A DNA stretch of 64,000 bases from an uncultured Anaerolinea sp. (lineage in GTDB: Bacteria; Chloroflexota; Anaerolineae; Anaerolineales; Anaerolineaceae), in the NCBI GenBank assembly GCA_964411135.1, contig CAYPJS010000078.1, positions 111,495 to 175,494 of the forward strand, read 5' to 3'. Positions within the stretch are counted from its first letter, which is position 1. Each line of letters begins with the position of its first letter. Shown here piece by piece: positions 1 to 64,000 of the stretch. The translations under genes and the position numbers were made by a program. Under the pieces are notes generated by a model. The model did not search any database and was not told where the DNA came from. It saw only the letters and a list, made by a program, of their open reading frames with translations.

Positions 1-600
1 GGCCATAACAATTTCAACAATACTCTCTTCATCCGAGAAGGGTAAACTTTCGCGGTGAAGGATCTTGGCAGCCTGGTCGGCGAAATAATACACCTGAGTC
101 AATCTGTCGCTCAACTGCGTGTGGGAATCAAAACCTAATACCAGGATGCCTACCGGCTCGGTATCGATCCGCATTGGAAATAAAAAAAGGTTGTCGTTCG
201 GGGAAACCCTCAAGACAGCCTGCTGTTCGTAATTTAGAGGTGAAATATGCTGGTCAATGTAGGTAGGTTCATCCGCCAGGATGACACGCTGTAACAGATC
301 CTGGGTGCGATAATGATCGCGGGAAGCCGCGGGACGCAGCGAACCTGTTTTGTACAGTCCGCTGGAGGCCTGAACCCTGAAAGTGCCCCCTTGAGCCAGC
401 ACCAAAATCTGGCACTGCTTTACTTTTAATACTTCGACTACTTTCACAGCCAGTTGATTTAATAAACTAGATGACCCCTCGTAGCTGAACAGGTGCTCGG
501 AAGTCTCGCCAACCTCCACCAAATGTTCAACTGAAGGAGTAAACAGCGGCCGTGATGTCCGCTGTGATTCACCTAATAAACCAGAGCTACCAGATAACAT
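1..600 (-). CDS. GAF-domain signalling protein, N-terminal part only (runs off window start; possibly GAF + HD-GYP)
   Basis: Not in ORF track. Manual translation from ATG at 600 is open to base 1: MLSGSSGLLGESQRTSRPLF...LLNQLAVKVVEVLKVKQCQILVL...NLFLFPMRIDTEPVGILVLG...YFADQAAKILHRESLPFSDEESIVEIVMA. 'LFPMRIDTEPVGILVL...ADQAA' is GAF-like. HD-GYP continuation is inference only. Confidence 0.75.
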   Translation of the reverse strand, partial: MLSGSSGLLGESQRTSRPLFTPSVEHLVEVGETSEHLFSYEGSSSLLNQLAVKVVEVLKVKQCQILVLAQGGTFRVQASSGLYKTGSLRPAASRDHYRTQDLLQRVILADEPTYIDQHISPLNYEQQAVLRVSPNDNLFLFPMRIDTEPVGILVLGFDSHTQLSDRLTQVYYFADQAAKILHRESLPFSDEESIVEIVMA

Positions 601-680
601 GTAAATATTCCTAAAACCCTAATCTCGTTATGAAAGAAAACGCAATAAATGGATGTAAATTATGTCAGTGTGCACAATTC

Positions 681-971
681 TCAGTCGGCGGCGATGGCTG
701 ACATTCCCATTCGGGGAGATTTCATTGCGACATTGAGCTGGGAGGCAAAATCGGCCAGAGAGGTTGCGCGGATAGCGGTCAGGCGATTGCGGTCTTCGTT
801 TTCCAACAGGAATTTCTCGCCGGCAAAACCTACGGACACTGCCATGCCTGGATTGGAGAGCAATAATTGGCGGAATTGTGAGCTGACCACAGCTGCTGAA
901 AGGATCCGGCCATATTCGCGAGTGACATCCTGCTGACGGTTATTCGGACGGGCGAAGATTGTTTGAGACAT
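681..971 (-). CDS. Small protein (96 aa) resembling NHLP-leader (Os1348/Franean1_4349-like) proteins
   Basis: ATG at 971 preceded by AGGAG (minus strand AGGAGAATCAAAATG). 'YGRILSAAVVSSQFRQLLLSNPGMAVSVGFAGEKFLLENEDRNRL' matches the 'II.RA..D.eFR..Ll.nP..al..y.Lt.eE' pattern. Confidence 0.65.
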   Translation of the reverse strand: MSQTIFARPNNRQQDVTREYGRILSAAVVSSQFRQLLLSNPGMAVSVGFAGEKFLLENEDRNRLTAIRATSLADFASQLNVAMKSPRMGMSAIAAD

Positions 972-1557
972 TTTGATTCTCCTGTAAGGTTGAAACGCGC
1001 TCTCTGCCACCGATGGACCACAAAAGCCAGAAGGCACCCAGGGCAATCAGGATGTCGCCGATGGAAAAAGCGACTTTATACGACCAGCCCGCGGGAGTAT
1101 GGATAAAGTCCGAGAGGAACCAAAGGGTGGTGTCCTCTATCAGTAGGACGATATCCTTGCCGTAGCCTAACCGTTCACCCACCTGCCAGGAGTCTGCTGA
1201 ACCTGGCACCAGCCATTCAACGGTTTCGGGACTGATCGGCATCCATCCGCCATTCAAACTGATTACCAGCAGGTTCAGCAGCAAGCCAGTTCCCAGCACC
1301 AAAAAACCAGGGGTTCGGATGTTGGCTGCCACGAAAATGAGGAGCGCAAGTTGTGAAAGTACCAAAATCAATCGGATACCGAGTTCAGGTATGCTTGACC
1401 GCGTCAGTGGAAATGAAAATGCTAACCACTGGGCGGTTATTGCCAAAAATACAAGCCATACGAGTCGCAAAGGGTACGGCTGATAGGACCGTTTGTTTAC
1501 CGCCGCCCGGAGGGTTCCCCCCAGGAGACCGGCGGCGACACCAATAAGTAAAATCAT
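940..1557 (-). CDS. DUF5317-type integral membrane protein; putative signal peptidase II-like aspartic peptidase
   Basis: Multiple hydrophobic helices; motifs LNLLVISLNGGWMP, FLSDFI and FSIGDILIALG characteristic of DUF5317 and alignable to LspA GN..DR..G / VDFI / FNVAD. Confidence 0.75.
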   Translation of the reverse strand: MILLIGVAAGLLGGTLRAAVNKRSYQPYPLRLVWLVFLAITAQWLAFSFPLTRSSIPELGIRLILVLSQLALLIFVAANIRTPGFLVLGTGLLLNLLVISLNGGWMPISPETVEWLVPGSADSWQVGERLGYGKDIVLLIEDTTLWFLSDFIHTPAGWSYKVAFSIGDILIALGAFWLLWSIGGRERVSTLQENQNVSNNLRPSE

Positions 1558-1570
1558 CTAGGCTGGATGA

Positions 1571-1708
1571 TTAGAAACCGATCCCGAAAATCTGGATTTT
1601 TTCGATTACACCACCACCAGCAGAAGGAGCACCAGAGCCGATAACGAACATCGCAACCGTCAGAACGAAGAGGATAATGCGAGCCTTGGAAGCGGATAAT
1701 TTAGCCAT
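1571..1708 (-). CDS. 45-aa signal-peptide-like precursor peptide MAKLSASKARIILFVLTVAMFVIGSGAPSAGGGVIEKIQIFGIGF
   Basis: Below ORF-track length cut-off; translated manually (ATG at 1708, TAA at 1571-1573). RBS-like GGGA upstream (AAAGGGAAATACAAAATG); basic n-region plus 13-residue hydrophobic h-region; ends 13 nt before the DUF5317 start. Confidence 0.8.
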   Translation of the reverse strand: MAKLSASKARIILFVLTVAMFVIGSGAPSAGGGVIEKIQIFGIGF

Positions 1709-1742
1709 TTTGTATTTCCCTTTCAATTTGTGTTTTCAGTTT

Positions 1743-1824
1743 GTTATAGAATTAGTTTACCGAAGGGTAGGCTTCAAAGGTGGCTTCAATAAGGTAGGTT
1801 TTTAAAATTGGTTGAAAATTGGTT
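1743..1824 (-). promoter_or_regulatory. Putative activator-dependent promoter of the peptide operon with direct repeats
   Basis: -10-like TATAAC (minus, 1743-1748) without a good -35 at 17 bp; exact repeat AAAATTGGTT at 1804-1813 and 1815-1824 (11-bp period); GGCTTCAA at 1770-1777 and 1782-1789. Confidence 0.5.
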
Positions 1825-1898
1825 TGATATTAGTATTTTAGAAATGCACTAATCCATTATAAACAAATTGCGTGAAAAAAGGACCTGTGACACAAATT

Positions 1899-4800
1899 CT
1901 AAACTTTTGGATTAACCGTCCGCCGTTCGCGCGTGAGGTTATGAAATAATGTAACCGTTCCCGGGGAAGGCTTGGCATCTAATTCTTCCCGGAGAATTTG
2001 TTTCAATGCATCATACGCCTGGACAACGCCGCTGGTATTTCCCTTGGCTGATTGAGCCCGCATCACAAGGCAGACCATAGGTTCATAAGTCGGGTCAAAA
2101 TTGAGCAGGAGCTGTGATGTGGTGATTACCTGGTCCAGTTCGCCTTGCTGGAGCTGCAATTCTGCCAGCTGCATCATGGCATCCATTGCCATCTGATGAT
2201 AACGTTCCCGTTCTGCAGTAACCCAGTGATCGGACAGTTCGGGCAGGAGATAACCTTTATAAAGCTTCACTGCCGAAGTGAGATACTTAATGCGCTCATT
2301 TATTTTTACTGCACGTCGAGCAGCGGCCAGGTGCTGATTGAAATTTTCATAGTCGGCTTCATAATCCATCCCGCGGTTAAACAGGTAGAGTTCATCCTCA
2401 AATAACACTGCGTCTTTGCCAGCTGCGTGCCTCAAGCGGTAGATCGTATTTTTAAAGCGCAGCTTCAACTCGGAGGGAGTTGAATCTGGCCAGAAGATTT
2501 CACCAATTTCTTCTTTGGTCAAACCCTCAGGGTGCATAAGCAAGAGCAGCAGCAAATCCCGAGCATTTTGAGACATCCACTCGGCCCCGGTAATTGTATG
2601 ATCGCCAATTTTGATTTGAATTTTGCCGAATGTCAGGAAGACCAGCTCTGGCGGAGCCAATCTTACGACCTGCGATTGGCGCCGGATCTGCTTTCGGATA
2701 CCAGGCAGTTTTTGTTCGAAAATCGAAACCTGAGATAAAAGGCCTGAAAATTTCATTGACAGATCTTCAGGAATCGATTTTTGATTTAATGCTTTTTCGA
2801 TACTTCTGCTTTCGGACATCAATAAATGGGTTAATTCTGGATTTTGGATAATGGGTGACAGGTTTTCGAGGATGTGTCGGGTCGAGGTGAATTGTCCAGA
2901 TGCGGCGGTTGCCAATGCCGAAAGGATTCTGCATCGGTTTGCTTCAATATGATGGCCTTCCTGAGCAAAAAATTCCATCGCCTTGCCGAATTCAAAAACG
3001 GCAGTTTCAAAATCATTATTTTCAAAAGCAATTTTCCCTCGCAACAATCCGCAAAGGTTGACCTGGTAGGGTGAGTTCGCGTCACTCGCCAGAGTCATTG
3101 CATCTTCAAGGGCTTCTTCAGCTTTCCGGATAGATTTTCGACCCAGGGCGAGGTCAGCATTGGTGTACTGCAGATAAAAGTGGAGGAATTGATCATCAAT
3201 TTGCCGGTCAATTTCAGCAGCCTTGGCGTAGGCATCCTCAGCCTCCCGCATTGATTTCAAATCGCGGAAAAGGTCTCCCAGACTGGTCAGGGCATAGGCT
3301 TCCAGGCGTTGATATCCCCCCAACCGGGCGTATTGGATGGACTGCTCAAACTCGAAAAAAGCTTTCTCATACTCGCCAACCAAAAAATGAACCACCCCGA
3401 CGTTATTGAGTAAATTGGCCTGCCAAACCACATTCCCGGTTGATTGATAATACGCAAGGACATCCAGATATGTTTGCTCAGCTTCCGCGAATCTTCCCAG
3501 GTACTGCAAATCCCCGCCGATGTCCAGGGCAACTTTTGTTGCGCCTTGTTCATGGCCTGCGTTTTGATAAAGGACCCTGGCTTTTTGCAGCCAATCGAGG
3601 GCATCCACCAGTTTCCCCGATTGGTACAAGGCGGATCCTTTCGCGTGGTAGGCACCAGCGAGAAGAGAACTCAATGAGGTCCCATCCGATAAACGGATAG
3701 CTTCCTCTGCATCCTCCAATGCCTGCTGGAGGTTTCCCGCCAAACGGAAAGCGGTAGAACGTCTCACATGGGTAATAACTGCGATTTCATTGTCAGGCCG
3801 CACTTTCAACAAAGCTAGAGCTTTGCCTGTGAACTGAATACCAGCCTTTGGATCACCCAGCATCATCATCACCGCGCCGTAGATGGATAAAATGATGGCG
3901 GATTCATCCACCAATAACGTCGGTAATTTCTCCAACCAGTCATGAACTGTCAGGAGCCGCCCCTGGGTAATCATGAATTGACCTGCTCGCTCGATCAACC
4001 GTGCGGTCAACTCTTTATCACCAATCCGTTCACAGACCTGATAAGCCCGCTCCCAATCCAATTGTTCCTGGAAATACTCAGCCAATTTAAAGAGGATTAA
4101 TCTTGTTTCATCCGGGTAAAGCCGGCTCATCTGTGCCTGTAAAAAGTCTCTGAACAGATGATGGTATCTCAGCCAGATCCGATCCTCGATCACAGGTAAG
4201 GTAAATAGATTATTGCGCTGGACTGTATCCATTAGCATTTGCCAGTCCGCAGTCATATTGAGGGCAGCCCCAATCACCTTTTCGCACCTGTCAACATCGA
4301 ACTCGTCCAATAGCGAAGATCGGAATAGGAAAAGCTTAACCTCATCAGTTTGATGCTCTAAAACCTGCTGGGCTAGGTAATCGTAGAGGCTGACGCCTGC
4401 CACATGTTTTGCCTGGAAACGTGTGGTCACGCGCCCATTCTTAATTTCGGTCGAGAGCACCAGACCTGTGATCCAACCTTCGGTGAGCGCTGCCAGGTTG
4501 GAAGCATCCGCCTCATTCAGGATGATGCGATGGTTCTGCAGATAAAGGGATTGGATTTCTTCCATCCGGAAGGCCAGGTCTTCGAACCCCAATCCGCCCA
4601 CGGTTGATCGGGCTACCAGCAGGGGCATATCGGAAAGCGGAAGCAGCCTTCTGGAAGAGATGACCATGTGGCAGTTTTCATCGACCATCATCAGGAACCG
4701 GTTGATGAAATAGTTGATATCCTGGGTATCTTCTACCAGATGGTAGTCATCCAGGACGAAGAGGAAGTGCTCGGTTATGGTTTCATAAATATCATTGACA

Positions 4801-5162
4801 ACCAGAGACACCAGCGCATCCAGATTTAATCGTGCCTGCGACATTCCCTGCAAGGCTGGCATGCAGCTCTTACCAAATTCAGGGAAGACGGCATTCATGG
4901 ACGCAATGAAATGGGCAATAAAGCGTTGAGGATCTTTGTCCAGGTCATCCAATGCCAGCCAACACACAGGCTGCAAGGTTTGATTCACAAAGTCAACCAG
5001 TAAGGAGGTTTTTCCATACCCGGCCGGCGCCGCAACGATGATCAGGCGGTTATCGATAGACTCTTCAAGCACACTTAACAATCGTGGCCTTGAGAGTAAT
5101 TCTCCTCGCCGGCGAGGGATTATTAATTTGGTTCGTGTGATCGGAATTGAGATATCCATCAT
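1899..5162 (-). CDS. MalT-like STAND NTPase-TPR transcriptional regulator with C-terminal OmpR-type wHTH and BTAD domain
   Basis: N-terminal TKLIIP..R..LLSRPRL; Walker A APAGYGKT; Walker B FVLDDYH; WLRYHHLFRDFL; TPR repeats; 'LTFGKIQI...ARDLLLLLL...IFWPD...FKNTIYRLR' wHTH; 'LYKGYLLPE...WV..ERE...DPTYE' BTAD. Confidence 0.9.
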   Translation of the reverse strand: MMDISIPITRTKLIIPRRRGELLSRPRLLSVLEESIDNRLIIVAAPAGYGKTSLLVDFVNQTLQPVCWLALDDLDKDPQRFIAHFIASMNAVFPEFGKSCMPALQGMSQARLNLDALVSLVVNDIYETITEHFLFVLDDYHLVEDTQDINYFINRFLMMVDENCHMVISSRRLLPLSDMPLLVARSTVGGLGFEDLAFRMEEIQSLYLQNHRIILNEADASNLAALTEGWITGLVLSTEIKNGRVTTRFQAKHVAGVSLYDYLAQQVLEHQTDEVKLFLFRSSLLDEFDVDRCEKVIGAALNMTADWQMLMDTVQRNNLFTLPVIEDRIWLRYHHLFRDFLQAQMSRLYPDETRLILFKLAEYFQEQLDWERAYQVCERIGDKELTARLIERAGQFMITQGRLLTVHDWLEKLPTLLVDESAIILSIYGAVMMMLGDPKAGIQFTGKALALLKVRPDNEIAVITHVRRSTAFRLAGNLQQALEDAEEAIRLSDGTSLSSLLAGAYHAKGSALYQSGKLVDALDWLQKARVLYQNAGHEQGATKVALDIGGDLQYLGRFAEAEQTYLDVLAYYQSTGNVVWQANLLNNVGVVHFLVGEYEKAFFEFEQSIQYARLGGYQRLEAYALTSLGDLFRDLKSMREAEDAYAKAAEIDRQIDDQFLHFYLQYTNADLALGRKSIRKAEEALEDAMTLASDANSPYQVNLCGLLRGKIAFENNDFETAVFEFGKAMEFFAQEGHHIEANRCRILSALATAASGQFTSTRHILENLSPIIQNPELTHLLMSESRSIEKALNQKSIPEDLSMKFSGLLSQVSIFEQKLPGIRKQIRRQSQVVRLAPPELVFLTFGKIQIKIGDHTITGAEWMSQNARDLLLLLLMHPEGLTKEEIGEIFWPDSTPSELKLRFKNTIYRLRHAAGKDAVLFEDELYLFNRGMDYEADYENFNQHLAAARRAVKINERIKYLTSAVKLYKGYLLPELSDHWVTAERERYHQMAMDAMMQLAELQLQQGELDQVITTSQLLLNFDPTYEPMVCLVMRAQSAKGNTSGVVQAYDALKQILREELDAKPSPGTVTLFHNLTRERRTVNPKV

Positions 5163-5421
5163 ACCCGCGGGCAGGCAGCTACCCTGTCAAATCTGGTGCT
5201 TGTCGCACACCCCGAATAAAAACTTATGTCGGGTCGAAGAACATAAATGGTCGGTCTTAATAATACACGCTAATCAAAATCGATCCAATGGATATTTTGT
5301 TGGTATTTACTAAACAATAAAACACCTGGCAACACTTTTAGAAACAATTCTTACTGTGGGTACTCGGTAAATCGATGTTTCCGATTACAATTCAGAAAGC
5401 ACAATCCTTGAGGAGGTTCGA

Positions 5422-6414
5422 ATGGAATATAAATTCTTGGGGCAGACCGGGGTCAAGGTATCGCAGCTATGTTTCGGCACCATGACCTTCGGCGACGAAG
5501 CCGATGAGGAAATGTCAGCCCAAATGTATAAGCGCTGCCGGGACGCGGGCATCAATTTTTTTGATTGCGCAAATATGTATTCAACGGGGCGTGCAGAAAG
5601 CATACTTGGCAAGTTAATTGAAGGCCAGCGCGAGGAAGTTGTCATTACCTCCAAGGCATATTTCCCGATGGATCAGGACCCAAATGCGCGCGGTGCCTCC
5701 AGGTATCATATTTTTAATTCGGTTAATGCAAGTTTGCGGCGTTTAAATACAGACCGTATCGATGTGTTCTTTATCCACCGTTTTGACGAATATACCGGTA
5801 TGGAAGAAACCTTGCGGGCTTTGGATGACCTGGTCCGCATGGGAAAAATCCTTTATCCGGCAGCCAGCAATTACGCAGCCTGGCAGATAATGAAATCCCT
5901 TGGGATAGCAGATATCCATAATTGGACCCGCTTCTCTGTGATCCAACCGATGTACAACCTGGTAAAGCGTACAGCAGAGGTCGAAATTTTACCCATGGCT
6001 GAGTCAGAAAACCTGGGTGTCATTCCGTATTCTCCTCTGGGTGGCGGTCTCCTTTCCGGAAAATATGCTGGCGGAACCAAACCTGAACAAGGGCGACTGA
6101 TCCGCAGTCTGCGCTATAAAACCCGGTACCAGGAAGGATGGATGCACAAGACCGCCGAAAATCTCAAATCCTTTGCGGAGAAGCTTGGTGTCCATCCCGC
6201 TTCGCTTGCAATTGCCTGGGTTGGGGCCAATCCGGCAGTTACTGCTCCCATAATTGGAGCCCGAAACCTTGACCATCTCGAAACTGCCTTGCGGTCTGTG
6301 GATATCGATATGACGGATGAACTCTACGAACAGGTTACGGCATTATCCCCAACACCGGCTCCGGCAACTGACCGGAACGAAGAGCGTTTGGTCGACACGT
6401 ATGGTCCACGGTAA
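5422..6414 (+). CDS. Aldo/keto reductase
   Basis: LGQTGVKVSQLCFGTMTFG, GINFFDCANMY, SLRRLNTDRID, PYSPLGGGLL, PIIGAR motifs; RBS GAGGAGG. Confidence 0.95.
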   Translation: MEYKFLGQTGVKVSQLCFGTMTFGDEADEEMSAQMYKRCRDAGINFFDCANMYSTGRAESILGKLIEGQREEVVITSKAYFPMDQDPNARGASRYHIFNSVNASLRRLNTDRIDVFFIHRFDEYTGMEETLRALDDLVRMGKILYPAASNYAAWQIMKSLGIADIHNWTRFSVIQPMYNLVKRTAEVEILPMAESENLGVIPYSPLGGGLLSGKYAGGTKPEQGRLIRSLRYKTRYQEGWMHKTAENLKSFAEKLGVHPASLAIAWVGANPAVTAPIIGARNLDHLETALRSVDIDMTDELYEQVTALSPTPAPATDRNEERLVDTYGPR

Positions 6415-6453
6415 GAACACTCACCTGTTTCAGGGTATTGGAGCGTTCATCAG

Positions 6454-8316
6454 ATGGTAGAAATCAGGCCGATAACCGAGATTCGTCCAAAGATAAGCAG
6501 CGAATTCGACCTGGGTGAGTTCGTTCCCCGCACCGAGGCTATCGCCCATGCTTATAGGCTTGGCAAGCAATTGCATGGCGGTCAATTGCGGATGAGTGGT
6601 GAACCTTACTTCGATACGCACTGCGTCTGGGTGGGCGGTTTTCTGGACAAGCTGGTGCAAAACGAAGCCTGGACTATTGCAGGCTTACTGCATGATAGTG
6701 TTGAAGACAGGGGTGAATCACTCGAAAAAATAAAATCCGCCTTTCCTGGCATGCTTGGAGAAGAGGTGGCGTTTATTGTCGACGGCGTAACCAAGATCAG
6801 CAATCCACGGGATGGACGCTCGCGCGAAATTGAAACCTTGCGGAAAATTGCTCAATTCCGCGATCCAGGTGTATTCCTGGTCAAACTTGCCGACAAGAGT
6901 CACAACTTAATGACCCTGGAACACATGCCGGTTGAAAAGGGCCGCCAGAAGGCGACCGAAGCGATACGGGCTTATGGAAAACTGGCGGGAATCTTAAATT
7001 GCTACCGGTGGCGATGCTGGATCGAGGACCTGGCTTTTCCCTTTGCCGAACCGGAAACCTACCAATATGTCCGGTCGCAGATTGACGCCGACCCTAGGTT
7101 GGATACCCGGTTCATTAACCAGATGATGGAGCAGTTGGGTTCTCTCATGGAGAAGGCGGGCATCGACGGACGGGTTGATCTGGTTGTAAATGGTTATTGG
7201 CAGACCTGGCAGAAATTACGCCGGCTGGCGCGAGCCCGAAAAACCTCGATGAATAGTTTTAAAAACATTAATGACTTGATCAGCTTCCGTATGGTCGTGG
7301 CGAGTGATGATCCTACCCAATGCTACAGCCTGCTCCCGCATGTGAACCGTTACCTTGGCGCCTACCTGGATCAAAACAGCTTTGATGACTACATAGCATG
7401 CCCTCAGAACCGTTACCGGGCCTTGCAAATAACTGCCTGGATCCCTGATCGGGGAGCCGTAGAGGTGGCGATAGCCACTGAAGATATGGAAGGCGAAAAC
7501 AACTGGGGAGTGATCCATGCCATCAAAAGAGGGAAAGATATTTCCTCATATTCTCCAGTGGAAATCCTGACGCCGACAGGCGGCGCCCGATTCTTACCAG
7601 AAGGATCTACTGTCCTGGACGCGGTCGCATCAATCCAGCAAGAACTCCTGCTGGATAAAATCAGTTCGGTCAAAGTCAATGGTAGCCTGGCAAGGTTATC
7701 GGACCGTGTTCACCCTGGAGATGTCGTGGAAGTAGTCACAGGCAGCGGGAGACTGATTCCCAATGAGGAGTGGTTAACTTTTGCCAACCCATCGACGGCG
7801 CGGCTCTTGCGCTCAGTGCTGGTTACAGAAGCGTTAAAAAAATCCGCCGAATCTGGCCGTCAAATAATCAAACCAGCTCTGGCTCAGAGGGGAATCCTTG
7901 CGCTAGAGGACGTACAAGCGCTCGAACCTGACCGCTTTGACAACCTTCTCGAGCAACTCGCCTGCGCTTCACTCGAAGATTTGTATGCATCACTCGGCTC
8001 AGGGGCAGTCCGGTTGATTGATTTGGAAAAAGCACTCGATGGGGCCGGAATCGCTGCCCAAGTATTAAATTGGACTACCGTGAATTTTATCGGCACGCAA
8101 GAATCGAACAGGCCGGGGGTTCTGGCACGTCTGGCTTCTTTAATTTCACAGGTTCAGGGCAACATATTGAGATCTGTAAACAATACTCTGCCGTACGGAG
8201 GCTTCTACCTGCGTTTGGTCATTGGAAATCTGACCGCTGAAAACCGGATCGAACTGCGAAAGGCCTTTGAGGAATCCGGAGTCGAATTGGAATCGTTGGA
8301 TATTGCTGGGGTTTGA
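6454..8316 (+). CDS. Long RelA/SpoT homolog (HD hydrolase, degenerate synthetase, TGS, helical, ACT)
   Basis: HGGQLRMSGEPY, LLHDSVED, VDGVTKI, VKLADKSHN; DLISFR, DDYIACP, EVAIAT; TGS LPEGSTVLD...VKVNG; ACT NRPGVLARL. Confidence 0.92.
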   Translation: MVEIRPITEIRPKISSEFDLGEFVPRTEAIAHAYRLGKQLHGGQLRMSGEPYFDTHCVWVGGFLDKLVQNEAWTIAGLLHDSVEDRGESLEKIKSAFPGMLGEEVAFIVDGVTKISNPRDGRSREIETLRKIAQFRDPGVFLVKLADKSHNLMTLEHMPVEKGRQKATEAIRAYGKLAGILNCYRWRCWIEDLAFPFAEPETYQYVRSQIDADPRLDTRFINQMMEQLGSLMEKAGIDGRVDLVVNGYWQTWQKLRRLARARKTSMNSFKNINDLISFRMVVASDDPTQCYSLLPHVNRYLGAYLDQNSFDDYIACPQNRYRALQITAWIPDRGAVEVAIATEDMEGENNWGVIHAIKRGKDISSYSPVEILTPTGGARFLPEGSTVLDAVASIQQELLLDKISSVKVNGSLARLSDRVHPGDVVEVVTGSGRLIPNEEWLTFANPSTARLLRSVLVTEALKKSAESGRQIIKPALAQRGILALEDVQALEPDRFDNLLEQLACASLEDLYASLGSGAVRLIDLEKALDGAGIAAQVLNWTTVNFIGTQESNRPGVLARLASLISQVQGNILRSVNNTLPYGGFYLRLVIGNLTAENRIELRKAFEESGVELESLDIAGV

Positions 8317-8318
8317 AC

Positions 8319-8819
8319 ATGTTGATTGCGGTAATAAGTGACACCCATAACCGTGTTGAAACACTGCAGGCTGCAATTGACTATGTAATTTCGAGACAAA
8401 TTGAGAATATTTTTCACTGCGGTGATGTAACCAATCTTGAAACCGCCCGCCTGCTGGGTGGATTAAATGTCCACTTTGTCTATGGCAATGGAGATTCAGA
8501 CGCTCAAGCAATCACTGAATTTTTGACGTCTATGAATCCAAAGGCCACCGGCGGGCCTATTTTTTCAGGTCAGCTTGCCGGGAAAACCATCGGGGCAACG
8601 CACAGCCATATTACAGGTGTATTAAATTCATTGATTACAGACGGCACCTACGATTATGTTTTTCATGGGCATACCCATATTCAAAGAAATCAGAAAATCG
8701 GAAGGACGAGAGTTATCAATCCTGGCGCGTTGGGTAGTTCTCGGTATAACGGGCAGACCTTATGCGTTCTTGACCTGGAAACCGATCAAGCCGAGTTTCC
8801 AGAATTCGAAGGGGTATAA
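8319..8819 (+). CDS. YfcE-family metallophosphoesterase
   Basis: ISDTH, HCGD, VYGNGD, HSH, HGHTH, INPGA calcineurin-like motifs; ATG at 8319 chosen over TTG 8313. Confidence 0.92.
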   Translation: MLIAVISDTHNRVETLQAAIDYVISRQIENIFHCGDVTNLETARLLGGLNVHFVYGNGDSDAQAITEFLTSMNPKATGGPIFSGQLAGKTIGATHSHITGVLNSLITDGTYDYVFHGHTHIQRNQKIGRTRVINPGALGSSRYNGQTLCVLDLETDQAEFPEFEGV

Positions 8820-8868
8820 CCCCTTTTTAAGGTTAATCACAATGGAACGAATAAGATATAATTTTCAT

Positions 8869-9516
8869 ATGGATGATCGCCCAACTCCTCTCGTCATTGC
8901 CATTGCTGGCGGTTCAGGCTCAGGGAAAACTACTGTAGCCAATGAAATCTTAAAACAGGTTGGCTCGCACCGCATTGCTTATTTACCGCATGACGCCTAT
9001 TATCGGGACCTGACCGATTTACCTTTGAACCAACGCGCTGAAGTAAACTTTGACCACCCCAACTCACTCGAATCCAGTCTGTTGATTGAGCATATTCGAA
9101 AACTAAAACGGTGGGAGCCGGTCGATTTACCGATATATGACTTCACGCACCATAGAAGAACTGGTGAGACTCGGCGAGTCGAGCCCTCAATGGTCATAAT
9201 CGTTGAAGGAATTTTGATCTACGCCGAACCAGAACTTCGCGAAGAATTCGATGTAAAGATCTTCGTAGACACTGATTCGGATTTGCGGTTTATCAGGCGA
9301 CTTGAGCGAGACATTACTGAACGCGGGCGAACCACAGAAACGGTCGTTCGCCAGTACCTGACCACCGTTCGTCCAATGCACATGGATTTTGTAGAGCCGT
9401 CAAAACGTTATGCGGATGTCATAATTCCAGAAGGCGGCTTTAATACCGTTGCCCTCGACATGGTCATTTCCCGCATCGAGTCGCTGCTGCATACCAATCT
9501 TCAAGGCACTAAATGA
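8869..9516 (+). CDS. udk: Uridine kinase
   Basis: IAIAGGSGSGKTT, HDAYY, NFDHP, LPIYDF, EGIL, RRLERD, PSKRYADVIIPEG; start moved to ATG 8869 (8842 also possible). Confidence 0.95.
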   Translation: MDDRPTPLVIAIAGGSGSGKTTVANEILKQVGSHRIAYLPHDAYYRDLTDLPLNQRAEVNFDHPNSLESSLLIEHIRKLKRWEPVDLPIYDFTHHRRTGETRRVEPSMVIIVEGILIYAEPELREEFDVKIFVDTDSDLRFIRRLERDITERGRTTETVVRQYLTTVRPMHMDFVEPSKRYADVIIPEGGFNTVALDMVISRIESLLHTNLQGTK

Positions 9517-10058
9517 CCAAAGAACAGCGCTTAAAATTCCAGCGGATTCTTGCGCTGGTTTTTGCGCTTGCTATTACATTGATTCTCTATTTAAACCGCG
9601 ATAAAGTCCAGGACCTGGAAGGTTTAGGGTATCCTGGTATTTTCCTATTCTCATTACTCTCCAATGCAACTTTGATCTTGCCTCTTCCAGGGGTCTTGTT
9701 TACTTCTGCAATGGGTGCGGTCTTCAATCCATTCTGGGTCGCTGTGGCGGCCGGGAGCGGTGCTGCCTTAGGAGAAATTTCTGGGTACCTGGCAGGCTAC
9801 AGCGGTCAGGGATTGGTCGAACGCACAGCCTGGAGTCAGCGCGTAGAAGGATGGATGCGGAAATATGGAAGCATAACCGTGCTGCTGTTGGCGTTCATTC
9901 CAAATCCGCTATTCGACATCGCCGGGATCACGGCAGGAATTTTAAAAATGCCGCTGCAAATATTTCTTTTCTGGTGTGTGATTGGAAAAATCCTGAAAAT
10001 GCTGGTGTTCGCCCTGGGCGGTTCTTTTATCTTATCCAGAATCCCCTGGCTTCAATAA
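9513..10058 (+). CDS. DedA/VTT (SNARE-associated) family membrane protein
   Basis: LILPLPG, GAALGEISGYLAG, LLLAFIPNPLFDIAGITAG, GKILK motifs; hydrophobic. Confidence 0.88.
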   Translation: MTKEQRLKFQRILALVFALAITLILYLNRDKVQDLEGLGYPGIFLFSLLSNATLILPLPGVLFTSAMGAVFNPFWVAVAAGSGAALGEISGYLAGYSGQGLVERTAWSQRVEGWMRKYGSITVLLLAFIPNPLFDIAGITAGILKMPLQIFLFWCVIGKILKMLVFALGGSFILSRIPWLQ

Positions 10059-10068
10059 ATTCAGGCAG

Positions 10069-10845
10069 CTATTTTAATTTCAATTCAACCTTTTTGGCTG
10101 GCCCCAAATGCTGACGGGCATTCCCGTTCACAACACACAAACTCAGGGCATCCCCGCTGTCGAAGATAGCGACCAGCTCGCCGGGTCGAGCACTGCCAAA
10201 TGTTGTTGAAATACCATGAATCCTTTGATCCCCGCACCGAATTTCTTGCACAATTTCGTCTGCAAGGTCGGTTCTGGTGATATTGGTCACCAGGTTTCCA
10301 AACGTATCTGAATATAGTATTTGCCCCTCAATTACATTGCCTATACGCATAGGCACCGGGGTTTCGATAGAAATAGGATTGTTGATTTTTGGCCCGAAGG
10401 CAGATAAAGGCGTTCCATTGGCAACAAACGCTGCCGCAGGGGCAAAAATATCTCGGCCATGGAATGTGCTGCTGATGGTTTGCAGTTGCAGCTGGGTATT
10501 CTCCAGGGCATACACTTCGACCGGCACCCCTGAGGAGAATGGGACGGTGAACAAACCGTTGTCAGGCCCGACAAAAAATTGATCTCCCGCCCTCGCGATA
10601 AGCCCGCGTCTATTCGTGCCAACACCCGGGTCTACCACGGCAATATGGATCGTACCGGGTGGAAAATAACGATAAGCCCGTCCAAGGATAATGGCACCTT
10701 GTAAAATGTTTTGAGGTTGTACGGCGTGGGTAATATCAGCAATCTGAACGGTGGGGTGGATTTTCCAGATTACCCCTTTCATCACCCCGACAAACTCATC
10801 CTGAATGCCAAAATCAGTCGTTAGAGTTACAACCTGAGTTCGCAT
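10069..10845 (-). CDS. SAM hydroxide adenosyltransferase / DUF62 family (chlorinase/fluorinase superfamily)
   Basis: TLTTDFG, VGVMKGVI, VVDPGVGT.RR, VGPDNG, STFHGRD.FAP, D.FGNL.TNI. Confidence 0.92.
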   Translation of the reverse strand: MRTQVVTLTTDFGIQDEFVGVMKGVIWKIHPTVQIADITHAVQPQNILQGAIILGRAYRYFPPGTIHIAVVDPGVGTNRRGLIARAGDQFFVGPDNGLFTVPFSSGVPVEVYALENTQLQLQTISSTFHGRDIFAPAAAFVANGTPLSAFGPKINNPISIETPVPMRIGNVIEGQILYSDTFGNLVTNITRTDLADEIVQEIRCGDQRIHGISTTFGSARPGELVAIFDSGDALSLCVVNGNARQHLGPAKKVELKLK

Positions 10846-11008
10846 TTATTGATTATAAATGGTTAGGCGCTAGAAGACACCTTTGAAAAGAGATTTTCCA
10901 TGGTTTCCCCACTCTAAGGACTATCCTGCCGGCCGTAATCCAGTACAATCATTTGATATTTTTATATTCTAGAAATGTTCGCCGGATCTTACCAGGATAA
11001 AACGAACT

Positions 11009-12601
11009 TTGCCGCTACATGGAACCTTTCGCCAAACCAGGACGAGACCTGAAATAATAATCATAGTTATGCTGGCCCTGGCCAGCATTTCAGGCTTTCT
11101 CACCGTCGGGTACATGCTCACGATACCGACCGATCCGACGGACAATTTTGTGTTCGGTTTCTCCGCAAAACGTACGGCGATTCTCGCGTTTATCGTGGGC
11201 GCATCTTTTGGATTTCTATTCCTAGTCTTAAAAACACTATTCCGGAGAAGCTGGGCAATTGAGGTTTCGACAGCGCTGTCTGCCATTTTTTCTAAAATCC
11301 AATACCGTTTGATTACATTCTTTGTGCTTAACATCGCGCTGGTGGTTGATTTTTTCATTCTCACCAAACCAATGTACGATGAGACCTTTTTGGATGAATT
11401 CGGAATCCTTTATTCCAGACTTGCCCCTCCCCTCGTTTGGGCAGGATTGATCACCTTTTTTAGTATTCTTGCATTATCTTTGATTGGTATCGAAAATAAT
11501 GGCTCGCGAAAAACCGGGTCCGCCCGAATCGAGTTTCTTGATATCAGCCGCGGGTTTGCGATCCTCCTCGCGATTTCCATCCATATATTCCTCTGGACTG
11601 ATGCGCTCGATATTCTCGGAGGATTTAAACTGGCAATCCTCAGCATCACCAGGACTGGCACCCCTACTTTTATTATATTAACCGGGATTATGGTTGAACT
11701 GGTGTACCTGCGTATCGCGCAGAGTACCAATTTGAGGACTGCTGCAGCCCGTCTGGTTGGACGCTCCTTGATGTGCTACCTTGGTGGTTTAGGGTCAATG
11801 ATCATTCTTGAAATCCGGTATGGAACCACCTTAAGAGAGTTGCTGGATTACGTATTAATGAGGAAAACCTTCGGATATTCATCCATACTTCAGGTTTATA
11901 TTTTTATCCTGCTTCTGATTATCCCAATTCTGTGGCTTAGAATGAAGACCGGGCCTTATTTGGCTCCATTTTCACTAATCGGTTTATGGGTGTTCACGCC
12001 AATTTTTGATCATCTTACCTGGCCAGCAGAGACATCCAACTGGTCAGCTGTCCTTTCCATTCTGACCGGTCACCCGCATGGGTTATCCTCTTTCTCAGCA
12101 TTTCATTTATTGAGTCTTCTGGGTGTTGGGATGATCCTTGGCCGCCTCTTACAAAATGGTTTCCCTGGAAATCATTACCGCCTATTTTCCCGCACCATCA
12201 CCTGGATGATCATTGCTCTTGGTGTGGTAATCATTGGTTTTGGCTTAAAGATTGGTTTTCTGAATTTCCTTTCAGGATACACTGGAAGCTATCGGGTGGA
12301 ACACCACCCCGGATATTACCTGGCTGGGACATTTGGTAGTCTGGTCTTTATCCAAATATTTTTCCTGGCAAGAAGTTCGCGATTAGTAAACTGGATAAAG
12401 CAACCTTTCCTGATCCTCGGGCGTGATTCACTATGGGCATTCGCAGTTGGAAATTCCATCATTTTCCTTTGGCCGATCATCAGGATTGACAACCTCCTCG
12501 AAATGGCGGGTGTATGGCTTGCCCACTGGATGGTGATCCTCTTTATCCTCAATCAAAAACGATTTTTGCTTTCCTGGATTCGAAAACCCGTTGGAAATTA
12601 A
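11009..12601 (+). CDS. Polytopic membrane protein with OpgC-like (acyltransferase-3 clan) C-terminal region and extra N-terminal TM region
   Basis: RIEFLDISRGFAILL..SIH and LGRDSLWAF motifs typical of OpgC; strongly hydrophobic; start codon uncertain. Confidence 0.65.
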   Translation: MPLHGTFRQTRTRPEIIIIVMLALASISGFLTVGYMLTIPTDPTDNFVFGFSAKRTAILAFIVGASFGFLFLVLKTLFRRSWAIEVSTALSAIFSKIQYRLITFFVLNIALVVDFFILTKPMYDETFLDEFGILYSRLAPPLVWAGLITFFSILALSLIGIENNGSRKTGSARIEFLDISRGFAILLAISIHIFLWTDALDILGGFKLAILSITRTGTPTFIILTGIMVELVYLRIAQSTNLRTAAARLVGRSLMCYLGGLGSMIILEIRYGTTLRELLDYVLMRKTFGYSSILQVYIFILLLIIPILWLRMKTGPYLAPFSLIGLWVFTPIFDHLTWPAETSNWSAVLSILTGHPHGLSSFSAFHLLSLLGVGMILGRLLQNGFPGNHYRLFSRTITWMIIALGVVIIGFGLKIGFLNFLSGYTGSYRVEHHPGYYLAGTFGSLVFIQIFFLARSSRLVNWIKQPFLILGRDSLWAFAVGNSIIFLWPIIRIDNLLEMAGVWLAHWMVILFILNQKRFLLSWIRKPVGN

Positions 12602-12706
12602 AACCATTCATTAACCCGATGGGTTTTCTGCTCACGTTGACACAATAATGGGGGCAGGTACTTTTTTCAAACTGGCGCAGCTTGATTGAACCAGTTAAAA
12701 TAAAAG

Positions 12707-12779
12707 AGCCACCGAAGGGATTCGGACCCTTGACCTGGCGTTTACGAAACGTCTGCTCTGCCAGCTGAGCTACGGTGGC
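12707..12779 (-). tRNA. tRNA-Thr (anticodon CGT), no encoded CCA
   Basis: GCCACCG/CGGTGGC acceptor stem, GCTC/GAGC D-stem, anticodon loop TT-CGT-AA, AAGGG/CCCTT T-stem; 73 nt. Confidence 0.9.
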
Positions 12780-12827
12780 CTCGGCCAGATTATACCAGAC
12801 CGATTCAAAAATCAGCAAGGAAACCAC

Positions 12828-14111
12828 ATGAACATCGCTATGCTTTCATACCACACCTGCCCGCTTGCTACCCTGGGTGGGAAAGATACAGGCGGCATGA
12901 ACGTTTACGTTGCCGAACTTACCCGCCACCTTGGAAAGCATGGTGTCCATGTGGATGTTTTTACACGCTCCCAAGATGAGCATGTCCCTCATGTACTGCA
13001 TAATCTGGGATATGGCAACCGCGTAGTCCATATCCCTGCGGGCCCTGAATTTCCTTTGCCTAAACAACAATTGGTCGAACACATCCCGCAGTTCGTGGAA
13101 AATATTCAGCATTTCGCAGAAACGAAAGGCTTGAAATACGATCTCATTCATTCCCATTACTGGATGTCCGGTGTTGCTGCTGAACTGCTGAAAGAGACCT
13201 GGCAGGTTCCGATCATCCAGATGTTCCACACCCTGGTGATGATGAAAAATCGGATCGCCCGCAGTCCTGAAGAAATGGAAGGTCACTACCGTCTCGACGG
13301 CGAGCAGCGAATATTGAAACTTGCTGACCGGATCATTGCTGCGACCCTGGCTGAACAGGCTCAGTTGGAATTTCTTTATCGAGCCGACTCATCCAAAATT
13401 GCCATCATCCCGCCGGGAGTGGATACCAGCAAGTTTTATCCTATTCAAAAGGATGAAGCTAAGGCTGCTATAGGTATGCCAACCGACGGCCAGATGATCC
13501 TTTTCGTCGGACGCATCGAGCCGCTCAAAGGCGTCGATACCTTGCTGAATGCCCTTGCATACATACAAAAAACACGCAACCTGGATTGCTGCCCGCATTA
13601 CCTGGCCATCATTGGCGGTGACCCGGAGGATACTGAGCAAAGGTTGACCCGCGAAATGGGACGTATCAAGACCCTCAGCCAGGAGCTCGGTTTGAGCGAG
13701 ATCGTCATGTTCCTAGGAAAACGCAGCCAGGACTCACTACCCTATTATTATTCGGCCGCCGATGTGGTCGTGGTACCGTCCCATTATGAATCCTTCGGCA
13801 TGGTAGCTCTGGAGGCGATGGCCTGCGGTACTCCGGTAGTTGCCTCGCAGGTTGGTGGATTGGCGTTCCTTGTTCAGGATGGGGTAACCGGGTTCGTGGT
13901 TCCAAACGGCGAACCTGAGTTGCTCGGTCAACACCTGATTGAAATAATCCTCGACCCGGACCTGCGTGACCGGCTGGGGTCGCAGGGGGCAGAAATCGCC
14001 CGCGGTTACTCGTGGGACACAATAGCAGCCAGGATTCTCAAGGTTTACAACGATCTGATTGGATCACCAGTGCATTCCCACCAGGAGATGCATCACAATC
14101 CGGTCGTGTAA
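12828..14111 (+). CDS. GT4 glycosyltransferase, MshA-like
   Basis: SYHTCPLATLGGKDTGGMNVYV, HSHYWMSG, FHTL, FVGRIEPLKG, PSHYESFGMVALEAMACGTPVVAS. Confidence 0.9.
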   Translation: MNIAMLSYHTCPLATLGGKDTGGMNVYVAELTRHLGKHGVHVDVFTRSQDEHVPHVLHNLGYGNRVVHIPAGPEFPLPKQQLVEHIPQFVENIQHFAETKGLKYDLIHSHYWMSGVAAELLKETWQVPIIQMFHTLVMMKNRIARSPEEMEGHYRLDGEQRILKLADRIIAATLAEQAQLEFLYRADSSKIAIIPPGVDTSKFYPIQKDEAKAAIGMPTDGQMILFVGRIEPLKGVDTLLNALAYIQKTRNLDCCPHYLAIIGGDPEDTEQRLTREMGRIKTLSQELGLSEIVMFLGKRSQDSLPYYYSAADVVVVPSHYESFGMVALEAMACGTPVVASQVGGLAFLVQDGVTGFVVPNGEPELLGQHLIEIILDPDLRDRLGSQGAEIARGYSWDTIAARILKVYNDLIGSPVHSHQEMHHNPVV

Positions 14112-14119
14112 ACCAGCGG

Positions 14120-14881
14120 TTAGTAGAGGATTCCGAAGGCAACCGACAATCCAATTAAACCCACCTGCCATAGACCCAGGGCAGCCCAGATCCGGTGAAT
14201 TTTGTAAGAAGCGCGAAAAATCAAGTAGCAGACGCCAAATAATATTCCGGCGGCTGCCAGAAACCCGATGAAATAATACAAAGCGGCCGAGGATGTTCCA
14301 AGGCGAGCCTGGACAAGAATTTGCACCAACAAAATCCGAGTGAACCAGCTGGTCAGGAACGAAAGGAAAAAAAATTTTACGCCCAGAGGTAAAACCGGCC
14401 GCCAGAGGGTGAACCCCAGCCATGTGACCAGCACAAGGATCATTATAGATGCAACTGACCCCAGATTGATATTGGTAAAAACCTGGATCAACAAGAGCGA
14501 GTGCCAGAAAAATTGGCCTGCGATCATACCCGAAACTGCCCGGAACACATCTTGCTGGCTGGAAACCGTGCTCCGATCAAGTGCGATTACCCCCATAATA
14601 ACCGAGATGAAGAAATAAATGAGCAGTCCCTCATTCCGGGCTGAAGCCTGAATAGGGTAAATCATTAAATCCATCACCAGGGTAAGGGCAATTAACAGTA
14701 GAGCCGGCACGACGCCTTCAACAACCCTTTTTGACGCTCCGGGTGGGATATTCCGCCATGAAAGCGGAGTGTGGAGAACCTCAGACCAGGTTTGGCGTAT
14801 GTGTTTTTCGACGGCTGCCGCGTGAGTCGGACCAAAAGTATCCTGATGAATTAATGAATGTGGTGTATCAATTTTTTGCAT
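14120..14881 (-). CDS. Hypothetical polytopic membrane protein
   Basis: 253-aa ORF with about seven hydrophobic segments filling the gap between GT4 and dinB; no family recognised. Confidence 0.75.
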   Translation of the reverse strand: MQKIDTPHSLIHQDTFGPTHAAAVEKHIRQTWSEVLHTPLSWRNIPPGASKRVVEGVVPALLLIALTLVMDLMIYPIQASARNEGLLIYFFISVIMGVIALDRSTVSSQQDVFRAVSGMIAGQFFWHSLLLIQVFTNINLGSVASIMILVLVTWLGFTLWRPVLPLGVKFFFLSFLTSWFTRILLVQILVQARLGTSSAALYYFIGFLAAAGILFGVCYLIFRASYKIHRIWAALGLWQVGLIGLSVAFGILY

Positions 14882-14927
14882 GCTGCCCTCATTTCATGTC
14901 TATCAGGATACGAACAGGCCTAAATCA

Positions 14928-16127
14928 TCAGGGGTCTTTTTCTTTTAGATCTTTCTTTTCCAAAGCGGTCCCGCGCTGTACAATTCGCTTGCCAAACCGC
15001 CCCTTTAACTCATCCACCGCTGCCAGCAGCCTGCGCTCCTTTTCGTCGGGAGTATCCCATAAAGAAAGCTGCCAAGTCTCACTGCTAAGGCCGCTCACCC
15101 CGACCCCAAGCAGCCGGACTTTTCGCGTGCCATCCCAAATGCTTCCCAGCAATCCCTGGGCAGCTTTTAAAATCACCGCGTCTTGCGATGTAGGCTGAGG
15201 AAGCGAAAGTTGACGGGATTGAGTGCTGAAGTCAGGCCATCGGATTTTGATACGAACGGTGAGCGCGGTGAGATTGTTTTTTCGAAGTCGAAAGGCCACC
15301 TGCTCAGCCTGTTCTCTCATAACCCTATCAAGCACTATCGCATCGTCAACATCGCGGTCGAAGGTCACTTCCTGGCTGATGGATTTGATATCATGTTCAG
15401 GTTCAAGCGGGCTGTTATCAATCCCGCGGGCATGACGCGACAGGTCGTGCCCGTACTTGCCAAACAACTTCACCAGGTTCGATTCGGGTTCGCGAGCCAG
15501 ATCACCAATTGTGTGGATCCCCAGACTTTGGAAACGCGCCGCCGATTTAGGTCCAACTCCCCATAATGCCCGTACCGGTAATGGTGCCAGAAAAGCTGCT
15601 TCCCCTCCTAATGGAACTTCCGTTACAGCACATGGAGAGGTAGTGCCGCGGTGGCCCTCTTTTCCTGCATCCGTTGCAATTTTGGCTACCAGCTTGTTGG
15701 ATGCAATTCCGAGTGAGCAGGGCAAGTCCAGTTCCGTGCGAATTACTTGCTGTATTTCTCGTGCAATTTCCACGCCAGGACGCGGGATATCGCTGATATC
15801 CAGGAACGCTTCGTCAATAGAAATCTGTTCAATCAAGCCGGAATATCTTTTGATGATCTCCATTACTCGTTGGGAATAGTCAGAGTAGTGATGATGGTCG
15901 CCAGATATCAGGATCAGGTTTGGACAACGGCGAAGCGCCTGGCCTGTAGGCTGGGCGGAATGCACACCGCACATACGCGCCGCGTACGAACAGCTGGCAA
16001 TCACGCCTCTCGATTCAGCTCTGCCGCCTACAGCGAATGGCTTACCGCGGAGTTCGGGATGGCGCAATTCTTCCACCGAACAAAAGAACGCATCCAGATC
16101 CAGGTGAATAATCCTTCGGGCCGCCAT
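14928..16127 (-). CDS. dinB: DNA polymerase IV
   Basis: IHLDLDAFFCSVE, CSYAAR..GVHSA, SIDEAFLD, SNKLVAKIA, LWGVG, KSISQEVTF, VRLLGVGVS. Confidence 0.97.
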   Translation of the reverse strand: MAARRIIHLDLDAFFCSVEELRHPELRGKPFAVGGRAESRGVIASCSYAARMCGVHSAQPTGQALRRCPNLILISGDHHHYSDYSQRVMEIIKRYSGLIEQISIDEAFLDISDIPRPGVEIAREIQQVIRTELDLPCSLGIASNKLVAKIATDAGKEGHRGTTSPCAVTEVPLGGEAAFLAPLPVRALWGVGPKSAARFQSLGIHTIGDLAREPESNLVKLFGKYGHDLSRHARGIDNSPLEPEHDIKSISQEVTFDRDVDDAIVLDRVMREQAEQVAFRLRKNNLTALTVRIKIRWPDFSTQSRQLSLPQPTSQDAVILKAAQGLLGSIWDGTRKVRLLGVGVSGLSSETWQLSLWDTPDEKERRLLAAVDELKGRFGKRIVQRGTALEKKDLKEKDP

Positions 16128-16222
16128 CGACCGCCACTCCTATAATATATGAATTTCCGTCTGGTTTAAATTTACAAACACTTTGCAGTTTTGCAAATCT
16201 TTTTGTCTCTGCGCAACTCGGA

Positions 16223-16912
16223 TTACGGTTTGGTAGGAGGGTTTTCGAGTCGCAGACCATAGCCTCTAACGGTAACCAGGTACTCATGAGAGCGGTCAAT
16301 TGTCGCAAGCCGGTCGCGCAGGCGGCGTATAAGTGCATCCAGAGCTTGTTCCGATACTCCAGCGGACTCCAGGTCCCCCCAAACCGCCACCACCAATTCC
16401 TGGCGAGAAACAACTTTACCCTGGCTGTTGAAAAGCGCTTCCAATAACCGGAATTGAGGGACCGAAAGCGGTGGATTCAATTCCATGCCGTCCACCCATA
16501 CCCTTCTGGACAACGGCTCGAGAAGTAATCGCCCGGATCTAGCTCCATGCGTCTGGAATATTTCAGGCAGCGGCATCCCGGGTCCCAACGGCATGGTGGA
16601 ATCAGAGCTCAGGTAGACAAAATGCTGGATCATGGCAACCTGGATCTTATCGCCATCCTCCAGGAGGACGGGTTCATCAAGGCGGCTGCCGTTCCGGAAG
16701 GTGCCATTTTTACTTGCAAGGTCCTCTAATACCACCCCCTCTGGCGAAATGGCAATCCGCGCATGATACCGCGAAACCTGGCGGTCCTGGATGATAACCG
16801 AGCACGTTTCATCGCGCCCGATGAGGATTTCGTCAGCAATTTCCCAGCGGTTTCCGTTGAGAGGGCCTGCCTGACCAATGAGTACCGGTAAATCGGCGGT
16901 TACCTTTTTCAC
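16223..16912 (-). CDS. FHA domain + OmpR-type winged-helix transcriptional regulator
   Basis: FHA: IGRD, VSRYHA, SKNGTF; wHTH: VVSRQEL..AVWG, ALDALIRRLRDRL, VTVRGYG. Confidence 0.92.
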   Translation of the reverse strand: MKKVTADLPVLIGQAGPLNGNRWEIADEILIGRDETCSVIIQDRQVSRYHARIAISPEGVVLEDLASKNGTFRNGSRLDEPVLLEDGDKIQVAMIQHFVYLSSDSTMPLGPGMPLPEIFQTHGARSGRLLLEPLSRRVWVDGMELNPPLSVPQFRLLEALFNSQGKVVSRQELVVAVWGDLESAGVSEQALDALIRRLRDRLATIDRSHEYLVTVRGYGLRLENPPTKP

Positions 16913-17072
16913 TTTTCCCTCCCACAGTCCAAAATAGCTATGCCGGGCTTCTACCGGTGTACGGTATAATATAACAAAATTTCAGTGTTTTGTGTAAACG
17001 CTGACCTTTACCTGTCCGATCTGACGCCGAATATGAAGATCGGAATCTCGAATACCCAAGTAGGAAAAATCA

Positions 17073-18056
17073 ATGCCGTTACCCCTTAAATCGGGGGAAA
17101 TCCTGCGCGGTCGATACCGGATAAAACGGATTATCGGCCAGGGAGGGATGGGATCCATCTACCTGGCTGATGACGTCCGGTTGGAAGGCCGTCAGTGTGC
17201 CCTGAAAGAAGTTGAACACGATAAAACCTTACCGCCTGAATTGGCTCGCGAAGCCCGTGACCAATTCCTGCGCGAGGCAACCGTGTTGGCGCGTCTCGAC
17301 CATCCCAATCTTCCCAAGGTATCCGATTTTTTCTCAATCAGCAACCGTGACTACCTGGTTATGGATTATGTCCCTGGAAAAGATCTAAGAGCGTTGATCA
17401 GTGAAGCTCACCAGGAGAACCGGTTTCTTGCTGAAACCGATGTATTGAACTGGTCTGGCCAGCTGGCAAATGCAATTTCTTACCTGCACAGCCAAAATCC
17501 GCCAATATTGCACCGCGATATTAAACCGAGCAACCTCAAAATTACACCCGACGGACTGTTGAAACTCGTTGATTTCGGGCTGGTAAAACTGCTGGCGCCC
17601 GGAGAAATAACCATTACCGTGATGCAGGGCCAGGGGACGGCACTGTATACTCCGCTGGAACAGTATGGGGGAGACAGTGGTCATACGGATCTGCGCAGTG
17701 ACATTTACGCGTTCGGGGCAACCCTGTATCATTTGCTGACCAATGAACCGCCAGCCGACGCTCGCGAACGTTTCCTCAATCCATCAGCATTCATCCCGCC
17801 GCGGCAAATAAATCCCGATGTCAGTTTACGCACAGAACGCGCCATCCTGTGGGCGATGAGCTTACACCCGGATGAACGGCCTGAAACGGTAGAGTTTTTC
17901 CGCCAAAGTCTGATCAGCGATCGCCCAACACTTCCAAGGATGCGCACCAGCCCGACTTCACCCTGGAACTTTGTCAATTTCCCCCTGGAGCGTTCTCTGA
18001 TCGGAATTACGCTCGGATTGACGCTTATCAGTTTGTTGGTTACTTTGCTGCGCTAG
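17073..18056 (+). CDS. Hanks-type Ser/Thr protein kinase with C-terminal TM helix
   Basis: IGQGGMGSIY, ALKE, HRDIKPSN, DFG, GTALYTPLEQY, SDIYAFG; hydrophobic C-terminus. Confidence 0.95.
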   Translation: MPLPLKSGEILRGRYRIKRIIGQGGMGSIYLADDVRLEGRQCALKEVEHDKTLPPELAREARDQFLREATVLARLDHPNLPKVSDFFSISNRDYLVMDYVPGKDLRALISEAHQENRFLAETDVLNWSGQLANAISYLHSQNPPILHRDIKPSNLKITPDGLLKLVDFGLVKLLAPGEITITVMQGQGTALYTPLEQYGGDSGHTDLRSDIYAFGATLYHLLTNEPPADARERFLNPSAFIPPRQINPDVSLRTERAILWAMSLHPDERPETVEFFRQSLISDRPTLPRMRTSPTSPWNFVNFPLERSLIGITLGLTLISLLVTLLR

Positions 18057-20859
18057 GCGGACCTGCATGGTTACGGGCAATCCGGTACTGCCACAACCAT
18101 CCAGCACCCCACCCTACCAATACTCCAACCGCGCAGGCTAATAATACACCCCAGGTTCCTCCGAGTGTGAAAAGGTTGATGGCACTGAACCAGCCTGTGG
18201 CAAGGTACAGGTAAGCCAGCATACCTCCCACTACCGCCATCAATCCCCAGCGTACACCCCAACGCAATGAAACCATTTTTTGACCAATTCGGGTGATGCC
18301 CGCTGCACTGCCCCAGATCAATACCAACGATAGGAACCAGTCCCCGGCATGCGGCCTGACCGGACCGGGATCCACGGGGGTTGGCTCGGGGGTCGGTGAA
18401 GGCTCAATCGTAGGGGTAGGCAGCTGTGTTTCTGTTACTGCAGGAGTCGGGTTGATGGGGGTTACCACCGCTCCTTCTCCCTCTGTAATATTGAGGGTCA
18501 ACCCTTGCGAGAGGATCGCTGGTTCTGAAATTACACGAATCTCAAGGGCACCAATGCCGGTGATCTCATAAGTTCCGTGTGCGATGCCTTCAGTGGTTAC
18601 AGTCTCTTCGATCTGCTGAGTGGTTGAATTCTCGCCTTGCACGGAAAAAACAAAACGAACAACCGTGCCATCCGGCACAGGATTTCCGTTTTTATCAAAA
18701 ATCACGCCGGCACGGAGGGGAATCGTATCGCCAATTTTAAATACCGGAGCCATGTCAGGTTCAGGTGTCCCGGTTCCGCTGAACGGTGTTGGTTCCGGTA
18801 GATCTATGGACAGTGGAATAATCTGATTAGGGTCAGGAGCGGTAGCCTTGATCAAGTCATATCCAACGCCCGGGACCGAGACTGGCAAAGCTCCGGAAGG
18901 GGTCAATTCTTTAAATAATACGCGGGCGGCAACATCCACAAAAGCGCTCGTTTTGGAATAAACTCCAAAATACGCGGTTAACTTGGCAATATCCGTCGCA
19001 TCCAGGTAGTAGGGTGCATTGAAAGCGAAACCCACAAGCTTCTTATCCCGCACCAGATCATAACGCTCTGAGAGAAGTCGGTTCAGGGCACGCGAGCTAT
19101 CCAGCGAAGAAGGCTCATCTTGCATCACAAAGATTACCCAGTCGGACTCAGCAAGATGCACCCCTAAGACTGCCGAACCATCCGGATCATTCAGATAGCT
19201 GATCAAATCCAGATAAGTATAGGCATGAATCATCGATTCATTCATTTGGCCGCCCGCACTCGGGCCAAATAACCGTATGATCGAGTTCTTAAATGCATTC
19301 ACATCCAGATAGGATTGCTCGGCGCAAATGCTGCACTGACGTGCGTTTCGGACATCAGTAAAGATGACGATGGGTTCGTGCGGGTCCGGAGGGTTCGGCA
19401 TCCCCGCCTCCAGGTTTTGCTCGCTTGGGCTAATGAGCGTAATTGCACGGCGTGCGATTTCAAAGGTTGTAGCCTGGGATGTTCCCACATCCTCAATCGC
19501 TTGCGCATCCGGCAGAACAGCCTCAAGGGTAAAATCCGGATAGAGTTTGTATTTCAAAGATAAAATCCGCTCCACAGATCGGTCAACCCGCTCAGCAAAT
19601 GCGGGGTCCTCGCGGTATTTTTGCGCAAAAGAAGCCAGAGTTTTAATGACCGTTGTCTCTTGATTAGGGTCAACGGCTTCAATGAAATTATTCAAATACA
19701 GCAGGTCATTCCCGGCCATAAATGCATTGCGTGCCACTGTTCTGGCGTCGAAGGTCTGCATGGTTGGATCATAAAACCGGCGAACCGCATTGGACCCCAG
19801 GTTATCGCTAACCACCAGGCCTCCCTGTTCATACCAACCGGCAATCGGGTCCAGACTGAGGACCAATTCCAAAGCTGCCGAATCAAGGCTGACCGGAGGG
19901 GTTACATCCCGAATATTATCCCTCAGCCCCTGGTAACGAATATGGGACACCAGCAGACCATCGGCAGTTGATAATGGATCTGTTTCCGGATCGGTTACCG
20001 CAAAGAAAGGTGCTAGATCAACCTGCTTCAATTGTTCAAGGGGTTTTCGAACCGTTGCGACCTCTTCTTCAGGCAAGCGGTCGGAGCTGCCGCGTCCCGG
20101 GAAGTGTTTGGCGATTACCGCAAGCTCCTCGCGGCTGCCCAGGTGAACTCCACGGATGTAAGCCTTACCCATTTCACTTACCCAATATGGGTCTCCCCCG
20201 AAAGTCCGGACCCCGAGGTCATCTCCACTGCCGCTGGCTGTCATCTCAAGGACATCAAGCGATGGCCCAAGCAGCATATTAAAACCGATTGTGCGCAGTT
20301 CCTTGCCCATAACCAGACCAGCCGCCTGCGCCAGCTGTGTATCCCAGGTGGCACCGATTGCCATCATACTTGGAACCGCAGTTAATCCATTCCGAATCTG
20401 GTCAAACGGGTATGAGTCACCTTCCTGCGATATGCCAACAAAAACAGGGATATAAATACCGCTATTGTCCACGTCCGCTTGTCCATCTGGTGGTGTACCA
20501 GCCTGGGTAACCTGCCAGCCGATGGTTTGCAACCCCTTTACCAGCTCCGCTGCGTTCGAGGCCGTATTGTTCGGACCCACAAAATTGTCGTTGTCTGCAC
20601 GTAAAATAACGCCGCCAATGTAATGATCCGCGATTAGCCGGTAAATCCCGGATCCATCGCCGATATCCGTACCATCAAAAGAAACCAGAAAGAGCTGGCC
20701 AACTTTTTGCTCAGGTGTCATATTGACCATCAAAGCCTGCGCTTTGGCAACAGCGTCAACGACCTGACCAGTTTGATCGGCATAAACCTTCCCAGCGAAC
20801 GGCAGACAAAGGGAGGGTATCAATATTAGTAAAAAGATAGCACGCCAATTAAATTTCAT
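18040..20859 (-). CDS. Secreted, C-terminally anchored glycoside hydrolase family 3 (NagZ-like) protein
   Basis: Signal peptide; KVGQLF, QEG, MAIGAT, RTFGGDP, AKHFPG, VSDNL; Pro/Thr linker and three C-terminal TM segments. Confidence 0.88.
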   Translation of the reverse strand: MKFNWRAIFLLILIPSLCLPFAGKVYADQTGQVVDAVAKAQALMVNMTPEQKVGQLFLVSFDGTDIGDGSGIYRLIADHYIGGVILRADNDNFVGPNNTASNAAELVKGLQTIGWQVTQAGTPPDGQADVDNSGIYIPVFVGISQEGDSYPFDQIRNGLTAVPSMMAIGATWDTQLAQAAGLVMGKELRTIGFNMLLGPSLDVLEMTASGSGDDLGVRTFGGDPYWVSEMGKAYIRGVHLGSREELAVIAKHFPGRGSSDRLPEEEVATVRKPLEQLKQVDLAPFFAVTDPETDPLSTADGLLVSHIRYQGLRDNIRDVTPPVSLDSAALELVLSLDPIAGWYEQGGLVVSDNLGSNAVRRFYDPTMQTFDARTVARNAFMAGNDLLYLNNFIEAVDPNQETTVIKTLASFAQKYREDPAFAERVDRSVERILSLKYKLYPDFTLEAVLPDAQAIEDVGTSQATTFEIARRAITLISPSEQNLEAGMPNPPDPHEPIVIFTDVRNARQCSICAEQSYLDVNAFKNSIIRLFGPSAGGQMNESMIHAYTYLDLISYLNDPDGSAVLGVHLAESDWVIFVMQDEPSSLDSSRALNRLLSERYDLVRDKKLVGFAFNAPYYLDATDIAKLTAYFGVYSKTSAFVDVAARVLFKELTPSGALPVSVPGVGYDLIKATAPDPNQIIPLSIDLPEPTPFSGTGTPEPDMAPVFKIGDTIPLRAGVIFDKNGNPVPDGTVVRFVFSVQGENSTTQQIEETVTTEGIAHGTYEITGIGALEIRVISEPAILSQGLTLNITEGEGAVVTPINPTPAVTETQLPTPTIEPSPTPEPTPVDPGPVRPHAGDWFLSLVLIWGSAAGITRIGQKMVSLRWGVRWGLMAVVGGMLAYLYLATGWFSAINLFTLGGTWGVLLACAVGVLVGWGAGWLWQYRIARNHAGPPSAAK

Positions 20860-21830
20860 GCAGATTGATTGAAAGATTTCATCTGTGTATATGGTCGAGA
20901 GATAATCGATTTATGCAGCTCGGGTTGAATATTACCGCCGGAAATGAGGATTACGGCTGGCAAAGCGCTAATCATCCCGTTCAAAACGGCTGCCAGAGAG
21001 ACAGCAGCAGATCCTTCGATAATCTCATGGTGACGCTCCCAGGCATACCGAATGGCTTCTTCAATACTGATTTCACTCACCAAAAGAATTTCGTCTGCCA
21101 TTTCGCGAGTGCCTGGGATTGTGATTGAGTTGGCTTCTATTTTACCCGCAAGACCATCAGCAAGGCTGTCCCATTCTACAACCGAATCCTGCAGATTTCC
21201 ATGAAATACTGCATGCATAAAAGAGGATGCTTCAGATTGAACCCCGATGATCTGGCAGTTGTGTCCGAGAGATCGTAATGCCATCGCCACTCCACAAATC
21301 AATCCTCCCCCGCCAACTGGAACGATTACAGACTTAACATCAAAGGGATCGATTTGTTCCACAAGTTCGAAACCGATGGATGCTTGTCCGGCGATGACCT
21401 GGCCGTCATTGTAAGGTGAAACCCAGGTTCGGCCTGTTTCCTGCGCATATGCCAACCCGGCCGTTTCTGCACCTGCATACCCTCCGGGAACAAAACGCAC
21501 CTCAGCGCCAAGCGCTTGCATGGCTTTGACTTTAGCCTCCACAGCATGATCGCTTGCAAAGATTATGGTCGAGACACCAAATTCGCGGGCAGCATAGGCT
21601 ACACCCTGGCCATGATTCCCGGCAGAGGCAGTTACCAATCCCCGGTCACGTTCCCATGGGAGCAGGTGCGCTACTTTATTCCAGGCACCGCGAACCTTGA
21701 ACGAGCCGGTAAGCTGGCAATTCTCCCACTTGATGTATGAGCTCAGTTCCGGGTCAAACGTGACAGGCGTAACGCGGACCTGGTTTGATAGCGTTCGTCG
21801 GGCTTCCACCAGCCATTCTTGAGGGATCAT
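20856..21830 (-). CDS. PLP-dependent threonine/serine dehydratase family enzyme
   Basis: KWENCQLTGSFKVRGA, ASAGNHGQG, VPVGGGGL, EGSAA, SGGN. Confidence 0.92.
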   Translation of the reverse strand: MIPQEWLVEARRTLSNQVRVTPVTFDPELSSYIKWENCQLTGSFKVRGAWNKVAHLLPWERDRGLVTASAGNHGQGVAYAAREFGVSTIIFASDHAVEAKVKAMQALGAEVRFVPGGYAGAETAGLAYAQETGRTWVSPYNDGQVIAGQASIGFELVEQIDPFDVKSVIVPVGGGGLICGVAMALRSLGHNCQIIGVQSEASSFMHAVFHGNLQDSVVEWDSLADGLAGKIEANSITIPGTREMADEILLVSEISIEEAIRYAWERHHEIIEGSAAVSLAAVLNGMISALPAVILISGGNIQPELHKSIISRPYTQMKSFNQSA

Positions 21831-22576
21831 CCTTCACCGCGGACCGTTAACGCCAGCAGTGGATCGTCGGTGATGATTCCCTCGACTCCCAAACCAATCA
21901 GGCGGCCCATTTCGGCTGAATCGTTAACCGTCCAGACGTTCAATTTCCTGCCAACAGCAGTTTCTCGTTTTAAAAGCTGCGGTGTCACATCTCTAAAGTG
22001 GGGATGCGAATATTCAGGAGAAACCCAACGGCTGAACCCGGATCGGTTGATTGCTCCAGAAAGCCCGGGCAAGGACAGGATTCCCATCGGGGCAGCAGGC
22101 CAGAGCTTACGAACAGCAGACAGATTGGACTGGAGGAATGAAGAAAAGATAACAGTGTCTTCAATTTTGAACTTGCGTACCAAATCAACGGCCTTCTCGG
22201 GTAATCCGTCGAATGGAGATTGATAGTTCGTAAGTTCAATATTGATGATCATCTTCCCACCCACCGCAACAAACACCTCTGCCAGGGTTGGGATCTTTTC
22301 ACCCTTGAAAATTGGTGATTTCCAACTTCCTGCATCCATCATGTGAAGTTGCGCAATGGTCAAATTACGCACCAGCCCCTTATTGCCTGTGGTCCGGTCG
22401 ACAGTTTGATCGTGAATCACCACAATTTCGCCGTCCGCACTTAATTTTGCATCCAACTCGATCCCATCCGCACCTTGATCGAGGGCCAATTTGAAGGCAG
22501 CCAGCGTATTTTCAGGGGCGTAAGCGCTGGCCCCGCGGTGCGCGTAAATCATCGGTCGGACGCGGCCTGTCTTCAT
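21827..22576 (-). CDS. Glycerophosphodiester phosphodiesterase
   Basis: AHRGAS..APENTLAAF, IELD, HD.TVDRTT, IPTL.E, NIELT, WTVND, IITDDP. Confidence 0.93.
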   Translation of the reverse strand: MKTGRVRPMIYAHRGASAYAPENTLAAFKLALDQGADGIELDAKLSADGEIVVIHDQTVDRTTGNKGLVRNLTIAQLHMMDAGSWKSPIFKGEKIPTLAEVFVAVGGKMIINIELTNYQSPFDGLPEKAVDLVRKFKIEDTVIFSSFLQSNLSAVRKLWPAAPMGILSLPGLSGAINRSGFSRWVSPEYSHPHFRDVTPQLLKRETAVGRKLNVWTVNDSAEMGRLIGLGVEGIITDDPLLALTVRGEG

Positions 22577-23919
22577 CAGCCGAGGTCAACAAAGTATGAC
22601 TGGATCGCGCGGTCGATTAATTCAGGGGTCATTTCAGGGTCTTTTCCAAGGTAGCGGGCAATATCCAGAATTTGATCCGCTAAATCGCGGGGATGGTTGG
22701 CACGTAATTTATGATTGCCCTTGACGTAATGTTCCTTCAAAAGGTGGGTTAACCCTGCCTCACTGTACTTGACACCTTTTTGTTCAGTTACCCGTTTAAA
22801 TATTTCCCGGAATTCATCGACGGTTGGATCGATTACTTCGATCTTGTGCCGCAGGCGGCGCAGGAAGGCTTCGTCGACCAGATCGCGTGGGGGAAGGTTG
22901 GTTGAGAAGATCACCAGCACATCGAAAGGCACTTCAAATTTACGACCCGTGTGCATGGTCATGTAATCGATTCGATTTTCAAGGGGAACAATCCAACGGT
23001 TCAGCAGATCGCGCGGACGCACTTGCTGGCGTCCAAAGTCATCAATCAACAGGATGCCGCCGTTGGCTTTTACCTGGAAGGGTGCTTCGTAATATTTAAG
23101 CGTGTCATCAAAAACTAAGTCCAGGCCTGCCATAGTCAACTCACCACCGGTGACAATAAACGGACGGTTGATCTGGACCCACCTTGGATCGCGCCGGTTT
23201 GCCGCCCGCAAGTTGCCTGTACCATTTGAGGTAATATCTTCCTCGCCTGACAGGGTGTGGTTTACCGAGTCGTACAACTTGATTACCTGTCCGTCAACAT
23301 ACAATGCATACGGGATGAACATTTTTTGAACTTGCACCATGTTGCCGACCGCGCGTGCAACGGTGGTTTTGCCATTGCCGGGAGGACCGTACAGGAAGAT
23401 TGATGTTCCCGAATTGACTGCCGGACCCAGCCGGTTGTAGGTTGCCTCAGAAAGAACCAGGGATGATAGCACCTGCCGCATTATACGGTTCGTGACCTGC
23501 ATATGCCCGCGGCTTTGCGCATGGATCGACTCAATATATTTATCCAGTGGAACAGGCGCTGGTCCAGCGTACTGGCTGCGTTCAAGTGCTTCCCGTGCCC
23601 GGGCAATTCCAGCACCAGTAATGGCATACACATAACCGCCTTCTCCAAGGCCCATCTGTGAAGACCGAACCTCAAGCGATTTTTCGCGTTTTAAGGTTTC
23701 CAGGATTTGATCCAAGACGCCAGAGAACGGTAAAGCGATCTCTTCAGCCAGTTTGAATCCACTCATGTACCCCTGAAAGTAATAAATCTTCAAAACAAGG
23801 TCTTGAAGCCAGAGCGGAGACAATCCCGTCTCATCCACGCTGGTAACCGGTGCAGGTGAAAACCCAACATTGGCTTGCGATGGGGAATTTATGGTGGATT
23901 TATTTCCGAAGACGACCAT
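22576..23919 (-). CDS. AAA+ ATPase of unknown function with N-terminal helical/wH region
   Basis: Walker A GPPGNGKT, Walker B ILLIDDFG, sensor-1 FSTNL, Arg finger DEAFLRR, YEAPFQVKANGG. Confidence 0.88.
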   Translation of the reverse strand: MVVFGNKSTINSPSQANVGFSPAPVTSVDETGLSPLWLQDLVLKIYYFQGYMSGFKLAEEIALPFSGVLDQILETLKREKSLEVRSSQMGLGEGGYVYAITGAGIARAREALERSQYAGPAPVPLDKYIESIHAQSRGHMQVTNRIMRQVLSSLVLSEATYNRLGPAVNSGTSIFLYGPPGNGKTTVARAVGNMVQVQKMFIPYALYVDGQVIKLYDSVNHTLSGEEDITSNGTGNLRAANRRDPRWVQINRPFIVTGGELTMAGLDLVFDDTLKYYEAPFQVKANGGILLIDDFGRQQVRPRDLLNRWIVPLENRIDYMTMHTGRKFEVPFDVLVIFSTNLPPRDLVDEAFLRRLRHKIEVIDPTVDEFREIFKRVTEQKGVKYSEAGLTHLLKEHYVKGNHKLRANHPRDLADQILDIARYLGKDPEMTPELIDRAIQSYFVDLG

Positions 23920-24079
23920 TTCGCTTCTCCTTATAATAACAATTCAAAAAATGGATTTGCTATACCTTCACCCCCAGGGTGTGACAGCCCTGCTGGACGA
24001 ACTTGGAATTACCGTCATCCAAAAAATTATAGCACGCATAGCTTGTAATAATGGATTTTTTAGCCTATAATCGGCCCCG

Positions 24080-24763
24080 ATGAACGTTACCGTATTGATC
24101 CCTGCCTACAATGAAATAAAAACGATTCGCGAAATTATCCAGCGGGTGAAAGAAACCGGGAGAATCAGCGAGATTCTGGTGGTCGATGATGGATCGACTG
24201 ATGGTACCCGCGAAATCCTCAAAGAATTAACCGAACATGGTGACATCCGTTCAATCTTTCATGAGAAAAATGGCGGAAAAGGCGCTGCACTGCGCACCGG
24301 AATCCAAAATGCAACCGGGGATGTCATTATCATTCAGGATGCTGACCTGGAATATAACCCAAATGAATACCCGAACCTACTGAAACCTATCGAAGATGGG
24401 ATTGCGGATGTGGTTTACGGTTCACGTTTTTTGGGTCAGGCACGCCGCCCAATCCTGTTCTGGAATATGGTAGCCAACAAGATCCTGACATTCTTCACGA
24501 ATATCTTGTATAACAACATCCTGAGTGACATGGAAACCGGTTACAAGGTCTTCAAACGCGAAATGATTAAGGATATTCCCCTGCGGGCACACCGCTTCGA
24601 TTTTGAACCGGAATTCACCGCCAAAATCCTCAAGCGGAAATTCCGCCTGTATGAGGTACCGATCGCCTTCTACCCGCGGGATTATTCAGAAGGCAAGAAA
24701 ATCAAAATGTGGGATGCGTTTGAAGCTTTATGGGCGCTGATTAAGTACCGCTTTGTGGATTAA
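24080..24763 (+). CDS. Glycosyltransferase family 2 (DPM1-like)
   Basis: [43 protein letters not shown]. Confidence 0.93.
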
Positions 24764-25700
24764 CCTTCTGCAGTCGGCGCAGCTGCACCAACACTGTGCC
24801 AATGGTTACCAGAAGGATTCCCCCGATCTCAAGCCCGCTCAGGTCTTCCCCAGAGAAAATCCAACCTAGAATAGCAATCTGCACTGTCATCGTATTGTTG
24901 ATGACGGAAGTTTCCATCGCAATGAGAGTCCGCTGGGTGTAATTCCATAAAGTGAAGGCGAAAGCGGTGTTCACAACCGCCATCCAGATAATTGCAGCCC
25001 AACTTAAAATACTGATTTTAGGTAATCCCTGGATCAGGATACCGCTGGTAAGCATCAATACGGCACCGATAGCCATGCTTACGCCCGTTACCACAATAGG
25101 TGGGATGCTTCCGGAACGATTGAGCTGCCGACCGACCAATGTCCCGGCTGAATTTGCGAGCATACTGATCAGAATGATGATTATTCCCAACCAATCCTGC
25201 CCTGTGAAGGCAGGCGGGTAAAAGAACAACCCGATCCCTGCCAGGCTGAGTACCACCCCAATCCACTGCAATCGAGTCGGGGCTTCTGCGAGCAGGATTA
25301 CGCCAGCCCCGGCAACCACAATAGCCGTCAGATTCAGCAGCAGGCTGGCAGACGCCATAGAAAGATAAACCAGGCCAAGGTACTGGGCTCCCTGAGCGAT
25401 CGCATAAAACACGATGCCCATCAGAATCAACAATACCCACTGACGGCGGTCCATCCTGCGCATGGATGCACGGGTTTGCGGTCTGAAAAGAAAGGGCAGC
25501 AGACACGCAGCTGCGATCGTATAACGCAGACCTGCAAAGGTCATGGCAGGCACTTCACGCAAGCCGAAGCGGATTAACACCCAGGATGTCGACCACAAAA
25601 ACGTCACAAGCAATGCCAGTCCGATGGCACCGGTACGCGATGGACTCCTGGTTTGCGGAGCAGCAGCGGCGTTAATCTCTGAAGTGGATTCGGTAGTCAT
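24741..25700 (-). CDS. DMT/EamA family transporter
   Basis: LWSTSWV, AGLRY; about ten TM helices with internal duplication; ATG 25700 chosen. Confidence 0.9.
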
Positions 25701-25711
25701 GGGCAAATGGT

Positions 25712-27409
25712 TTAATCATCCGTACCGCTCGGCTTAATGTCAACGACCTTAAGCTGGAGTGATTCCCGCCCGTTATAGATATTTTTCTCAAAATAGTAAG
25801 CAAGGTCGACTTTAGGCGGCAGGCTGTCTACCATGTGACCAAAGCGAAAGGCAATCGCATCGAAATAAAGCTTGCCATCCGTCACGGTCATCTTCAAATG
25901 GGTTTTGTCTCCCACAGCTTTTGGCCGCACAATATTCAAATTCCGTGTACAAAAAACTGCCTCTTTGTTGTTTTGCCCGGTTGGTTGGAGCATTTCCAGA
26001 TAATCCAGCAATTCTGGGTGCATATCTTCAAGTTTTACCTCAAGGTCAATATTAACCACAGGCCGCAAATCTTTGTCCGCCAACTCGCGCCAGGCGATAT
26101 GTTTTAATCGCTCTTGCAGTTCCCCGAGATGTTCTTCCCTGACTGTAAAACCGGCAGCCAGGGCATGCCCTCCGTGGCGAACCATCAAATCCGCGCATTC
26201 ATCCAGTGCCTGGGTAATGTGGAATTCAGCGATGCTGCGGCAGGACGCCCGGATATCCCCATCCATCCATGTCCCAACGATTGCAGGGCGGTGATAACGT
26301 TCTGTCAGCCGAGCAGCCACCAGTCCAACCACACCGGAATTAAATCCCTTATCCAGTGCGAACAAAACAAATTCTTCTTCGCATTCCATCAACAGTTTTT
26401 CTGCCTGGGCTTGCATTTCCTTGGTCTGTTTTTGGCGCTCACGGTTTTGATCATCCAATACCTGAGCCAACTTTCCTGTCTCCATTACTTCCCGTGAAGC
26501 AAGAAGGTTGTATGCCGCAATAGCAGTATCCAGGCGGCCTGCGGCGTTCAAACGCGGGGCGAGCGTGAAACCCACGTCTCCAGCGTTTAATGTGCCAAGT
26601 TTTAAGCCTGCCGCATTTGCCAGTGAAAGCACCCCCTGACGCTGCCCCAACCGCAGCCTGTGTAAGCCTTTGCGCACCAATTGCCGATTCTCTCCGGTTA
26701 GGGGGACCATGTCTGCAATAGTACCTAACGCTACCAGGTCAAGCCACTCCTGGGCACTCTCCCCATTTCCGGTACGCCTGGCGAATAGAGCTTGCGCAAG
26801 CTTGTAGGCAACCCCCACTCCTGCCAGGTTTTTCTCCGGGTAGTTGTCGCCTTCCTGCTTGGGGCAAATAACCGCCTCGGCATCCGGAATTTCCTGAAGC
26901 GGATGGTGATGGTCGGTAATAATCAGGTTGACACCGAGCTGCCTGGCGCGTTCCGCTTCCCGGATTGAGCGTATTCCGCAGTCCACCGTGATGACCAGCT
27001 GCACGCCACTGGCTGCCAGGTGTTCAAGAGCTTCGGTATTTAGCCCGTAGCCTTCATCGAACCGGTTCGGGATATAAGGCTCCACCTGGGCATCGAAGCT
27101 GCGCAGTACCTCTATCAATAGAACAGTGGCGGTTACACCATCGGCATCAAAATCCCCATAGACAGCCATCCGCTCGTGTTTATCGATCGCATAAGATATG
27201 CGGTCTACCGCAGCAGCCATATCTGTCATCAGAAATGGATCGTTTAGTACACTCCGGCCTTCCATGTACCGCAACGCCTGTACCGCATCTTCTATCCCAC
27301 GGTTAACCAGGATTTGGCGCACAATCGGTGGATACATAGCCAGGGATTGGTCTGCTTTTTCTGAGATTCGATCCGCAATTATCCAACGTTTATTTGAAGG
27401 TGGCTGCAT
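25712..27409 (-). CDS. recJ: Single-stranded-DNA-specific exonuclease RecJ
   Basis: YGDFDADG, P.RFDEGYGL, ITVDCG, TDHH, ALGTIADMVPL.GENR, PRLNAAGR, GGHALAAG. Confidence 0.97.
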   Translation of the reverse strand: MQPPSNKRWIIADRISEKADQSLAMYPPIVRQILVNRGIEDAVQALRYMEGRSVLNDPFLMTDMAAAVDRISYAIDKHERMAVYGDFDADGVTATVLLIEVLRSFDAQVEPYIPNRFDEGYGLNTEALEHLAASGVQLVITVDCGIRSIREAERARQLGVNLIITDHHHPLQEIPDAEAVICPKQEGDNYPEKNLAGVGVAYKLAQALFARRTGNGESAQEWLDLVALGTIADMVPLTGENRQLVRKGLHRLRLGQRQGVLSLANAAGLKLGTLNAGDVGFTLAPRLNAAGRLDTAIAAYNLLASREVMETGKLAQVLDDQNRERQKQTKEMQAQAEKLLMECEEEFVLFALDKGFNSGVVGLVAARLTERYHRPAIVGTWMDGDIRASCRSIAEFHITQALDECADLMVRHGGHALAAGFTVREEHLGELQERLKHIAWRELADKDLRPVVNIDLEVKLEDMHPELLDYLEMLQPTGQNNKEAVFCTRNLNIVRPKAVGDKTHLKMTVTDGKLYFDAIAFRFGHMVDSLPPKVDLAYYFEKNIYNGRESLQLKVVDIKPSGTDD

Positions 27410-27530
27410 GAAATTTCCTGAAGGTTGATTGCGCTGAGGGTGCTTGATCGATCCATGACCAGCTCAACGTCGATCTAGTATAAGTCCTGAAAGCCTAATC
27501 GGGCAAGGAATATTCTGGAAACAGCCTTGT

Positions 27531-29381
27531 GTGGAAAAATCGGATTCTATGAATCCGGAGTTGTTCAGCTATAATTCTGAGGTTATGGATTTCCCCGCCA
27601 TCCTGACCTTAATCCTGACCGTTACAGCTGCAATCCTATTAATAACGGAATTGTTGCGCCCGGATATTGTGGCTCTTGCGCTTCTGGTAGTCCTTGGGAT
27701 TACCCGGGTGGTCGAACCAGAGCAAGTGTTTGCCGGGTTCAGCGGATCTGCCGTCATGACCCTGATCGGTATTTCGATGATCGGCGCGGCACTTCACAAA
27801 ACAGGTGTGACCTTACTTCTCAGCCGCTGGATGCAGCGCCTTGGGGGGAAAAACCATTCAACTCTAATCCTTGTTACCTTTCTTACCTCAGCCATCCTAT
27901 CCCTGTTTATGAATAACATTGCTGCTGTTGGAATCCTCCTTCCAGCAGTAATGACCCTGACACGGACATCTGGGGTTTCTCCTTCACGGCTGCTTTTACC
28001 TTTGGCATATGGGACCATCCTGGGGGGGATGGCGACTTTATTTACGACGTCGAACATTATCGTCAGCGGTGCCCTGCGTGAAGCGGGCTTTAAACCATTG
28101 GGGGTTCTTGAATTTTTTCCCATCGGTATTCCATTGGTTGCGGTTGGAGCCATTTATATGGTTACTGCCGGCAAACGCATGCTGCCGAATACACGCCCGG
28201 CAGGGAACCAGCAGGATACACAGCTCGCTTCCCGGCTGGCAGAGCTGTACAAGCTTAAAACCAACCTGTATGAAATCAAAGTACTGCCCACCTGTCCGTT
28301 GGTCGAGAAAACAATCAGCGCAGGGGATTGGCGAAAGAAGGTTGGGGTAAACGTTATCGGGTTAATCCGCAAAGGGCAACCCTATCTGGCGCCCAAACGT
28401 TCGGATGTCATTCGCGCTGGTGACACTTTAATTGTCCAGGGACAAATTGACCCGGAAGAGTTGGTGCTTCTGGGATTGGAACCTGTGACCATTGACAAAT
28501 CTTCCCCGAGTTTTGTGAATGAGGTGGTGAAAATTGCTGAGGTGGTCATACCCCCGCATTCAACCATAATTGGAAAAACCTTGCGCGACCTGGCGTTCCG
28601 CGAGAAGCATCATTTGACCGTAGTTGCCATCTGGCATGCTAATCAGCCTATTTATACAGGCCTGGCTGATGTGCCGATTCAGGCCGGAGATGCCCTGTTG
28701 GTCCAGGGTACCGCCCATCGTATCAGCCTGCTGCGGGCTGAAACCGACATGGCCTTGCTGGAGGAAGATCCTGATGCGGTGCTTGCTCCAGGAAAACTGT
28801 CTCTTGGGATCGGCATCACCCTTGTAACCCTGGTTGTTGCTGCCATTGGCACGTTCCCAGTACCTGAAACCATCCTTGGCGGCGCGATTCTCCTGGTCAT
28901 TACAGGCTGTATGAATATGACGGACGCCTATAAATCCATAGAATGGAAGGCTATCTTCCTGATTGCCGGCATGTGGCCCTTGAGCACAGCGCTGCGGGAG
29001 ACTGGGCTGGCAAGTCTTGGCGTCAATAGCCTGCTGGACATGCTTGGGAATAACGTCGCACCACTGTGGATTGCATTGAGTCTTATTTTGGTGGCGATGA
29101 TTTTCACGCAATTTATGAGCGGGCAGGTCGCCGCCCTGATTGTTGCTCCGCTTGCCCTGGCAGCGGCGGCCTCAGCCCAACTTGATTCACGCGCGCTTGG
29201 CATGGCAGTGGCGTTAGGATGTTCTCTGGCGTTTATGACACCCTACGGGCATCCGGTCAATATCATGGTTATGAGTTCTGGCGGATATCATTTCCGAACC
29301 TTTACACGGATCGGAATCCCGCTCACCATTCTATCGATACTGGTCATCCTGGCCGGTCTCGCAATCTTCTGGGGATTATGA
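27531..29381 (+). CDS. SLC13/CitMHS-family permease with two TrkA-C domains
   Basis: LRPDIVA, FAGFS, SLFMNN, LLLPLAYGTILGG..TLF.TSNII, two RCK-C-like repeats, FMTPYGHP.N; start may be 27549 or 27585. Confidence 0.92.
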   Translation: MEKSDSMNPELFSYNSEVMDFPAILTLILTVTAAILLITELLRPDIVALALLVVLGITRVVEPEQVFAGFSGSAVMTLIGISMIGAALHKTGVTLLLSRWMQRLGGKNHSTLILVTFLTSAILSLFMNNIAAVGILLPAVMTLTRTSGVSPSRLLLPLAYGTILGGMATLFTTSNIIVSGALREAGFKPLGVLEFFPIGIPLVAVGAIYMVTAGKRMLPNTRPAGNQQDTQLASRLAELYKLKTNLYEIKVLPTCPLVEKTISAGDWRKKVGVNVIGLIRKGQPYLAPKRSDVIRAGDTLIVQGQIDPEELVLLGLEPVTIDKSSPSFVNEVVKIAEVVIPPHSTIIGKTLRDLAFREKHHLTVVAIWHANQPIYTGLADVPIQAGDALLVQGTAHRISLLRAETDMALLEEDPDAVLAPGKLSLGIGITLVTLVVAAIGTFPVPETILGGAILLVITGCMNMTDAYKSIEWKAIFLIAGMWPLSTALRETGLASLGVNSLLDMLGNNVAPLWIALSLILVAMIFTQFMSGQVAALIVAPLALAAAASAQLDSRALGMAVALGCSLAFMTPYGHPVNIMVMSSGGYHFRTFTRIGIPLTILSILVILAGLAIFWGL

Positions 29382-30505
29382 GTCAACATAACTATTTTCA
29401 ATTTTCACGAATTGCGCAGAACAAGCGCGCCCGGGCAGGGATATTTTCCACACCCCACGGCGACCTGCAGACACCCGTCTTTGCGCCGGTTGGAACTCAG
29501 GCAACTGTAAAAGCTGTTTCCCCGGATCAACTGCGGGAAACCGGTGCTACCCTGGTATTATCCAATACCTACCACCTGTATCTTCGTCCCGGGTCTGACC
29601 TGGTTCGCGACCAGGGCGGTCTGCATACCTTCATGCAGTGGAACGGCCCCATGCTGACCGACTCAGGCGGTTTCCAGGTCTTTTCGCTGTCAGACATGCG
29701 TAAGATCGATGAAGACGGTGTGACCTTTAAGAGTCATATTGATGGTTCAATGCACCGCTTTACCCCAGAAAAATCGATTGAAATTCAGGAAAACTTGGGG
29801 GCAGACATCATCATGGCCTTTGACGAATGTGCTCCGCCTTACGATCAGGAGTACAACCAAAGGGCCATAAAACGTACGCATGCCTGGGCTGAACGCTGTT
29901 TAAAGGCACACCAGCGAAGCGATCAGGCCCTGTTCGGCATCGTTCAAGGCGGCGTGTTCCCGGATTTACGAGAGCAATCAGCAGCCCACATCGCATCCCT
30001 GGGATTTCCTGGACACGCGATCGGAGGACTTTCGGTCGGTGAGACCAAACCCGAAATGCACGCCATGATCGAGGTTGTGGATGCCATCCTCCCTGAGGAT
30101 AAACCACGCTATCTGATGGGAGTCGGGTCGCCGGAAGATTTAATTAATGGCATTTGGCGCGGTATCGATATTTTTGATTGTGTGCTCCCAACGCGCCTGG
30201 CACGCCACCAGGCTGCTATGACCCGCACAGGCCGGATCAATTTGATGAATGCAATCCATGCCCGGGATTCTGCACCGATCGATAAGAACTGTTCCTGTTA
30301 CACCTGCCGCCATTTTACTCGGGCTTACCTTCGACATTTGATTGTGGCCAAGGAAATCCTGGCATCCACGCTCATCTCCATTCATAATATCCAGACGCTG
30401 GTAACTCTGGTCCAGGAAGCCCGAGAATACATCCTGGCTGGCACTTATGACGAATTTGCCCGGGATTTTCTTGCTCATTACACTCCACAAGGGAAAAAAC
30501 CATGA
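29378..30505 (+). CDS. tgt: tRNA-guanine transglycosylase
   Basis: TPVFAPVGTQATVK, SNTYHL, TDSGGFQVFS, DIIMAFDEC, FGIVQGG, KPRYLMGVG, DIFDCVLPTR, C.CYTC; ATG 29378 overlaps the upstream stop. Confidence 0.97.
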   Translation: MSQHNYFQFSRIAQNKRARAGIFSTPHGDLQTPVFAPVGTQATVKAVSPDQLRETGATLVLSNTYHLYLRPGSDLVRDQGGLHTFMQWNGPMLTDSGGFQVFSLSDMRKIDEDGVTFKSHIDGSMHRFTPEKSIEIQENLGADIIMAFDECAPPYDQEYNQRAIKRTHAWAERCLKAHQRSDQALFGIVQGGVFPDLREQSAAHIASLGFPGHAIGGLSVGETKPEMHAMIEVVDAILPEDKPRYLMGVGSPEDLINGIWRGIDIFDCVLPTRLARHQAAMTRTGRINLMNAIHARDSAPIDKNCSCYTCRHFTRAYLRHLIVAKEILASTLISIHNIQTLVTLVQEAREYILAGTYDEFARDFLAHYTPQGKKP

Positions 30506-31320
30506 CCATTATCCAAGCAATCATTCTGGGAATAATCCAGGGCGTTACCGAGTTTCTACCCGTATCCAGCTCGGCACATCTTGTCATCGCTCCATATCTT
30601 TTCGGCTGGGACCTTCAGCCGGATATCGTTTTTCCTTTTGACATCCTGGTCCAAATTGGCACCCTGGTTGCGGTTATTGTTTACTTTTGGCGGGACCTTT
30701 GGCAAATCGTTACCGCAGTGGTCGATGGGCTGCGTAAACGAAAACCATTCGAGACTCAGCCTGCCAAACTCGGTTGGCTGCTGATCCTTGCCACGATACC
30801 AGCGGGTATTGCCGGATTATTCTTGAAGGACACCGTCGAAGCATTGTTTTCCGACCCGGCTGCAACTGCCGTCTTTCTAATTGGGACTGCCGTCTTGCTG
30901 GTGATCGCTGAAGTGGTCGGGAAGCGAAACCGCGAGATTGAATCCATGAATTGGAAAGATGCCCTTTGGATTGGCGCAGCTCAAATTCTTTCTCTCCTGC
31001 CAGGTATTTCCCGCTCGGGGTCAACCATGACGGGCGGAATGACCCGGAATCTGACCAGACCTGCTGCCGCGCGCTTTTCTTTCCTCATGTCCATCCCCAT
31101 AATGCTTGCCGCGGGGTTGGTAAGTGTACTGGACCTATTGGAACTACCAAATCTCAGCAGCGTGCTTCCTGCAGTCGCAGCCGGATTCATCGCAGCGGCA
31201 CTGGTCGGCTACTTTGCCATAAAATGGCTGCTCCACTTCCTGGGGAAACGGCCGCTTTATATCTTTTCAGCATATTGCGTGCTGCTCGCTGCCGTAACGT
31301 TGTTGGTTTATTATGTCTAA
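30502..31320 (+). CDS. uppP: Undecaprenyl-diphosphate phosphatase
   Basis: QGVTEFLPVSSSAH, PGISRSGST, AARFSFLMSIP. Confidence 0.96.
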   Translation: MTIIQAIILGIIQGVTEFLPVSSSAHLVIAPYLFGWDLQPDIVFPFDILVQIGTLVAVIVYFWRDLWQIVTAVVDGLRKRKPFETQPAKLGWLLILATIPAGIAGLFLKDTVEALFSDPAATAVFLIGTAVLLVIAEVVGKRNREIESMNWKDALWIGAAQILSLLPGISRSGSTMTGGMTRNLTRPAAARFSFLMSIPIMLAAGLVSVLDLLELPNLSSVLPAVAAGFIAAALVGYFAIKWLLHFLGKRPLYIFSAYCVLLAAVTLLVYYV

Positions 31321-32032
31321 ATGGTTATACTGGGTTGTTCTGGTTATGACCCTCGCTGGCTGCCAGGGTCAACCTGTCGAACCCACCACTCCAATAGAAT
31401 TAATGGATGTGGAGGTGGACCCGGCTCTGGCCTGGATAACCCCAGTCATGGCTAAATGTGCTTTGGAAACATCGGTCAATTTAAATGTCAAAGAAATCGA
31501 ACCAATTGACCAATCTTTTGATGGTGCCGACATTCTAATTCGCTGGACGACTTCAACGACTGAGGGTGGAGAAAGCTTCAATTTAGGGCAGGATCGGCTT
31601 GCCATCATCGTGCACCCTGAAAACCCGGTTTCCGAAATTTCCGAAACGCAATTGGTTGAAATCTATTCAGGATTGCTGCCAGACTGGTCAAACCTGGATG
31701 CTAACCACTCCGGATCGATCCATTCCTGGGTTTATCCAATTAATTCCGATCTGCAGGGTTTTTTCAGTCAGATTGTCCTGCCGCTTGAGGAGTTGACGAA
31801 CCTGAATTTTATTGCTCCAAACCCAGAGTCCTTGCTGGAAGCAGTCAGCCAGGACCCAACAGCCGTTGGATTCGTTCCATCTCGGTGGCTGAATCCATCG
31901 GTCAAAGAACTTCCGGTGAATGGACCTGGAAATGCAGGGTGGAGCCGGCCCATCCTGGCTGTCACCAAAACCTCTCCTGAAGGGAGTTTACGGGATTGGC
32001 TGCTGTGTATCCAGGACGTGGTTGGGCAGTAA
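31313..32032 (+). CDS. Lipoprotein with PstS-like substrate-binding (PBP) domain
   Basis: Lipobox LAGC; D.LAIIVHPENPV..IS..QL..IYSG...DW; VSQDPTAVGF. Confidence 0.8.
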   Translation: MSKWLYWVVLVMTLAGCQGQPVEPTTPIELMDVEVDPALAWITPVMAKCALETSVNLNVKEIEPIDQSFDGADILIRWTTSTTEGGESFNLGQDRLAIIVHPENPVSEISETQLVEIYSGLLPDWSNLDANHSGSIHSWVYPINSDLQGFFSQIVLPLEELTNLNFIAPNPESLLEAVSQDPTAVGFVPSRWLNPSVKELPVNGPGNAGWSRPILAVTKTSPEGSLRDWLLCIQDVVGQ

Positions 32033-32080
32033 ATCAGCCGGAGGGGTTATGTTACAATGATTCCACCTTGATTTCTGGAG

Positions 32081-32281
32081 GTGGATTTGCCTGTAAAACT
32101 AATCCTGCGCAAGCAGGAATACCTGGTTGAGGGAACAATAACGGTCAAGGAAGCCCTCAAACGGCTGAATTTATCAATTGAATCCCACCTTGTTGTCCGT
32201 GATGGGCATTTGTTAACGGAAAATGATTCCCTGCGAAACGGTGAAACAGTCAAGATCATCTCTGCCATTTCCGGGGGTTGA
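32081..32281 (+). CDS. Ubiquitin-like sulfur carrier (ThiS/MoaD/TtuB type)
   Basis: 66 aa ending ISAISGG; directly upstream of ttuA. Confidence 0.9.
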   Translation: MDLPVKLILRKQEYLVEGTITVKEALKRLNLSIESHLVVRDGHLLTENDSLRNGETVKIISAISGG

Positions 32282-32284
32282 CAG

Positions 32285-33229
32285 GTGACCACCATGGTTT
32301 GCAATACCTGTGGTGCGCGGGCAGTTATTCGTATGCGCCAGCACCGGTTATCCCTTTGCCAGGTGCATTATCTGGCCTGGATCGTCGATCAAACCCAACG
32401 TTTCATCAAGAAATATGAAATGTTATCTGTTGAGGACCGAATTCTGGTCGCGGTTTCCGGCGGCAAGGATTCGCTGGGATTGTGGGATGTATTATGGCGG
32501 CTTGGATACCAGACTGAAGGGCTATACCTGAATCTAGGCATTGATGGTGAAGATCATTATTCGGTAACATCTTTGGCGTACGCCACGGACTTCGCACAGG
32601 CTCGGCAGCTTAAACTCCATGTTGTGGAAGTGAAGCAGCTGCATGGTCAGACTGTGCCTGAGCTCGCCAGGATTACACCCCGCGGCCGGGGCAAACCCTG
32701 CTCGGTTTGCGGTATGGTCAAACGGCAAGGTATGAACCGTACTGCAGTCGAGTTGGGTTTTGATGTTCTGGCGACTGCCCATAACCTGGACGATGAGGCT
32801 GCCTTCCTTTACGGAAACGTTATGGACTGGAATATCCGCCAGATGCGGCGACAGGCTGTCGTTTTACCCGAAAAGGAGGGATTTGCCCGAAAGGTGAAAC
32901 CTTTTTTCCGTTTTACCGAGCGTGAAACGGCGGCTTATGCCTTGCTGCGCGGGATCGATTATATTGAAGAAGAATGCCCTTATGCCATTGGCACCAAGCA
33001 AATTGATTACAAAATTCTGCTTAATCAAATGGAAGAAGCCCAGCCCGGTTCCAAACTGCGCTTTGTTCTGGGTTTTTTACAAATGAGGGCGGAAGGGTAT
33101 TTTCCATCCGAGACTTATGAAGAGGACGGGCTTTTATTGCGGCCTTGCCCTGGGTGCGGACAGCAGACATCCAGTGAAGGCTTGTGCAGCTTGTGCCGAC
33201 TGATCGAACAGCCAAAAAAGGAAGCTTAA
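32285..33229 (+). CDS. ttuA: tRNA 2-thiolation enzyme, TtuA/Ncs6 type
   Basis: N-terminal CNTC...LC..H, PP-loop SGGKDS, CSVC, ATAHNLDDE, EECPY, C-terminal CPGC...CSLC. Confidence 0.88.
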   Translation: MTTMVCNTCGARAVIRMRQHRLSLCQVHYLAWIVDQTQRFIKKYEMLSVEDRILVAVSGGKDSLGLWDVLWRLGYQTEGLYLNLGIDGEDHYSVTSLAYATDFAQARQLKLHVVEVKQLHGQTVPELARITPRGRGKPCSVCGMVKRQGMNRTAVELGFDVLATAHNLDDEAAFLYGNVMDWNIRQMRRQAVVLPEKEGFARKVKPFFRFTERETAAYALLRGIDYIEEECPYAIGTKQIDYKILLNQMEEAQPGSKLRFVLGFLQMRAEGYFPSETYEEDGLLLRPCPGCGQQTSSEGLCSLCRLIEQPKKEA

Positions 33230-33232
33230 ATT

Positions 33233-33262
33233 AAGAGGAGCATTTCTGCAAATGCTCCTCTT
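33233..33262. terminator. Bidirectional intrinsic terminator between ttuA and glnA
   Basis: Perfect inverted repeat AAGAGGAGCATTT-CTGC-AAATGCTCCTCTT between convergent genes. Confidence 0.85.
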
Positions 33263-33282
33263 TCACAATTACCCTGCAATCC

Positions 33283-34620
33283 TCACGCTGTTTGCAGGAA
33301 GTTGCTGATTTCCCAATCTGTTACATGGATCCGATAGTCGTCCCATTCAGCACGTTTTGCCCTGAGGAAGGTTTCGAACAACGAAGCGGGGAATGCACTT
33401 TTCACTACTTCGTCCTTCTCAGCTTCATCCAGTGCCTCCTTGAGCGAGCCAGGGAGTTCTGAAACACCCAGTTCAATTCGCTCGTCGCGTGATAGTTCGT
33501 AAACATTGATGTTGTTCAATGGATTTGCCGGTTTCAGATCGCGGTCCAAACCATCCAGTGCGCAAGCCAGCATGGCGGTCAGCGCCATATAAGGGTTGCA
33601 GGATGGATCCGGGCAGCGCAGTTCTGCACGGACCGCTTTCTCCTGCCCGGGGGTGTATCGCGGGATGCGGATAAGCGCCGAGCGGTTTACCTGCGCCCAT
33701 CCGACATAAACCGGCGCTTCATACCCTGGAACAAGCCGCTTATAGGAATTGACGGTCGGTGCAACCATTGCGGACAAGCCGCGGGCATGATCAAGCTGGC
33801 CGGCAATAAAACCGTAAGCCAATTTCGATAGTTTGAATGGATCACTGTCATCAAAGAACAGGTTGTTGCCAGCTTTGTCAAAAATCGATTGATGGCAGTG
33901 CATCCCGGAACCATTGATCCCGTAAATGGGCTTGGGCATAAAGGAAGCAATCAGTCCATTCTGGGCAGCGATCGCCTTTACAGTGTATTTGAGGGTTTGG
34001 ACGTTGTCGGCTGCCCGCAGCGCGTCTGCAAAGCGGAAATCGATCTCGTGTTGACCCAAGGCTACCTCGTGATGCCCGACCTCGATTTCAAGCCCCATCT
34101 GGTCAAGAGCTTCCATGAGCTCGGTTCGCACTCGCACCGCCTCATCGTTGGGTGAAAAATCAAAATAGCCGCCAACATCGTGAGGTACCGGGTGGATGGA
34201 TTGTCCACCGTTCTGGCGGAAGAGGAAAAATTCCGGTTCTGGACCAATATTGTAGGTCCAGCCGCGATCCTTTAACTTTGCCAGCAGTCCTTTGAGGTTT
34301 CCGCGCGGGTCGCCGGGAAAAGGTGTCCCATCCGGCTGATAAATGTCGCAGAAAATACGGGCGCGGCGGAGCTCCGGAGGGGTCCACGGCAAAACCGCAT
34401 AGGTATCCACATCGAGCCGCAGATGCATATCGGACTCTTGTATACGGGCAAATCCCTCCACGGACGAGCCGTCGAACCATACCCCATTTTCGAGCGCGCC
34501 TTTTAGCTGTGAAACCGGCGCATCGACTGATTTCACAACCCCCATCACATCCACAAATTGATAGGAAACGAATTTGACGTTATCAGCTTTAACACGTTCC
34601 AAAATATCTTTTGTTTCCAT
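33283..34620 (-). CDS. glnA: Glutamine synthetase type I
   Basis: FDGSSVEGF, ESDM, GPEPEFFLF, HHEVA.GQHEI, FMPKP..G.NGSGMH.H, NSYKRLVPGYEAP, NRSALIRIP, ELR.PDP; ATG 34620 with GAGGG RBS. Confidence 0.97.
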   Translation of the reverse strand: METKDILERVKADNVKFVSYQFVDVMGVVKSVDAPVSQLKGALENGVWFDGSSVEGFARIQESDMHLRLDVDTYAVLPWTPPELRRARIFCDIYQPDGTPFPGDPRGNLKGLLAKLKDRGWTYNIGPEPEFFLFRQNGGQSIHPVPHDVGGYFDFSPNDEAVRVRTELMEALDQMGLEIEVGHHEVALGQHEIDFRFADALRAADNVQTLKYTVKAIAAQNGLIASFMPKPIYGINGSGMHCHQSIFDKAGNNLFFDDSDPFKLSKLAYGFIAGQLDHARGLSAMVAPTVNSYKRLVPGYEAPVYVGWAQVNRSALIRIPRYTPGQEKAVRAELRCPDPSCNPYMALTAMLACALDGLDRDLKPANPLNNINVYELSRDERIELGVSELPGSLKEALDEAEKDEVVKSAFPASLFETFLRAKRAEWDDYRIHVTDWEISNFLQTA

Positions 34621-34649
34621 GAGAACCCTCTTTTCGTACCTCATTAAAT

Positions 34650-34967
34650 AAAAAAGCATGCCCGGGCATGCCTTGATTTAATGATCCGATTTCAACATGG
34701 CAGCCCTTCCAACGAACACCAGAAACACTTAAAGCTGTGTTTCTGATCACTATGCAGGACTTGTGCATGACGTCGCCGTCAGTTTTCGTCCAAGCATTTC
34801 TCGGAAGGGAGAAGGGAGCCTGTGATCGGGCTCCGAAGGCATCCGCTGATCGATCGATTTTTCCCTGTATCAGGGTTAGCGCCCTCCTCGCGGAGGGGAA
34901 CCTTCACCTCGTTACCTCACCCATTGGATGAGGTTCAGCCGCTCTCTCACCATATTTAATTGTTAGA
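34650..34967 (-). promoter_or_regulatory. Structured glnA 5' leader ending in an intrinsic terminator (candidate attenuator/riboswitch)
   Basis: Hairpins at 34914-34934, 34882-34897 (GCGA tetraloop), 34863-34875, 34815-34834, 34720-34745; terminator GCAUGC-CCGG-GCAUGC-UUUUUU at 34650-34671. Confidence 0.6.
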
Positions 34968-34973
34968 TGCCCT

Positions 34974-35002
34974 ATGCTACCGAGTATCCAGGAAAATGTC
35001 AA
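34974..35002 (-). promoter_or_regulatory. Sigma70-type promoter of glnA
   Basis: TTGACA (34997-35002) - 17 nt - TAGCAT (34974-34979) on the minus strand. Confidence 0.75.
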
Positions 35003-35031
35003 TAGCTGCCATCAGAAAAACTCGCTGAGTT

Positions 35032-35361
35032 TTATTTTTTGGGAAGAGATAAAGCAAATTTGATCCCTTCTTCTACCCATTTTTTTAATTCGGTATCGTC
35101 CTGAAGACCTGCCGGCTCGACATACAGCCACCCTTTCATAGGCTTCCCGGTCAAATCAAACGGCCGTGTAAACGGCTGTTTCAGTGCCCGCTCATAGATT
35201 TCAACGCCTACCCGGACAATCAGATTATCCCCATATACACCGCATGCCATGTTCCCATTGACCAAATACCCAATCCCGCCAAACATCCTTTTCTCGGCGA
35301 AATGGATTGTTAATGGCAGGATTTTTAAGATTCGTTCCGCAAGTTTTAGGTCGTTTGCCAT
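35032..35361 (-). CDS. TfoX/Sxy N-terminal family protein
   Basis: EKRMFGGIGYLVNGNM, LIVRVG, PF..TGKPMKGW, W. Confidence 0.9.
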   Translation of the reverse strand: MANDLKLAERILKILPLTIHFAEKRMFGGIGYLVNGNMACGVYGDNLIVRVGVEIYERALKQPFTRPFDLTGKPMKGWLYVEPAGLQDDTELKKWVEEGIKFALSLPKK

Positions 35362-35523
35362 TTGTCCCCGATTTCTGGTAGGAACATTTACTTTTTTTCC
35401 TAGTCAACATAATCGTTTGGAAATTTCCAGTCCTATTACAGAGTCCAAAAATCAATAAGAGGCTGTTTTACAATCTGGAATTTAAACCAATGGGTCAACT
35501 TGATCTATTATTCGGAATAAAAA

Positions 35524-36237
35524 TTAATAGACCCCTGGAAAGAATTTATAACGAACTCGCTGAGCATATACATGATAACCCTGGAGTTCCTCCTTTAACA
35601 TCCGATCTTCGAGTTCAGTGCGAGTGATGATCAAGATGAGAGCAATTAATGCCGGAATAATTGTCCAATAAGATTCCAATAGAAGGATGACGCCTGCCAT
35701 TGCCAGGACATTCCCTGAATAACCCGGGTGACGCACAATACGGTAAGGCCCTGTGTCACAGACGGTGTGACCTCGGTCTGCCTGGATTCTAACAGTACTT
35801 GTGAAAAACTTGTTCTCCACCAGAGCCCAAATGGCAATTCCATACCCGGCTATGCACAACGCTAAACCAATAATTTCCACAAAAAAGGGGAAATCTGGTG
35901 ACCAGCGATTAAGGTGGTCCAAACCCGCAACGATATATAACGGGAAAGAAATACTGATCGATACGAGCGGTGCCAGAATCTTATCCCATTTTTTTACGCC
36001 TATTGCCCCTTTATATTTGGTGCGCTCCATCATCAAACCTGGATGAGCCATTTCTGCAAGAGCTCGACCCCCTACCCCTGCGATGAAAACAACAACCGAG
36101 TAAATCCAAGCCTGCCACCAAAAGAAGTCCCTCGCGGATAAGATTAACGCTACCGGAACAAGAAGGTAAACGAAGATCAAACCGAGCCAAATTTTAATGG
36201 AGGGTTCTTGAGGTTGTTTTTTCTGATCAGGTAACAT
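35524..36237 (-). CDS. Isoprenylcysteine carboxyl methyltransferase (ICMT/PEMT) family membrane protein
   Basis: ENKFFTSTVRIQ..RGH.V.DTGPYRIVRHPGYSG, RT.LED..L..EL.GY..Y. Confidence 0.9.
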   Translation of the reverse strand: MLPDQKKQPQEPSIKIWLGLIFVYLLVPVALILSARDFFWWQAWIYSVVVFIAGVGGRALAEMAHPGLMMERTKYKGAIGVKKWDKILAPLVSISISFPLYIVAGLDHLNRWSPDFPFFVEIIGLALCIAGYGIAIWALVENKFFTSTVRIQADRGHTVCDTGPYRIVRHPGYSGNVLAMAGVILLLESYWTIIPALIALILIITRTELEDRMLKEELQGYHVYAQRVRYKFFPGVY

Positions 36238-36330
36238 ATCGTCTCCCGTTCAGTTCTTGGTAATTCGCTAATCTCATATTACGCCATTTTTATAACAAAT
36301 AAATATTGAAAGATGAAACTGTAAACCAAA

Positions 36331-36358
36331 TTGACAAATTGAACAAATGTACTATAAT
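36331..36358 (+). promoter_or_regulatory. recA promoter with LexA-box-like site in the spacer
   Basis: TTGACA (36331-36336) - 16 nt - TATAAT (36353-36358); GAAC-AAAT-GTAC at 36341-36352 resembles the GAAC-N4-GTTC Gram-positive/Chloroflexi-type SOS box. Confidence 0.8.
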
Positions 36359-36440
36359 TAAGAAGGCTTTTACAATTGGTTCTCAACTTTAAAATGGATA
36401 TAATCATCTTATTGATTTCGCATAAAGGAGTTAAAACATA

Positions 36441-37544
36441 ATGGCGCGTAAACCTACCACGCCCAACCAACCGCTCTCCTCAGGTTCCACAAACATCGGT
36501 GAAGGACGCCGCGCCATGCTGGACAAAGCGCTTGGCGATATCATCAAACGTTACGGCGAAGGCTCGATCATGCGCATGGGTGAAGCTGCACACCTGCAGG
36601 TTGAAGTCATCCCGACCGGTTCGCTTTCGCTGGATATAGCCCTGGGTGTCGGGGGCCTTCCCCGCGGACGCATTACCGAGATCTTTGGCCCAGAATCCTC
36701 CGGGAAAACCACGCTCTGCCTCCACCTGGTTGCCGAATGCCAGAAGATGGGTGGAACCGCTGCCTATGTGGATATGGAGCATGCCCTCGACCCAGTTTAT
36801 GCTTCAAAATTAGGCGTGGATATCCAGAATTTACTGGTTTCACAGCCAGATATGGGCGAACAGGCATTGGAGATCACCGAAACACTGGTCCGCTCTGGCG
36901 CGATTGATATTGTTGTGGTTGACTCAGTTGCCGCGCTTGTTCCTCGCAACGAAATTGAAGGCGACATGGGTGATGCCACCATGGGCATGCAGGCACGCCT
37001 GATGTCTCAGGCATTACGCAAACTCTCCGGGGCGATCAACCAGACAAAAACCGCTGTAGTATTTACCAATCAGCTGCGCCAGAAAATCGGCATCATGTTC
37101 GGCAACCCGGAAACGACCCCCGGCGGCCTGGCCTTGAAATTCTACGCATCGGTCCGCCTGGACATCCGCCGTGTACAATCAATTAAAGTTGGAACCGAAA
37201 TCATTGGCAATCGAGTTCGGGTACGGGTGGTTAAAAATAAAGTCGCAGCCCCCTTCCGAACTGCTGAATTCGACATTATGTACAACGAAGGCATTTCGAA
37301 ATCCGGCGACATTCTTGACCTGGCGACAGAATTGGAAATCATCACCAAACGTGGTGCTTTCTTCTCTTACGGAGATGTACGGCTTGGACAGGGCCGCGAA
37401 AATGCCAAAGAGTACCTGCGGCAGAACCTCGAACTCTCCATGGAAATCGAACAGGCAGTACGCCAGCGCGCTGTAGGTGGAGAAATCCCGATCGCCTTAG
37501 CTGGCGGTGGTGAAGACGAAGGATCGTACGACGACGAGGCTTAG
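36441..37544 (+). CDS. recA: Recombinase RecA
   Basis: [71 protein letters not shown]. Confidence 0.99.
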
Positions 37545-37569
37545 AGGAACGGCTGCAGGGACAGATATC

Positions 37570-38130
37570 GTGCCGGGTTTGATTAGTAAATCCAGGCGGT
37601 TCAGGTTCCTGCAGCCGTATCTTTTTTTCTTAATTGTGCTCCCGCTGTGTGTAGCCGGGTGTAATGCCTTTCCATTGGAGAAAGAGGTTCCTGGTGCAAC
37701 CCTCACACCATATTTTGTTGCCCCATCAAAAGTTCAGCCGTCCCCAGTTCCGAAAATTGAAATTGTCCCGTCAGACACCCCAGGAGCTGTCTGCGATCGT
37801 GGATTGACATTTATTGCAGACCTGAGCCTGCCAGACGGCATCACAGCAGGGACCTCTGTCCAATTAAAGAAACTTTGGAAGGTCCAGAACAGCGGGACCT
37901 GTAATTGGGATGTATCGTACTCGTTCCGTTTAATATCGGGAGCTGAGATGAGCGCTGGGAAAATTCAGCGGCTTTATCCGGCCCGAACTGGAACGGAGGC
38001 CATCCTGGAGATTAATATGGTTACACCCGACGAGCCAGGCAGATATACTGCCACCTGGCAAGCATTCGACCCACAGGATAACCCGTTTGGTGATCCGTTG
38101 ATTATCGATATAATAGTTGTCAGCGAATAA
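37570..38130 (+). CDS. Lipoprotein with NBR1-Ig-like domain
   Basis: Signal peptide ending VAGC; FIADLSLPDG...KKLWKVQNSGTCNW...PG.Y.A.WQ..D..G..FG; GTG 37570 with AGGGA upstream chosen as start. Confidence 0.8.
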   Translation: MPGLISKSRRFRFLQPYLFFLIVLPLCVAGCNAFPLEKEVPGATLTPYFVAPSKVQPSPVPKIEIVPSDTPGAVCDRGLTFIADLSLPDGITAGTSVQLKKLWKVQNSGTCNWDVSYSFRLISGAEMSAGKIQRLYPARTGTEAILEINMVTPDEPGRYTATWQAFDPQDNPFGDPLIIDIIVVSE

Positions 38131-38159
38131 TCAACTCAGTCCATCGACGGATCATTGGA

Positions 38160-39107
38160 ATGCACAAAACCCGCCTGCGAATGCTGCTGCACCCAAAGGC
38201 GCAGTGGACCATCGTTTTTTCTTTACTGGTTGTTATATTGGCTGGTCTGACCATTTTATTGGCGGCAATCGCTGCGGATACATTTTATCCGGGCGGAGCC
38301 AATGCTGTCCTCGGCATGGTTCTGGGTACCGAGCAATTTGTGCCCACAGCTGGTCCAAGTGAAACAACCCTTGCAGCCACAAATACTCCGTTCAAACCAC
38401 TTCCAACCAACACTATAACACCCACTCCCACAAAGACTCCCACCCCAACTGCCACACCCACTTCCACCAACACCCCGGAGCCGACCGTCACTTCCACGCC
38501 AGAGCCCCCGACCCTGGCTCCAAACACACCGCCGCCCAGTTATTCGGAAAGTGCGAACAGCGTACTGATCGGCAACATCACTGGTTATCCGCAGTCCTAC
38601 AACCTTTCGTGTGAGTCTCGTTCTGCCTCCGATTGGTCGCGTTATTTTGGGTTCGACATCGGTGAAACAGAATTCCTTTTTGCTCTTCCTTCATCCGATG
38701 ATCCTAATCAGGGTTTTGTTGGCAGCGTTTATGACCTCCCCGGGCAAATTCCGCCAAACGGCTACGGCGTACACGCGGATCCTGTAGCACGGCTTTTGCG
38801 CTCCTATGGGCTTCCGGCCGAAGCTGTATACGGAATGTCAGCAGACGACATCCGGAATGAGCTCAATGATGGTCAGCCGATCATAGCCTGGGTGATTACT
38901 GGTACCGTCCCAGGTTATGCTGTCAATTACACAACCCAGGCTGGAGATGATGTCCGGGTGGCACCGAATGAACACACCGTTATCATTATCGGCTACGATC
39001 CAGACGGTGTCACTATCCTCGACGGCGCGTGGACCTACTGGCGAAGCTGGGACGCTTTTTTCGCTTCCTTCGGCGTCCTGGGGAATATGGCAGTGATTCA
39101 TAATTGA
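38160..39107 (+). CDS. Membrane-anchored C39-like cysteine peptidase with Pro/Thr linker
   Basis: N-terminal TM, TPTPTKTPTPT linker, Q..NLSCE (catalytic Cys), EHTV.IIGYD (His), ILD. Confidence 0.85.
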   Translation: MHKTRLRMLLHPKAQWTIVFSLLVVILAGLTILLAAIAADTFYPGGANAVLGMVLGTEQFVPTAGPSETTLAATNTPFKPLPTNTITPTPTKTPTPTATPTSTNTPEPTVTSTPEPPTLAPNTPPPSYSESANSVLIGNITGYPQSYNLSCESRSASDWSRYFGFDIGETEFLFALPSSDDPNQGFVGSVYDLPGQIPPNGYGVHADPVARLLRSYGLPAEAVYGMSADDIRNELNDGQPIIAWVITGTVPGYAVNYTTQAGDDVRVAPNEHTVIIIGYDPDGVTILDGAWTYWRSWDAFFASFGVLGNMAVIHN

Positions 39108-39120
39108 AGGTTTCAAAAAA

Positions 39121-39148
39121 CAAATGACAGCCGAATGGCTGCCATTTG
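39121..39148. terminator. Probable terminator between the C39 gene and ahcY
   Basis: Inverted repeat CAAATGACAGCC-GAAT-GGCTGCCATTTG (one mismatch) between convergent genes. Confidence 0.6.
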
Positions 39149-39179
39149 TATCTATCCCAAAATTACCGGTGAGTTTGAT

Positions 39180-40439
<1,260 letters not shown>

Positions 40440-41423
40440 TTACACTCCTCCAGAAACTTTACGGAAATCCACCAGGGCATCGAGAACGCCCTGGTCGTCA
40501 TAAAAAGTACGGAACCTTTCGATAAACTGCCTGGTTGTATAAACATGCCCTTGTGGGCCGTTATTTTCAAGGCAATATACAGCTGCCAGATTGCCCATTT
40601 GGACACAAATCTTTAGATCAAATCCCATTTGGTACCCTCGCAAGAATCCACCTCGGAAGGCATCCCCGACGCCTGTCGGATCGACAATCCGATTTTCAGT
40701 GCAGGCAGGATACAAATAGGTTTCACCGTTTTTATGAATTTTCACCCCGTTTTTTCCCAGGGTGATCACCACGAGCGGCACGAGCGAAAGGATTTGTCCA
40801 GCCGACAGGCCAGTGTGCTTTTGCACGAGTTCCCATTCGTACTCATTGACAAACAGGATGGACGCATTCTCTACACCGCGTTTTATTTCCTCTCCGCTGG
40901 AGCGGGCAACTTGCTGGCCTGGATCGTAAAGATATGGAATTCCAGCACCTTTGCATTCTGCCACATAGCGGTCCATCGCCTGAGGATCGTTGGGAGAGAT
41001 TACAATCAGCCTTGGATTTTCACCCTTGACTTCGTCCAATGAATAATTGCGGGCGTGAGCCATGGCTCCAGTGTAAAAGCTGGAAATCTGGTTGTTCGAC
41101 CGGTCTGTGTTGGCAAAGAAGGATGCAGTAAAAACACCGGGTACGGTTTTAATATACCGGGTATCGATTCCCTGCTGGTTCAACCAGGTTACATATTCGC
41201 CGGCATCTTCACCCACGGTTCCAAAAACCAACGGACTTCCACCAAGCAATGCCATGGTGTAAGCAATGTTAGGCGCAACTCCCCCGCGAAGTCTGACGAG
41301 CTGGTCAACCAGGAAGGACAGTGTGATCGAGTCCAGGTGTTCTGGTACAATGTGATCGCGGAAATGACCCGGATACGTCATCAGGTAATCAAACGCGATC
41401 GAACCGGTTATTACAACTGTCAT
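40440..41423 (-). CDS. PfkB-family kinase (adenosine kinase-like)
   Basis: TGSIAFDYLM, GGVAPNIAY, DPGQQ, NEYE, TLGKNG, DPTGVGDAFRGG; ATG 41423 chosen. Confidence 0.92.
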   Translation of the reverse strand: MTVVITGSIAFDYLMTYPGHFRDHIVPEHLDSITLSFLVDQLVRLRGGVAPNIAYTMALLGGSPLVFGTVGEDAGEYVTWLNQQGIDTRYIKTVPGVFTASFFANTDRSNNQISSFYTGAMAHARNYSLDEVKGENPRLIVISPNDPQAMDRYVAECKGAGIPYLYDPGQQVARSSGEEIKRGVENASILFVNEYEWELVQKHTGLSAGQILSLVPLVVITLGKNGVKIHKNGETYLYPACTENRIVDPTGVGDAFRGGFLRGYQMGFDLKICVQMGNLAAVYCLENNGPQGHVYTTRQFIERFRTFYDDQGVLDALVDFRKVSGGV

Positions 41424-41611
41424 GTGTCCACCAAATTGGTAAATATTGACCCAAAGATCGGGTAGAATCATCAAAACCGCTCCCTCGCGGGAGCTCGAAC
41501 ATTATACCATTAGAAACAGGCTTTACCCTTTTGATTTTTTGAAAGTTGCAAAGAGCAACCGGGTAATTAATTGCTTTGAGACCACCGGTAAAACAACACG
41601 TAAAGGTGAAA

Positions 41612-44026
41612 ATGATTAACCACCGCACAATTTGGCGGATTGCCATCATTGGAACGTTAATCCTCTCCAGCTGTTCTTTTCCGATCTTCAACAACCGACC
41701 AACGGATCCAGAATCCCTGACCGGGATTCCGACAGCCGACTCAGGCTTGCCCACATCGACCGCTACCCTGGCGCCAACACCTACCCCTACTCCTGAAGCA
41801 CGTATCGACTCTGGAGATTTGGCCATCCTTGAAGGTGACACGGAACGGGCTCGTGCGGAATACCGCAGCGGATCGCTGGATACTCAGGATATCGAGATTC
41901 AAGCAGCGGCTTTACTGGGCATTGGCCGATCTTACATCATGGACCGCGAGTACGAAATGGCGATCGAAAATCTGAATGCATTGATTTTCGAGCACCCTGC
42001 GAACAGATCTGTGGCAAACGCCTATTACTTCCTGGCGCAGGCTCATCTGGCCAAAGAAGAATTTTCCCTCGCGGCAGATGCATTCGCCAAATATGTTGAG
42101 CTCAATCCTGGCATCATCGATGAATTCATTCAGGAAGAGCGGGGAGATGCGCTCCAGGCAGCTGGAGATTTTACTGGAGCAATTGCAGCTTATGAAGCTG
42201 CCGTTGCAGCCAGCAGTGGCGGGACAGGCAGCCTGCGCCTAAAAATCGGGCAAGCTTACGCAGCTTCCAGCGATCATTCCAATGCTGTCCGGGTCTATCT
42301 CGATGTTCTGGAAACCGGTGACAACGATTTCCAGAAGGCACAGGCAAACCTGTTAGCAGGCCAATCCTATCTGACCCTGGGGTTCCCCGAGCAGGCCTAT
42401 GCGCGATATCTGGATTCCGTCACACGTTTCCCCACCGCGTATGACAGCTACTCCGGGTTGGTGACCCTGGTCAATGCCGGCATTCCCGTCAGCGACCTGG
42501 ACCGCGGCATTGTTGATTATTATGCCGGGCAGTACGGATACGCCAGCGAAGCCCTCAAGCGCTTTCTGGATGCCGGCGGGGCACACACCGGCCTACCCCA
42601 TTATCTTCTTGGGCTCTCATATCGGGAACTGGATGAGCCGCAAGCAGCCATTTCAGCCTGGCAGGCGCTGATCAATGATCACCCTGAAGATGAAAATTGG
42701 ATTGACGCCTGGAATCAAATTGCCTATACGCAATGGGCCTGGCTCGACCAGTTTGACACTGCCGCAGAAACCCTCCTTTCGCTGGTTGCATTGCAGCCAG
42801 ACCATCCAGATTCGGCGGAAGCCCTCTTCAACGCCGGTCGCATCCTTGAACGCGGCGGCAGGTTAACTCGGGCTGCAGAGATTTGGGAACGCCTGATTGA
42901 CGAGTATCCTTCTGCTGAAATCACGCCCTACGGTCACTTGTTGGCCGGCGTTACCTATTTCCGCCTGCAAAAATTCAATCAGGCTCAAACGGTATTTCAA
43001 AGGAATGCTGTTCTAAGCGTCACCGCTGAGGAGCAGAGTGCTGCCCTGATGTGGCTTGGCAAAGCTCAATCCGCAATGGGTGAACCAGATGCTGCCCGGG
43101 AGACCTGGCTGCAGGCGGCTGCGCTCGACCCGACCGGATATTATTCGCAAAGGTCCAGCGAATTAGCCCTCGGGCAAAATGTGCTGCATGAGCCAGTGCA
43201 ATTCAGTCTCGGTGTGGATTTTGAGGGAGAGCGGGAAGACGCTCAGGATTGGCTTCAAACGACGTTTACACTGCCTGCCGATACGGATTTTGGTACATTA
43301 GGCGTACTGAGTGAGGACCCGCAGTTCAAGCGGGCGAAGGCTTTATGGGAAATCGGTGAGTATCAGATGGCACGCAATGAATATGAGGCCTTACGCACCT
43401 CCCTTGAGCAGGATCCGCTCTACACTTACCGTTTGATGAACCATTGTCTGGAAATCGGCGCATACCGTACAGCTATCTTTGCAGCCCGGCAGATCCTTAC
43501 TTTGGCCGGCATGGATAATAACCAAACCCTGGATGCCCCCATTTATTTCAACCACATCCGTTTCGGAGCTTATTTTCGAGAGCTGGTCGTTGAGGAAGCG
43601 AATAGGGTCGATGTTAATCCGCTCTTGCTGCTCAGTGTGATCCGCCAGGAAAGTTTCTTTGAGGGGTTTGTATTTTCTGGCGCTAATGCGCGTGGATTAA
43701 TGCAAGTCCTTCCAGAAACCGGACAGGATCTGGTAAATCGCTACAATTGGCCTGCAGATTACACAACCGCTGATTTATTGAACCCCTCAGTGAATTTGAG
43801 GTTGGGAACCACCTACCTGTTTGAACAATACACCTACTTCGGCGACCTGTATGTTGCGCTGGCAGCCTATAATGGCGGACCCGGAAATGCCAATATCTGG
43901 CATGAACTGGCGGGCGACGATCCGGACCTTTTCCTGGAAGTAATCCGTTTCGAGGAAACCCGAAATTACATCAAGAACATTGCCGAGTTTATGAACCTCT
44001 ACCGCAGGTTCTATTCCGAACCTTGA
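41612..44026 (+). CDS. TPR-rich lipoprotein with C-terminal soluble lytic transglycosylase (Slt) domain
   Basis: Lipobox LSSC; TPR repeats; IRQES.F, A.GLMQV, N..LG..YL, ALAAYNGGPG, ETRNYI. Confidence 0.92.
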   Translation: MINHRTIWRIAIIGTLILSSCSFPIFNNRPTDPESLTGIPTADSGLPTSTATLAPTPTPTPEARIDSGDLAILEGDTERARAEYRSGSLDTQDIEIQAAALLGIGRSYIMDREYEMAIENLNALIFEHPANRSVANAYYFLAQAHLAKEEFSLAADAFAKYVELNPGIIDEFIQEERGDALQAAGDFTGAIAAYEAAVAASSGGTGSLRLKIGQAYAASSDHSNAVRVYLDVLETGDNDFQKAQANLLAGQSYLTLGFPEQAYARYLDSVTRFPTAYDSYSGLVTLVNAGIPVSDLDRGIVDYYAGQYGYASEALKRFLDAGGAHTGLPHYLLGLSYRELDEPQAAISAWQALINDHPEDENWIDAWNQIAYTQWAWLDQFDTAAETLLSLVALQPDHPDSAEALFNAGRILERGGRLTRAAEIWERLIDEYPSAEITPYGHLLAGVTYFRLQKFNQAQTVFQRNAVLSVTAEEQSAALMWLGKAQSAMGEPDAARETWLQAAALDPTGYYSQRSSELALGQNVLHEPVQFSLGVDFEGEREDAQDWLQTTFTLPADTDFGTLGVLSEDPQFKRAKALWEIGEYQMARNEYEALRTSLEQDPLYTYRLMNHCLEIGAYRTAIFAARQILTLAGMDNNQTLDAPIYFNHIRFGAYFRELVVEEANRVDVNPLLLLSVIRQESFFEGFVFSGANARGLMQVLPETGQDLVNRYNWPADYTTADLLNPSVNLRLGTTYLFEQYTYFGDLYVALAAYNGGPGNANIWHELAGDDPDLFLEVIRFEETRNYIKNIAEFMNLYRRFYSEP

Positions 44027-44049
44027 TTGCCTAAAGAGTTCCTTAAAAA

Positions 44050-44080
44050 AACAAAGACGGTGTTAGGAACCGTCTTTGTT
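44050..44080. terminator. Bidirectional intrinsic terminator
   Basis: AACAAAGACGG-TGTTAGGAA-CCGTCTTTGTT between convergent slt-like gene and pdhC. Confidence 0.85.
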
Positions 44081-44098
44081 TGTTATTGATTGACTTAA

Positions 44099-45394
44099 TT
44101 AGAGGAGCAGCCTGATTGGGTTCTCGATGAATTCGCCCAGACTGTTCATAAAACGGGCAGCTTCAGCGCCGTCTGTAACGCGATGGTCTGCCGATATGGT
44201 CATCCTGACCTGCGTCCCAACCTTTACCTCGTCGCCGACCACAACCGGAGTTGGTTTTGCGGACCCAATGGCAAGGATGGCAGCTTCCGGGGGATTAATG
44301 ATGGCTGCAAAATCTTCGACATTGTACATTCCCAGGTTGCTGATGGAGAAGCTCGATCCTTCAATATCCTCCGGACGTACTTTTCCGGAACGCGCACGAG
44401 CAGCCATCTCCCGCATTTCCTGAGCAATGATGCGTACGGGTTTTTGATCAGCATCCTTCACCACGACCGTCATCAAGCCGGCATCCAACGCCACCGCCAC
44501 GCCAATGTTGATATGGCCGCGACGGATGATCTCCTTTTCGGTAATGGAAGCGTTAATATTTGGATACATCCGAAGGGTTAGAGACGCTGCTTTGATGATG
44601 AAATCATTCAGAGACACCTTTGAATCCTCGGGAAGCTGACCATTGACCTCCTGACGTAACTTCAATAAAGGCGCTGCATCGTAAGCCGAGGTGATATAGA
44701 AATGCGGAACCTGCTGTTTCGATTCGAGCATGCGTTTCCCGATGATCGCACGCAGTTTTTCAACCGGAATGTGCTCATCCGCCGGGACAGCTCCTGAGGG
44801 CACCCAGACTGCGGAGGGTACTGGAGCTTTGTCTGGTTGAACCTGCTGGGCAGCCACCGTTTTGGATCCCGCTGGTTGAACACCGCCAGCTGCACTTTCT
44901 ACATCCCGCTTGACAATACGCCCGCCCGGCCCTGAACCGCTGATATTTCGTAAATTGACGTTCTTCTCTGCGGCAATTTTTTTGGCGAGCGGAGAAGCTT
45001 TCAATGGACCAATGTCTGGCTGAGGTTCCTGACGAGCAAGTTCAGCCTGAGCACCATCAATCGTTTGATTTGAGCCGATTCCAACCGCAATTTCAGCTGG
45101 TTTAACCTCAACTGCCGCCTCGCCGCCAGCCCCAGGAACATCCGCGACTTCTTCGCCGGGTGCAGCAATCACGGCAATCGGCGTTCCGACCGGAACTACG
45201 GATCCCTCAGCCACCAGCTGTTTATGCAAAATTCCGCTGGCACTGGCTTCGACCTCGACCGTTGCCTTATCTGTTTCGATTTCTGCCAACACAGCGCCTT
45301 TTGCGACCTCGCCGCCCTCCAGAATCACCCAGCGCACCAGAGTACCTTCGGCCATGTCAAAACCGAGTTTTGGCATCGCAATGATTTCAGCCAT
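44099..45394 (-). CDS. pdhC: Dihydrolipoamide acetyltransferase (E2)
   Basis: Lipoyl domain EIETDKATVE, E3-binding ASPLAKK...GSGPGGRI.K.D, catalytic ISADHRV.DG. Confidence 0.96.
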   Translation of the reverse strand: MAEIIAMPKLGFDMAEGTLVRWVILEGGEVAKGAVLAEIETDKATVEVEASASGILHKQLVAEGSVVPVGTPIAVIAAPGEEVADVPGAGGEAAVEVKPAEIAVGIGSNQTIDGAQAELARQEPQPDIGPLKASPLAKKIAAEKNVNLRNISGSGPGGRIVKRDVESAAGGVQPAGSKTVAAQQVQPDKAPVPSAVWVPSGAVPADEHIPVEKLRAIIGKRMLESKQQVPHFYITSAYDAAPLLKLRQEVNGQLPEDSKVSLNDFIIKAASLTLRMYPNINASITEKEIIRRGHINIGVAVALDAGLMTVVVKDADQKPVRIIAQEMREMAARARSGKVRPEDIEGSSFSISNLGMYNVEDFAAIINPPEAAILAIGSAKPTPVVVGDEVKVGTQVRMTISADHRVTDGAEAARFMNSLGEFIENPIRLLL

Positions 45395-46365
45395 TACAAC
45401 ACCTCCTTGACAGCGCTGATGATATCTTCCAACTTGGGCAGCGCTAATTGTTCGAGGGTGCGGTTATACGGTAGAGGCACTTCCATCTGCGCTACGCGTT
45501 TAATTGGAGCATCAACGTAATCGAATGCTTCCTCGTAAATGCGGGCTGCCACTTCAGAGCCAACCCCGTAGGATTTCCAGCCTTCCTCCACAATAACCGC
45601 CCGGTTGGTCTTTTTGAACGATTCAATAACCGGACCCATATCCAGGGGACGCAGAGAGCGCAGATCCACGATTTCAACGTCAATCCCGTTTTTCGCGAGC
45701 TCATCAGCTGCTTTAAGGGAGGTCTCAAGCATCTTGCTGTAGGTCACGATCGTCACATCCTTGCCGGTTCGGGCTACAGAAGATTTTCCTATCGGCACAA
45801 CATAATCGCCTTCCGGCACCTCGCCTCGGCTCTGGTATAGCGTGGCGTGTTCAATAAACAAAATCGGGTCATCACTCCGGATTGCCGCTTTCAGAAGACC
45901 TTTAGCGTCTGCAGGGGTTCCGGGTGCCACAACCTTCAGCCCGGGGAAATGGGCAAATATCGCATCGGGAGTTTGCGAGTGGGTAGCGCCGAGCTGGCGT
46001 CCACCCCCGCCCACTGCCCGAATTACCATTGGCACGGTCATTTGCCCGCCGAACATGGCGTGCATTTTTGCTGCCTGGTTGACAATGTGGTCAAATGCTG
46101 AAAAGGCGAAGTTGATGGTCATCATTTCTGCAATCGGCCGCAAGCCGGTCAAAGCCGCTCCGATTGCTCCGCCGATGATAGCAGCCTCTGAAATGGGAGT
46201 ATCCCTCACGCGATCTGCACCAAAATGGTCATAGAAACCTTTTGTTACAGCGTACGTGCCGCCCCACAATCCTACTTCCTCGCCCATGATGAAGACGTTT
46301 GGATCACGTTCCATTTCTTCCCAGAGGGCCTGTGAAATTGCTTCACGCATTGTAATTCTTGCCAT
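45394..46365 (-). CDS. pdhB: Pyruvate dehydrogenase E1 beta subunit
   Basis: MGEEVG, DTPISEAAI.G, RPIAE, HSQ, DLRSLRPLD. Confidence 0.95.
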   Translation of the reverse strand: MARITMREAISQALWEEMERDPNVFIMGEEVGLWGGTYAVTKGFYDHFGADRVRDTPISEAAIIGGAIGAALTGLRPIAEMMTINFAFSAFDHIVNQAAKMHAMFGGQMTVPMVIRAVGGGGRQLGATHSQTPDAIFAHFPGLKVVAPGTPADAKGLLKAAIRSDDPILFIEHATLYQSRGEVPEGDYVVPIGKSSVARTGKDVTIVTYSKMLETSLKAADELAKNGIDVEIVDLRSLRPLDMGPVIESFKKTNRAVIVEEGWKSYGVGSEVAARIYEEAFDYVDAPIKRVAQMEVPLPYNRTLEQLALPKLEDIISAVKEVL

Positions 46366-46379
46366 GATGCTGCCTCGCC

Positions 46380-47339
46380 TTAATTCTCTACATAAATATT
46401 ATTGAGCACGACATCCATCGTCGGCTCCGGGCTGGCTTCGGCGAACACCACCGCCTCGTTTACTTCCTGCTCCGCCTGGTCAGCCAGTTTATTCAACTCA
46501 TCATCGCTGGCGATGTTCATTTCCACTAATCTTTTATGGTAAATCCCAATCGGATCATTCTCCTGCCAGCGGTGAACCTCATCTGAAGTACGATAGCGCT
46601 CAGGGTCGCCCATCGAATGCCCGCGGAAACGGTAGGTGTCCACTTCCAGGAACTGAGGGCCGCTGCCATTGCGAATTTCATCAAACAGCTGCTCGGCCAC
46701 TTCTCGCACCTTTAGAATGTCCATTCCGTCCACCGCCATATTTTTCATAGCGTATCCGTCCGCTTTTTGGCGGATCTCGGCTACAGCCGAAGCGCGTTCC
46801 ACTGATGTTCCCATGCCGTACTGGTTGTTTTCACAAACCCATAATACGGGTAGATTCCAGACTTTAGAAAGATTCAGGGCTTCATGAAAATAGCCGATAT
46901 TGGTCGCACCGTCGCCGAACATACACATCGTGACCGCTTTTTGGTTGCGGTACACATCGCCAAGCGCCAGACCTGCAGCGATCGGCAAATGAGCGCCCAC
47001 AATTGCGTGCCCGCCCCAGTAGTTCTTGCTGACATCCGCCATGTGCATCGACCCACCCATACCTTTTGATATCCCGGTGGCCTTACCCAGCAGTTCTGCA
47101 ATGACTTCCTTGGCGCTCAGCCCGCAATTGATCGCGACACCATGGTCGCGGTAAGCGGTGATGATGCGGTCCTCCGGCTTGCGCACCGAGATTAAACCGG
47201 TGCTGACGGCTTCCTGCCCGATATAAAGGTGCAAGAATCCCCCAATTTTCCCCTGCTGGTATAGCTCAGCGGCACGTTCCTCAACCCGCCGGATTACCAC
47301 CATTTGATGATAAAGATTTAGATACTCGCTTTTCTCCAT
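46380..47339 (-). CDS. pdhA: Pyruvate dehydrogenase E1 alpha subunit
   Basis: GKIGGFLHLYIGQEA, YRDHG, GGSMH, FGDGATN.GYFHEALN, ENNQYGMGT, TYRFRGHSMGDP. Confidence 0.96.
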   Translation of the reverse strand: MEKSEYLNLYHQMVVIRRVEERAAELYQQGKIGGFLHLYIGQEAVSTGLISVRKPEDRIITAYRDHGVAINCGLSAKEVIAELLGKATGISKGMGGSMHMADVSKNYWGGHAIVGAHLPIAAGLALGDVYRNQKAVTMCMFGDGATNIGYFHEALNLSKVWNLPVLWVCENNQYGMGTSVERASAVAEIRQKADGYAMKNMAVDGMDILKVREVAEQLFDEIRNGSGPQFLEVDTYRFRGHSMGDPERYRTSDEVHRWQENDPIGIYHKRLVEMNIASDDELNKLADQAEQEVNEAVVFAEASPEPTMDVVLNNIYVEN

Positions 47340-47430
47340 CCTTGGAGCTCCTTCTACGGTACACCCGTGATAAAACCCCGAAATCGGGGTTTCTCCTTGG
47401 GACCGAATTATTATGGTTTTTATTATCTAA

Positions 47431-47459
47431 ATTATACCAAAAAGGTTTCTATAAGTCCA
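47431..47459 (-). promoter_or_regulatory. Sigma70-type promoter of pdhABC
   Basis: TGGACT (47454-47459) - 17 nt - TATAAT (47431-47436), minus strand. Confidence 0.6.
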
Positions 47460-47514
47460 AATTTTCACTAAAACAGGCGTCGAATGGGCGATTTTTCGGT
47501 CCCCGCCAGGTAAC

Positions 47515-47556
47515 CAAAACGCTCCTCCCTGGATTTCAGGAAGGAGCGTTTTTGGT
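47515..47556 (-). terminator. Probable ppdK terminator
   Basis: Imperfect inverted repeat CCAAAACGCTCCTCCCT...AGGAAGGAGCGTTTTTGG just after the ppdK stop. Confidence 0.65.
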
Positions 47557-47565
47557 AGCAGATGC

Positions 47566-50340
47566 TTAATTGGCAGCGTGCTTGATTGCTGCGTGAGCCG
47601 CAGCCAGCCTCGCCACAGGAACTCTGAACGGGGAGCAGCTGACGTAGTTGTTCCCGAGAATGTGGCAGAACTCAATCGAATTGGGATCGCCGCCATGCTC
47701 GCCGCAAATACCAACCTCTAGGTTGGGGCGTGCAGCCCGGCCTTTTTCAACTGCGATTTTCATCATGCCGCCAACGCCTTCCCGATCGATAGTCTGGAAG
47801 GGGTTCTTGGGAAGGATACCCTGTTCGATGTAAGTCATGAGGAAGCTGCGCTCAGCATCATCACGGCTGTAGCCGAAGGTCATCTGGGTCAGATCGTTGG
47901 TGCCAAAGGAGAAGAATTCGGCTACCTCGGCAATTTCATCGGCGGTCACACAGGCACGTGGGATTTCGATCATTGTGCCGAACTTGTAGCTCAGATCTGC
48001 AATGCCTTTTTCTTCCATGACGGCTTTGGCAATGCGTTCCAGGCGCGGTTGAACCCAGGTGAGTTCATTCACGTGTCCGGTCAAGGGGATCATAACCTCA
48101 GGTTTTGGTTCAAGCCCCTTCAGTTTGATATTGCAAGCGGCCTCAAAGATAGCGCGTACCTGCATCTCCACGATTTCCGGCATGGCTACACTCAAGCGCA
48201 CGCCGCGCAGACCCATCATCGGGTTGCTTTCATGCAGACTTTCGACTGCATTGAGCATGACTTCCATGTCCTTAACTTCCTTCGGTTCGCTTTTCCCGAG
48301 GAGATAACCGGCCATGGCTTCAACGCGCTTCGTAATGATCTGGGCTTCTAAATCGTTGGCAGCCGGCAGGAACTCATGCAGCGGCGGGTCGATCAAGCGG
48401 ATGATCACCGGTAACCCGGTCATAGCCTCGAATAAGCCTTCGAAATCCTCGCGCTGATAAGGCAGCAGTTCATCCAGGGCTTCCTTGCGAATTTCGCTCG
48501 TCTTGGCAAGGATCATACGCTGCACGATCGGCAAGCGGGCGGGTTCGAAGAACATGTGCTCGGTTCGGCAAAGTCCAATTCCCTTAGCGCCGTACGAGCG
48601 GGCGCGTCGTGCATCTTTCGGGTAATCGGCATTCGCCCACACCTGCAGGCCGGAAGTAGGCCAGCCTTCGGGGTTCTTGCGCAGCCCGGGTTTGGCGCAC
48701 AACTCATCGGCCCATCCGAGCAGAGTCATCAGATCGGTCTGTTCTTCCAGCGATGCCGCGGTCAGGGTTAATTTTCCGGTGAATACTTCGCCCGTTGTGC
48801 CATCCATCGACAGCCAATCGCCTTCACGCACAACCTGACCATTGACTTCCATCAAGCGTTTGTCAAGGTCGATACGGATGGCAGAAGCTCCAACCACGCA
48901 GGGCACGCCGAATTGTCGGGCGACGACTGCCGCATGCGATGTAGCCCCACCTTCACTGGTGACGATTCCCTTGGCAGAGAGCATGCCGTGGACGTCATCC
49001 GGTTTGGTGAACGGACGAACCATGACCACATCCTGTTTGAATTCCTTATGCATGCGCTCGGTGGTATCAGCATCGAAATAAACCTGCCCGACAGCCGCCC
49101 CGGGGGAAGCATTCACACCGGTGGCGAACATGCGCCCTGCCTTCTTGGCATCTTTTATAGTCTCGGGATTGAACTGGGGGTGCAGCAGCGTGTCCACGTC
49201 TTCCGGGCGAATGCGCAGGATGGCTTCTTCTTTGGTGATCAGGCCTTCATTGACCATATCCACCGCAGCCTTGACAGCAGCGCGCGCAGTGCGCTTGCCG
49301 TTGCGTGTTTGCAGCATGAACAGCCGCCCGTTTTCAATGGTGAACTCGACGTCCTGCAGATCTTTGTAATGCTTTTCCAGCCTGCTGGTAATCTCCAGGA
49401 ATTCAGCATAGGCTTTGGGCATGTCTTTGGCCAGGTTTTCGATGGTTTCCGTGTTGCGAATGCCGGCAACAACGTCTTCGCCCTGGGCATTAATCAAATA
49501 ATCGCCGTACATTTTACGTTCACCGGTAGCCGGATTGCGTGTGAAGGCCACACCGGTAGCGGATGTATTGCCGGTATTCCCGAAGACCATGGTCTGGATA
49601 TTCACAGCCGTACCCAAAGTGTGGGGAATGTTGGTTGCATTCCGGTAATCATAGGCGCGTTTTCCATTCCAGGAGCGGAACACCGCTTCGGCAGCCAGTT
49701 TCAATTGTTCCAGCGGGTCACTGGGGAAATCGATGCCTTTTTCCTTGCGGACTACTTTCTTGAAAATGCCGGTCAATTCTTTCAAGTCAGCGGCGGTCAG
49801 ATCGGTATCAGCAGTTATGCCGCGTTCCTTTTTCATCTCGTCGAGCTTTTCCTCGAATGGTTCGTCGGGGATCTCGAGCACGACCGACCCGAACATTTGC
49901 ACCAGGCGGCGGTAAGAGTCATACACAAATCGTTCGTTGCCAGTCAACTTGACCATGGCAGCTGCTGTCTCGTCGTTCAGACCGATATTGAGTACCGTGT
50001 CCATCATGCCTGGCATGGAGAACTTTGCGCCTGAACGGCAGGAAACCAGCAGCGGATTTTCGCTGCCGCCAAATTTCTTGCCTGCCGCTGTCTCGGTCGC
50101 TTTCAAAGCGACCAGCACCTGATCCCAAAGACCCTCGGGGAATCGGTTGCCGTTTTCCAAATATGCATTACAGGCTTCTGTGGTGATCGTAAAACCCGGA
50201 GGAACTGGAACTCCCAGCCGGGTCATTTCAGCCAGGTTAGCGCCTTTTCCACCCAGTAATCCTCGTACTTTTTCCCAATCTCCCCCCACGAATTGTTCAG
50301 CTTTCTGGACTTCATTGAACAGGTAAACCCACTGTTTCAT
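47566..50340 (-). CDS. ppdK: Pyruvate, phosphate dikinase
   Basis: LLGGKGANLAEM, VPPGFTITT, LLVSCRSGA..SMPGMMDT, LQTRNGKRT, GG.TSHAAVVAR, GIGLCRTEHMF, GTNDLTQ, CGEHGGDP; ATG 50340 with GGAG RBS. Confidence 0.98.
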   Translation of the reverse strand: MKQWVYLFNEVQKAEQFVGGDWEKVRGLLGGKGANLAEMTRLGVPVPPGFTITTEACNAYLENGNRFPEGLWDQVLVALKATETAAGKKFGGSENPLLVSCRSGAKFSMPGMMDTVLNIGLNDETAAAMVKLTGNERFVYDSYRRLVQMFGSVVLEIPDEPFEEKLDEMKKERGITADTDLTAADLKELTGIFKKVVRKEKGIDFPSDPLEQLKLAAEAVFRSWNGKRAYDYRNATNIPHTLGTAVNIQTMVFGNTGNTSATGVAFTRNPATGERKMYGDYLINAQGEDVVAGIRNTETIENLAKDMPKAYAEFLEITSRLEKHYKDLQDVEFTIENGRLFMLQTRNGKRTARAAVKAAVDMVNEGLITKEEAILRIRPEDVDTLLHPQFNPETIKDAKKAGRMFATGVNASPGAAVGQVYFDADTTERMHKEFKQDVVMVRPFTKPDDVHGMLSAKGIVTSEGGATSHAAVVARQFGVPCVVGASAIRIDLDKRLMEVNGQVVREGDWLSMDGTTGEVFTGKLTLTAASLEEQTDLMTLLGWADELCAKPGLRKNPEGWPTSGLQVWANADYPKDARRARSYGAKGIGLCRTEHMFFEPARLPIVQRMILAKTSEIRKEALDELLPYQREDFEGLFEAMTGLPVIIRLIDPPLHEFLPAANDLEAQIITKRVEAMAGYLLGKSEPKEVKDMEVMLNAVESLHESNPMMGLRGVRLSVAMPEIVEMQVRAIFEAACNIKLKGLEPKPEVMIPLTGHVNELTWVQPRLERIAKAVMEEKGIADLSYKFGTMIEIPRACVTADEIAEVAEFFSFGTNDLTQMTFGYSRDDAERSFLMTYIEQGILPKNPFQTIDREGVGGMMKIAVEKGRAARPNLEVGICGEHGGDPNSIEFCHILGNNYVSCSPFRVPVARLAAAHAAIKHAAN

Positions 50341-50640
50341 GTTGTTGCTCCCTTTCTTTGTGTATGAAAATGATTGCAATACTCAGGATGCTGAGTTAAT
50401 TTTTAAGCCATTAAGTCTATGATTTTACCATAAAGGTATATTTTTTCACAATTAGAAGCTGGCTGATGGTTTAGACAACCTTTGCCTGGGGTTAGCTGCT
50501 GGTGGGGGCAACGACCTTCCCATTACCTACGACGGCAGATCGCCCGGAAAGGGGGGGCTTTTGTAAACCAGTTGAAAGGAAAAAAAGGTCTTTATTGCCT
50601 GATAATGGAGGAAGGAAAAAGACCTCTCGCCGGAGATTAC

Positions 50641-51033
50641 ATGGAAATTCTTATTATTGATGACGACCCAGCGATGACCGATCTGCTCCAAATTCAACTG
50701 CAAACCACTGAATTTGGGATTAAAGTTGCGCATTCCGGTGCCGAAGGGCTCAAATCTACTCAGAAAAACAAACCTGACATCATCATTTTAGATCTACTCA
50801 TGCCTGATATGAACGGGTTGGATATCTGCAGGGAGCTTCGCAGATTCACCCAATCTCCAATATTAATATTAAGCGCGCTCGACCAACCCATGATGGTTGC
50901 CAATGCTCTGGATGCAGGCGCCGATGATTATCTGGTCAAGCCAGTCTCGAGTGCGATGTTAATCGCCCACCTGCAAAATCTATCGCGAAGAATCAAAGCC
51001 AATAACCGATCGATTTCAGCCGCAATAATCTAG
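50641..51033 (+). CDS. Single-domain response regulator (receiver only)
   Basis: IIDDD, ILDLLMP, LSA, GADDYLVKP; no output domain; ATG 50641. Confidence 0.92.
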   Translation: MEILIIDDDPAMTDLLQIQLQTTEFGIKVAHSGAEGLKSTQKNKPDIIILDLLMPDMNGLDICRELRRFTQSPILILSALDQPMMVANALDAGADDYLVKPVSSAMLIAHLQNLSRRIKANNRSISAAII

Positions 51034-51168
51034 CCGCACTCTTTTGTCACAAAATAACCGGTTGTAGTAAAATTTACATATTGGCTCCCCAATATCTTTT
51101 TTGGGGTACCCTGCCGCAGGCTAGATAGCAGCATCTCACACCAAGAAAGACGACGAAAGGGATTAAAC

Positions 51169-51465
51169 GTGCAGACCTGTTCTTTATGTCACACCCAGGC
51201 ACCTGATTCTGCGGCGGTTTGCCCCAAGTGCGGTGCCGACCTGCAGCAAAATTCTGTAATTGCCGTTGCAACCCAGAAAATGCGGGATAACAAGCGCGTG
51301 AAAAACCTGCGGCTGGTCGTGGCAAATGACGCCTGCCCGGCATGCCAGGCTCACGAAGGTACTTATTCCAAAGATAAGCTTCCAAAACTGCCAGTCGAAG
51401 GCTGCAGCCACGCCAACGGCTGCCGCTGTTTCTTTGAGCCGATGCTGGACGAAATTTATCCCTAA
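51169..51465 (+). CDS. Small Cys-rich protein with two predicted Zn-binding modules
   Basis: CSLC...CPKC zinc ribbon; CPAC...CSHANGCRC; GTG start after GGGA. Confidence 0.8.
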   Translation: MQTCSLCHTQAPDSAAVCPKCGADLQQNSVIAVATQKMRDNKRVKNLRLVVANDACPACQAHEGTYSKDKLPKLPVEGCSHANGCRCFFEPMLDEIYP

Positions 51466-51485
51466 AACGATAAGCAAGATGTTAA

Positions 51486-51519
51486 TTATAAAAAGACGGC
51501 CTGAGCCGTCTTTTTATAA
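51486..51519. terminator. Bidirectional intrinsic terminator
   Basis: Perfect 15-bp inverted repeat TTATAAAAAGACGGC-CTGA-GCCGTCTTTTTATAA between convergent genes. Confidence 0.88.
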
Positions 51520-51530
51520 TCTAATAACGA

Positions 51531-52307
51531 TTACGGACACCCTCGAACGTGACAAATCAGTTGTTTGAGTGCGTCAATGACCACTTGAGGTTTTTCAAGC
51601 ATGGGCATGTGCCCGGCGTCTGAAATTTCCACCAGCCAACCCTTGCTCAACATTTGCGCCATCGTCTGAGCACGCTCTAGAGATACGAGTTTGTCTTTAG
51701 CACCGGCAACCACGACCGCCGGAACTTTTATCGAGGGCAGCCATAGATTGGCGTCGCTGCGTTCAGCCATCCCCTTCAGGGAACTTATGATCGCTCCTGG
51801 ACGGTTCGTCAGCATCAAATCCATCATTTTCTTCTGGATTTCAGGATCGTCGGTTAATTTGGCCGGCATGCCATGGGCAATAAAGCTTGCGCCGCGCCTT
51901 TTGGTCTCGCGTGCGCTCACCAGCCGTCCTTGACGCTTTTCGGGGCTGTCTGGATCAGCCTGAGTAGACACTAAACCAAGTGCTGAAAGCCGGGCTGGAT
52001 AAGCATTGGCGAACGCCAGGGCAGCATAACCACCCATAGAATGCCCGACAAGAATTACCTTTTCAAGCCCAAGACGTTCAATTAGTGCATGCAGATCCTC
52101 AGCCAGAAGCCGCATCGTGTACACATCCTCAGTATACGGCGACTTGCCATGCCCGCGTAAATCCGGCATTATGACTCTGGCTTCAGCTTTTAAACCTTCA
52201 GCGACCGGTTCCCAGATGGTGCGGTCCAGAGGAAAACCATGCACCAGTACAACAGGGATGCCGTGTCCAACCTCTTCATAATTTAACTCCACCGGTTTAA
52301 TGTCCAT
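51531..52307 (-). CDS. Alpha/beta hydrolase
   Basis: LVHGFP, PDLRGHG, GHSMGG nucleophile elbow, G.KD, AGHMP; ATG 52307 with AGGA RBS. Confidence 0.93.
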   Translation of the reverse strand: MDIKPVELNYEEVGHGIPVVLVHGFPLDRTIWEPVAEGLKAEARVIMPDLRGHGKSPYTEDVYTMRLLAEDLHALIERLGLEKVILVGHSMGGYAALAFANAYPARLSALGLVSTQADPDSPEKRQGRLVSARETKRRGASFIAHGMPAKLTDDPEIQKKMMDLMLTNRPGAIISSLKGMAERSDANLWLPSIKVPAVVVAGAKDKLVSLERAQTMAQMLSKGWLVEISDAGHMPMLEKPQVVIDALKQLICHVRGCP

Positions 52308-53829
52308 CGCTCTTCCTTGTCGTCTCAATACTTTTAGATTCCAGTAAATTCCTGGCGAGTAGAAGGCCCTGTTCACGCGACTGAACCTGTCCGATGGCTT
52401 GAGCTTCGTGCAGTTCTTCGAGAAGTTCCCCAACGATTTTCCCGGGTTGGAGATTTAGCTCATCGAGGATATCGGTGCCGTTAACAAGCCATTTCGGCTG
52501 GATAATTTCTTCGTGCATATTAAACCAGGCGTCCAGCAGTTGGCGGCACACCGTCAATTCTTTCTGCCACTCTGCCGGGGTAATTGTAACACCATACGTG
52601 GCGGTCTTATCGGCCAGCGAGAGCAGCACCAGGTCCACTCCTGCGGCTCCAAGATCCCGAAAGTAGCGGTAGATGGCACGCTTACTCACATTTTCGCCGG
52701 ACTTAGCCAGCCAATGAATGCGCATGTGCTGGCGGACAAGGACCTTTAGATAGTCGACCTCTGGGATTGAGAGAGCCAAATCACGGGCATGCTGCTCCGC
52801 CATATCACCCGCAATACCATCATGGTTATAAAAATGCATCCGGCCTTCCTGGTCATGGGTGCGCACGTAGGGTTTGGCAGCATCATGCAGCAGCCCTGCC
52901 AGCATTAACAGACCAAAACGGCTGCGGTCAGGGTTCAGGCGGGCAGAAAAGTGCTCTGCAAGCTGACGGCGGAAGCGGCCAAGCTCCGTGACCGCCATTC
53001 CAAAAATCAGGTTGGAGACTTTTTCTTCAACGTATGGCTCGACCAGGAGATCATACAACCGCGGAAGGGCTGTCACCAGCGCCAGGGTATGTTCAAAAAC
53101 GTCGTGTACGTGCGGCGGCCCCTGAACTTCCCCCTGCAATGCTTTTACTTCAGGCAGTAAGGTGTCGAACACATCCAGGGCAAAACCAGTACGTATACCT
53201 GCTGCAGCCTGCTTGCTCTGCAAGATATGGAACAATTCATCCCGTTGACGTTCAATGGACACCCGCCCCAGGTCGAGCGAGGCTTCCTTAAGGTGCGCGA
53301 TAGTGGGCGGGGTGATGCGCAGCCCTATTTCGGCTGCAAGTCGTACTGCGCGGATTACCCGCAGCGGGTCATCGGTAAAAGAATTCGGGCTGCACATACG
53401 CAGCCAGCCATCCTTGATATCCTGAGAGCCTTTCATTGGATCAATCAGGCTGCCTGGATCGCGCAAATCGATGGCGATGGCGTTTATAGTAAAATCCCGC
53501 CTGTGAAGGTCCTCGAGAATGGTGTCCCCGCGGAGCGCTGAAAAATCCAAGTGCCAGCGGTGGCCAGCCTCGTCTTCATAGATCAAGCGGGCTGTTTGCC
53601 GGGCCATGTCCATTACGTAAAAGGCTGCCCCGATTTCATCCGCAACCTTGCGTGCCAGGCGCAGCACATCCCCGTCGGCGACAAAGTCCAGATCCTTCCC
53701 ATTTCGCTGCAGCAGCATATCGCGAACCGCCCCACCCACCAGATATACCTGCTGGTACTCAGAAATCCCATTCTGCAGGGATTCTAAAATCCGGGGGTTA
53801 GGGAAAAGGTCCTGAAATGCGCTAATCAT
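52297..53829 (-). CDS. Class II tRNA nucleotidyltransferase with HD domain (probably CC-adding type)
   Basis: VGGAVRD, DLDF, EDL.RRDFTINA, DDPLRVIRA, ER..DE, HD domain (EHT...LLHDAAK...H). Confidence 0.9.
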   Translation of the reverse strand: MISAFQDLFPNPRILESLQNGISEYQQVYLVGGAVRDMLLQRNGKDLDFVADGDVLRLARKVADEIGAAFYVMDMARQTARLIYEDEAGHRWHLDFSALRGDTILEDLHRRDFTINAIAIDLRDPGSLIDPMKGSQDIKDGWLRMCSPNSFTDDPLRVIRAVRLAAEIGLRITPPTIAHLKEASLDLGRVSIERQRDELFHILQSKQAAAGIRTGFALDVFDTLLPEVKALQGEVQGPPHVHDVFEHTLALVTALPRLYDLLVEPYVEEKVSNLIFGMAVTELGRFRRQLAEHFSARLNPDRSRFGLLMLAGLLHDAAKPYVRTHDQEGRMHFYNHDGIAGDMAEQHARDLALSIPEVDYLKVLVRQHMRIHWLAKSGENVSKRAIYRYFRDLGAAGVDLVLLSLADKTATYGVTITPAEWQKELTVCRQLLDAWFNMHEEIIQPKWLVNGTDILDELNLQPGKIVGELLEELHEAQAIGQVQSREQGLLLARNLLESKSIETTRKSDGH

Positions 53830-54400
53830 TTTTCCTGTTCAGGCTCTCGCGATACTTTTCCTCGTTTACAACCCCCACAAAGGGCAAGTTGCGGTAGAGC
53901 TCATCCAGATCAAGCCCATAACCGAAGACAAATTTATTAGGAATCTGGAAACCGACATAGCGGATCGGGACATAGACTTCGCGCCGCTCGGTTTTATCCA
54001 AAAGCGTACAAACGCTCATCGAGCGCGGCTTGCGGGCTGACAGGAGATCCAGCACCGAGGAAAGCGTGCGCCCTGAGTCAACGATGTCTTCGACCAGGAT
54101 GACGTCCCGATCGAAGATATTCACATTCAGGTCGAGCGTGATGCGCACCTGCCCGGAGGTTTCGCGGCTGCCAGCGCCGTAGGACGAGACCGCCATGAAT
54201 TCAACTGCATGCGGTACGCTGATCTGACGCATCAGGTCAGTCAGGAAGAGAACCCCGCCGCGCAGGATACAGATCAATACCAGCCGGTCGGAATTTCGAA
54301 AATCTTCGCTGATTTTCGAACCCAGCTCTGCGATACGGTTTTGCAGCAGCCCCTCAGGAACCAGTATTTCTTCGAGAAAGTCGTGGTAATCACCCATCAA
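53822..54400 (-). CDS. hpt: Hypoxanthine phosphoribosyltransferase
   Basis: ILRGGVLFLTDL, SSYG, ILVEDIVDSG.TL, FVFGYGLD..E.YRNLP. Confidence 0.97.
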   Translation of the reverse strand: MMGDYHDFLEEILVPEGLLQNRIAELGSKISEDFRNSDRLVLICILRGGVLFLTDLMRQISVPHAVEFMAVSSYGAGSRETSGQVRITLDLNVNIFDRDVILVEDIVDSGRTLSSVLDLLSARKPRSMSVCTLLDKTERREVYVPIRYVGFQIPNKFVFGYGLDLDELYRNLPFVGVVNEEKYRESLNRKND

Positions 54401-54406
54401 ACCCTC

Positions 54407-54979
54407 TTAGTCGCGCGGAACTTCATGATGCTTACGGCAGCGGGCTTCGTACATTTCGGAAGCCCCTACAATAATGATCGGGTCATCAGACCGAGCCGGG
54501 CGTCCATTGACCAGACGCTGCGTGCGCGAGGCAGATTCGCCGCAGGTCATACAAATCGCCTGCAGCTTGGTCACTTGCTCCGCAATCGCCATCAGGTCGG
54601 GCATGCACCCAAACGGCTCACCGCGGAAATCCGTGTCCAACCCGGCAACAATCACCCGGATGTTCTTGCTTGCCAGATCCTGAACGATCGCAACCACTGA
54701 TCCTTCAAAAAATTGAGCCTCGTCAATTGCCACCACAGTTGTGTTTGGTTCCAGATGCTCGTACAGATCTTCAATCCGTTCGATCGGTATAGCGTCGAAG
54801 GCTGTGCCGGCATGCGAGGTCACTCGTTCCACCTGGTAGCGGTTATCGATAACCGGCTTGAACACCTGCACCTTTTGCCGGGCGATGGTCGCGCGCCGCA
54901 AGCGGCGGATCATCTCGTCGGTCTTGCCGCTGAACATGGACCCTGTAATGACTTCAACCGAGCCAGTATGATGCTTCAT
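54407..54979 (-). CDS. tdk: Thymidine kinase
   Basis: [44 protein letters not shown]; ATG 54979. Confidence 0.97.
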
Positions 54980-55056
54980 GCTTCCCTCGAATAGGATTGT
55001 TTGCATCGATTCTACCGCATCTTACCGTGCGGCGCTGTGCAAACTTCCTTAAATAA

Positions 55057-55084
55057 AAAGACAGACGGTGTTCCGTCTGTCTTT
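55057..55084 (-). terminator. Intrinsic terminator of rplU-rpmA-rpmE
   Basis: AAAGACAGACGG-TGTT-CCGTCTGTCTTT; U-run follows on the minus strand. Confidence 0.85.
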
Positions 55085-55102
55085 CATGCGCATTAAGACG
55101 CT

Positions 55103-55579
55103 CTAGACCGCAACATCCTCGGCGGCAGCCGGGAGTTTGTAGCCTAACTGGCGCAGGGTTTTCTTCAAATCGATGAGTGATTTCCGGCCGAAACCATCCA
55201 CCTCGAGCAGGGCAGCCTCACCGGCTTCCAGCTTCTCGATAACCTGACCAACCGTGGTAATTCCGGCTTTTGCCAGAGCGTCGGTTGGGCGGGAACCAAG
55301 ACCGAGTTCAGCAACGGTCCGGTCGGGGGAGGTGCGCACAGTTTCGCGAGCCTTGACGGTTTCCACATAGTCCTGGCGGGCTTGCAAACGCTTGTAGAAG
55401 CGGTCCACCTGACCTTCGATGTCGAGGATGCGCTGCTGCTGACCGGTAAAGAAAGGATGGCACTTCGAGCAAACCTCGGTGCGGATCTCTTTACGAGTTG
55501 AACCTGTTTTCCAGGTGTTGCCGCAGGCGCAAACCACTGTGGCGTCAGGGTAATAAGTTGGGTGAATGTCTTTTCTCAT
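55103..55579 (-). CDS. rpmE: 50S ribosomal protein L31 (Zn-binding type) fused to an RNA polymerase alpha-CTD-like domain
   Basis: Residues 1-~68: [25 protein letters not shown]; residues ~84-149: [28 protein letters not shown]...[21 protein letters not shown]. Confidence 0.93.
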
Positions 55580-55658
55580 TTCAGAGGGTACCTTTTCTTA
55601 GGATTCCATTGCTTCCGGGCGGCGCTGGTTCGGCCGGCGGTGCAAGGACAACCATTCT

Positions 55659-55925
55659 TTACTCAGCTGCGACTTCGGGCAGCACACTGACCAGTTTGCG
55701 GCCGTTCGGCAGGGTTTCAAAAACCACAACGCCATCGGCAGTCGCAAACAACGTGTCATCCCGCCCAACCCCAACGTTGACGCCGGGTTTGATGTGGGTG
55801 CCGCGCTGGCGGACAAGAATGTTACCGGAAAGAACGACCTGGCCTGCGTAGCGCTTCACGCCAAGGCGTTGTGCATTGCTATCGCGGCCGTTACGACTGG
55901 AACCACCACCTTTTTTATGTGCCAT
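55659..55925 (-). CDS. rpmA: 50S ribosomal protein L27
   Basis: [43 protein letters not shown]. Confidence 0.98.
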
Positions 55926-55930
55926 GATTC

Positions 55931-56248
55931 TTACTCCACAACAATAGATTCGATCTTGAGGCGGGTGTACTGCTGGCGGTGACCAGTTTTGACACGGTAG
56001 TGCTTCTTCGCGCGGTAATTGAAGATGATCAATTTGGGACCCTTGAAATGATCTTCAACCGTGGTGCGAACCTTGACGCCTTTGACGGTAGGCGTACCCA
56101 CCTGTACACTTCCGTCCTCAACAACCAGAAGGACAGAGTCCAGTAAAACCTGCCCACCGACCTCGGTTTGCAGTTTGTCCACATCAATTGTGGCACCTTC
56201 GACGGCGCGGTACTGTTTACCGCCACTTTCAACAATCGCGTACTTCAT
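55931..56248 (-). CDS. rplU: 50S ribosomal protein L21
   Basis: [22 protein letters not shown]....GHRQ.YT.L.I; ATG 56248 with GGAG RBS. Confidence 0.97.
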
Positions 56249-56368
56249 AAGCTCCAATCTCCAATCTTCACTTCACCGTTCATCCCGCGGCCAATCCGCC
56301 GGTGGACGGGGAAGTTGGGGATACAAACCCTTGCCCCAGCAAAATGCGCCGGGGCGACAGCGGAAGGT

Positions 56369-56397
56369 ATTATAAGGGATGCGGGGATTTAAGTCAA
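56369..56397 (-). promoter_or_regulatory. Sigma70-type promoter of rplU operon
   Basis: TTGACT (56392-56397) - 17 nt - TATAAT (56369-56374), minus strand. Confidence 0.8.
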
Positions 56398-56445
56398 TAA
56401 GAAGGTTGGGGAATGGAAGTCTAGTTTTTCTGTTAATTAATTGCC

Positions 56446-58341
56446 CTATCCCCCTGCCTTGCCCCCCAGCTTCCGCACGTCCCCATCCCGTACGGTCACG
56501 CCTATCGCGTCCAGATGCTCCAGGAACGCCAGGGCGTACTTGCGGCTGGTATTGAACCGGTCGCGGAACTGCGCAGCCGTCAGGCTGCCTTCCTGCTCCA
56601 GGGTCTGCAGCACGGTTTCGCGCATCTGCTGGTAGTCCTCCAGGCGGAAGAGTACCTCAGGTGAAACTGCGATCAAGTCGCCGCGTTCGATCAACCCGGC
56701 CAGCAGCTCCTCGCCAACCAACGCGGCGCTGTCCTTGACGCTGGGCGTGGCGTACGGTGCAGCGGCAAACTGGCGCAGCAGGGCGTCCGCTCTGGCTTGC
56801 TGGGCAGGCGAGAACTTGATCTCGAAATCGGGCAGTTTTAATGTCTGACCGGTTTCGGCCAGCTTCCCGTTCTTAAGCAGCTCCGAAACCAGCATCTGGA
56901 AGATGCGCGGGGTTAGCTTGAGACGGCTTTTGAGCATCTCGCGCGGCATGCCGGCGCGCAGCGGATTTCCGGCATGGAAGTTGGCTACTTCCTGCTGCAA
57001 GCGGCCTATTTCGCGATTCCAGACGGCTGTATGCGCCGCCAGCCCGTCGGGGGTATCCTTTTCCAGCAGAAGCAGCTGTCCAGCCGGGACAACCTCGTCC
57101 AAAGCTGCCTTTGCCTGCTGATCGTCCAGCCGGGCGCGGCGCAACATGTCACGCAGCGAGACGATGCCCAGCGTCAGTGCAGCCTGCAGCAGCACTTCGG
57201 CAGGCGTGCCGGCCGTCAGGGCTTTAAGGCGGTCAAGCATGGCAGGGTCCTGGCGCCTGTGCCGTCCCTTCGGGTCGGGGTCAAGCACCACGCCGCCGCC
57301 GAGCGTTTCTCCAGGAGAGGGTCTGCGCAGAATATAGCGGTCGCCGCGCACTGCCGCTACCGGATCGCGCAGTTCGATTTGCAGGAAACCTTCATCCCCG
57401 GGAATCATCTGATCCGCCCCCAACACACGTACACGCCCAAGGATCTCGCTGCTGCCAACAAACACTTTGACCTCGCTGCTATGTTTAAGCGGACCTGCAA
57501 GGTCCTTCAACATGCGGAAGCTGACGTCCAACCGCTGACTGGCGTGATACTGCCCGGGCCGGGTCAACACGTCGCCGCGCTTAATCTGGCTGACATCCAG
57601 CCCGCTGACATTAACCGCCGTCCGGCTGCCCGGAGCTGCCAGGGATTCCTTTTGCCTGTGGGTTTGCAGTCCGCGCACCCTGCCGCGGTAACCCGACGGC
57701 ACAATTTCGAGTTCATCGCCTGTTTTCAGACTGCCATCCACCAGCGTGCCTGTGACGATGGTGCCAAACCCTGACATGGTAAAGACCCTGTCAACCGGCA
57801 GCCTGGGCCGTCCGAGGTCTGGTTTGGTAGGAGTCTCTTCCAGCAGGGCTGCCAACGCTTGCTTGAGGGTGTCAAGCCCCGCACCTGTCCGGGCAGAAAC
57901 CCGCACCACAGCCGAGTCCTGCAGGACCGTGCCTGCCAGCGTATCGCGCATATCAGTTTCCACCAGATCCAGCCAGTCGTCGTCCGGCACCAGATCGATC
58001 TTGGTCAGCACGATCAGGCCGCGTTGAACCTGCAGCAAGTCGAGGATCGCCAGATGCTCGCGGGTCTGGGGCATGACGCCCTCATCCGCTGCCACCACAA
58101 ACAGGGCAGCATCAATGCCGCCCACACCCGCCAGCATATTCTCAATAAAGTCGCGATGTCCGGGCACATCGATTATTCCAACGGTTTCGCCGTTGGGCAG
58201 CGGCAGCCAGCCGAAGCCCAGGTCGATGGTCATTTCCCGTTCGCGTTCCTCGCGCAGCCGGTCAGGATGGACGCCGGTTAATGCTGCAATCAGCGTTGAT
58301 TTTCCGTGATCAACATGCCCGGCAGTCCCAATTACGTGCAT
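56446..58341 (-). CDS. selB: Selenocysteine-specific elongation factor SelB
   Basis: GTAGHVDHGKS, DRL.EE..R.MTIDLGF, DVPGH, P.DRVFT..G.GT.VTGT, R.A.N, C-terminal winged helices ending TSRKYA..FLEHLD. Confidence 0.97.
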   Translation of the reverse strand: MHVIGTAGHVDHGKSTLIAALTGVHPDRLREEREREMTIDLGFGWLPLPNGETVGIIDVPGHRDFIENMLAGVGGIDAALFVVAADEGVMPQTREHLAILDLLQVQRGLIVLTKIDLVPDDDWLDLVETDMRDTLAGTVLQDSAVVRVSARTGAGLDTLKQALAALLEETPTKPDLGRPRLPVDRVFTMSGFGTIVTGTLVDGSLKTGDELEIVPSGYRGRVRGLQTHRQKESLAAPGSRTAVNVSGLDVSQIKRGDVLTRPGQYHASQRLDVSFRMLKDLAGPLKHSSEVKVFVGSSEILGRVRVLGADQMIPGDEGFLQIELRDPVAAVRGDRYILRRPSPGETLGGGVVLDPDPKGRHRRQDPAMLDRLKALTAGTPAEVLLQAALTLGIVSLRDMLRRARLDDQQAKAALDEVVPAGQLLLLEKDTPDGLAAHTAVWNREIGRLQQEVANFHAGNPLRAGMPREMLKSRLKLTPRIFQMLVSELLKNGKLAETGQTLKLPDFEIKFSPAQQARADALLRQFAAAPYATPSVKDSAALVGEELLAGLIERGDLIAVSPEVLFRLEDYQQMRETVLQTLEQEGSLTAAQFRDRFNTSRKYALAFLEHLDAIGVTVRDGDVRKLGGKAGG

Positions 58342-58353
58342 CCCATGCCCCTC

Positions 58354-59532
58354 TTAGCGGCTGGTCGGAATCGCCTGTTCGTGCTTTTCTGCCCAATCAC
58401 GCGCGATTCCCAGCAGGCTGTTGAGCCGCTTCTGGGTTTCATCCGCCATCTGATGCACCAGATCCTGCATCTCCTGCATTTGATCCTCCAACAGGATCAG
58501 GCGTTCCTCGAGTTTTCCGAACTGGCGGGTCAACTCCCGATTCTGCTCTTCCTGAGCCAGGGTGTAATTCGTCCAGCGCTTTTGATCGTCAGCCTTGAAG
58601 CCCACCCATTCCTGACGGAAGCGGTCCTCGATCAGGCGCTGCATTTCGGTGATCTCGTTGATGCGGCGTTCGAAACGCGCAGTAATTTCATCGAAGGCTT
58701 CCTGCGAACGTTTGACCGCCCGGTGGGTGGCGTCCAACGACTGAAGCTGCGACTCTAGGTTTTGCGACTGGCTCTCGACCTGCTCGAAGCGCCCCTGCAT
58801 CTCGCGCCAGACCCGGTCACGTTCCATGATGGCCATATTTTGCTTTTCCATGAAAGCCACCTGGCTTTGCCGCCGCTCATTCTCTCCCGCCAGGATTTCG
58901 CTGATGCGCAATTCCAACTTACGCATGGAATCGGTGGTCAGGTCAGTACGCCCGCGCTGCTCCTCAATCCGCTTGCGTATGGCACTTACCTCGCCCTGAA
59001 GATCGGTCAGGCGTTTGGCATCCTGCCGCTGACCTTCGTCCAGCAATTTGATCTGGCGGCGGTACTCCTCGTCCGAGCGGCGGATGGAGGCCAGTTTTGT
59101 GGCCAGTTCTTCGATCTCCGTTCCCAGCCGGTTCTCTCCCTCAATGCGAGCCTGCAGCCCTTTTTTAAGATCGGGGATTCCTTCCTGGCTCTTACGGATT
59201 TCTCCCATGGTTCGGTTAAGCGATTCCAAATCTGCCAGCCGAACTTTTTCATGGTCGCGTTCTCGTTCAGCGCGCAGTTTTTCAACTTCCTGAACCTGCC
59301 GCGATGAATCCACCCGCAATTGGCCAATGCTGTTTTCAATCTGTTCAAAGCGCGTAAGGGACATGCTCACCCGGGCGAGATCGCCTTCAAGGGTGCCAAT
59401 TTTTTGATCTACCGGCGTGATGCGTTCCTCGAGATCGGCAATCCTGTCCTGCAGGGTCGCGATCAGCAGTTTATCTTTACGCCGTTCCTCATCCAGCCAG
59501 TCCAGCTGTTTTTTAACTTGATCTGTATCCAT
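58354..59532 (-). CDS. Long coiled-coil protein of unknown function
   Basis: 392 aa, almost entirely E/Q/R/K/L-rich heptad-like sequence; no enzymatic motif or TM. Confidence 0.85.
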   Translation of the reverse strand: MDTDQVKKQLDWLDEERRKDKLLIATLQDRIADLEERITPVDQKIGTLEGDLARVSMSLTRFEQIENSIGQLRVDSSRQVQEVEKLRAERERDHEKVRLADLESLNRTMGEIRKSQEGIPDLKKGLQARIEGENRLGTEIEELATKLASIRRSDEEYRRQIKLLDEGQRQDAKRLTDLQGEVSAIRKRIEEQRGRTDLTTDSMRKLELRISEILAGENERRQSQVAFMEKQNMAIMERDRVWREMQGRFEQVESQSQNLESQLQSLDATHRAVKRSQEAFDEITARFERRINEITEMQRLIEDRFRQEWVGFKADDQKRWTNYTLAQEEQNRELTRQFGKLEERLILLEDQMQEMQDLVHQMADETQKRLNSLLGIARDWAEKHEQAIPTSR

Positions 59533-59694
59533 TGGAATTCCTCGTAAAGGGGAAAATTTTCAATATTTCGTTATCATACCCGTGACGATATTAATATTAT
59601 ACGTGATCGCAGGAGTGGCAGGAATTGTACCATCTCAAAAAAAAATATCTGGGGAGCGGGACGGGGTTCCAGACCCTTTCCTTGAGTTACAAAA

Positions 59695-61089
59695 TTAGAA
59701 TATCTGGGGAAAAGCCTGCAGGATAAAAATAATCGAGTGATAAAACGTTTGTGGAAAGATTCCAAACAACAACAGGAACAGGATTCCACCAATCAGAATC
59801 ACCCGCTCCGGCCAGTTTTCACCCAGGTGCCAGGATCGGTCCTCAGAATGCACCAACTCTGAGAGCACCTGGATAGCGCTGAAAACCAGTCCCGCAGTGC
59901 CGACTGCAGCCCCAATGAATGCGGTTTGAGAAATTTCAGCCAGCTGCTCGAATACCTCCAACCGCACCGGCAGCCCGGCCAGCAAAGGGAAGCCGGCGAT
60001 CGAAAGCAGGGAACTCAACAGGCCAAGGGAAATCAACGGATACTTGTGTGCCAATCCGCGCACACCAGCCAGTGTCAGGGGTATAGCATGATTTTCAAGG
60101 CTGGCGAGGGAGAATGCCAGAACCAGAAGGGCCAGCAGCCGCGGCATGAACGACGCCGCGAACAGCATCCATCCCGGCAGATTGTTCAAACTAATGGCAA
60201 ACAGGGCAAACCCCGTCTCAAAGATAACGGCGTAGCCAAAAATTCGCGCCAGGTTAACTTGAAACATAGCCCACAACCCGGCGGTGAAAACCATCATTAC
60301 AGCCACAACCCGCAGCACATTATAAAGATCTTCAGAAGAGCGTAAGAAAGGCGTGGCATTGATAAAGTCCAGGCCGAGCAGCAGGATGGCAGTGGGCAAA
60401 AGACTGAGGACGAAACCAACCGGGAACGGATGGGTTTCCGTCATCATCATCGGCAGCCAGTTATAAAATGGGAAAACCGCGAGCCAGAAGGCAAAACCCA
60501 GTCCAAGGAAGAGACCCGCACGGTTGAAAGAGGCTGTCTCAGCTGGATTAACGCCAGCAGCATTCATCAACCACCCAGCAAAAAGGATAGCTGGCACAGC
60601 CAGAGTTTGAAAGATAAGGTACCGCTGCAATCCCGGTCCAACTGGCCTGCCAGGCGGTGACAAAAATGGGATGCTGAACAGGACGGCGGTTTCGACTAAT
60701 AAAGCCGCATACAGGAAGGGTTCAACAGCCAATGCTGCTACCAACGCAGCCAGCATACCCAGGCCAAAAGGCGCAAACAATCGGTGGGGCCAGGCCATCA
60801 ATGCCAGCCCAAACCAGACTGCGCCAATACCGTACAGCAGTGTCAGGATCATCCGGTCTTCAGGTGACAGGATAAAACGCCGTCCCAGAACCGGCAGCGT
60901 GGACGACAGGGTAAAACTGAGGCTGCCCAGATTCACTGGAGCGTTGATTGGAATGACTGCAGCTGCCAAACTCAAAATAAAGCACAATCCAGCAGACAAT
61001 CCCAGCGTCAGATTTTGATTTCTACGCAGGGACCACAGAAACAAACCTCCCGCGGCGGGGACCACTACCCATAAAACCGGTGCACTCAA
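59695..61089 (-). CDS. Proton-conducting-transporter (NuoN/MrpD-like) membrane subunit, degenerate
   Basis: About 14 TM; RYLIFQ, FPFYNWLP, Q.NL.RIFGYA, SIAGFPLLAG align with antiporter-like subunit motifs. Confidence 0.8.
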   Translation of the reverse strand: MSAPVLWVVVPAAGGLFLWSLRRNQNLTLGLSAGLCFILSLAAAVIPINAPVNLGSLSFTLSSTLPVLGRRFILSPEDRMILTLLYGIGAVWFGLALMAWPHRLFAPFGLGMLAALVAALAVEPFLYAALLVETAVLFSIPFLSPPGRPVGPGLQRYLIFQTLAVPAILFAGWLMNAAGVNPAETASFNRAGLFLGLGFAFWLAVFPFYNWLPMMMTETHPFPVGFVLSLLPTAILLLGLDFINATPFLRSSEDLYNVLRVVAVMMVFTAGLWAMFQVNLARIFGYAVIFETGFALFAISLNNLPGWMLFAASFMPRLLALLVLAFSLASLENHAIPLTLAGVRGLAHKYPLISLGLLSSLLSIAGFPLLAGLPVRLEVFEQLAEISQTAFIGAAVGTAGLVFSAIQVLSELVHSEDRSWHLGENWPERVILIGGILFLLLFGIFPQTFYHSIIFILQAFPQIF

Positions 61090-61670
61090 GGCTGTTCCTC
61101 CACTGGGAGGAGGCTTAACCAGTAAGCGCCGGTCAGGGCTATGCCGAGAGTAACCAGTGCCAGCAGGCCGGCCACTAGGATGGACGAGACGACCGCCGCA
61201 TAGATGATTTCAAAACCACATAATACATTCATCAGGCCAAGGATGATACGGAATGGCCCGGAGGTCATGCCCAACTGCAGCAGCCCCATTCCGATCAGCA
61301 GGATACTGCTGAATAGTGCAGGAAAGGTCAATGGAATCCAATCGGTGCCATTCGGGGCAACGGAAAAAGCCAGAATGACCGACAAACTGGCTGCCAGGAT
61401 TCGGAAAATTTTTCCCGAAACGGCGGTGGTTGGCACGGGCAATCCGCCCAAGGCGTTGACAGAGGAGCCAAGGATTGCAGCCGCCATCCAGCCTGAAATC
61501 AACTTTACAGACGCCAGCCCGATCGGCCATACCTGAGCTACAAACCAAAACACGCCCAGGTACTGGATTGCCACAGCTAAAATGTTGATGCGCCATTTCT
61601 CAGTCCAGAGCAGAGAAATGGAAGCCCCAAGCACAAGGACGGCTGCGATGATGTCGAAGATCTGCATCAA
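61086..61670 (-). CDS. Small polytopic membrane protein, distantly HyfE/NuoK-like
   Basis: 194 aa with about six TM, sandwiched between two antiporter-like genes; family call tentative. Confidence 0.65.
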   Translation of the reverse strand: MMQIFDIIAAVLVLGASISLLWTEKWRINILAVAIQYLGVFWFVAQVWPIGLASVKLISGWMAAAILGSSVNALGGLPVPTTAVSGKIFRILAASLSVILAFSVAPNGTDWIPLTFPALFSSILLIGMGLLQLGMTSGPFRIILGLMNVLCGFEIIYAAVVSSILVAGLLALVTLGIALTGAYWLSLLPVEEQP

Positions 61671-61671
61671 G

Positions 61672-63267
61672 TTATCCTGTCCGAGTCGCGAGCAGAGTCA
61701 GCATCAAAGCCAGGAGCAGGAAAGCCCAAAGGACACCGCCCTCCCCCTCGAACAAAATAGTCAGAAAACTAACAAGGCGCCGTAATCCGCGATAAATGAA
61801 CCATAAAAAATTGGAGAGCCAGGTCAGGCGGAAAATCCCAGAAATGCGACTCCACCAAACCTTCGCTGACGCCCAATTACCGGAAGCTGAAATTGCCATT
61901 GGAAGGGCTATAAACCGTGCTCGCGCACCGGTGAATATGGCAGCCAATGCAAAAACAGCCAGACCGATCAACCAAGGACCGATTTGCATTCCTCCTTCGA
62001 TCCCCAACCAGACGGTAACCCAGCCGCTGACGATCAAGAGGATTAAACCCAGGGGGTAGGTCCCTCGCACCCAGCCATCCAGTTGTGAAAAATTCTCATC
62101 GTTGCGGAAGGCGTGTTTGATAAATCCGGCCAGGGTGAGCGCCGTAGTCAAAATAACCAGGATCTCGCCAAAACCGACGGGCTGTACAAACAACCCTGAC
62201 CAACCCCTGGCTGGGATGCTAAATGGCAAGCCGCTAATCATCAAAGTGGCAAGGATGGGCAAGAATACCAGGTTCCGCCCTCTTGCCGAAAAAAGAAAGA
62301 GAAATGTCCCGCCGAAAATTAACATCAAACCCCAGGGCAGTACCTGTAAAGGATTGCCCTGTAAAACACACAGAAAACCAAGCCCGGCGGTGGTCAATAA
62401 CCAATACTGCCTGCCTTCGATTTCATTGTGTGCAGACAGCCACATGGAAGCGCCGTACAAACTTAAAACCACCATCACCCCATACATCAATGAATGCCAA
62501 TTTTCCAACCCTTGCAGGCTTGAAATGCGGGCTAAGGCAGCCATCCCGCCTGCGTATGCAGCAACGCGTAAGAATGATATTAATCCCCGCTGGAAAGGAA
62601 TATCAACCGCAAACGTCAAGTTCAGGGGCAGCAGCCCAAGCCGTATCCCGATAGCTAACAGCACCAACAAACTGGCGGTAGCATTCATGGTGGAAAATTC
62701 CAGGGGGAATCCATCCGTCCTCTGATACACCAACGCCCCAACAATCAAAAAAGTACTGATACTTTTAACTACGAATACCATCAAACCGCGTGAGGTAAAC
62801 CGCCATGTCCGCGATAATCTCAAAACCACCAGGAAATCGAGCGTATCTAATGGAACCAACGCCAACACAAATGCCAGCGGGGTTTCGGCCATCACAACCA
62901 GAATCCCAAGTGCAGCAACGCCCATGTTTGCAGCCCAAGTGGCCGGGTTGGAGCGTAGCTGCAAGCGTGCACTGGCTGTCATCAAAATTGCAAGGCAGGC
63001 ACTGACCAGGGCAAGGCTAAACGGCCAGGAAATCTCATCCCATCCATAGCGAATTGGGTCTGCCGTAATCGGGTCAAATGGCCGCCAGGGGGCAATTTCG
63101 ATCGGGGTCAGCGAAAGCCAATGGGATGCCAGCACCCCTCCCCAGATGATCAACATCATTATTATCGATGTAAGGTAGGCATAACCTGTGCCGCGAGGTA
63201 AAAAGCGCAGGGTGAACACCACCAGGGCTGAGAGTAACAGCAGGATGACAGGCAGCAATGTTAACAT
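61672..63267 (-). CDS. Large membrane protein, highly divergent NuoL/MrpA-like antiporter subunit
   Basis: About 16 TM; LAIGIRLGLLPL resembles KSAQ.P/KLG..P; AASMWLS...ISGLPFS resemble later antiporter motifs; tentative. Confidence 0.65.
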   Translation of the reverse strand: MLTLLPVILLLLSALVVFTLRFLPRGTGYAYLTSIIMMLIIWGGVLASHWLSLTPIEIAPWRPFDPITADPIRYGWDEISWPFSLALVSACLAILMTASARLQLRSNPATWAANMGVAALGILVVMAETPLAFVLALVPLDTLDFLVVLRLSRTWRFTSRGLMVFVVKSISTFLIVGALVYQRTDGFPLEFSTMNATASLLVLLAIGIRLGLLPLNLTFAVDIPFQRGLISFLRVAAYAGGMAALARISSLQGLENWHSLMYGVMVVLSLYGASMWLSAHNEIEGRQYWLLTTAGLGFLCVLQGNPLQVLPWGLMLIFGGTFLFLFSARGRNLVFLPILATLMISGLPFSIPARGWSGLFVQPVGFGEILVILTTALTLAGFIKHAFRNDENFSQLDGWVRGTYPLGLILLIVSGWVTVWLGIEGGMQIGPWLIGLAVFALAAIFTGARARFIALPMAISASGNWASAKVWWSRISGIFRLTWLSNFLWFIYRGLRRLVSFLTILFEGEGGVLWAFLLLALMLTLLATRTG

Positions 63268-63274
63268 GGACAGC

Positions 63275-64000
63275 CTAGATCAATTCCTCGAAAGGTTTTC
63301 GATGAATGAATTGACCCATTCCGGCCTGACCGTACCATTGACCCTCATTGACAATCAATTTACCCCGCAGAAAGACCTTTTCGATCGCCCCATCCAATTT
63401 CCACCCTTCGTAAAGGTTGTAATCGGTGCGCTGAGCTGAATGTGCAGTACCGTAGGTTAAATTCCTCTTCGGATCCAGAATGATCAGGTCAGCATCTGCA
63501 CCCGGGTTGATATTTCCCTTTTGAGGATACATACCGAAGATCTTTGCGGGGTTGGTACTGGTTAATTCCACAAAGCGATTGGGGGTAATCCGACCGCTGG
63601 CAACTGCTTTGCTCCAAAACACTGGCATGCGGTCACCAACTCCTGGCAGGCCGTTTGGAATTCTGGTGAAATCGTCTTTGCCAAGTTCTTTTCCCGGGAT
63701 GGCTATTTGGGTGCCCTCATACGATATGGCATGCGCACCGTCGAAGAAAAACGGACAGTGATCGGTTGCCAGTACCTGAATGGTACCATCCTCAATCCCC
63801 TGCCACAATCGAGCCTGGTCTGGTTCACCGCGCAGGGGGGGCGAACAAACAAATTTTGCACCATCCTTTTGGGCCAGATTGTCCTCAGTAAAAAAGAGAT
63901 ACTGCGGGCAGGTCTCCCCCATGACAGACAATCCATTTTCACGGGCATATTCAAGCATGTCAACTTCACCGCCCACGTTCATATGCACGATGTACAATGG
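63275..64000 (-). CDS. hydA: Dihydropyrimidinase / D-hydantoinase, C-terminal part (gene starts beyond the window)
   Basis: YIVH, GETCPQYL, KFVCSPPLR, ATDHCPF, IPNGLPGV, STNPAKIFGMYP.KG.I.PGADAD. Confidence 0.9.
   Translation of the reverse strand, partial: PLYIVHMNVGGEVDMLEYARENGLSVMGETCPQYLFFTEDNLAQKDGAKFVCSPPLRGEPDQARLWQGIEDGTIQVLATDHCPFFFDGAHAISYEGTQIAIPGKELGKDDFTRIPNGLPGVGDRMPVFWSKAVASGRITPNRFVELTSTNPAKIFGMYPQKGNINPGADADLIILDPKRNLTYGTAHSAQRTDYNLYEGWKLDGAIEKVFLRGKLIVNEGQWYGQAGMGQFIHRKPFEELI

Follow-up and report, generated by a model that had tools for sequence, protein, structure and literature searches.

A conserved Anaerolineae gene cassette as a candidate peptide-linked signalling module of a GA-box peptide, DUF5317, and an HD-GYP phosphodiesterase

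The described systems closest to the locus reported here are the Gram-positive pheromone systems (RRNPP(A), Agr, and ComQXPA), LspA (peptidase A8), the large SARP/AfsR-type and MalT-type STAND regulators, the NHLP/Nif11/Frankia_peptide (LigA-like) RiPP leaders, and the DSF system of Xanthomonas. In the last of these, RpfC-RpfG signalling combines a fatty-acid signal, a hybrid kinase sensor, and a phosphorylated REC-HD-GYP protein. SARPs typically target secondary-metabolite clusters, and their promoters carry direct repeats just upstream of the −10 element, without an evident −35 (PMC10936776). Among the leader families, PF14407 is grouped in ECOD with NHase-alpha, Nif11, and ComX (PMC12353581). 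Our literature search found no paper describing the cassette analyzed below.

The window is a 64,000-nt stretch of DNA from an uncultured Anaerolinea sp., and the cassette lies at its start. An earlier note had placed five co-oriented genes there, and the window sequence gave all five on the minus strand in those places: a regulator, a tiny membrane peptide, the membrane protein DUF5317, a small NHLP-like protein, and a c-di-GMP-degrading enzyme. The spacings also agreed, with 190 nt between regulator and peptide, 13 nt between peptide and DUF5317, and a 32-nt overlap of DUF5317 with the NHLP-like gene. In a survey of 80 Anaerolineae genomes (80 species; denominators vary by gene position), a 31–60 aa peptide stood immediately upstream of DUF5317 in 69/75 loci, at a median distance of 12 nt, and the regulator lay upstream in 56 of the 61 loci with enough flank. 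An NHLP-clan gene followed DUF5317 in 75/77 loci. The next gene was an HD-GYP phosphodiesterase in 45/59 loci (HD_5 search of co-directional downstream genes) and a non-HD-GYP gene in the other 14. One exceptional locus (L085) kept DUF5317 and the NHLP-like gene, with the regulator and peptide absent nearby. The cassette occupied a conserved chromosomal position throughout the class and was not patchy; the cultured species Bellilinea caldifistulae, Pelolinea submarina, and Anaerolinea thermophila are among its carriers. The neighbourhood survey called for in the earlier note thus found an adjacent peptide and a conserved gene order, the opposites of which it had named as evidence against its reading. 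By these comparisons the cassette is a conserved unit across Anaerolineae, and its core of peptide, DUF5317, and HD-GYP enzyme is common to a second phylum. These findings make the cassette, which is real and conserved, a good candidate for a peptide-linked signalling module not yet described, and one unrelated to LspA.

The peptide gene (1571–1708, minus strand) encodes 45 aa from its ATG, MAKLSASKARIILFVLTVAMFVIGSGAPSAGGGVIEKIQIFGIGF, with a basic N-terminus, a single hydrophobic helix, a GSGA-P box, and an 18-aa Gly-rich tail with an aromatic end. The Anaerolineae consensus is similar, with a basic N-terminus, one hydrophobic helix, a [GAS][AGS]GA-P box, and a Gly-rich tail of 5–18 aa. The Pro right after the GA box was invariant in Anaerolineae, and the tail differed between lineages while the box was fixed. 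The peptide is built like one that is exported or inserted into the membrane and keeps a short tail outside. Pfam and NCBIfam searches gave no family matching the peptide, and an orthologue was called by gene callers. The signal-peptide-like reading frame of the earlier note proved to be a true one: small-ORF homologues carrying the motif adjoined DUF5317 in 83/90 sources, against 5 off-target matches in a six-frame translation of ~1.2 Mb, an arrangement far beyond chance. Some genomes carried up to seven near-identical peptide genes, and in L036, L054, and L058 tandem copies alternated with NHLP-like genes. The seven paralogues in L058 differed pairwise by 95 synonymous and 6 nonsynonymous codon changes, which shows purifying selection on the peptide. 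That the locus is a set of unrelated neighbours with a spurious small ORF is a negligible prospect, refuted by this selection together with the conserved order, motif, and promoter architecture across two phyla; the comparative data rule it out.

The regulator (1899–5162, minus strand; 1087 aa) was assigned by profile matches as a STAND-SARP protein, with an N-terminal MalT-like NTPase and winged-helix domain, a TPR sensor region, and a C-terminal SARP module. The MalT model NF003420 matched residues 10–529 (E 6e-58), the TPR matches were to TPR_12 and TPR_MalT (49.4 bits), and BTAD matched residues 937–1075 with 87.8 bits. Pfam Trans_reg_C gave no match on residues 830–945, so the putative OmpR-type DNA-binding domain, which would form the SARP module together with BTAD, draws its one line of support from the AfsR model, aligned with residues 835–1077.

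The 190-nt gap from the regulator stop to the peptide ATG (1709–1898, minus strand) holds two direct repeats. The first, TGAAGCC-ACCTT-TGAAGCC (1770–1788, minus; TGAAGCC-N5-TGAAGCC), has period 12 and would be where the SARP module binds. A −10-like hexamer, TAAACT (1754–1759, minus), follows the 3' repeat at a distance of 10 nt and would serve as the promoter element. The second repeat, ACCAATTTT x2 (1804–1824, minus), has period 11 and lies upstream of the first; only the closest relatives retained part of it. The TGAAGCC box was found at the same place in 38/82 loci, mostly 47–75 nt before the first peptide start. Period-12 runs of at least 7 nt occurred in 53/79 upstream regions, compared with 0.8 in shuffles and 2/69 coding controls. 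In the alignment the hexamer was kept as TAAACT, TACACT, or TAGAAT, and other lineages showed period-12 repeats of different sequence with GATAAT, CATAAT, or TATACT ~10 nt past the last repeat. The repeats kept period and position while their sequence was lineage-specific, which matches SARP promoter logic (PMC10936776) and is what a SARP-type activator site should show. Classical SARP sites have a period of 11 or 22 and stand 8 nt from the −10; in the cassette the period is 12 and the −10 lies 10 nt away. Operon activation through the repeats, as the earlier note supposed, is well backed by this comparison of period, fixed distance from the peptide gene, hexamer, and lineage-specific sequence.

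DUF5317 (940–1557, minus strand; 205 aa; PF17248 115.5 bits) starts 13 nt after the peptide stop and has five predicted helices, with a conserved loop (102–165) predicted to face outward. Among the positions kept in at least 95% of 444 homologues are Q43, N79, N95, N102, G103, G104, M106, P107, D150, S165, G167, and D168. Loops 1 and 3 are K/R-rich; this positive-inside pattern and the invariant polar residues fit the proposed topology. A Foldseek search of the AF2 model (pLDDT 85) against the PDB gave no fold match, with no LspA chain among the hits, and a sequence search against solved structures detected neither a match nor a relative of known function. The LspA-like peptidase label, an interpretation in the earlier note, is therefore rejected: hhalign gave a probability of 3.9% over a 21-column motif only. 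In the lack of such a relative or fold, ‘peptidase’ and ‘receptor’ are both guesses from the conserved residues.

The gene of the NHLP-clan (Os1348/Frankia_peptide-like) protein (681–971, minus strand; 96 aa) shares 32 nt with that of DUF5317. The window copy scored below cut-off (PF14407 17.2 bits, NF038399 20.7 bits), and its orthologues matched NF038399 in 35/36 cases (best 6e-12) and PF14407 in 30/36. A 60-aa core was conserved, the C-terminal tail was variable or absent, and orthologue comparison found no Gly-Gly site in the tails. In one natural fusion (P0142), the NHLP domain is joined to the cytoplasmic end of DUF5317. A role as a precursor was not borne out by these tails and this fusion; the translational coupling to DUF5317, and the one case of fusion to its cytoplasmic end, make an adaptor more likely. 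The locus might instead be a ribosomal natural-product or bacteriocin cluster, in which the peptides, the NHLP-like protein, or both would be precursors, DUF5317 would provide maturation or immunity, and the SARP-type regulator would be the cluster-situated activator. The NHLP clan and PF14407 are classed among RiPP precursors, the tandem peptide arrays alternate with NHLP-like genes, and secondary-metabolite clusters typically stand under SARPs (PMC10936776). However, the called-gene tables of 12 examined loci contained no modifying enzyme (radical SAM, cyclodehydratase, ATP-grasp, or lanthionine synthetase) and no C39-peptidase ABC exporter, and the NHLP-like tails were variable or absent, with no Gly-Gly site. 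A mature part of 5–9 aa is also too short for a membrane-active bacteriocin, and the class-wide synteny and the linkage to HD-GYP, kinases, and response regulators make this reading very improbable.

The last gene (1–600, minus strand) is cut by the window edge, leaving the GAF-like N-terminal 200 aa of a GAF-HD-GYP c-di-GMP phosphodiesterase. The GAF matches were weak (E 0.004–0.02, below gathering). Full-length orthologues in L001 and L081 have 386 aa, with GAF-like and HD-GYP parts (HD_5 134 bits; HHERYDGSGYP motif). The earlier ‘GAF protein’ is the start of an HD-GYP phosphodiesterase, which had been missed.

Distant DUF5317 proteins (34–41% identity) showed the same gene order, the last gene being a response regulator, a histidine kinase, or PAS-GAF-HD-GYP. 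In Bipolaricaulota, the genes for a small peptide, a membrane HD-GYP protein, and DUF5317 formed a triad whose members overlapped or abutted; neither the regulator nor an NHLP-like gene was found at these loci. The peptide there resembles the GA-box peptide (…L[LM]SGA[YTSN][DH]KWG…; …LSGA-xDKWGG). This cross-phylum core points to c-di-GMP as the module output, not to a loop closed through the regulator alone. A quorum-sensing-like loop was the reading of the earlier note; in its closed form, a fragment cleaved by DUF5317 would accumulate outside, re-enter, bind the regulator TPRs, and autoinduce the operon in RRNPP-like fashion. A signal-peptide-like peptide with a very short mature part beside a TPR-containing regulator, the variable tail behind a fixed box, and oligopeptide-permease-like genes within 5 kb of the triad in 3/4 Bipolaricaulota loci speak for it. 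We nevertheless consider it unlikely. The regulator cannot be the universal sensor, as the Bipolaricaulota core exists without it; permease genes lay near the Anaerolineae cassette in only 1/80 loci, ~5 kb off; the TGAAGCC box was single in the window, with none upstream of the regulator gene; and the NHLP-like protein and the HD-GYP enzyme would be left without a role.

We tentatively propose, as the best of several possible readings, that the STAND-SARP regulator turns on a module of peptide and DUF5317 that is linked with c-di-GMP turnover. This proposal keeps the conserved unit and the activation through repeats from the earlier reading, drops its LspA likeness, and does not take the NHLP-like protein for a precursor. 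It starts from the genes, their conservation, the repeats, and the purifying selection on the peptide, all of which the analysis showed. A ligand at the NTPase-TPR part would activate the regulator, which would bind the period-12 repeats standing in for a −35 element and switch on the four-gene operon (peptide, DUF5317, NHLP-like, GAF-HD-GYP). The peptide would insert with its basic N-terminus inside, so that the invariant GA-P box comes to lie at the outer boundary of the membrane and the short Gly-rich tail beyond it. DUF5317 would recognize the box, and its invariant N102, D150, S165, and D168 are predicted to lie at the same boundary. In the preferred version, DUF5317 would cleave as a new two-aspartate membrane peptidase unrelated to LspA, releasing an 18-aa peptide in the window and a 5–9-aa peptide in most relatives; binding without cleavage is nearly as likely. 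In the cytoplasm, DUF5317 would be coupled to the HD-GYP phosphodiesterase, via the NHLP-like protein in Anaerolineae, as suggested by the gene coupling, the fusion, and the Bipolaricaulota triad, and the peptide/DUF5317 state would then set c-di-GMP breakdown. Up to seven near-identical peptide genes suggest a bulk product, which is unusual for a signal. Further points counted against the proposal are the L085 exception, the non-classical repeat spacing, the OmpR-type domain undetected by Pfam, and the 14/59 non-HD-GYP loci.

Small membrane proteins are known to tune sensor kinases, as MgrB and SafA do with PhoQ, and Pro at +1 blocks signal peptidase I. The peptide could likewise stay uncleaved and carry no signal between cells, as a small permanent component or modulator of a complex of DUF5317 with HD-GYP; this would make the cassette a cell-autonomous regulator of the envelope or of c-di-GMP. 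The invariant Pro agrees with an anchor that is not cleaved, tight translational coupling suggests a fixed stoichiometry, the identical multi-copy genes suggest a product needed in quantity, and no protease fold was seen in DUF5317. We find this rather doubtful. Against it, the Asp, Asn, and Ser residues invariant across two phyla look more like a catalytic or very specific binding site than like a helix-packing surface, and a fixed box with tails that diverge between lineages is what one usually sees where a processing site precedes a variable product.

Returning to the tentatively preferred coupling to c-di-GMP, the cassette resembles the Gram-positive pheromone systems in that its putative precursor is very small, with an N-terminus like a signal peptide and a short variable C-terminus, in that the peptide gene adjoins those of a membrane protein and of a transcription factor with TPRs, and in that the operon stands under an activator site. 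It differs in having no AgrB, AgrC, ComQ, ComP, or XRE-type HTH-TPR receptor, and its TPRs are part of a STAND NTPase whose C-terminus is a SARP module. Its conserved partner is an HD-GYP enzyme, and its membrane protein is DUF5317.

Similarly to LspA, DUF5317 is small and multi-helical, has two invariant aspartates predicted to lie close to the outer leaflet, and shows a local motif likeness (AFSxGD… compared with TFNLAD…). Its presumed substrate resembles lipobox substrates in the basic N-terminus, hydrophobic helix, and helix-end box L-[GA]-[AS]-G-A. Unlike LspA, DUF5317 has five predicted helices, the fourth and fifth separated by one large loop, and the residue after the box is Pro (or Tyr, Thr, Ser, Asn), not a lipid-modified Cys.

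The regulator shares NTPase, TPR, and SARP (BTAD) domains with the large SARP/AfsR-type and MalT-type STAND regulators, and the promoter shares with SARP targets the direct repeats just upstream of the −10 without an evident −35 (PMC10936776). The cassette departs from these systems in its reversed domain order, with the MalT-like NTPase N-terminal and the SARP module C-terminal, in its occurrence in Chloroflexota, and in a target other than a biosynthetic cluster. The NHLP-like protein resembles the RiPP leaders in its 60-aa core, which matched NF038399 and PF14407 in most orthologues, but it has no conserved core peptide, Gly-Gly cleavage site, or nearby maturase or exporter. As with the cell-to-cell signal of the DSF system, the candidate signalling ends in an HD-GYP c-di-GMP phosphodiesterase; here the N-terminus of the enzyme is GAF-like or of the membrane (MASE9) type, and a peptide takes the place of the fatty acid as the candidate signal.

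The cassette comprises five minus-strand genes. A STAND-type regulator of 1087 aa (1899-5162) is followed, after a 190-nt gap, by a small-peptide ORF of 45 aa (1571-1708). The DUF5317 gene (PF17248; 940-1557) begins 13 nt after the peptide ORF, and the NHLP-like gene (96 aa; 681-971) overlaps it by 32 nt. The fifth gene (1-600) gives weak GAF matches and leaves the window, which holds its first 200 residues only. The earlier note had described these five genes and their spacings, and each distance proved correct on checking. A scan of one genome per species gave 397 DUF5317 relatives, and the best 80 of these loci were analysed; every one of the 80 belonged to Anaerolineae or other Chloroflexota. 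Together with 12 further contexts, they form the comparison set, the members of which are phylogenetically related. The neighbourhood survey suggested in the earlier note was run by tblastn with the five window proteins, counting loci with sufficient flank. The regulator lay immediately upstream of DUF5317 in 56/61 loci, the small peptide immediately upstream in 69/75, and the NHLP-like gene immediately downstream in 75/77, so the gene order is conserved. Of the six loci missing the upstream peptide, four have downstream peptide arrays (L036, L054, L057, and L058), one (L043) has the variant box VGGAP, and one (L056) is frameshifted. Loci with distant DUF5317 proteins (34-41% identity) kept the order of regulator, 41-64-aa ORF, DUF5317, and NHLP-like/Frankia_peptide protein; the last gene differed and encoded a response regulator, a kinase, or a PAS-GAF-HD-GYP protein. 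The genes of the cassette almost certainly form one functional unit.

On the plus strand (5422-9516), divergent from the regulator gene, the window carries an aldo-keto reductase (5422-6414), a 620-aa RelA/SpoT-family protein (6454-8316), a metallophosphoesterase (8313-8819), and then a uridine-kinase-like gene. The aldo-keto reductase, RelA/SpoT, and metallophosphoesterase block also flanks the cassette of a Bellilinea genome (L081), which places the locus in stable chromosomal synteny. A different arrangement was seen at locus L085 (6001-10936), where DUF5317 overlaps an NHLP-like gene of 141 aa. Very large signalling proteins with multiple GAF domains come next, and neither a regulator nor a recognisable peptide was found on the upstream side.

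The window peptide, MAKLSASKARIILFVLTVAMFVIGSGAPSAGGGVIEKIQIFGIGF, reads PSAGGGVIEKIQIFGIGF from Pro27 onward. All members of the family share one build: an N-terminus that is basic and varies in length, a single hydrophobic helix of ~18-20 residues, a near-invariant [GAS][AGS]GA box followed by proline, and a Gly-rich tail. The tail has 8-9 residues with the pattern x-x-x-G-x-[VI]-G-x in most lineages, and 17-18 residues with an aromatic at the end in the window's clade. A search with the motif found the peptide in 83/90 sources, with five off-target matches in ~1.2 Mb of six-frame translation. Neither Pfam nor NCBIfam has a model for the family, and gene callers called the 45-aa orthologue in the Bellilinea genome (L081). 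Seven paralogues of Pelolinea submarina differ pairwise by 95 synonymous and 6 nonsynonymous codon differences. By these comparisons, the peptide is translated and under selection.

The charge distribution and the positive-inside rule suggest that the peptide has its N-terminus inside and its tail on the outer side, which would put the box at the outer membrane boundary. A proline directly after an A-x-A-like site blocks signal peptidase I. The invariant proline after the box thus suggests that a dedicated enzyme does the processing or that the peptide is not cleaved at all; the second would suit a rival model in which the peptide stays uncleaved and serves as a small subunit.

One subclade has a rearranged cassette, seen in the complete genome of Pelolinea submarina (L058 8585-10363) and in two further loci (L036 8540-10125 and L054 8584-9771). 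There the order is repeat box, DUF5317, NHLP-like gene, peptide array, second NHLP-like gene, and more peptide genes. No regulator lies upstream, and the near-identical peptide genes number up to seven. The arrays are followed by a MinD/ParA-type P-loop ATPase of 203-206 aa with weak Pfam matches, which we take to resemble the ATPase of polysaccharide co-polymerases (BY-kinase-type). In L056 (7780-8000), from a long-read metagenome assembly, a frameshift splits the peptide gene; MKTLSAKLSQLVARRDTRVVVFVLTIAMY… resumes in another frame as …IIISAGAPDASGGVGL, probably through an assembly error.

In the regulator, residues 10-529 matched the MalT model NF003420 (E 6e-58, 196 bits). As this score falls below the equivalog cut-off of 537 bits, the protein is to be classed as a relative of MalT and not as MalT itself. 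The middle part carries TPR_12 and TPR_MalT repeats (TPR_MalT 49.4 bits, cut-off 45), and WHD_MalT was detected in the orthologues. BTAD (PF03704) covers residues 937-1075 with 87.8 bits, compared with a cut-off of 22.1. Positions 24-266 of the AfsR model, its SARP part, align with residues 835-1077; the putative OmpR-type DNA-binding domain is placed by this alignment, and a Pfam search of residues 830-945 found no such domain. From its domain matches, the regulator is a genuine relative of both MalT and the SARPs, with the domain order reversed. Extra STAND-SARP paralogues stand beside the cassette in some genomes (L020 3-2930 and 4460-7684; L054 10899-13553; L070 7111-8718, minus strand), indicating that the regulator family has expanded in Anaerolineae.

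A candidate site for the SARP module is the direct repeat TGAAGCC-ACCTT-TGAAGCC (1770-1788, minus strand), which has a period of 12. A −10-like hexamer, TAAACT (1754-1759, minus strand), lies ten nt downstream of the repeat, and the peptide starts 61 nt downstream of the TGAAGCC box. Transcription is predicted to begin ~7 nt past TAAACT, close to position 1747. In the window by itself the repeat is not significant (41/100 shuffles match at ≤1 mismatch), and its weight comes solely from positional conservation across loci. The exact TGAAGCC pattern occupies the same position in 38/82 loci. Lineages without TGAAGCC have other repeats of 12-nt period (TGCATCC, TGGTGAG, CTGTCCCC, AAGAGGC, and CGTTCATAGGTA) in two to five copies, each ~10 nt ahead of a TAnnnT hexamer. 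An exact period-12 run of at least 7 nt was found in 53/79 upstream regions, compared with 0.8 expected from shuffles and 2/69 coding controls. A repeat whose sequence shifts while its period and position stay constant is what co-evolution with a DNA-binding domain would be expected to produce. A scan for consensus promoters and terminators gave nothing exceeding shuffles. In the peptide arrays the box precedes the first peptide gene only, so the copies are presumably co-transcribed. A second direct repeat, two copies of ACCAATTTT (1804-1824, minus strand), has an 11-nt period, lies ~15 nt upstream of the TGAAGCC box, and is kept in the closest relatives only; its role may be that of a second site or an UP-like element. 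In SARP promoters, direct repeats have an 11- or 22-bp period, overlap the −35, and leave 8 bp between the 3′ repeat and the −10 (PMC10936776). The window repeat, with its period of 12 and a distance of 10 to the −10-like hexamer, is alike in logic but different in geometry.

The window DUF5317 protein scored 115.5 bits with PF17248 (cut-off 25), covering 149/151 profile positions. An AlphaFold2 model from 16 sequences (pLDDT 85, pTM 0.77) has five long helices, with residues 102-165 forming a structured loop. Across 444 homologues, Lys and Arg abound in loops 1 and 3, so the large loop is placed on the outside. Q43, N79, N95, N102-G-G, M106-P107, D150, S165, G167, and D168 are among the positions that at least 95% of these homologues share, and both D150 and D168 are invariant; the topology suggests that the invariant residues cluster in space. 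This family, which has no characterised member, is a large one, with 3,493 clusters at 50% identity (E ≤0.001). Our literature search found no paper mentioning DUF5317 or PF17248, a census of HD-GYP proteins does not mention DUF5317, and searches on Anaerolineae, Chloroflexi, peptide signalling, and HD-GYP returned nothing relevant.

DUF5317 had earlier been called LspA-like, a description that the sequence and structure comparisons do not bear out. A profile search of all PDB sequences gave no LspA at E ≤10 and no solved structure matching DUF5317 by sequence. The LspA fold has four helices and a periplasmic β-cradle; Foldseek of the pLDDT-85 model against PDB returned 11 matches, all with E >4, and none of the 11 was LspA, FlaK, or presenilin. 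Direct alignment with E. coli LspA by hhalign reached 3.9% probability over 21 columns, in which AFSIGDILIALGAFWLL aligned with TFNLADTAICVGAALIVL; this 21-residue resemblance was probably the source of the description. The substrates differ as well, since the LspA lipobox has Cys at +1, whereas here Pro follows the box in Anaerolineae, and Bipolaricaulota have Tyr, Thr, Ser, or Asn at that position. An attractive analogy with LspA, not a homology, would be a pair of invariant outer-leaflet aspartates that act on the small-residue box where a signal-anchor helix ends. We regard a peptidase function of DUF5317 as possible but lean towards doubting it. Natural fusions of the peptide with DUF5317 were also sought, and the DUF5317 proteins of the representative library that extend further at the N-terminus resemble miscalled starts rather than fusions.

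The NHLP-like protein of the window scored below the cut-offs of both relevant models (NF038399, 20.7 bits, cut-off 40; PF14407, 17.2 bits, cut-off 48). As 35/36 orthologues match NF038399 (best 6e-12) and 30/36 match PF14407 at E ≤0.01, membership in the NHLP clan is a reasonable assignment by profile. ECOD groups PF14407 with nitrile hydratase alpha, Nif11, ComX, and LigA (PMC12353581). The profile of the family gave non-significant matches only against PDB (nitrile hydratase alpha, E 1.4), and a single-sequence model was unusable (pLDDT 57). The conserved part is a 60-residue core. About half of the proteins end in …[AC][AG]D (AIAAD, AVCGD, TAAD, CAGD, GIGD), as in the window (681-725, minus strand), and the rest terminate directly after the core. 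At L058 8585-8815 in Pelolinea, the first NHLP-like ORF past DUF5317 is unrelated until its last dozen residues (…SLADFARQLANT) and looks frameshifted or decayed; the second copy (L058 9609-9857) is intact.

An NHLP-type protein beside a small peptide would suit a RiPP or bacteriocin locus, in which the small peptides, the NHLP-like protein, or both would be precursors. The NHLP-like protein does not look like one, because its C-terminal tail is variable (0 to >20 aa, not conserved, absent in many) and has no Gly-Gly site, its gene overlaps DUF5317, and neither a maturase nor a C39-peptidase ABC exporter was found among the genes called at the 12 loci with Pfam marks. A protein of the representative library (P0142, 304 aa) argues the same way: DUF5317 occupies residues 1-183, and an NHLP-like domain at the C-terminus is joined to the predicted cytoplasmic end of DUF5317. 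Either P0142 is naturally fused, or the two overlapping genes were run together by a frameshift in the assembly. We read the NHLP-like protein as a putative cytoplasmic partner of DUF5317.

The fifth gene had been described as a GAF protein. Its full-length orthologues are GAF-like plus HD-GYP. The window copy stops before the HD_5 domain, and the HD-GYP assignment comes from the orthologues. The orthologue at locus L001 scores 134 bits with HD_5, has intact HDIGK and HHERYDGSGYP motifs, and is a predicted c-di-GMP phosphodiesterase. Among 59 co-directional genes next after the cassette, 45 encode an HD_5/HD-GYP protein; the rest are mostly kinases, PAS proteins, or proteins with a receiver domain.

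The main new result is a core that crosses phyla. A separate DUF5317 clade belongs to Candidatus Bipolaricaulota, where, in four loci, DUF5317 overlaps or abuts the 3′ end of a membrane (MASE9-type) HD-GYP gene, with no regulator and no NHLP-like gene at these loci. An ORF of 44-66 aa lies ~90 nt ahead of the HD-GYP gene in 3/3 loci with upstream sequence and has the build of the Anaerolineae peptide (…FYVLLAILTLLLLSGAYDKWGG, …LIILSAFVLMSGATDKWGG, and …LLTLAALLLLSGASDKWGL). The fourth locus is truncated and ends …LSGANHKWG. The unit common to both phyla is, by gene content, the GA-box peptide, DUF5317, and HD-GYP. Opp-like genes (SBP_bac_5, OppB, OppC) lie within 5 kb of this triad in 3/4 Bipolaricaulota loci (L088 3021-6942; L090 1-3375; L091 8294-10549), in differing orders. 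The link may be inherited synteny, and in Anaerolineae it is absent (1/80 loci).

The cross-phylum core bears on the closed autoinduction loop proposed in the earlier note, in which DUF5317 cleaves the peptide, a product is sensed, and the regulator activates the operon. With the core reduced to peptide, DUF5317, and HD-GYP, the likely output moves from the regulator to c-di-GMP. In the mechanism that we prefer to this loop, the regulator would activate the operon through the direct repeats, and the peptide would insert in the membrane with its box at the outer boundary. DUF5317 would then recognise the box, by cleavage (slightly preferred) or by binding, with the NHLP-like protein as its link to the HD-GYP enzyme; in Bipolaricaulota, this coupling would be direct. 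The comparative sequence data establish the cassette, the peptide family, the promoter architecture, and the HD-GYP link. The whole chain from repeats through peptide and DUF5317 to HD-GYP we put somewhat short of an even chance, and action of the peptide between cells seems rather unlikely. The boldest version we consider unlikely. Here, DUF5317 would be the founder of a new family of membrane peptidases with two aspartates, and its substrate, a GA-box signal-anchor peptide, would be cut at the outer leaflet. The freed peptide of 5-18 residues would be a pheromone, and its reception would be wired to c-di-GMP hydrolysis by HD-GYP, via an NHLP-fold adaptor in Anaerolineae or directly via MASE9-HD-GYP in Bipolaricaulota.

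Anaerolineae are filamentous bacteria that abound in anaerobic digesters, sediments, and activated sludge, where granulation and bulking have been associated with them, and to our knowledge almost nothing is known of their signalling. Across hundreds of species, the cassette brings together a DUF whose predicted fold has no match, a peptide family that lacks annotation, an NHLP-fold protein that stands alone and does not behave as precursors do, a STAND-SARP regulator of reversed domain order whose putative site can be read, and c-di-GMP turnover. If DUF5317 processes or senses the peptide, PF17248 (~3,500 clusters at 50% identity) would gain a function and the NHLP/LigA-like fold a non-RiPP role, and peptide or c-di-GMP control would become genetically accessible in both phyla for the first time. 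If the pheromone reading is true, the cassette would represent a peptide quorum-sensing design with none of the known parts, controlling multicellular behaviour (filaments, aggregation) in two poorly studied phyla.

Compared with known systems, the cassette belongs to none of Agr, RRNPP, ComQXPA, an LspA substrate pair, or an NHLP-RiPP locus, as it lacks some defining features of each. No AgrB-type processing protein or AgrC histidine kinase domain was found in the window genes or the neighbours examined. As in RRNPP(A) systems, a small propeptide gene stands beside a candidate receptor; the 45-aa ORF 190 nt downstream of the regulator is conserved, and its export is predicted. The RRNPP(A) receptor combines an XRE-type HTH (or a phosphatase) with TPRs, whereas here a STAND NTPase, TPR, and SARP take its place. 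By analogy, its closest counterpart in mode of working would be a Gram-positive peptide-signal module, here with a c-di-GMP output attached, and the gene content of the cassette points to peptide-linked signalling built from uncharacterised parts.

What the first reader, a model, noticed from the sequence alone, without database searches (positions are those of the whole stretch)
681..971. NHLP-leader-like protein with no core peptide inside a signalling operon
Seen: 96 aa with 'GRILSAAVVSSQFRQLLLSNP...FLLENEDRNRL', a strong AGGAG RBS embedded in the DUF5317 3' end, and no Cys/Ser/Thr-rich core after the leader-like region. Established: this pattern recalls nitrile-hydratase-like leader peptides of RiPP precursors, whose helical leaders are bound by modifying enzymes. 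No YcaO, LanM, radical SAM or PCAT gene is in the window. Inference: a leader fold reused as a protein-interaction adaptor, for example an anti-activator of the BTAD regulator or a partner of the GAF protein.
Basis: partly seen in the sequence, partly recalled or inferred. Interest (0 to 1): 0.6.

Follow-up and report, generated by a model that had tools for sequence, protein, structure and literature searches.

The report
Leader-like small protein in signalling operon
A real, expressed 96-residue protein has the helical fold that normally serves as the "leader" of antibiotic-type peptide precursors. Here it sits in a conserved signalling operon with none of the usual modifying enzymes, so it most likely works as a protein-binding adaptor rather than a natural-product precursor.

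Summary
Window 681-971 (-) encodes a 96-aa protein with an AGGAG ribosome-binding site inside the 3' end of the DUF5317 gene. It is under strong purifying selection (dN/dS about 0.05) and is present in metatranscriptome contigs of four studies.

It is a divergent member of the Os1348 / Franean1_4349 (NF038399 / PF14407) branch of the NHLP clan. Its own scores are below cut-off, but all 28 relatives tested hit those models, and the family profile finds the Os1348 crystal structure 6lk7.

It has three parts: a variable N-terminus, a five-helix domain, and a disordered tail of 12-16 residues. The tail ends in [AG]-D in 71 of 73 close homologues.

The 98%-complete genome has no YcaO, LanC-like, C39, HEXXH or MNIO gene.

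Across Anaerolineae the gene follows a STAND-TPR-BTAD regulator, usually with a small membrane peptide gene and DUF5317 in between. A variable signalling protein comes next: GAF-HD-GYP (as here), a receiver domain or a histidine kinase. In four genomes and one database protein the domain is fused to a receiver domain. Pelolinea keeps the domain without the tail.

Best reading: a non-precursor adaptor (confidence 0.5). A tail-derived signal peptide remains possible.

The scan's earlier notes cover this operon on this same window only.

The parts
681..971 (-). Gene for the 96-aa NHLP-clan (Os1348/PF14407-type) protein, stop codon included
720..917 (-). Conserved helical domain, residues about 19-84 (predicted helices 11-29, 31-39, 41-47, 58-65, 72-84)
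   Evidence: Alignments A1/A2; AF2 model with pLDDT 86-91 over this part; column entropy 0.8 bits
684..719 (-). Disordered C-terminal tail (residues 85-96), variable except for the terminal [AG]-D
   Evidence: pLDDT under 50 for residues 87-96; tail entropy 2.2 bits against 0.72 for the last two residues; 71 of 73 homologues end GD or AD
979..983 (-). AGGAG ribosome-binding site, 7 nt before the ATG, inside the DUF5317 coding region
   Evidence: sequence read directly
940..1557 (-). DUF5317 membrane protein (205 aa); overlaps the start of the finding gene by 32 nt
   Evidence: PF17248 E=2.8e-33; lies directly upstream on the same strand in 53 of 55 adjacent pairs among 301 class genomes; AF2 pLDDT 90.8
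1571..1726 (-). Small membrane-peptide gene (45-51 aa), first gene of the operon
   Evidence: Conserved in relatives; seven tandem copies in Pelolinea submarina; RNA contigs of three studies end at 1714-1732
1899..5162 (-). STAND NTPase-TPR-BTAD regulator (1087 aa)
   Evidence: MalT-like N-terminal half, TPRs and BTAD; an orthologue lies directly upstream of at least 57 of 98 family matches
1..600 (-). First 200 codons of the 378-aa GAF-HD-GYP protein, which runs off the window's left edge
   Evidence: HD_5 E=2.6e-39 on the full-length protein from L003; HD and HHExxDGxGYP motifs intact; directly downstream in 33 of 46 related species

Best explanation
The 96-aa protein is a stand-alone NHLP-clan helical domain of the Os1348/PF14407 branch. 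It most likely works in the cytoplasm as a protein-protein adaptor of a signalling cassette, not as the precursor of a modified peptide.

Shown:
- It is co-oriented with the small membrane peptide gene and DUF5317, and its start overlaps the DUF5317 gene.
- It lies downstream of a STAND-TPR-BTAD regulator.
- It is immediately followed by a signalling output protein.
- In some lineages it is fused to a receiver domain.

Inferred:
- The BTAD activator drives the promoter in front of the small-peptide gene.
- The protein is made together with DUF5317 by translational coupling.
- Its helical domain binds a partner of the cassette. Candidates are the cytoplasmic face of the DUF5317/small-peptide module or the STAND regulator.
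- Its flexible tail, ending in [AG]-D-COOH, docks on the neighbouring GAF-HD-GYP phosphodiesterase. This would couple the membrane or regulator signal to c-di-GMP turnover.
- Where the neighbour is a receiver domain or a histidine kinase, the same domain would couple to phosphotransfer instead.
For: 1. Family. P0001 and all 28 aligned relatives hit NF038399 and PF14407, and the profile hits the Os1348 structure 6lk7 at 6.9e-7. Os1348 (6lk7), LigA, a proteusin NHLP precursor and two borosin-pathway chains (7twm, 9cgw SonA) appear among the top 35 structural rows.

2. No maturation machinery. YcaO, LanC-like, C39, HEXXH (TIGR04267) and MNIO were not found in the 97.9%-complete genome. Nothing RiPP-like lies within 18 kb downstream or in the part of the window checked upstream, to about 12 kb.

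3. Conserved synteny. The order STAND > small peptide > DUF5317 > NH > GAF-HD-GYP occurs in 33 of 46 related species, including cultured Bellilinea caldifistulae and Anaerolinea thermolimosa. In a 301-genome class sample there are 55 DUF5317-NH adjacent pairs, and at least 57 of 98 matches lie directly after a STAND-BTAD orthologue. The gene after NH is always a different signalling protein: HD-GYP, REC or HisKA-HATPase.

4. Rosetta-stone fusions. NH-REC fusions are L074:4373-5233, L076:3076-3993 and P0101, and L028:197-1603 is DUF5317-NH-REC in one open frame.

5. The tail is dispensable. Pelolinea NH ends right after the domain (82 aa) and sits among seven copies of the small-peptide gene.

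6. Copy number. Most genomes carry a single copy, unlike multi-copy NHLP precursors.

7. Tail and neighbour. [AG]-D tails occur only next to HD-GYP: 23 of 25 such loci, with the other two a contig end and a non-detection. Among loci without that ending, 10 of 21 have HD-GYP.

8. Expression. RNA-library contigs of four studies cover 685-1740, and one bridges NH and DUF5317.
Against: No interaction was tested, so the partner is inferred from gene order and fusions only.

The tail is under purifying selection among close relatives and ends in Asp, like the canonical PosA core (...ARMD, PMC12636437). That is also what a short core peptide would look like.

The association of the [AG]-D tail with HD-GYP is confounded by phylogeny.

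Three of the four genome fusions come from one taxonomic family (f27, two genera), and the triple fusion is seen in a single short MAG contig.

Some STAND-small peptide-DUF5317 cassettes lack NH (G195), so it is not essential to the cassette.

Structural matches are all of middling Z (at most 5.7).
Confidence: 0.5

Rival explanations
1. The protein is a genuine precursor. The conserved helical domain would be the leader. The variable tail of 12-16 residues would be the core of a signalling peptide or RiPP, released or modified by an unrecognised enzyme (for example DUF5317 or a distant gene). The signal would then be sensed by the neighbouring HD-GYP, HK or REC proteins or by the STAND-TPR regulator. 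This would be a ComQXPA- or agr-like circuit.
For: The canonical family member Os1348/PosA is a RiPP precursor with a short Cys-free C-terminal core ending in ARMD (PMC12636437). Across the family the pattern is a conserved domain with a hypervariable tail of 0-70 residues. The terminal [AG]-D is conserved in 71 of 73 close homologues, and tail dN is far below saturated dS. ComX, a pheromone precursor, belongs to the same ECOD LigA-like group (PMC12353581). The gene order membrane protein > peptide > sensor resembles agrBDCA and comQXPA. Some distant paralogues sit beside a prenyltransferase-like gene or an M16 peptidase.
Against: No known maturation enzyme or exporter was found in the genome or the conserved neighbourhood. 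The protein has no signal peptide and no GG-type cleavage motif. Pelolinea and other lineages lack the tail entirely. The domain is fused N-terminally to cytoplasmic receiver domains. The multi-copy, membrane-targeted small peptide next door is a better candidate for the secreted signal. About 40% of family genes lack DUF5317 beside them.
Confidence: 0.2
2. The partner is the STAND-TPR-BTAD regulator itself. The small protein would be its ligand, co-activator or anti-activator, for example with the C-terminal Asp carboxylate held by a TPR clamp. The downstream signalling genes would simply be regulated cargo.
For: At least 57 of 98 family genes lie directly downstream of a STAND-BTAD orthologue, including loci that have no DUF5317. 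Distant paralogues lie beside STAND NTPases with other effectors: cyclase-AAA_16-TPR, and CHAT-NACHT (divergently oriented). That points to the STAND module rather than to DNA binding. TPR domains are classic binders of C-terminal peptides (general knowledge).
Against: Adjacency to a cluster-situated activator is expected for any target gene. No NH-STAND fusion was seen, and the fusions found are to REC. The [AG]-D tail tracks the HD-GYP neighbour, not the STAND, which is present with all tail types.
Confidence: 0.15
3. The domain is a recognition or chaperone subunit for the neighbouring small membrane peptides, analogous to the LigA-like N-terminal domain of TglI. It would hold or present them to DUF5317.
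For: ECOD places the N-terminal domain of TglI (called there a RiPP recognition protein and regulatory subunit of TglHI) in the same LigA-like group as PF14407 (PMC12353581). In Pelolinea the tail-less gene is embedded in an array of seven small-peptide genes. The gene shows translational coupling to DUF5317.
Against: Many family genes occur without DUF5317 or a small-peptide gene. By the positive-inside rule (inference), the conserved loop of DUF5317 faces outwards while this protein is cytoplasmic. The idea does not explain the REC fusions.
Confidence: 0.1

Closest known systems
Os1348 / PosA of Pseudomonas sp. Os17 (NF038399; PDB 6lk7; PMC7726476, PMC12636437)
   Same: Homologous helical domain: family profile against 6lk7 gives E=6.9e-7, and the structural match has Z 4.7, rmsd 3.4 A over 59 residues. 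The proteins are similar in size (85-94 aa). Both have a short Cys-free flexible C-terminal tail ending in Asp. Full-length Os1348 was detected in whole-cell lysates by Western blot.
   Different: PosA has a Gln run followed by ARMD, and is modified by an alpha-KG HEXXH enzyme, an MNIO-nitroreductase and a GNAT encoded next to it. Here none of these genes exists in the genome, the tail has no Gln run, and the neighbours are signalling proteins.
NHLP / Nif11-type RiPP leader peptides (TIGR03793; prochlorosin and proteusin precursors, e.g. PDB 8tb1)
   Same: Same clan. The family shares the 'A-A-V...F-R-x-x-L-L-x-N-P' helix motif with nitrile hydratase alpha. It is a structured, protein-like domain that in RiPPs engages enzymes by protein-protein contact (PMC12537861).
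   Different: There is no Cys/Ser/Thr-rich core and no GG cleavage site. No LanM, YcaO or PCAT gene was found. The gene is single-copy. TIGR03793 does not hit this protein, and it hits only 6 of 28 relatives, weakly.
Franean1_4349 family (Pfam PF14407 Frankia_peptide)
   Same: All 28 relatives match the model, best 1.2e-19.
   Different: That family was defined as ATP-grasp-associated precursors (PMC8939145). No ATP-grasp gene lies in the conserved neighbourhood here. This protein scores 17 bits against a cut-off of 48.
ComX of the Bacillus ComQXPA quorum-sensing system
   Same: ECOD places it in the same LigA-like fold group (PMC12353581). It is a small protein with a variable C-terminal tail, and its gene lies between a processing gene and two-component sensor genes.
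   Different: There is no ComQ-type prenyltransferase in the operon and no Trp in this tail. The receiver fusions and tail-less orthologues do not fit a pheromone precursor.

Membership tests
Os1348 family NHLP clan protein (NF038399) | Score at or above the curated cut-off (40 bits) | tested here: not met
   P0001 scores 20.7 bits, E=3.2e-4. All 28 aligned relatives hit the model, best 1e-24, so this is a divergent homologue below the naming threshold.
Os1348 family NHLP clan protein (NF038399) | Homology to the Os1348 helical domain (PDB 6lk7) | tested here: met
   Profile A2 against PDB sequences finds 6lk7_A at E=6.9e-7, aligned over residues 5-69. VIA gives Z 4.7, rmsd 3.4, 59 aligned.
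Os1348/PosA-type RiPP precursor | C-terminal run of Gln followed by ARMD | tested here: not met
   The tail is VAMKSPRMGMSAIAAD. It has no Gln run, and only the terminal Asp is shared.
Os1348/PosA-type RiPP precursor | Adjacent alpha-KG HEXXH enzyme, MNIO-nitroreductase and GNAT | tested here: not met
   TIGR04267 and PF05114 were not found in the 97.9%-complete genome. The neighbours are DUF5317, GAF-HD-GYP and STAND.
NHLP leader peptide family RiPP precursor (TIGR03793) | Profile match | tested here: not met
   P0001 has no hit at E<=1. Six of 28 relatives hit weakly, best 6.8e-4.
NHLP leader peptide family RiPP precursor (TIGR03793) | Cys/Ser/Thr-rich core, GG-type cleavage site, and LanM or YcaO plus a C39 transporter | tested here: not met
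   The tail has 0 Cys, 0 Thr, 2 Ser and no GG. PF02624, PF05147 and PF03412 were not found in the genome. The PF05147 control rang in none of the 14 named genomes, so that one absence is weaker.
Frankia_peptide (PF14407) | Score at or above the gathering threshold (48 bits) | tested here: not met
   P0001 scores 17.2 bits, E=6e-3. All 28 relatives hit, best 1.2e-19.
Frankia_peptide (PF14407) | ATP-grasp ligase in the neighbourhood | not tested
   None was seen among the annotated genes within 18 kb downstream or the first 12 kb of the window. No genome-wide ATP-grasp search was run.
LigA-like domain X-group (ECOD) | Three-helix core shared with LigA, NHase alpha, Nif11 and ComX | tested here: inconclusive
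   The AF2 model has pLDDT 78. VIA gives Z 4.7 to LigA 1b4u, 4.7 to 6lk7 and 3.9 to 8tb1. All are in the range common for small helical proteins, and Foldseek found nothing significant.
ComX-type pheromone precursor | ComQ-type prenyltransferase neighbour and a modified Trp in the tail | tested here: not met
   There is no Trp in the tail and no prenyltransferase in the operon.

The most novel reading that the evidence does not exclude
The Os1348/PF14407 branch of the NHLP clan may be mainly an intracellular protein-interaction module of STAND-NTPase, two-component and c-di-GMP signalling cassettes, not a RiPP leader family. It occurs free or fused to receiver domains. RiPP leaders such as PosA would then be a specialised offshoot, and many 'orphan NHLP precursors' flagged by genome mining would not be natural-product genes at all.
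Probability: 0.35. Interest if true: 0.7.

Novelty: new variant of a known kind. Interest (0 to 1): 0.55.

Why it matters
NHLP- and Nif11-type domains are treated as signatures of RiPP precursors in genome mining. This work finds a large, conserved subfamily with no maturation enzymes: at least 86 of 301 Anaerolineae genomes sampled, and 2140 representative clusters in metagenome protein space. It is wired into STAND/BTAD, DUF5317, HD-GYP and two-component genes, and is sometimes fused to receiver domains.

If the adaptor reading holds, three things follow:
- It shows how a structured leader fold can act as a general protein-binding module.
- It gives a handle on the unknown DUF5317/small-peptide system.
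- It warns against counting such genes as biosynthetic clusters.

Cultured hosts exist for testing: Bellilinea caldifistulae GOMI-1, Anaerolinea thermolimosa IMO-1 and Pelolinea submarina MO-CFX1.

Tried and rejected
- Foldseek of both AF2 models against the PDB gave nothing significant. The best row for the finding protein was the anti-sigma factor AsiA at E=2.8, treated as noise.
- VIA-align wide gave only middling Z for both models (at most 5.9).
- For DUF5317, two LspA chains (5dir_A Z 5.1, 6ryp_A Z 4.8, both 19% identity) are a weak hint only. An HMM of DUF5317 against PDB sequences found no LspA.
- A search for longer fused relatives in the 5.8-billion-protein set found none (weak evidence). 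Fusions were found instead in genome loci and in the representative library.
- No intrinsic terminator or stable hairpin lies between the gene and the HD-GYP gene.
- RNA contigs did not cover 537-670 or 1743-2000. That is not evidence of absence.
- The Liv-type ABC transporter downstream is not conserved in relatives, so it was rejected as an exporter.
The Atlas could not read the new sequence, and a stored homologue gave only unnamed Chloroflexota clusters.
- One Pfam call failed on a wrong coordinate and was repeated.

Full report
**The observation**

AGGAG lies at 983-979, 7 nt before the ATG. It sits inside the 3' end of the DUF5317 gene (940-1557), so the two genes overlap by 32 nt.

The gene is real:
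- It has 73 homologues, nearly all of 84-99 aa, down to E=1e-48.
- It has 2140 representative clusters at E<=0.001 in a 1.84-billion-protein library.
- Against four orthologues, dN is about 0.14 with saturated dS, giving omega 0.03-0.08.
- Contigs from RNA libraries of four studies cover 685-1740 at 95-100% identity. One 640-nt contig bridges this gene and DUF5317. Contigs cannot prove a single transcript, and DNA carry-over is possible.

**Family**

Alone, the protein only grazes the models. NF038399 (Os1348 family NHLP clan) scores 20.7 bits against a cut-off of 40. PF14407 (Frankia_peptide) scores 17 bits against 48.

An alignment of 28 relatives from genomes of the same class changes this. 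All 28 hit both models (best 1e-24 and 1.2e-19), and a few also touch TIGR03793 NHLP and nitrile hydratase alpha. The family profile finds the crystal structure of Os1348 (6lk7) at 6.9e-7, then nitrile hydratase alpha chains and a proteusin NHLP precursor.

The AF2 model has pLDDT 78. It shows five helices over residues 11-84 and a disordered end. Fold searches are not decisive, with Z at most 5.7. Still, Os1348, LigA, a proteusin NHLP precursor and two borosin-pathway chains (7twm, 9cgw SonA) are among the top 35 rows. [quoted passage not shown]

The protein is therefore a divergent member of the Os1348/Franean1_4349 branch of the NHLP clan.

**Anatomy**

Within the close subfamily the domain (residues 19-80) is conserved, at 0.8 bits of column entropy. 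The N-terminal 18 residues (2.5 bits) and tail residues 81-94 (2.2 bits) are variable. The last two residues are as conserved as the domain, at 0.72 bits.

Of 73 close homologues, 71 end in GD or AD. In 21 of the 23 aligned sequences the tail that follows the conserved 'QL' is 14-17 residues long.

Across the wider family the tail runs from 0 to about 70 residues and is often low-complexity.

**What is absent**

The genome is 97.9% complete. It has no YcaO, LanC-like, C39 peptidase, HEXXH modification enzyme or MNIO gene. No radical SAM gene lies in the window. The nearest is MoaA, 10 kb downstream.

The 18 kb beyond the window's left edge hold the rest of the GAF-HD-GYP gene, a Liv-type ABC importer, TIM, MoaA and RuvB.

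The canonical relative Os1348/PosA is a true RiPP precursor. Its C-terminal QQQQ-ARMD is hydroxylated and oxidatively trimmed by a HEXXH enzyme encoded next to it, alongside an MNIO-nitroreductase and a GNAT (PMC7726476, PMC12636437). None of that applies here.

**Context**

The minus-strand order in the window is:
1. STAND NTPase-TPR-BTAD regulator (5162-1899)
2. small membrane peptide (1726-1571)
3. DUF5317 (1557-940)
4. this gene
5. GAF-HD-GYP, 378 aa, with the HD and HHExxDGxGYP motifs intact

No terminator separates this gene from the HD-GYP gene.

In a sample of 301 genomes of the class:
- The family was found in 86 genomes, DUF5317 in 100, and both in 65.
- There are 55 adjacent pairs, 53 of them with DUF5317 directly upstream on the same strand.
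- At least 57 of 98 family matches lie within 4 kb downstream of an orthologue of the STAND-BTAD regulator.
- These are lower bounds. The first-pass search missed copies that a direct HMM search later found.

In 46 species-level genomes of the Bellilinea/Anaerolinea/Pelolinea group, 33 have GAF-HD-GYP immediately downstream.

In more distant lineages the next gene is a receiver-only protein or a HisKA-HATPase kinase. More remote paralogues sit beside several other gene types:
- cyclase-AAA_16-TPR STANDs
- a divergently oriented CHAT-NACHT gene
- a GAF kinase
- cNMP-binding proteins

**Fusions and tail loss**

The domain is fused N-terminally to a receiver domain in L074:4373-5233 (287 aa), in L076:3076-3993 (306 aa) and in the database protein P0101 (266 aa). 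In L028:197-1603 one open frame reads DUF5317-NH-REC.

The three genome fusions from G025, G071 and G112 belong to one taxonomic family but two genera. P0101 belongs to a different sequence subfamily.

In Pelolinea the protein ends right after the last helix (82 aa). There the gene lies inside an array of seven near-identical 47-aa small-peptide genes.

Tails ending in [AG]-D were seen only where HD-GYP follows. This is 23 of 25 such loci, with the other two a contig end and a non-detection. Among loci with other endings, 10 of 21 have HD-GYP. This association is confounded by shared ancestry.

**Interpretation**

Six lines of evidence favour a cytoplasmic protein-binding adaptor over a cleaved leader:
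- a single-copy gene
- no maturation enzymes
- fixed position in signalling cassettes
- receiver fusions
- a dispensable tail
- translational coupling to DUF5317

I commit to that reading at 0.5, with the neighbouring output protein (here GAF-HD-GYP) as the most likely partner of the tail.

The rivals are:
- a precursor whose tail is a signal peptide (0.2)
- a ligand or anti-activator of the STAND regulator (0.15)
- a recognition subunit for the small peptides (0.1)

The fold, the lack of enzymes and the signalling role stand. The named partners remain untested, and 'no core' needs the caveat of the conserved tail.

**Novelty**

I found no paper that links this family to signalling cassettes or receiver fusions. 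The family itself is known, so this is a new variant of a known kind.

The scan's earlier notes concern this same window only, and I used them as leads:
- a conserved small peptide partnering DUF5317
- an LspA-like idea for DUF5317
- the operon as a peptide-signalling system

My data add the multi-copy small peptide in Pelolinea and a weak LspA structural hint (Z 5.1 and 4.8, 19% identity).

Noticed in passing
L101:5266-6701 (Pelolinea submarina MO-CFX1, complete genome): Seven near-identical tandem copies of a 47-aa small membrane-peptide gene flank the tail-less NH gene, downstream of DUF5317. Gene amplification like this is typical of secreted peptide precursors.
   Followed up: partly
L065:9926-11146 (G190:C31): A 407-aa ORF combines a PF14407 domain (residues 38-97) with collagen triple-helix repeats. 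An M16 peptidase gene follows it.
   Followed up: partly
L070:7599-10651 (G179:C48): Two tandem family genes are followed by a prenyltransferase/squalene-hopene-cyclase-like protein and a DUF362 protein. This looks more like a RiPP cluster than a signalling one.
   Followed up: partly
window 940-1557 (DUF5317): Invariant polar residues are Q43, S68, N79, N95, N102, K134, D150, S165 and D168. The last five lie in or beside a 60-residue loop between TM4 and TM5. Two LspA structures are among the better fold matches (Z 5.1 and 4.8, 19% identity), but there is no sequence-profile support.
   Followed up: partly
window 1714-1742: RNA-library contigs of three studies end at 1714-1732, at the 5' end of the small-peptide gene. 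Nothing is laid on 1743-2000. This is a weak hint of a transcription start separate from the STAND gene.
   Followed up: no
L078:626-2856 (G005:C1): A GAF-HD-GYP gene lies directly upstream of a 311-aa DUF5317 protein, with no NH gene. This suggests DUF5317 and HD-GYP can pair without the small protein. DUF5317 also matched in Thermus thermophilus and Thermotoga maritima in the control genomes.
   Followed up: no
L075:126-885 (G195:C58): This genome has the STAND orthologue closest to the window's (39% identity), followed by the small peptide and DUF5317. No NH gene follows, and a convergent STAND-like gene comes next.
   Followed up: partly
L028:197-1603 (G112:C599): One open frame reads through DUF5317, the NH domain and a receiver domain, although an RBS-like GGAAAGGG and an ATG precede the NH part. 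The contig is only 1.9 kb long and comes from a MAG with 8% contamination, so an assembly or frame error is possible.
   Followed up: partly

What the first reader, a model, noticed from the sequence alone, without database searches (positions are those of the whole stretch)
940..1557. DUF5317 protein appears to be a signal peptidase II (LspA)-fold aspartic protease
Seen: 'LVLGTGLLLNLLVISLNGG...FLSDFIHTPAGWSYKVAFSIGDILIALGAFWLL'. Established: LspA has 'GALGNL.DRL..G.VVDFI...W..FNVAD..I..G', whose two catalytic Asp lie in VDFI and FNVAD. Both map here (SDFI, FSIGD) with similar spacing, plus a ~40-residue insertion after NGG. Inference: a membrane peptidase for a non-lipidated substrate, most simply the adjacent Cys-free peptide. 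This would give a function to a domain of unknown function.
Basis: partly seen in the sequence, partly recalled or inferred. Interest (0 to 1): 0.8.

Follow-up and report, generated by a model that had tools for sequence, protein, structure and literature searches.

The report
DUF5317 membrane protein with conserved aspartate pair
This gene encodes a five-helix membrane protein of unknown function with two invariant aspartates laid out as in the lipoprotein signal peptidase LspA; it always sits beside a tiny signal-peptide-like gene and a c-di-GMP phosphodiesterase, but it could not be shown to have the LspA fold.

Summary
Window 940-1557 (-) encodes a 205-aa DUF5317 protein (PF17248, E 2.8e-33) containing the quoted motifs. 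D150 (SDFI) and D168 (FSIGD) are the only acidic residues invariant across the family, down to about 30% identity. They lie 18 residues apart, against 18-19 in LspA.

The LspA-fold interpretation is only partly supported.
- The pairing of the first Asp changes when the loop is deleted.
- Two confident AlphaFold models (pLDDT 86-89) give no LspA hit in Foldseek against the PDB.
- No HMM search finds Peptidase_A8.
- The predicted architecture is five helices with the N terminus outside, not LspA's four.

Context supports a link to the peptide. A small Cys-free peptide (basic N terminus, one helix, invariant [GA][SA]GAP, short tail) accompanies DUF5317 in at least 76 of 83 Anaerolineae loci, in 2-5 copies in nine of them. 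Distant clades carry an analogous peptide in 14 of 18 loci. An HD-GYP phosphodiesterase is adjacent in about 77% of loci in all clades.

Best reading (confidence 0.35): an LspA-like-in-mechanism maturation peptidase within a peptide/c-di-GMP signalling cassette. A non-catalytic sensor or partner role is nearly as likely.

The parts
940..1557 (-). DUF5317 protein, 205 aa. Predicted helices at 2-20, 33-47, 58-78, 85-101 and 166-182, with a 64-residue outside loop (102-165) carrying short strands.
   Evidence: ORF. Pfam PF17248 E 2.8e-33. AlphaFold2 pLDDT 86.3, pTM 0.77. Loop charge balance supports N terminus outside, C terminus inside.
1108..1110 (-). Codon of D150 in the L-S-D-F-I motif, the first invariant aspartate. 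It sits next to a short strand in the outside loop.
   Evidence: Invariant. Aligned to LspA's first catalytic Asp, but to LspA's GNLxDR Asp. Neighbour I152 couples with F164 at 7.6 sd.
1054..1056 (-). Codon of D168 in the A-F-S-x-G-D motif, the second invariant aspartate, in the first turn of the last helix.
   Evidence: S165, G167 and D168 are invariant. D168 aligns stably to LspA F-N-x-A-D in every hhalign run.
1249..1287 (-). Codons of G91 to G103, covering the outer half of helix 4 and the start of the N-G-G-x-M-P motif. Includes invariant G91 and N95 and near-invariant N102 (over 90% in the 97-sequence set, invariant in the close and distant sets).
   Evidence: Invariant and near-invariant columns.
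1571..1708 (-). Small Cys-free peptide gene, 45 aa: MAKLSASKARIILFVLTVAMFVIGSGAPSAGGGVIEKIQIFGIGF. It has a basic N terminus, one helix, the invariant G-S-G-A-P boundary and a 17-aa tail. It ends 13 nt upstream of the DUF5317 start codon.
   Evidence: Called as a gene on public contigs. The family alignment shows [GA][SA]GAP conserved. Present in at least 76 of 83 Anaerolineae loci.
681..971 (-). 96-aa NHLP-clan-like protein (Os1348/Frankia_peptide-like). Its start overlaps the 3' end of the DUF5317 gene by 32 nt.
   Evidence: NF038399 E 3e-4 here, and 1e-5 to 1e-8 in relatives, all below the 40-bit cutoff. Directly downstream in 78 of 82 loci. Fused to DUF5317 in P0143.
1..600 (-). N-terminal 200 codons of a 378-aa HD-GYP (HD_5/HD) phosphodiesterase gene that runs off the start of the window.
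   Evidence: The full gene is seen on identical public contigs. The HD-GYP domain was confirmed. Adjacent in 60 of 79 Anaerolineae loci and 24 of 31 distant loci.
1899..5162 (-). 1087-aa MalT/AfsR-like STAND ATPase with TPR repeats, a winged helix and a BTAD domain. It lies upstream on the same strand.
   Evidence: Pfam BTAD, TPR_12 and TPR_MalT; NCBIfam MalT and AfsR partial matches. Upstream in 57 of 66 Anaerolineae loci, but only 2 of 31 distant loci.

Best explanation
The gene encodes a genuine DUF5317 protein. It is predicted to have five membrane helices with the N terminus outside and the C terminus inside, and a 64-residue outside loop that forms a small sheet on the membrane surface.

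Its invariant polar residues gather at the outer-leaflet level. These are Q43, N95, N102, D150 and D168. Coevolution pairs the D150 strand with the strand that leads into D168.

It is the membrane component of a cassette found in several phyla. The family-wide parts are one or more genes for a tiny signal-peptide-like precursor, an HD-GYP c-di-GMP phosphodiesterase, and DUF5317. The precursor has a basic N terminus, one helix, a small-residue boundary motif and a 4-17-residue tail. Anaerolineae, including this window, add an NHLP-like cytoplasmic protein and a STAND/TPR/BTAD regulator.

The mechanism I think most likely is this. DUF5317 is a membrane-embedded hydrolase that uses the D150/D168 pair as LspA uses its dyad. 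It cuts the co-encoded mini-precursor at the conserved boundary ([GA][SA]GA|P here), which lies at the same membrane depth. This releases the short variable tail as an extracellular signal, and the response runs through the HD-GYP enzyme and, in Anaerolineae, the regulator. In role it would resemble AgrB processing AgrD.

Shown: family membership, the invariant Asp pair, topology by charge balance, strand pairing by coevolution, and gene linkage.
Inferred: catalysis, the substrate, the cleavage site and the signalling role.
Not shown: common ancestry or common fold with LspA.
For: - Family membership.
- D150 and D168 are the only invariant acidic residues in three alignments. Their spacing is 18, as in LspA.
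- Loop charges place loop 102-165 and the start of helix 5 outside.
- Mean-field DCA on 410 sequences (Neff 303): I152-F164 at 7.6 sd, I152-I166 at 3.4 sd, I152-I169 at 3.0 sd, S149-D135 at 5.4 sd.
- hhalign aligns D150 and D168 to LspA's two catalytic Asp with P 6.9e-4. That score is above the reversed profiles, is reached by 1 of 100 local shuffles at each window size, and ranks first of 78 real family profiles.
- The peptide is present in at least 76 of 83 Anaerolineae loci, with 2-5 tandem copies in nine. Multi-copy genes are typical of precursor peptides rather than of fixed subunits.
- An analogous peptide ([AS]G[AG]xx[KR]W, then the end) lies upstream of HD-GYP-DUF5317 in 14 of 18 distant loci.
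- In the peptide family the boundary motif is invariant and the tail is variable.
- The peptide, DUF5317 and NHLP-like genes are separated by 13 nt or overlap by 32 nt, so they are probably co-translated.
Against: - No fold match to LspA or any other peptidase in two Foldseek searches with confident models.
- No HMM-level match to any peptidase family.
- The profile-profile signal is below threshold. The margin over real decoys is small when equally shallow profiles are used (24.7 against 23.5 and 22.9).
- The first-Asp pairing is unstable.
- By family median, DUF5317 is only third of 44 families against the LspA HMM.
- In distant clades the tail after the boundary motif is only 4-6 residues and ends in K/R-W. 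That also fits a membrane-anchored micro-subunit.
- Some DUF5317 genes have neither a peptide nor an HD-GYP gene nearby (L092; 7 of 31 loci).
- The partner most constant across clades is HD-GYP, which points as much to signalling as to proteolysis.
- There is no experimental evidence.
Confidence: 0.35

Rival explanations
1. DUF5317 is a non-catalytic membrane sensor, transducer or scaffold that works with the HD-GYP phosphodiesterase. The conserved Asp/Asn/Gln cluster at the outer leaflet binds a ligand or ion, or the tail of the small peptide. The small peptide is a stable one-helix micro-subunit or the ligand, not a substrate.
For: - HD-GYP is the most widespread neighbour: 24 of 31 distant loci, often with abutting or overlapping stop and start codons, and 60 of 79 Anaerolineae loci.
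- In distant clades the HD-GYP protein itself has a multi-helix membrane domain, so a membrane complex is plausible.
- The peptide tail there is only 4-6 residues and ends in K/R-W, a typical interfacial anchor.
- No peptidase fold or HMM match was found.
Against: - Nine loci carry 2-5 tandem copies of the peptide gene, which is unusual for a stoichiometric subunit.
- The tail is highly variable next to an invariant boundary motif, as expected of a cleaved product.
- Two invariant carboxylates with LspA-like spacing and flanks would be a coincidence.
Confidence: 0.3
2. DUF5317 is a true, very divergent homologue of LspA (the Peptidase A8 superfamily). It would share the catalytic core formed by the last helices and the strand-loop-helix that carries both Asp. 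It would have gained an extra N-terminal helix and moved the outside sheet into the last loop.
For: - hhalign gives 27% probability, rising to 50% after the loop is deleted. F-S-x-G-D-x-x-I-x-x-G-A aligns stably to F-N-x-A-D-x-x-I-x-x-G-A.
- Empirical p is about 0.01.
- The spacing is identical at 18.
- Both Asp lie at the outer surface, as in LspA (PMC6952399).
- The first Asp is on a strand and the second at a helix N terminus, in the model and by coevolution.
- One of 97 members touches Peptidase_A8 at E 0.044.
Against: - Foldseek finds no LspA chain at E <= 10 with either model, although 5dir, 6ryo and 9emz are present in the PDB sequence copy searched.
- Five helices with the N terminus outside, against four with the N terminus inside.
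- LspA's conserved D21, K25, N52, G54, D109, R110 and N133 have no collinear counterpart.
- The first-Asp pairing is unstable.
- P 7e-4 would not survive correction for a search across thousands of families.
Confidence: 0.15
3. DUF5317 is an exporter or flippase for the co-encoded peptides, or a membrane enzyme of another class, such as a transferase that modifies the peptide tail or a lipid. The Asp pair would act in substrate or cation binding.
For: - Peptide cassettes usually need an export or modification step.
- Pelolinea-like loci add ParA-like and GH3-like (adenylating) genes after the peptide array.
- Many invariant polar residues lie within or next to helices.
Against: - A 190-aa five-helix protein with one outside loop resembles no known transporter. 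Foldseek gave only a noise-level hit to an Mrp antiporter subunit (E 8.6, TM-score 0.24).
- The peptides look Sec- or YidC-insertable on their own, with a basic N terminus followed by one helix.
Confidence: 0.12

Closest known systems
LspA, lipoprotein signal peptidase II (MEROPS A8, Pfam PF01252; structures 5DIR, 6RYO)
   Same: - A small polytopic membrane protein.
- Two conserved Asp 18-19 residues apart at the outer membrane surface. The first is on a short strand (V-V-D-F-I against L-S-D-F-I). The second is at the N terminus of the last helix (F-N-x-A-D-x-x-I-x-x-G against F-S-x-G-D-x-x-I-x-x-G).
- A small sheet lies on the membrane.
- The presumed substrate is a signal-peptide-like helix with a small-residue boundary motif at the same membrane depth.
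   Different: - No HMM or Foldseek match.
- Five predicted helices with the N terminus outside, against four with the N terminus inside.
- The large outside domain lies in the last loop rather than between helices 1 and 2.
- Most of LspA's 14 conserved residues are absent.
- The neighbouring peptide has no lipobox cysteine.
- DUF5317 is a cassette gene beside HD-GYP, not a housekeeping gene.
AgrB/AgrD of the staphylococcal agr system (a membrane endopeptidase that processes a co-encoded mini-precursor)
   Same: From general knowledge, not tested here: a roughly 190-aa polytopic membrane protein is encoded next to a roughly 45-aa precursor peptide and next to a membrane-bound receptor and output protein. 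The precursor's product region is variable and its recognition motif is conserved.
   Different: - AgrB uses His/Cys on the cytoplasmic side and makes a thiolactone.
- DUF5317 has no invariant His or Cys.
- Its conserved site faces outward.
- The output is an HD-GYP phosphodiesterase rather than a histidine kinase.
- No sequence similarity was found: AgrB is not among the Pfam matches listed.
Phr/Rap and other RRNPP peptide systems; enterococcal pheromones cut from lipoprotein signal peptides
   Same: From general knowledge: precursors of about 40 aa consist of little more than a signal peptide plus a 5-10-residue C-terminal product. The receptors carry TPR repeats, and here a STAND/TPR/BTAD regulator is encoded upstream.
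   Different: - Those precursors are cut by general signal peptidases, secreted proteases or Eep, not by a dedicated co-encoded five-helix protein.
- None of them has an HD-GYP partner.
- Here Pro follows the A-x-A-like site (G-A-P). From general knowledge, Pro at +1 blocks signal peptidase I.
GxGD intramembrane aspartyl proteases (prepilin peptidase A24; presenilin/SPP A22)
   Same: Two membrane-associated catalytic Asp. The second lies in a small-x-G-D motif (S-x-G-D here).
   Different: - The motif is S-x-G-D, not G-x-G-D.
- There is no Y-D or PAL motif.
- Those enzymes have 6-9 helices and active sites that are buried or face the cytoplasm.
- Neither family is among the Pfam matches listed (lists capped at the 25 most-matched families).
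- The only Foldseek contact is noise (SPPL2a, E 4.7, TM-score 0.19).
Pfam DUF5317 (PF17248)
   Same: Full-length match well above the cutoff. All 97 and 74 aligned relatives also match.
   Different: The family has no assigned function, and no paper in the searched library mentions it. The links to the peptide, HD-GYP and NHLP-like genes, and the Asp pair, are described here.

Membership tests
Pfam DUF5317 (PF17248) | Match to the family HMM above the gathering score | tested here: met
   115.5 bits against a cutoff of 25; residues 29-180 cover model positions 3-151 of 151.
LspA / Peptidase A8 | Match to the Peptidase_A8 HMM or to solved LspA sequences | tested here: not met
   No hit at E <= 10 for the protein or for 74 relatives. 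One of 97 relatives hits at E 0.044, far below the cutoff. phmmer and hmmsearch against PDB chains find no LspA.
LspA / Peptidase A8 | Significant profile-profile similarity | tested here: inconclusive
   hhalign probability 1.7% with thin profiles, 26.7% with richer ones, and 50% after the loop was deleted. Score 30.1 against reversed profiles at 21.5 and 23.2. One of 100 local shuffles reaches it at each window size. First of 78 real family profiles, but by a narrow margin.
LspA / Peptidase A8 | LspA fold: four transmembrane helices with both termini inside, plus a beta-cradle (PMC6952399) | tested here: not met
   Foldseek against the PDB returns no LspA chain at E <= 10, for the full model (pLDDT 86) and for the residue 56-190 model (pLDDT 89). 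Five predicted helices with the N terminus outside. No forced pairwise superposition was possible.
LspA / Peptidase A8 | Two conserved catalytic Asp near the outer membrane surface, about 18 residues apart | tested here: met
   D150 and D168 are invariant. Spacing is 18 in 222 of 283 members. They are on the outside by charge balance. Their strands are coupled by DCA. A catalytic role was not tested.
LspA / Peptidase A8 | The other 12 conserved residues (S. aureus D21, K25, N52, G54, G102, N106, D109, R110, V116, F132, N133, A135) | tested here: not met
   In the hhalign alignment only F132 finds an identical partner (F164). A135 pairs with G167, N133 with S165 and V116 with L148. G91-x3-N95 resembles G102-x3-N106, but no run aligned them. 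D21, K25, N52, G54, D109 and R110 have no collinear partner.
LspA / Peptidase A8 | Substrate with a lipobox ending in a diacylglyceryl-cysteine; inhibition by globomycin | not testable with these tools
   The neighbouring peptides carry [GA][SA]GAP with no conserved Cys at the boundary. Activity and inhibition need experiments.
GxGD aspartyl proteases (A22/A24) | G-x-G-D motif and a match to the family HMM or fold | tested here: not met
   The motif is S-x-G-D with S165 invariant. Neither family is among the Pfam matches listed. The SPPL2a Foldseek hit (E 4.7, TM-score 0.19) is noise.
AgrB (C75) | Conserved catalytic His and Cys; match to the family HMM | tested here: not met
   No invariant His or Cys in the family. 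AgrB is not among the Pfam matches listed.
NHLP clan (neighbouring gene 681-971) | Match to NF038399 or PF14407 above the cutoff | tested here: inconclusive
   20.7 bits here and 24-32 bits in relatives, against a cutoff of 40. The matches are consistent and span the full model. It looks like a sister family.

The most novel reading that the evidence does not exclude
DUF5317 defines a new family of membrane aspartyl peptidases that resemble LspA in chemistry and geometry but have their own fold. They would mature Cys-free, signal-peptide-like mini-precursors into secreted peptides of 4-17 residues. Those peptides would be read by an HD-GYP phosphodiesterase, and in Anaerolineae also by a STAND/TPR regulator. 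That would be a peptide quorum-sensing circuit wired directly to c-di-GMP, present in Chloroflexota, spore-forming Firmicutes and other phyla.
Probability: 0.22. Interest if true: 0.85.

Novelty: new variant of a known kind. Interest (0 to 1): 0.58.

Why it matters
DUF5317 has no assigned function and no literature in the searched library. 1,627 cluster representatives match it at E <= 0.001 in the 1.84-billion-protein library.

This work gives the family a testable hypothesis: an outer-leaflet Asp pair acting on a co-encoded mini-peptide. It also gives a defined genetic context, made of a small peptide, an HD-GYP enzyme and DUF5317.

If the peptidase model holds, it adds a new membrane protease family and the first dedicated link between a processed peptide signal and c-di-GMP turnover. 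If the non-catalytic model holds, it still identifies a new membrane partner for HD-GYP enzymes, whose input signals are mostly unknown.

Cultured strains carry the locus and could serve for experiments: Bellilinea caldifistulae GOMI-1 and Ornatilinea apprima P3M-1. A genome assigned to Anaerolinea thermophila also carries it.

Tried and rejected
1. Direct sequence tests for LspA found no usable signal. These were BLASTP against E. coli LspA, phmmer and hmmsearch against PDB chains, and Pfam scans of 74 and 97 members.

2. Foldseek against the PDB with the full model and with a truncated model (helices 3-5 plus the loop) gave only noise: catenin, ribosomal proteins, influenza polymerase and an Mrp subunit.

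4. The LspA HMM was searched against 907 real proteins from related loci. DUF5317 took 12 of the top 20 places, but by family median it was third of 44. I treat this as not discriminating.

5. hhalign alternative alignments added no collinear match for the N-terminal helices.

6. tblastn against plasmids found nothing.

7. Literature searches for DUF5317, PF17248, and HD-GYP with small membrane proteins found nothing relevant.

It was rerun with the closer alignment.

9. My first count of peptide and NHLP-like neighbours was too low. My ORF caller extended start codons, and in Pelolinea-like loci the peptides lie downstream. This was corrected.
Full report
**What is there**

It matches Pfam DUF5317 over the whole model (115.5 bits against a cutoff of 25). 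No NCBIfam model matches it.

The same protein occurs on at least 19 public metagenome contigs. Its closest genomic relatives, at 57-67% identity, are Bellilinea and other Anaerolineae of the phylum Chloroflexota. The family is large: 812 clusters in the word-indexed search and 1,627 representatives at E <= 0.001 in the exhaustive search. No paper in the searched library mentions DUF5317 or PF17248.

**Conservation**

In 74 relatives at 48-92% identity the invariant residues include N79, G91, N95, N102, G104, M106, P107, R129, K134, D135, L148, D150, S165, G167 and D168.

In 97 sequences down to 31% identity the invariant set shrinks to G91, N95, G104, M106, P107, D150, S165, G167 and D168. 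Most of those 97 were chosen with a motif filter. However, among all 114 representatives of at least 170 aa, only four fail the Asp motif. Three of these have scrambled C termini that look like frameshifts, and one reads L-D-D.

An independently collected distant clade of 21 sequences keeps N79, G91, N95, N102, M106, P107, L148, D150, S165, G167 and D168. D150 and D168 are therefore the only acidic residues conserved throughout. The spacing between them is 18 in 222 of 283 sequences. In LspA it is 18 or 19.

**Structure and topology**

AlphaFold2 with the 74-sequence alignment gives a confident model (pLDDT 86.3, pTM 0.77). It has helices at 2-20, 33-47, 58-78, 85-101 and 166-182, and a 64-residue loop carrying short strands.

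Across the family, loops 21-32 and 79-84 and the C-terminal tail are net positive, while loop 102-165 is net negative. This gives a topology with the N terminus outside and the C terminus inside. It puts D150, D168, N95, N102 and Q43 at the outer-leaflet level.

I could not obtain model coordinates, so I ran mean-field DCA on 410 non-identical family sequences (Neff 303). The results were:
- The second strongest coupling is I152-F164 (7.6 sd).
- I152-I166 (3.4 sd), I152-I169 (3.0 sd), H153-K161 (3.7 sd) and F151-V162 (3.2 sd) support it.
- S149-D135 (5.4 sd) and S149-K134 (4.2 sd) also couple.

The strand carrying D150 therefore pairs with the strand that runs into helix 5 and D168, and the K134-D135 strand lies alongside.

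**Is it LspA-like?**

LspA's defining features were taken from PMC6952399. They are four helices, a beta-cradle, a catalytic dyad (S. aureus D118 and D136) near the outer surface, and 14 conserved residues.

Sequence searches fail:
- BLASTP against E. coli LspA.
- phmmer and profile hmmsearch against all PDB chains.
- Pfam scans of 74 and 97 family members. One member reaches Peptidase_A8 at E 0.044, among 56 noise families.

Profile-profile comparison is more interesting:
- With a 97-sequence DUF5317 profile and a 30-sequence LspA profile, the best hhalign alignment pairs D150 with the first catalytic Asp and D168 with the second. Probability is 26.7%, P 6.9e-4 and score 30.1.
- Reversed profiles score 21.5 and 23.2.
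- One of 100 local column shuffles reaches the observed score, at each of two window sizes.
- Against 77 real family profiles built from the neighbouring genes of related loci, DUF5317 ranks first. With an equally shallow profile its score is 24.7, against 23.5 and 22.9 for the next two.

I read this as an empirical p of about 0.01 for one pre-specified comparison. That is suggestive but would not survive correction for a database-wide search.

The stable part of the alignment is A-F-S-x-G-D-x-x-I-A-x-G-A against x-F-N-x-A-D-x-x-I-x-x-G-A. When the loop (residues 105-144 or 105-147) is deleted, the score rises only to 32.5-33 (probability 48-51%), and D150 moves onto the Asp of LspA's G-N-L-x-D-R motif.

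Foldseek against the PDB returned no LspA chain at E <= 10. This was so for the full model and for a separately predicted residue 56-190 model (pLDDT 88.7). All hits had TM-scores of 0.3 or less. LspA chains 5dir, 6ryo and 9emz are present in the PDB sequence copy searched.

The helix count and orientation also differ from LspA. I therefore do not file the protein under Peptidase A8. The resemblance is confined to the Asp-pair motif, its spacing, its secondary-structure setting and its depth in the membrane.

**Genomic context**

In the window the minus strand carries, in order:
- a 1087-aa MalT/AfsR-like STAND/TPR/BTAD regulator (1899-5162);
- a 45-aa peptide gene (1571-1708);
- DUF5317 (940-1557), starting 13 nt after the peptide's stop codon;
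- a 96-aa NHLP-clan-like gene (681-971), overlapping DUF5317 by 32 nt;
- an HD-GYP phosphodiesterase gene (600 down to 1, truncated by the window edge).

Counts among 84 non-redundant Anaerolineae loci:

| Neighbour | Position | Loci |
|---|---|---|
| NHLP-like gene | directly downstream | 78 of 82 |
| HD-GYP gene | adjacent | 60 of 79 |
| STAND/TPR/BTAD regulator | upstream | 57 of 66 |
| All four neighbours (regulator, peptide upstream, NHLP-like, HD-GYP) | around DUF5317 | 46 of 64 |

A peptide gene is present in at least 76 of 83 loci once downstream copies are counted.

The peptides share a basic N terminus, one hydrophobic helix, an invariant [GA][SA]-G-A-P at the outer end of the helix, and a variable tail of 5-17 residues.

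In Pelolinea-like loci, two to five near-identical peptide genes alternate with NHLP-like genes downstream of DUF5317. They are followed by ParA-like and GH3-like genes.

One database protein (P0143) fuses DUF5317 to the NHLP-like domain at its cytoplasmic C terminus.

**Distant clades**

Four loci around a relative with about 39% identity to the window protein showed HD-GYP next to DUF5317 in three. A metagenome scan with the distant-clade alignment gave 80 more loci.

Of 31 loci with at least 1.2 kb on both sides, 24 have HD-GYP directly adjacent. It is usually upstream on the same strand, with abutting or overlapping stop and start codons. Only 2 of 31 have the NHLP-like gene or the regulator. 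In the three distant-clade examples I translated, the HD-GYP proteins carry a multi-helix membrane domain of their own.

In 14 of 18 evaluable loci a small gene lies just upstream. It encodes a basic N terminus, one helix, [AS]-G-[AG], three or four residues, K/R-W, and then the end of the peptide. An example is MKWRSLYLRVVYALLTIASLVLASGAGQKWA, which occurs in tandem copies in two loci.

The family-wide unit is therefore small peptide plus HD-GYP plus DUF5317.

**Interpretation**

The linkage between the peptide and DUF5317 is real and old. The peptide's conserved boundary motif would sit at the same membrane depth as the conserved Asp pair. The peptide has the anatomy of a precursor: an invariant boundary, a variable tail and, in some genomes, multiple copies.

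From general knowledge, Pro directly after an A-x-A-like site blocks signal peptidase I. That would explain the need for a dedicated enzyme in Anaerolineae.

In role it would be analogous to AgrB acting on AgrD, with HD-GYP as the output. I give this 0.35.

Nearly as likely (0.30) is that DUF5317 is a non-catalytic partner or sensor of HD-GYP and the peptide is a micro-subunit or ligand. Three things argue for this: the very short K/R-W tails in distant clades, the constancy of HD-GYP, and the lack of any peptidase fold match.

True homology with LspA gets 0.15. An exporter or another class of enzyme gets about 0.12.

**Verdict**

The finding is worth an experiment because it turns a DUF into a specific, cheap test: Asp-to-Asn mutants with a tagged peptide.

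Noticed in passing
window 681-971 (-); relatives in L011-L090: A 96-aa protein resembling NHLP-type leader peptides (NF038399 Os1348-like, below the cutoff) follows DUF5317 in 78 of 82 Anaerolineae loci. Its leader-like domain is highly conserved. Its C-terminal 'core' is variable and often absent, which is not what one expects of a RiPP precursor.
   Followed up: partly
L055 7540-8917; L059 7540-9125; L078, L081, L083: In Pelolinea-like genomes, arrays of 2-5 near-identical small peptide genes (ending ...FVLSAGAPNATIGIGK) alternate with 2-3 NHLP-like genes downstream of DUF5317. ParA-like (AAA_31) and GH3 N-terminal-domain genes follow. The HD-GYP gene and, in four of the five loci, the regulator are missing there.
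   Followed up: partly
protein P0143 (304 aa; no locus fetched): A single database protein fuses DUF5317 (residues 1 to about 185) to the NHLP-like domain (220-283). This would place that domain on the cytoplasmic side. It could be a real fusion or a frameshift between the two overlapping genes.
   Followed up: partly
L091 558-1838; L094 3667-5007; L093 5592-6836: In distant clades the HD-GYP protein next to DUF5317 has an N-terminal domain of about 220 aa with multiple helices and no Pfam match. The Anaerolineae version is soluble, with a faint GAF match in one relative (L010).
   Followed up: no
L091 3-299; L104 2293-2660: Tandem duplicate copies of the small peptide gene lie upstream of HD-GYP-DUF5317 in two distant-clade metagenome contigs.
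   Followed up: no
window 6454-8316 (+): A RelA/SpoT-type (p)ppGpp synthetase/hydrolase gene lies about 5 kb from the cassette. It keeps this position in close relatives (L002, L008), so two nucleotide second-messenger genes are near neighbours.
   Followed up: no
L002 12243-12656 (-), just beyond the window start: A conserved 137-aa ORF with no Pfam match lies convergent to the HD-GYP gene in the window's genome and in L008.
   Followed up: no
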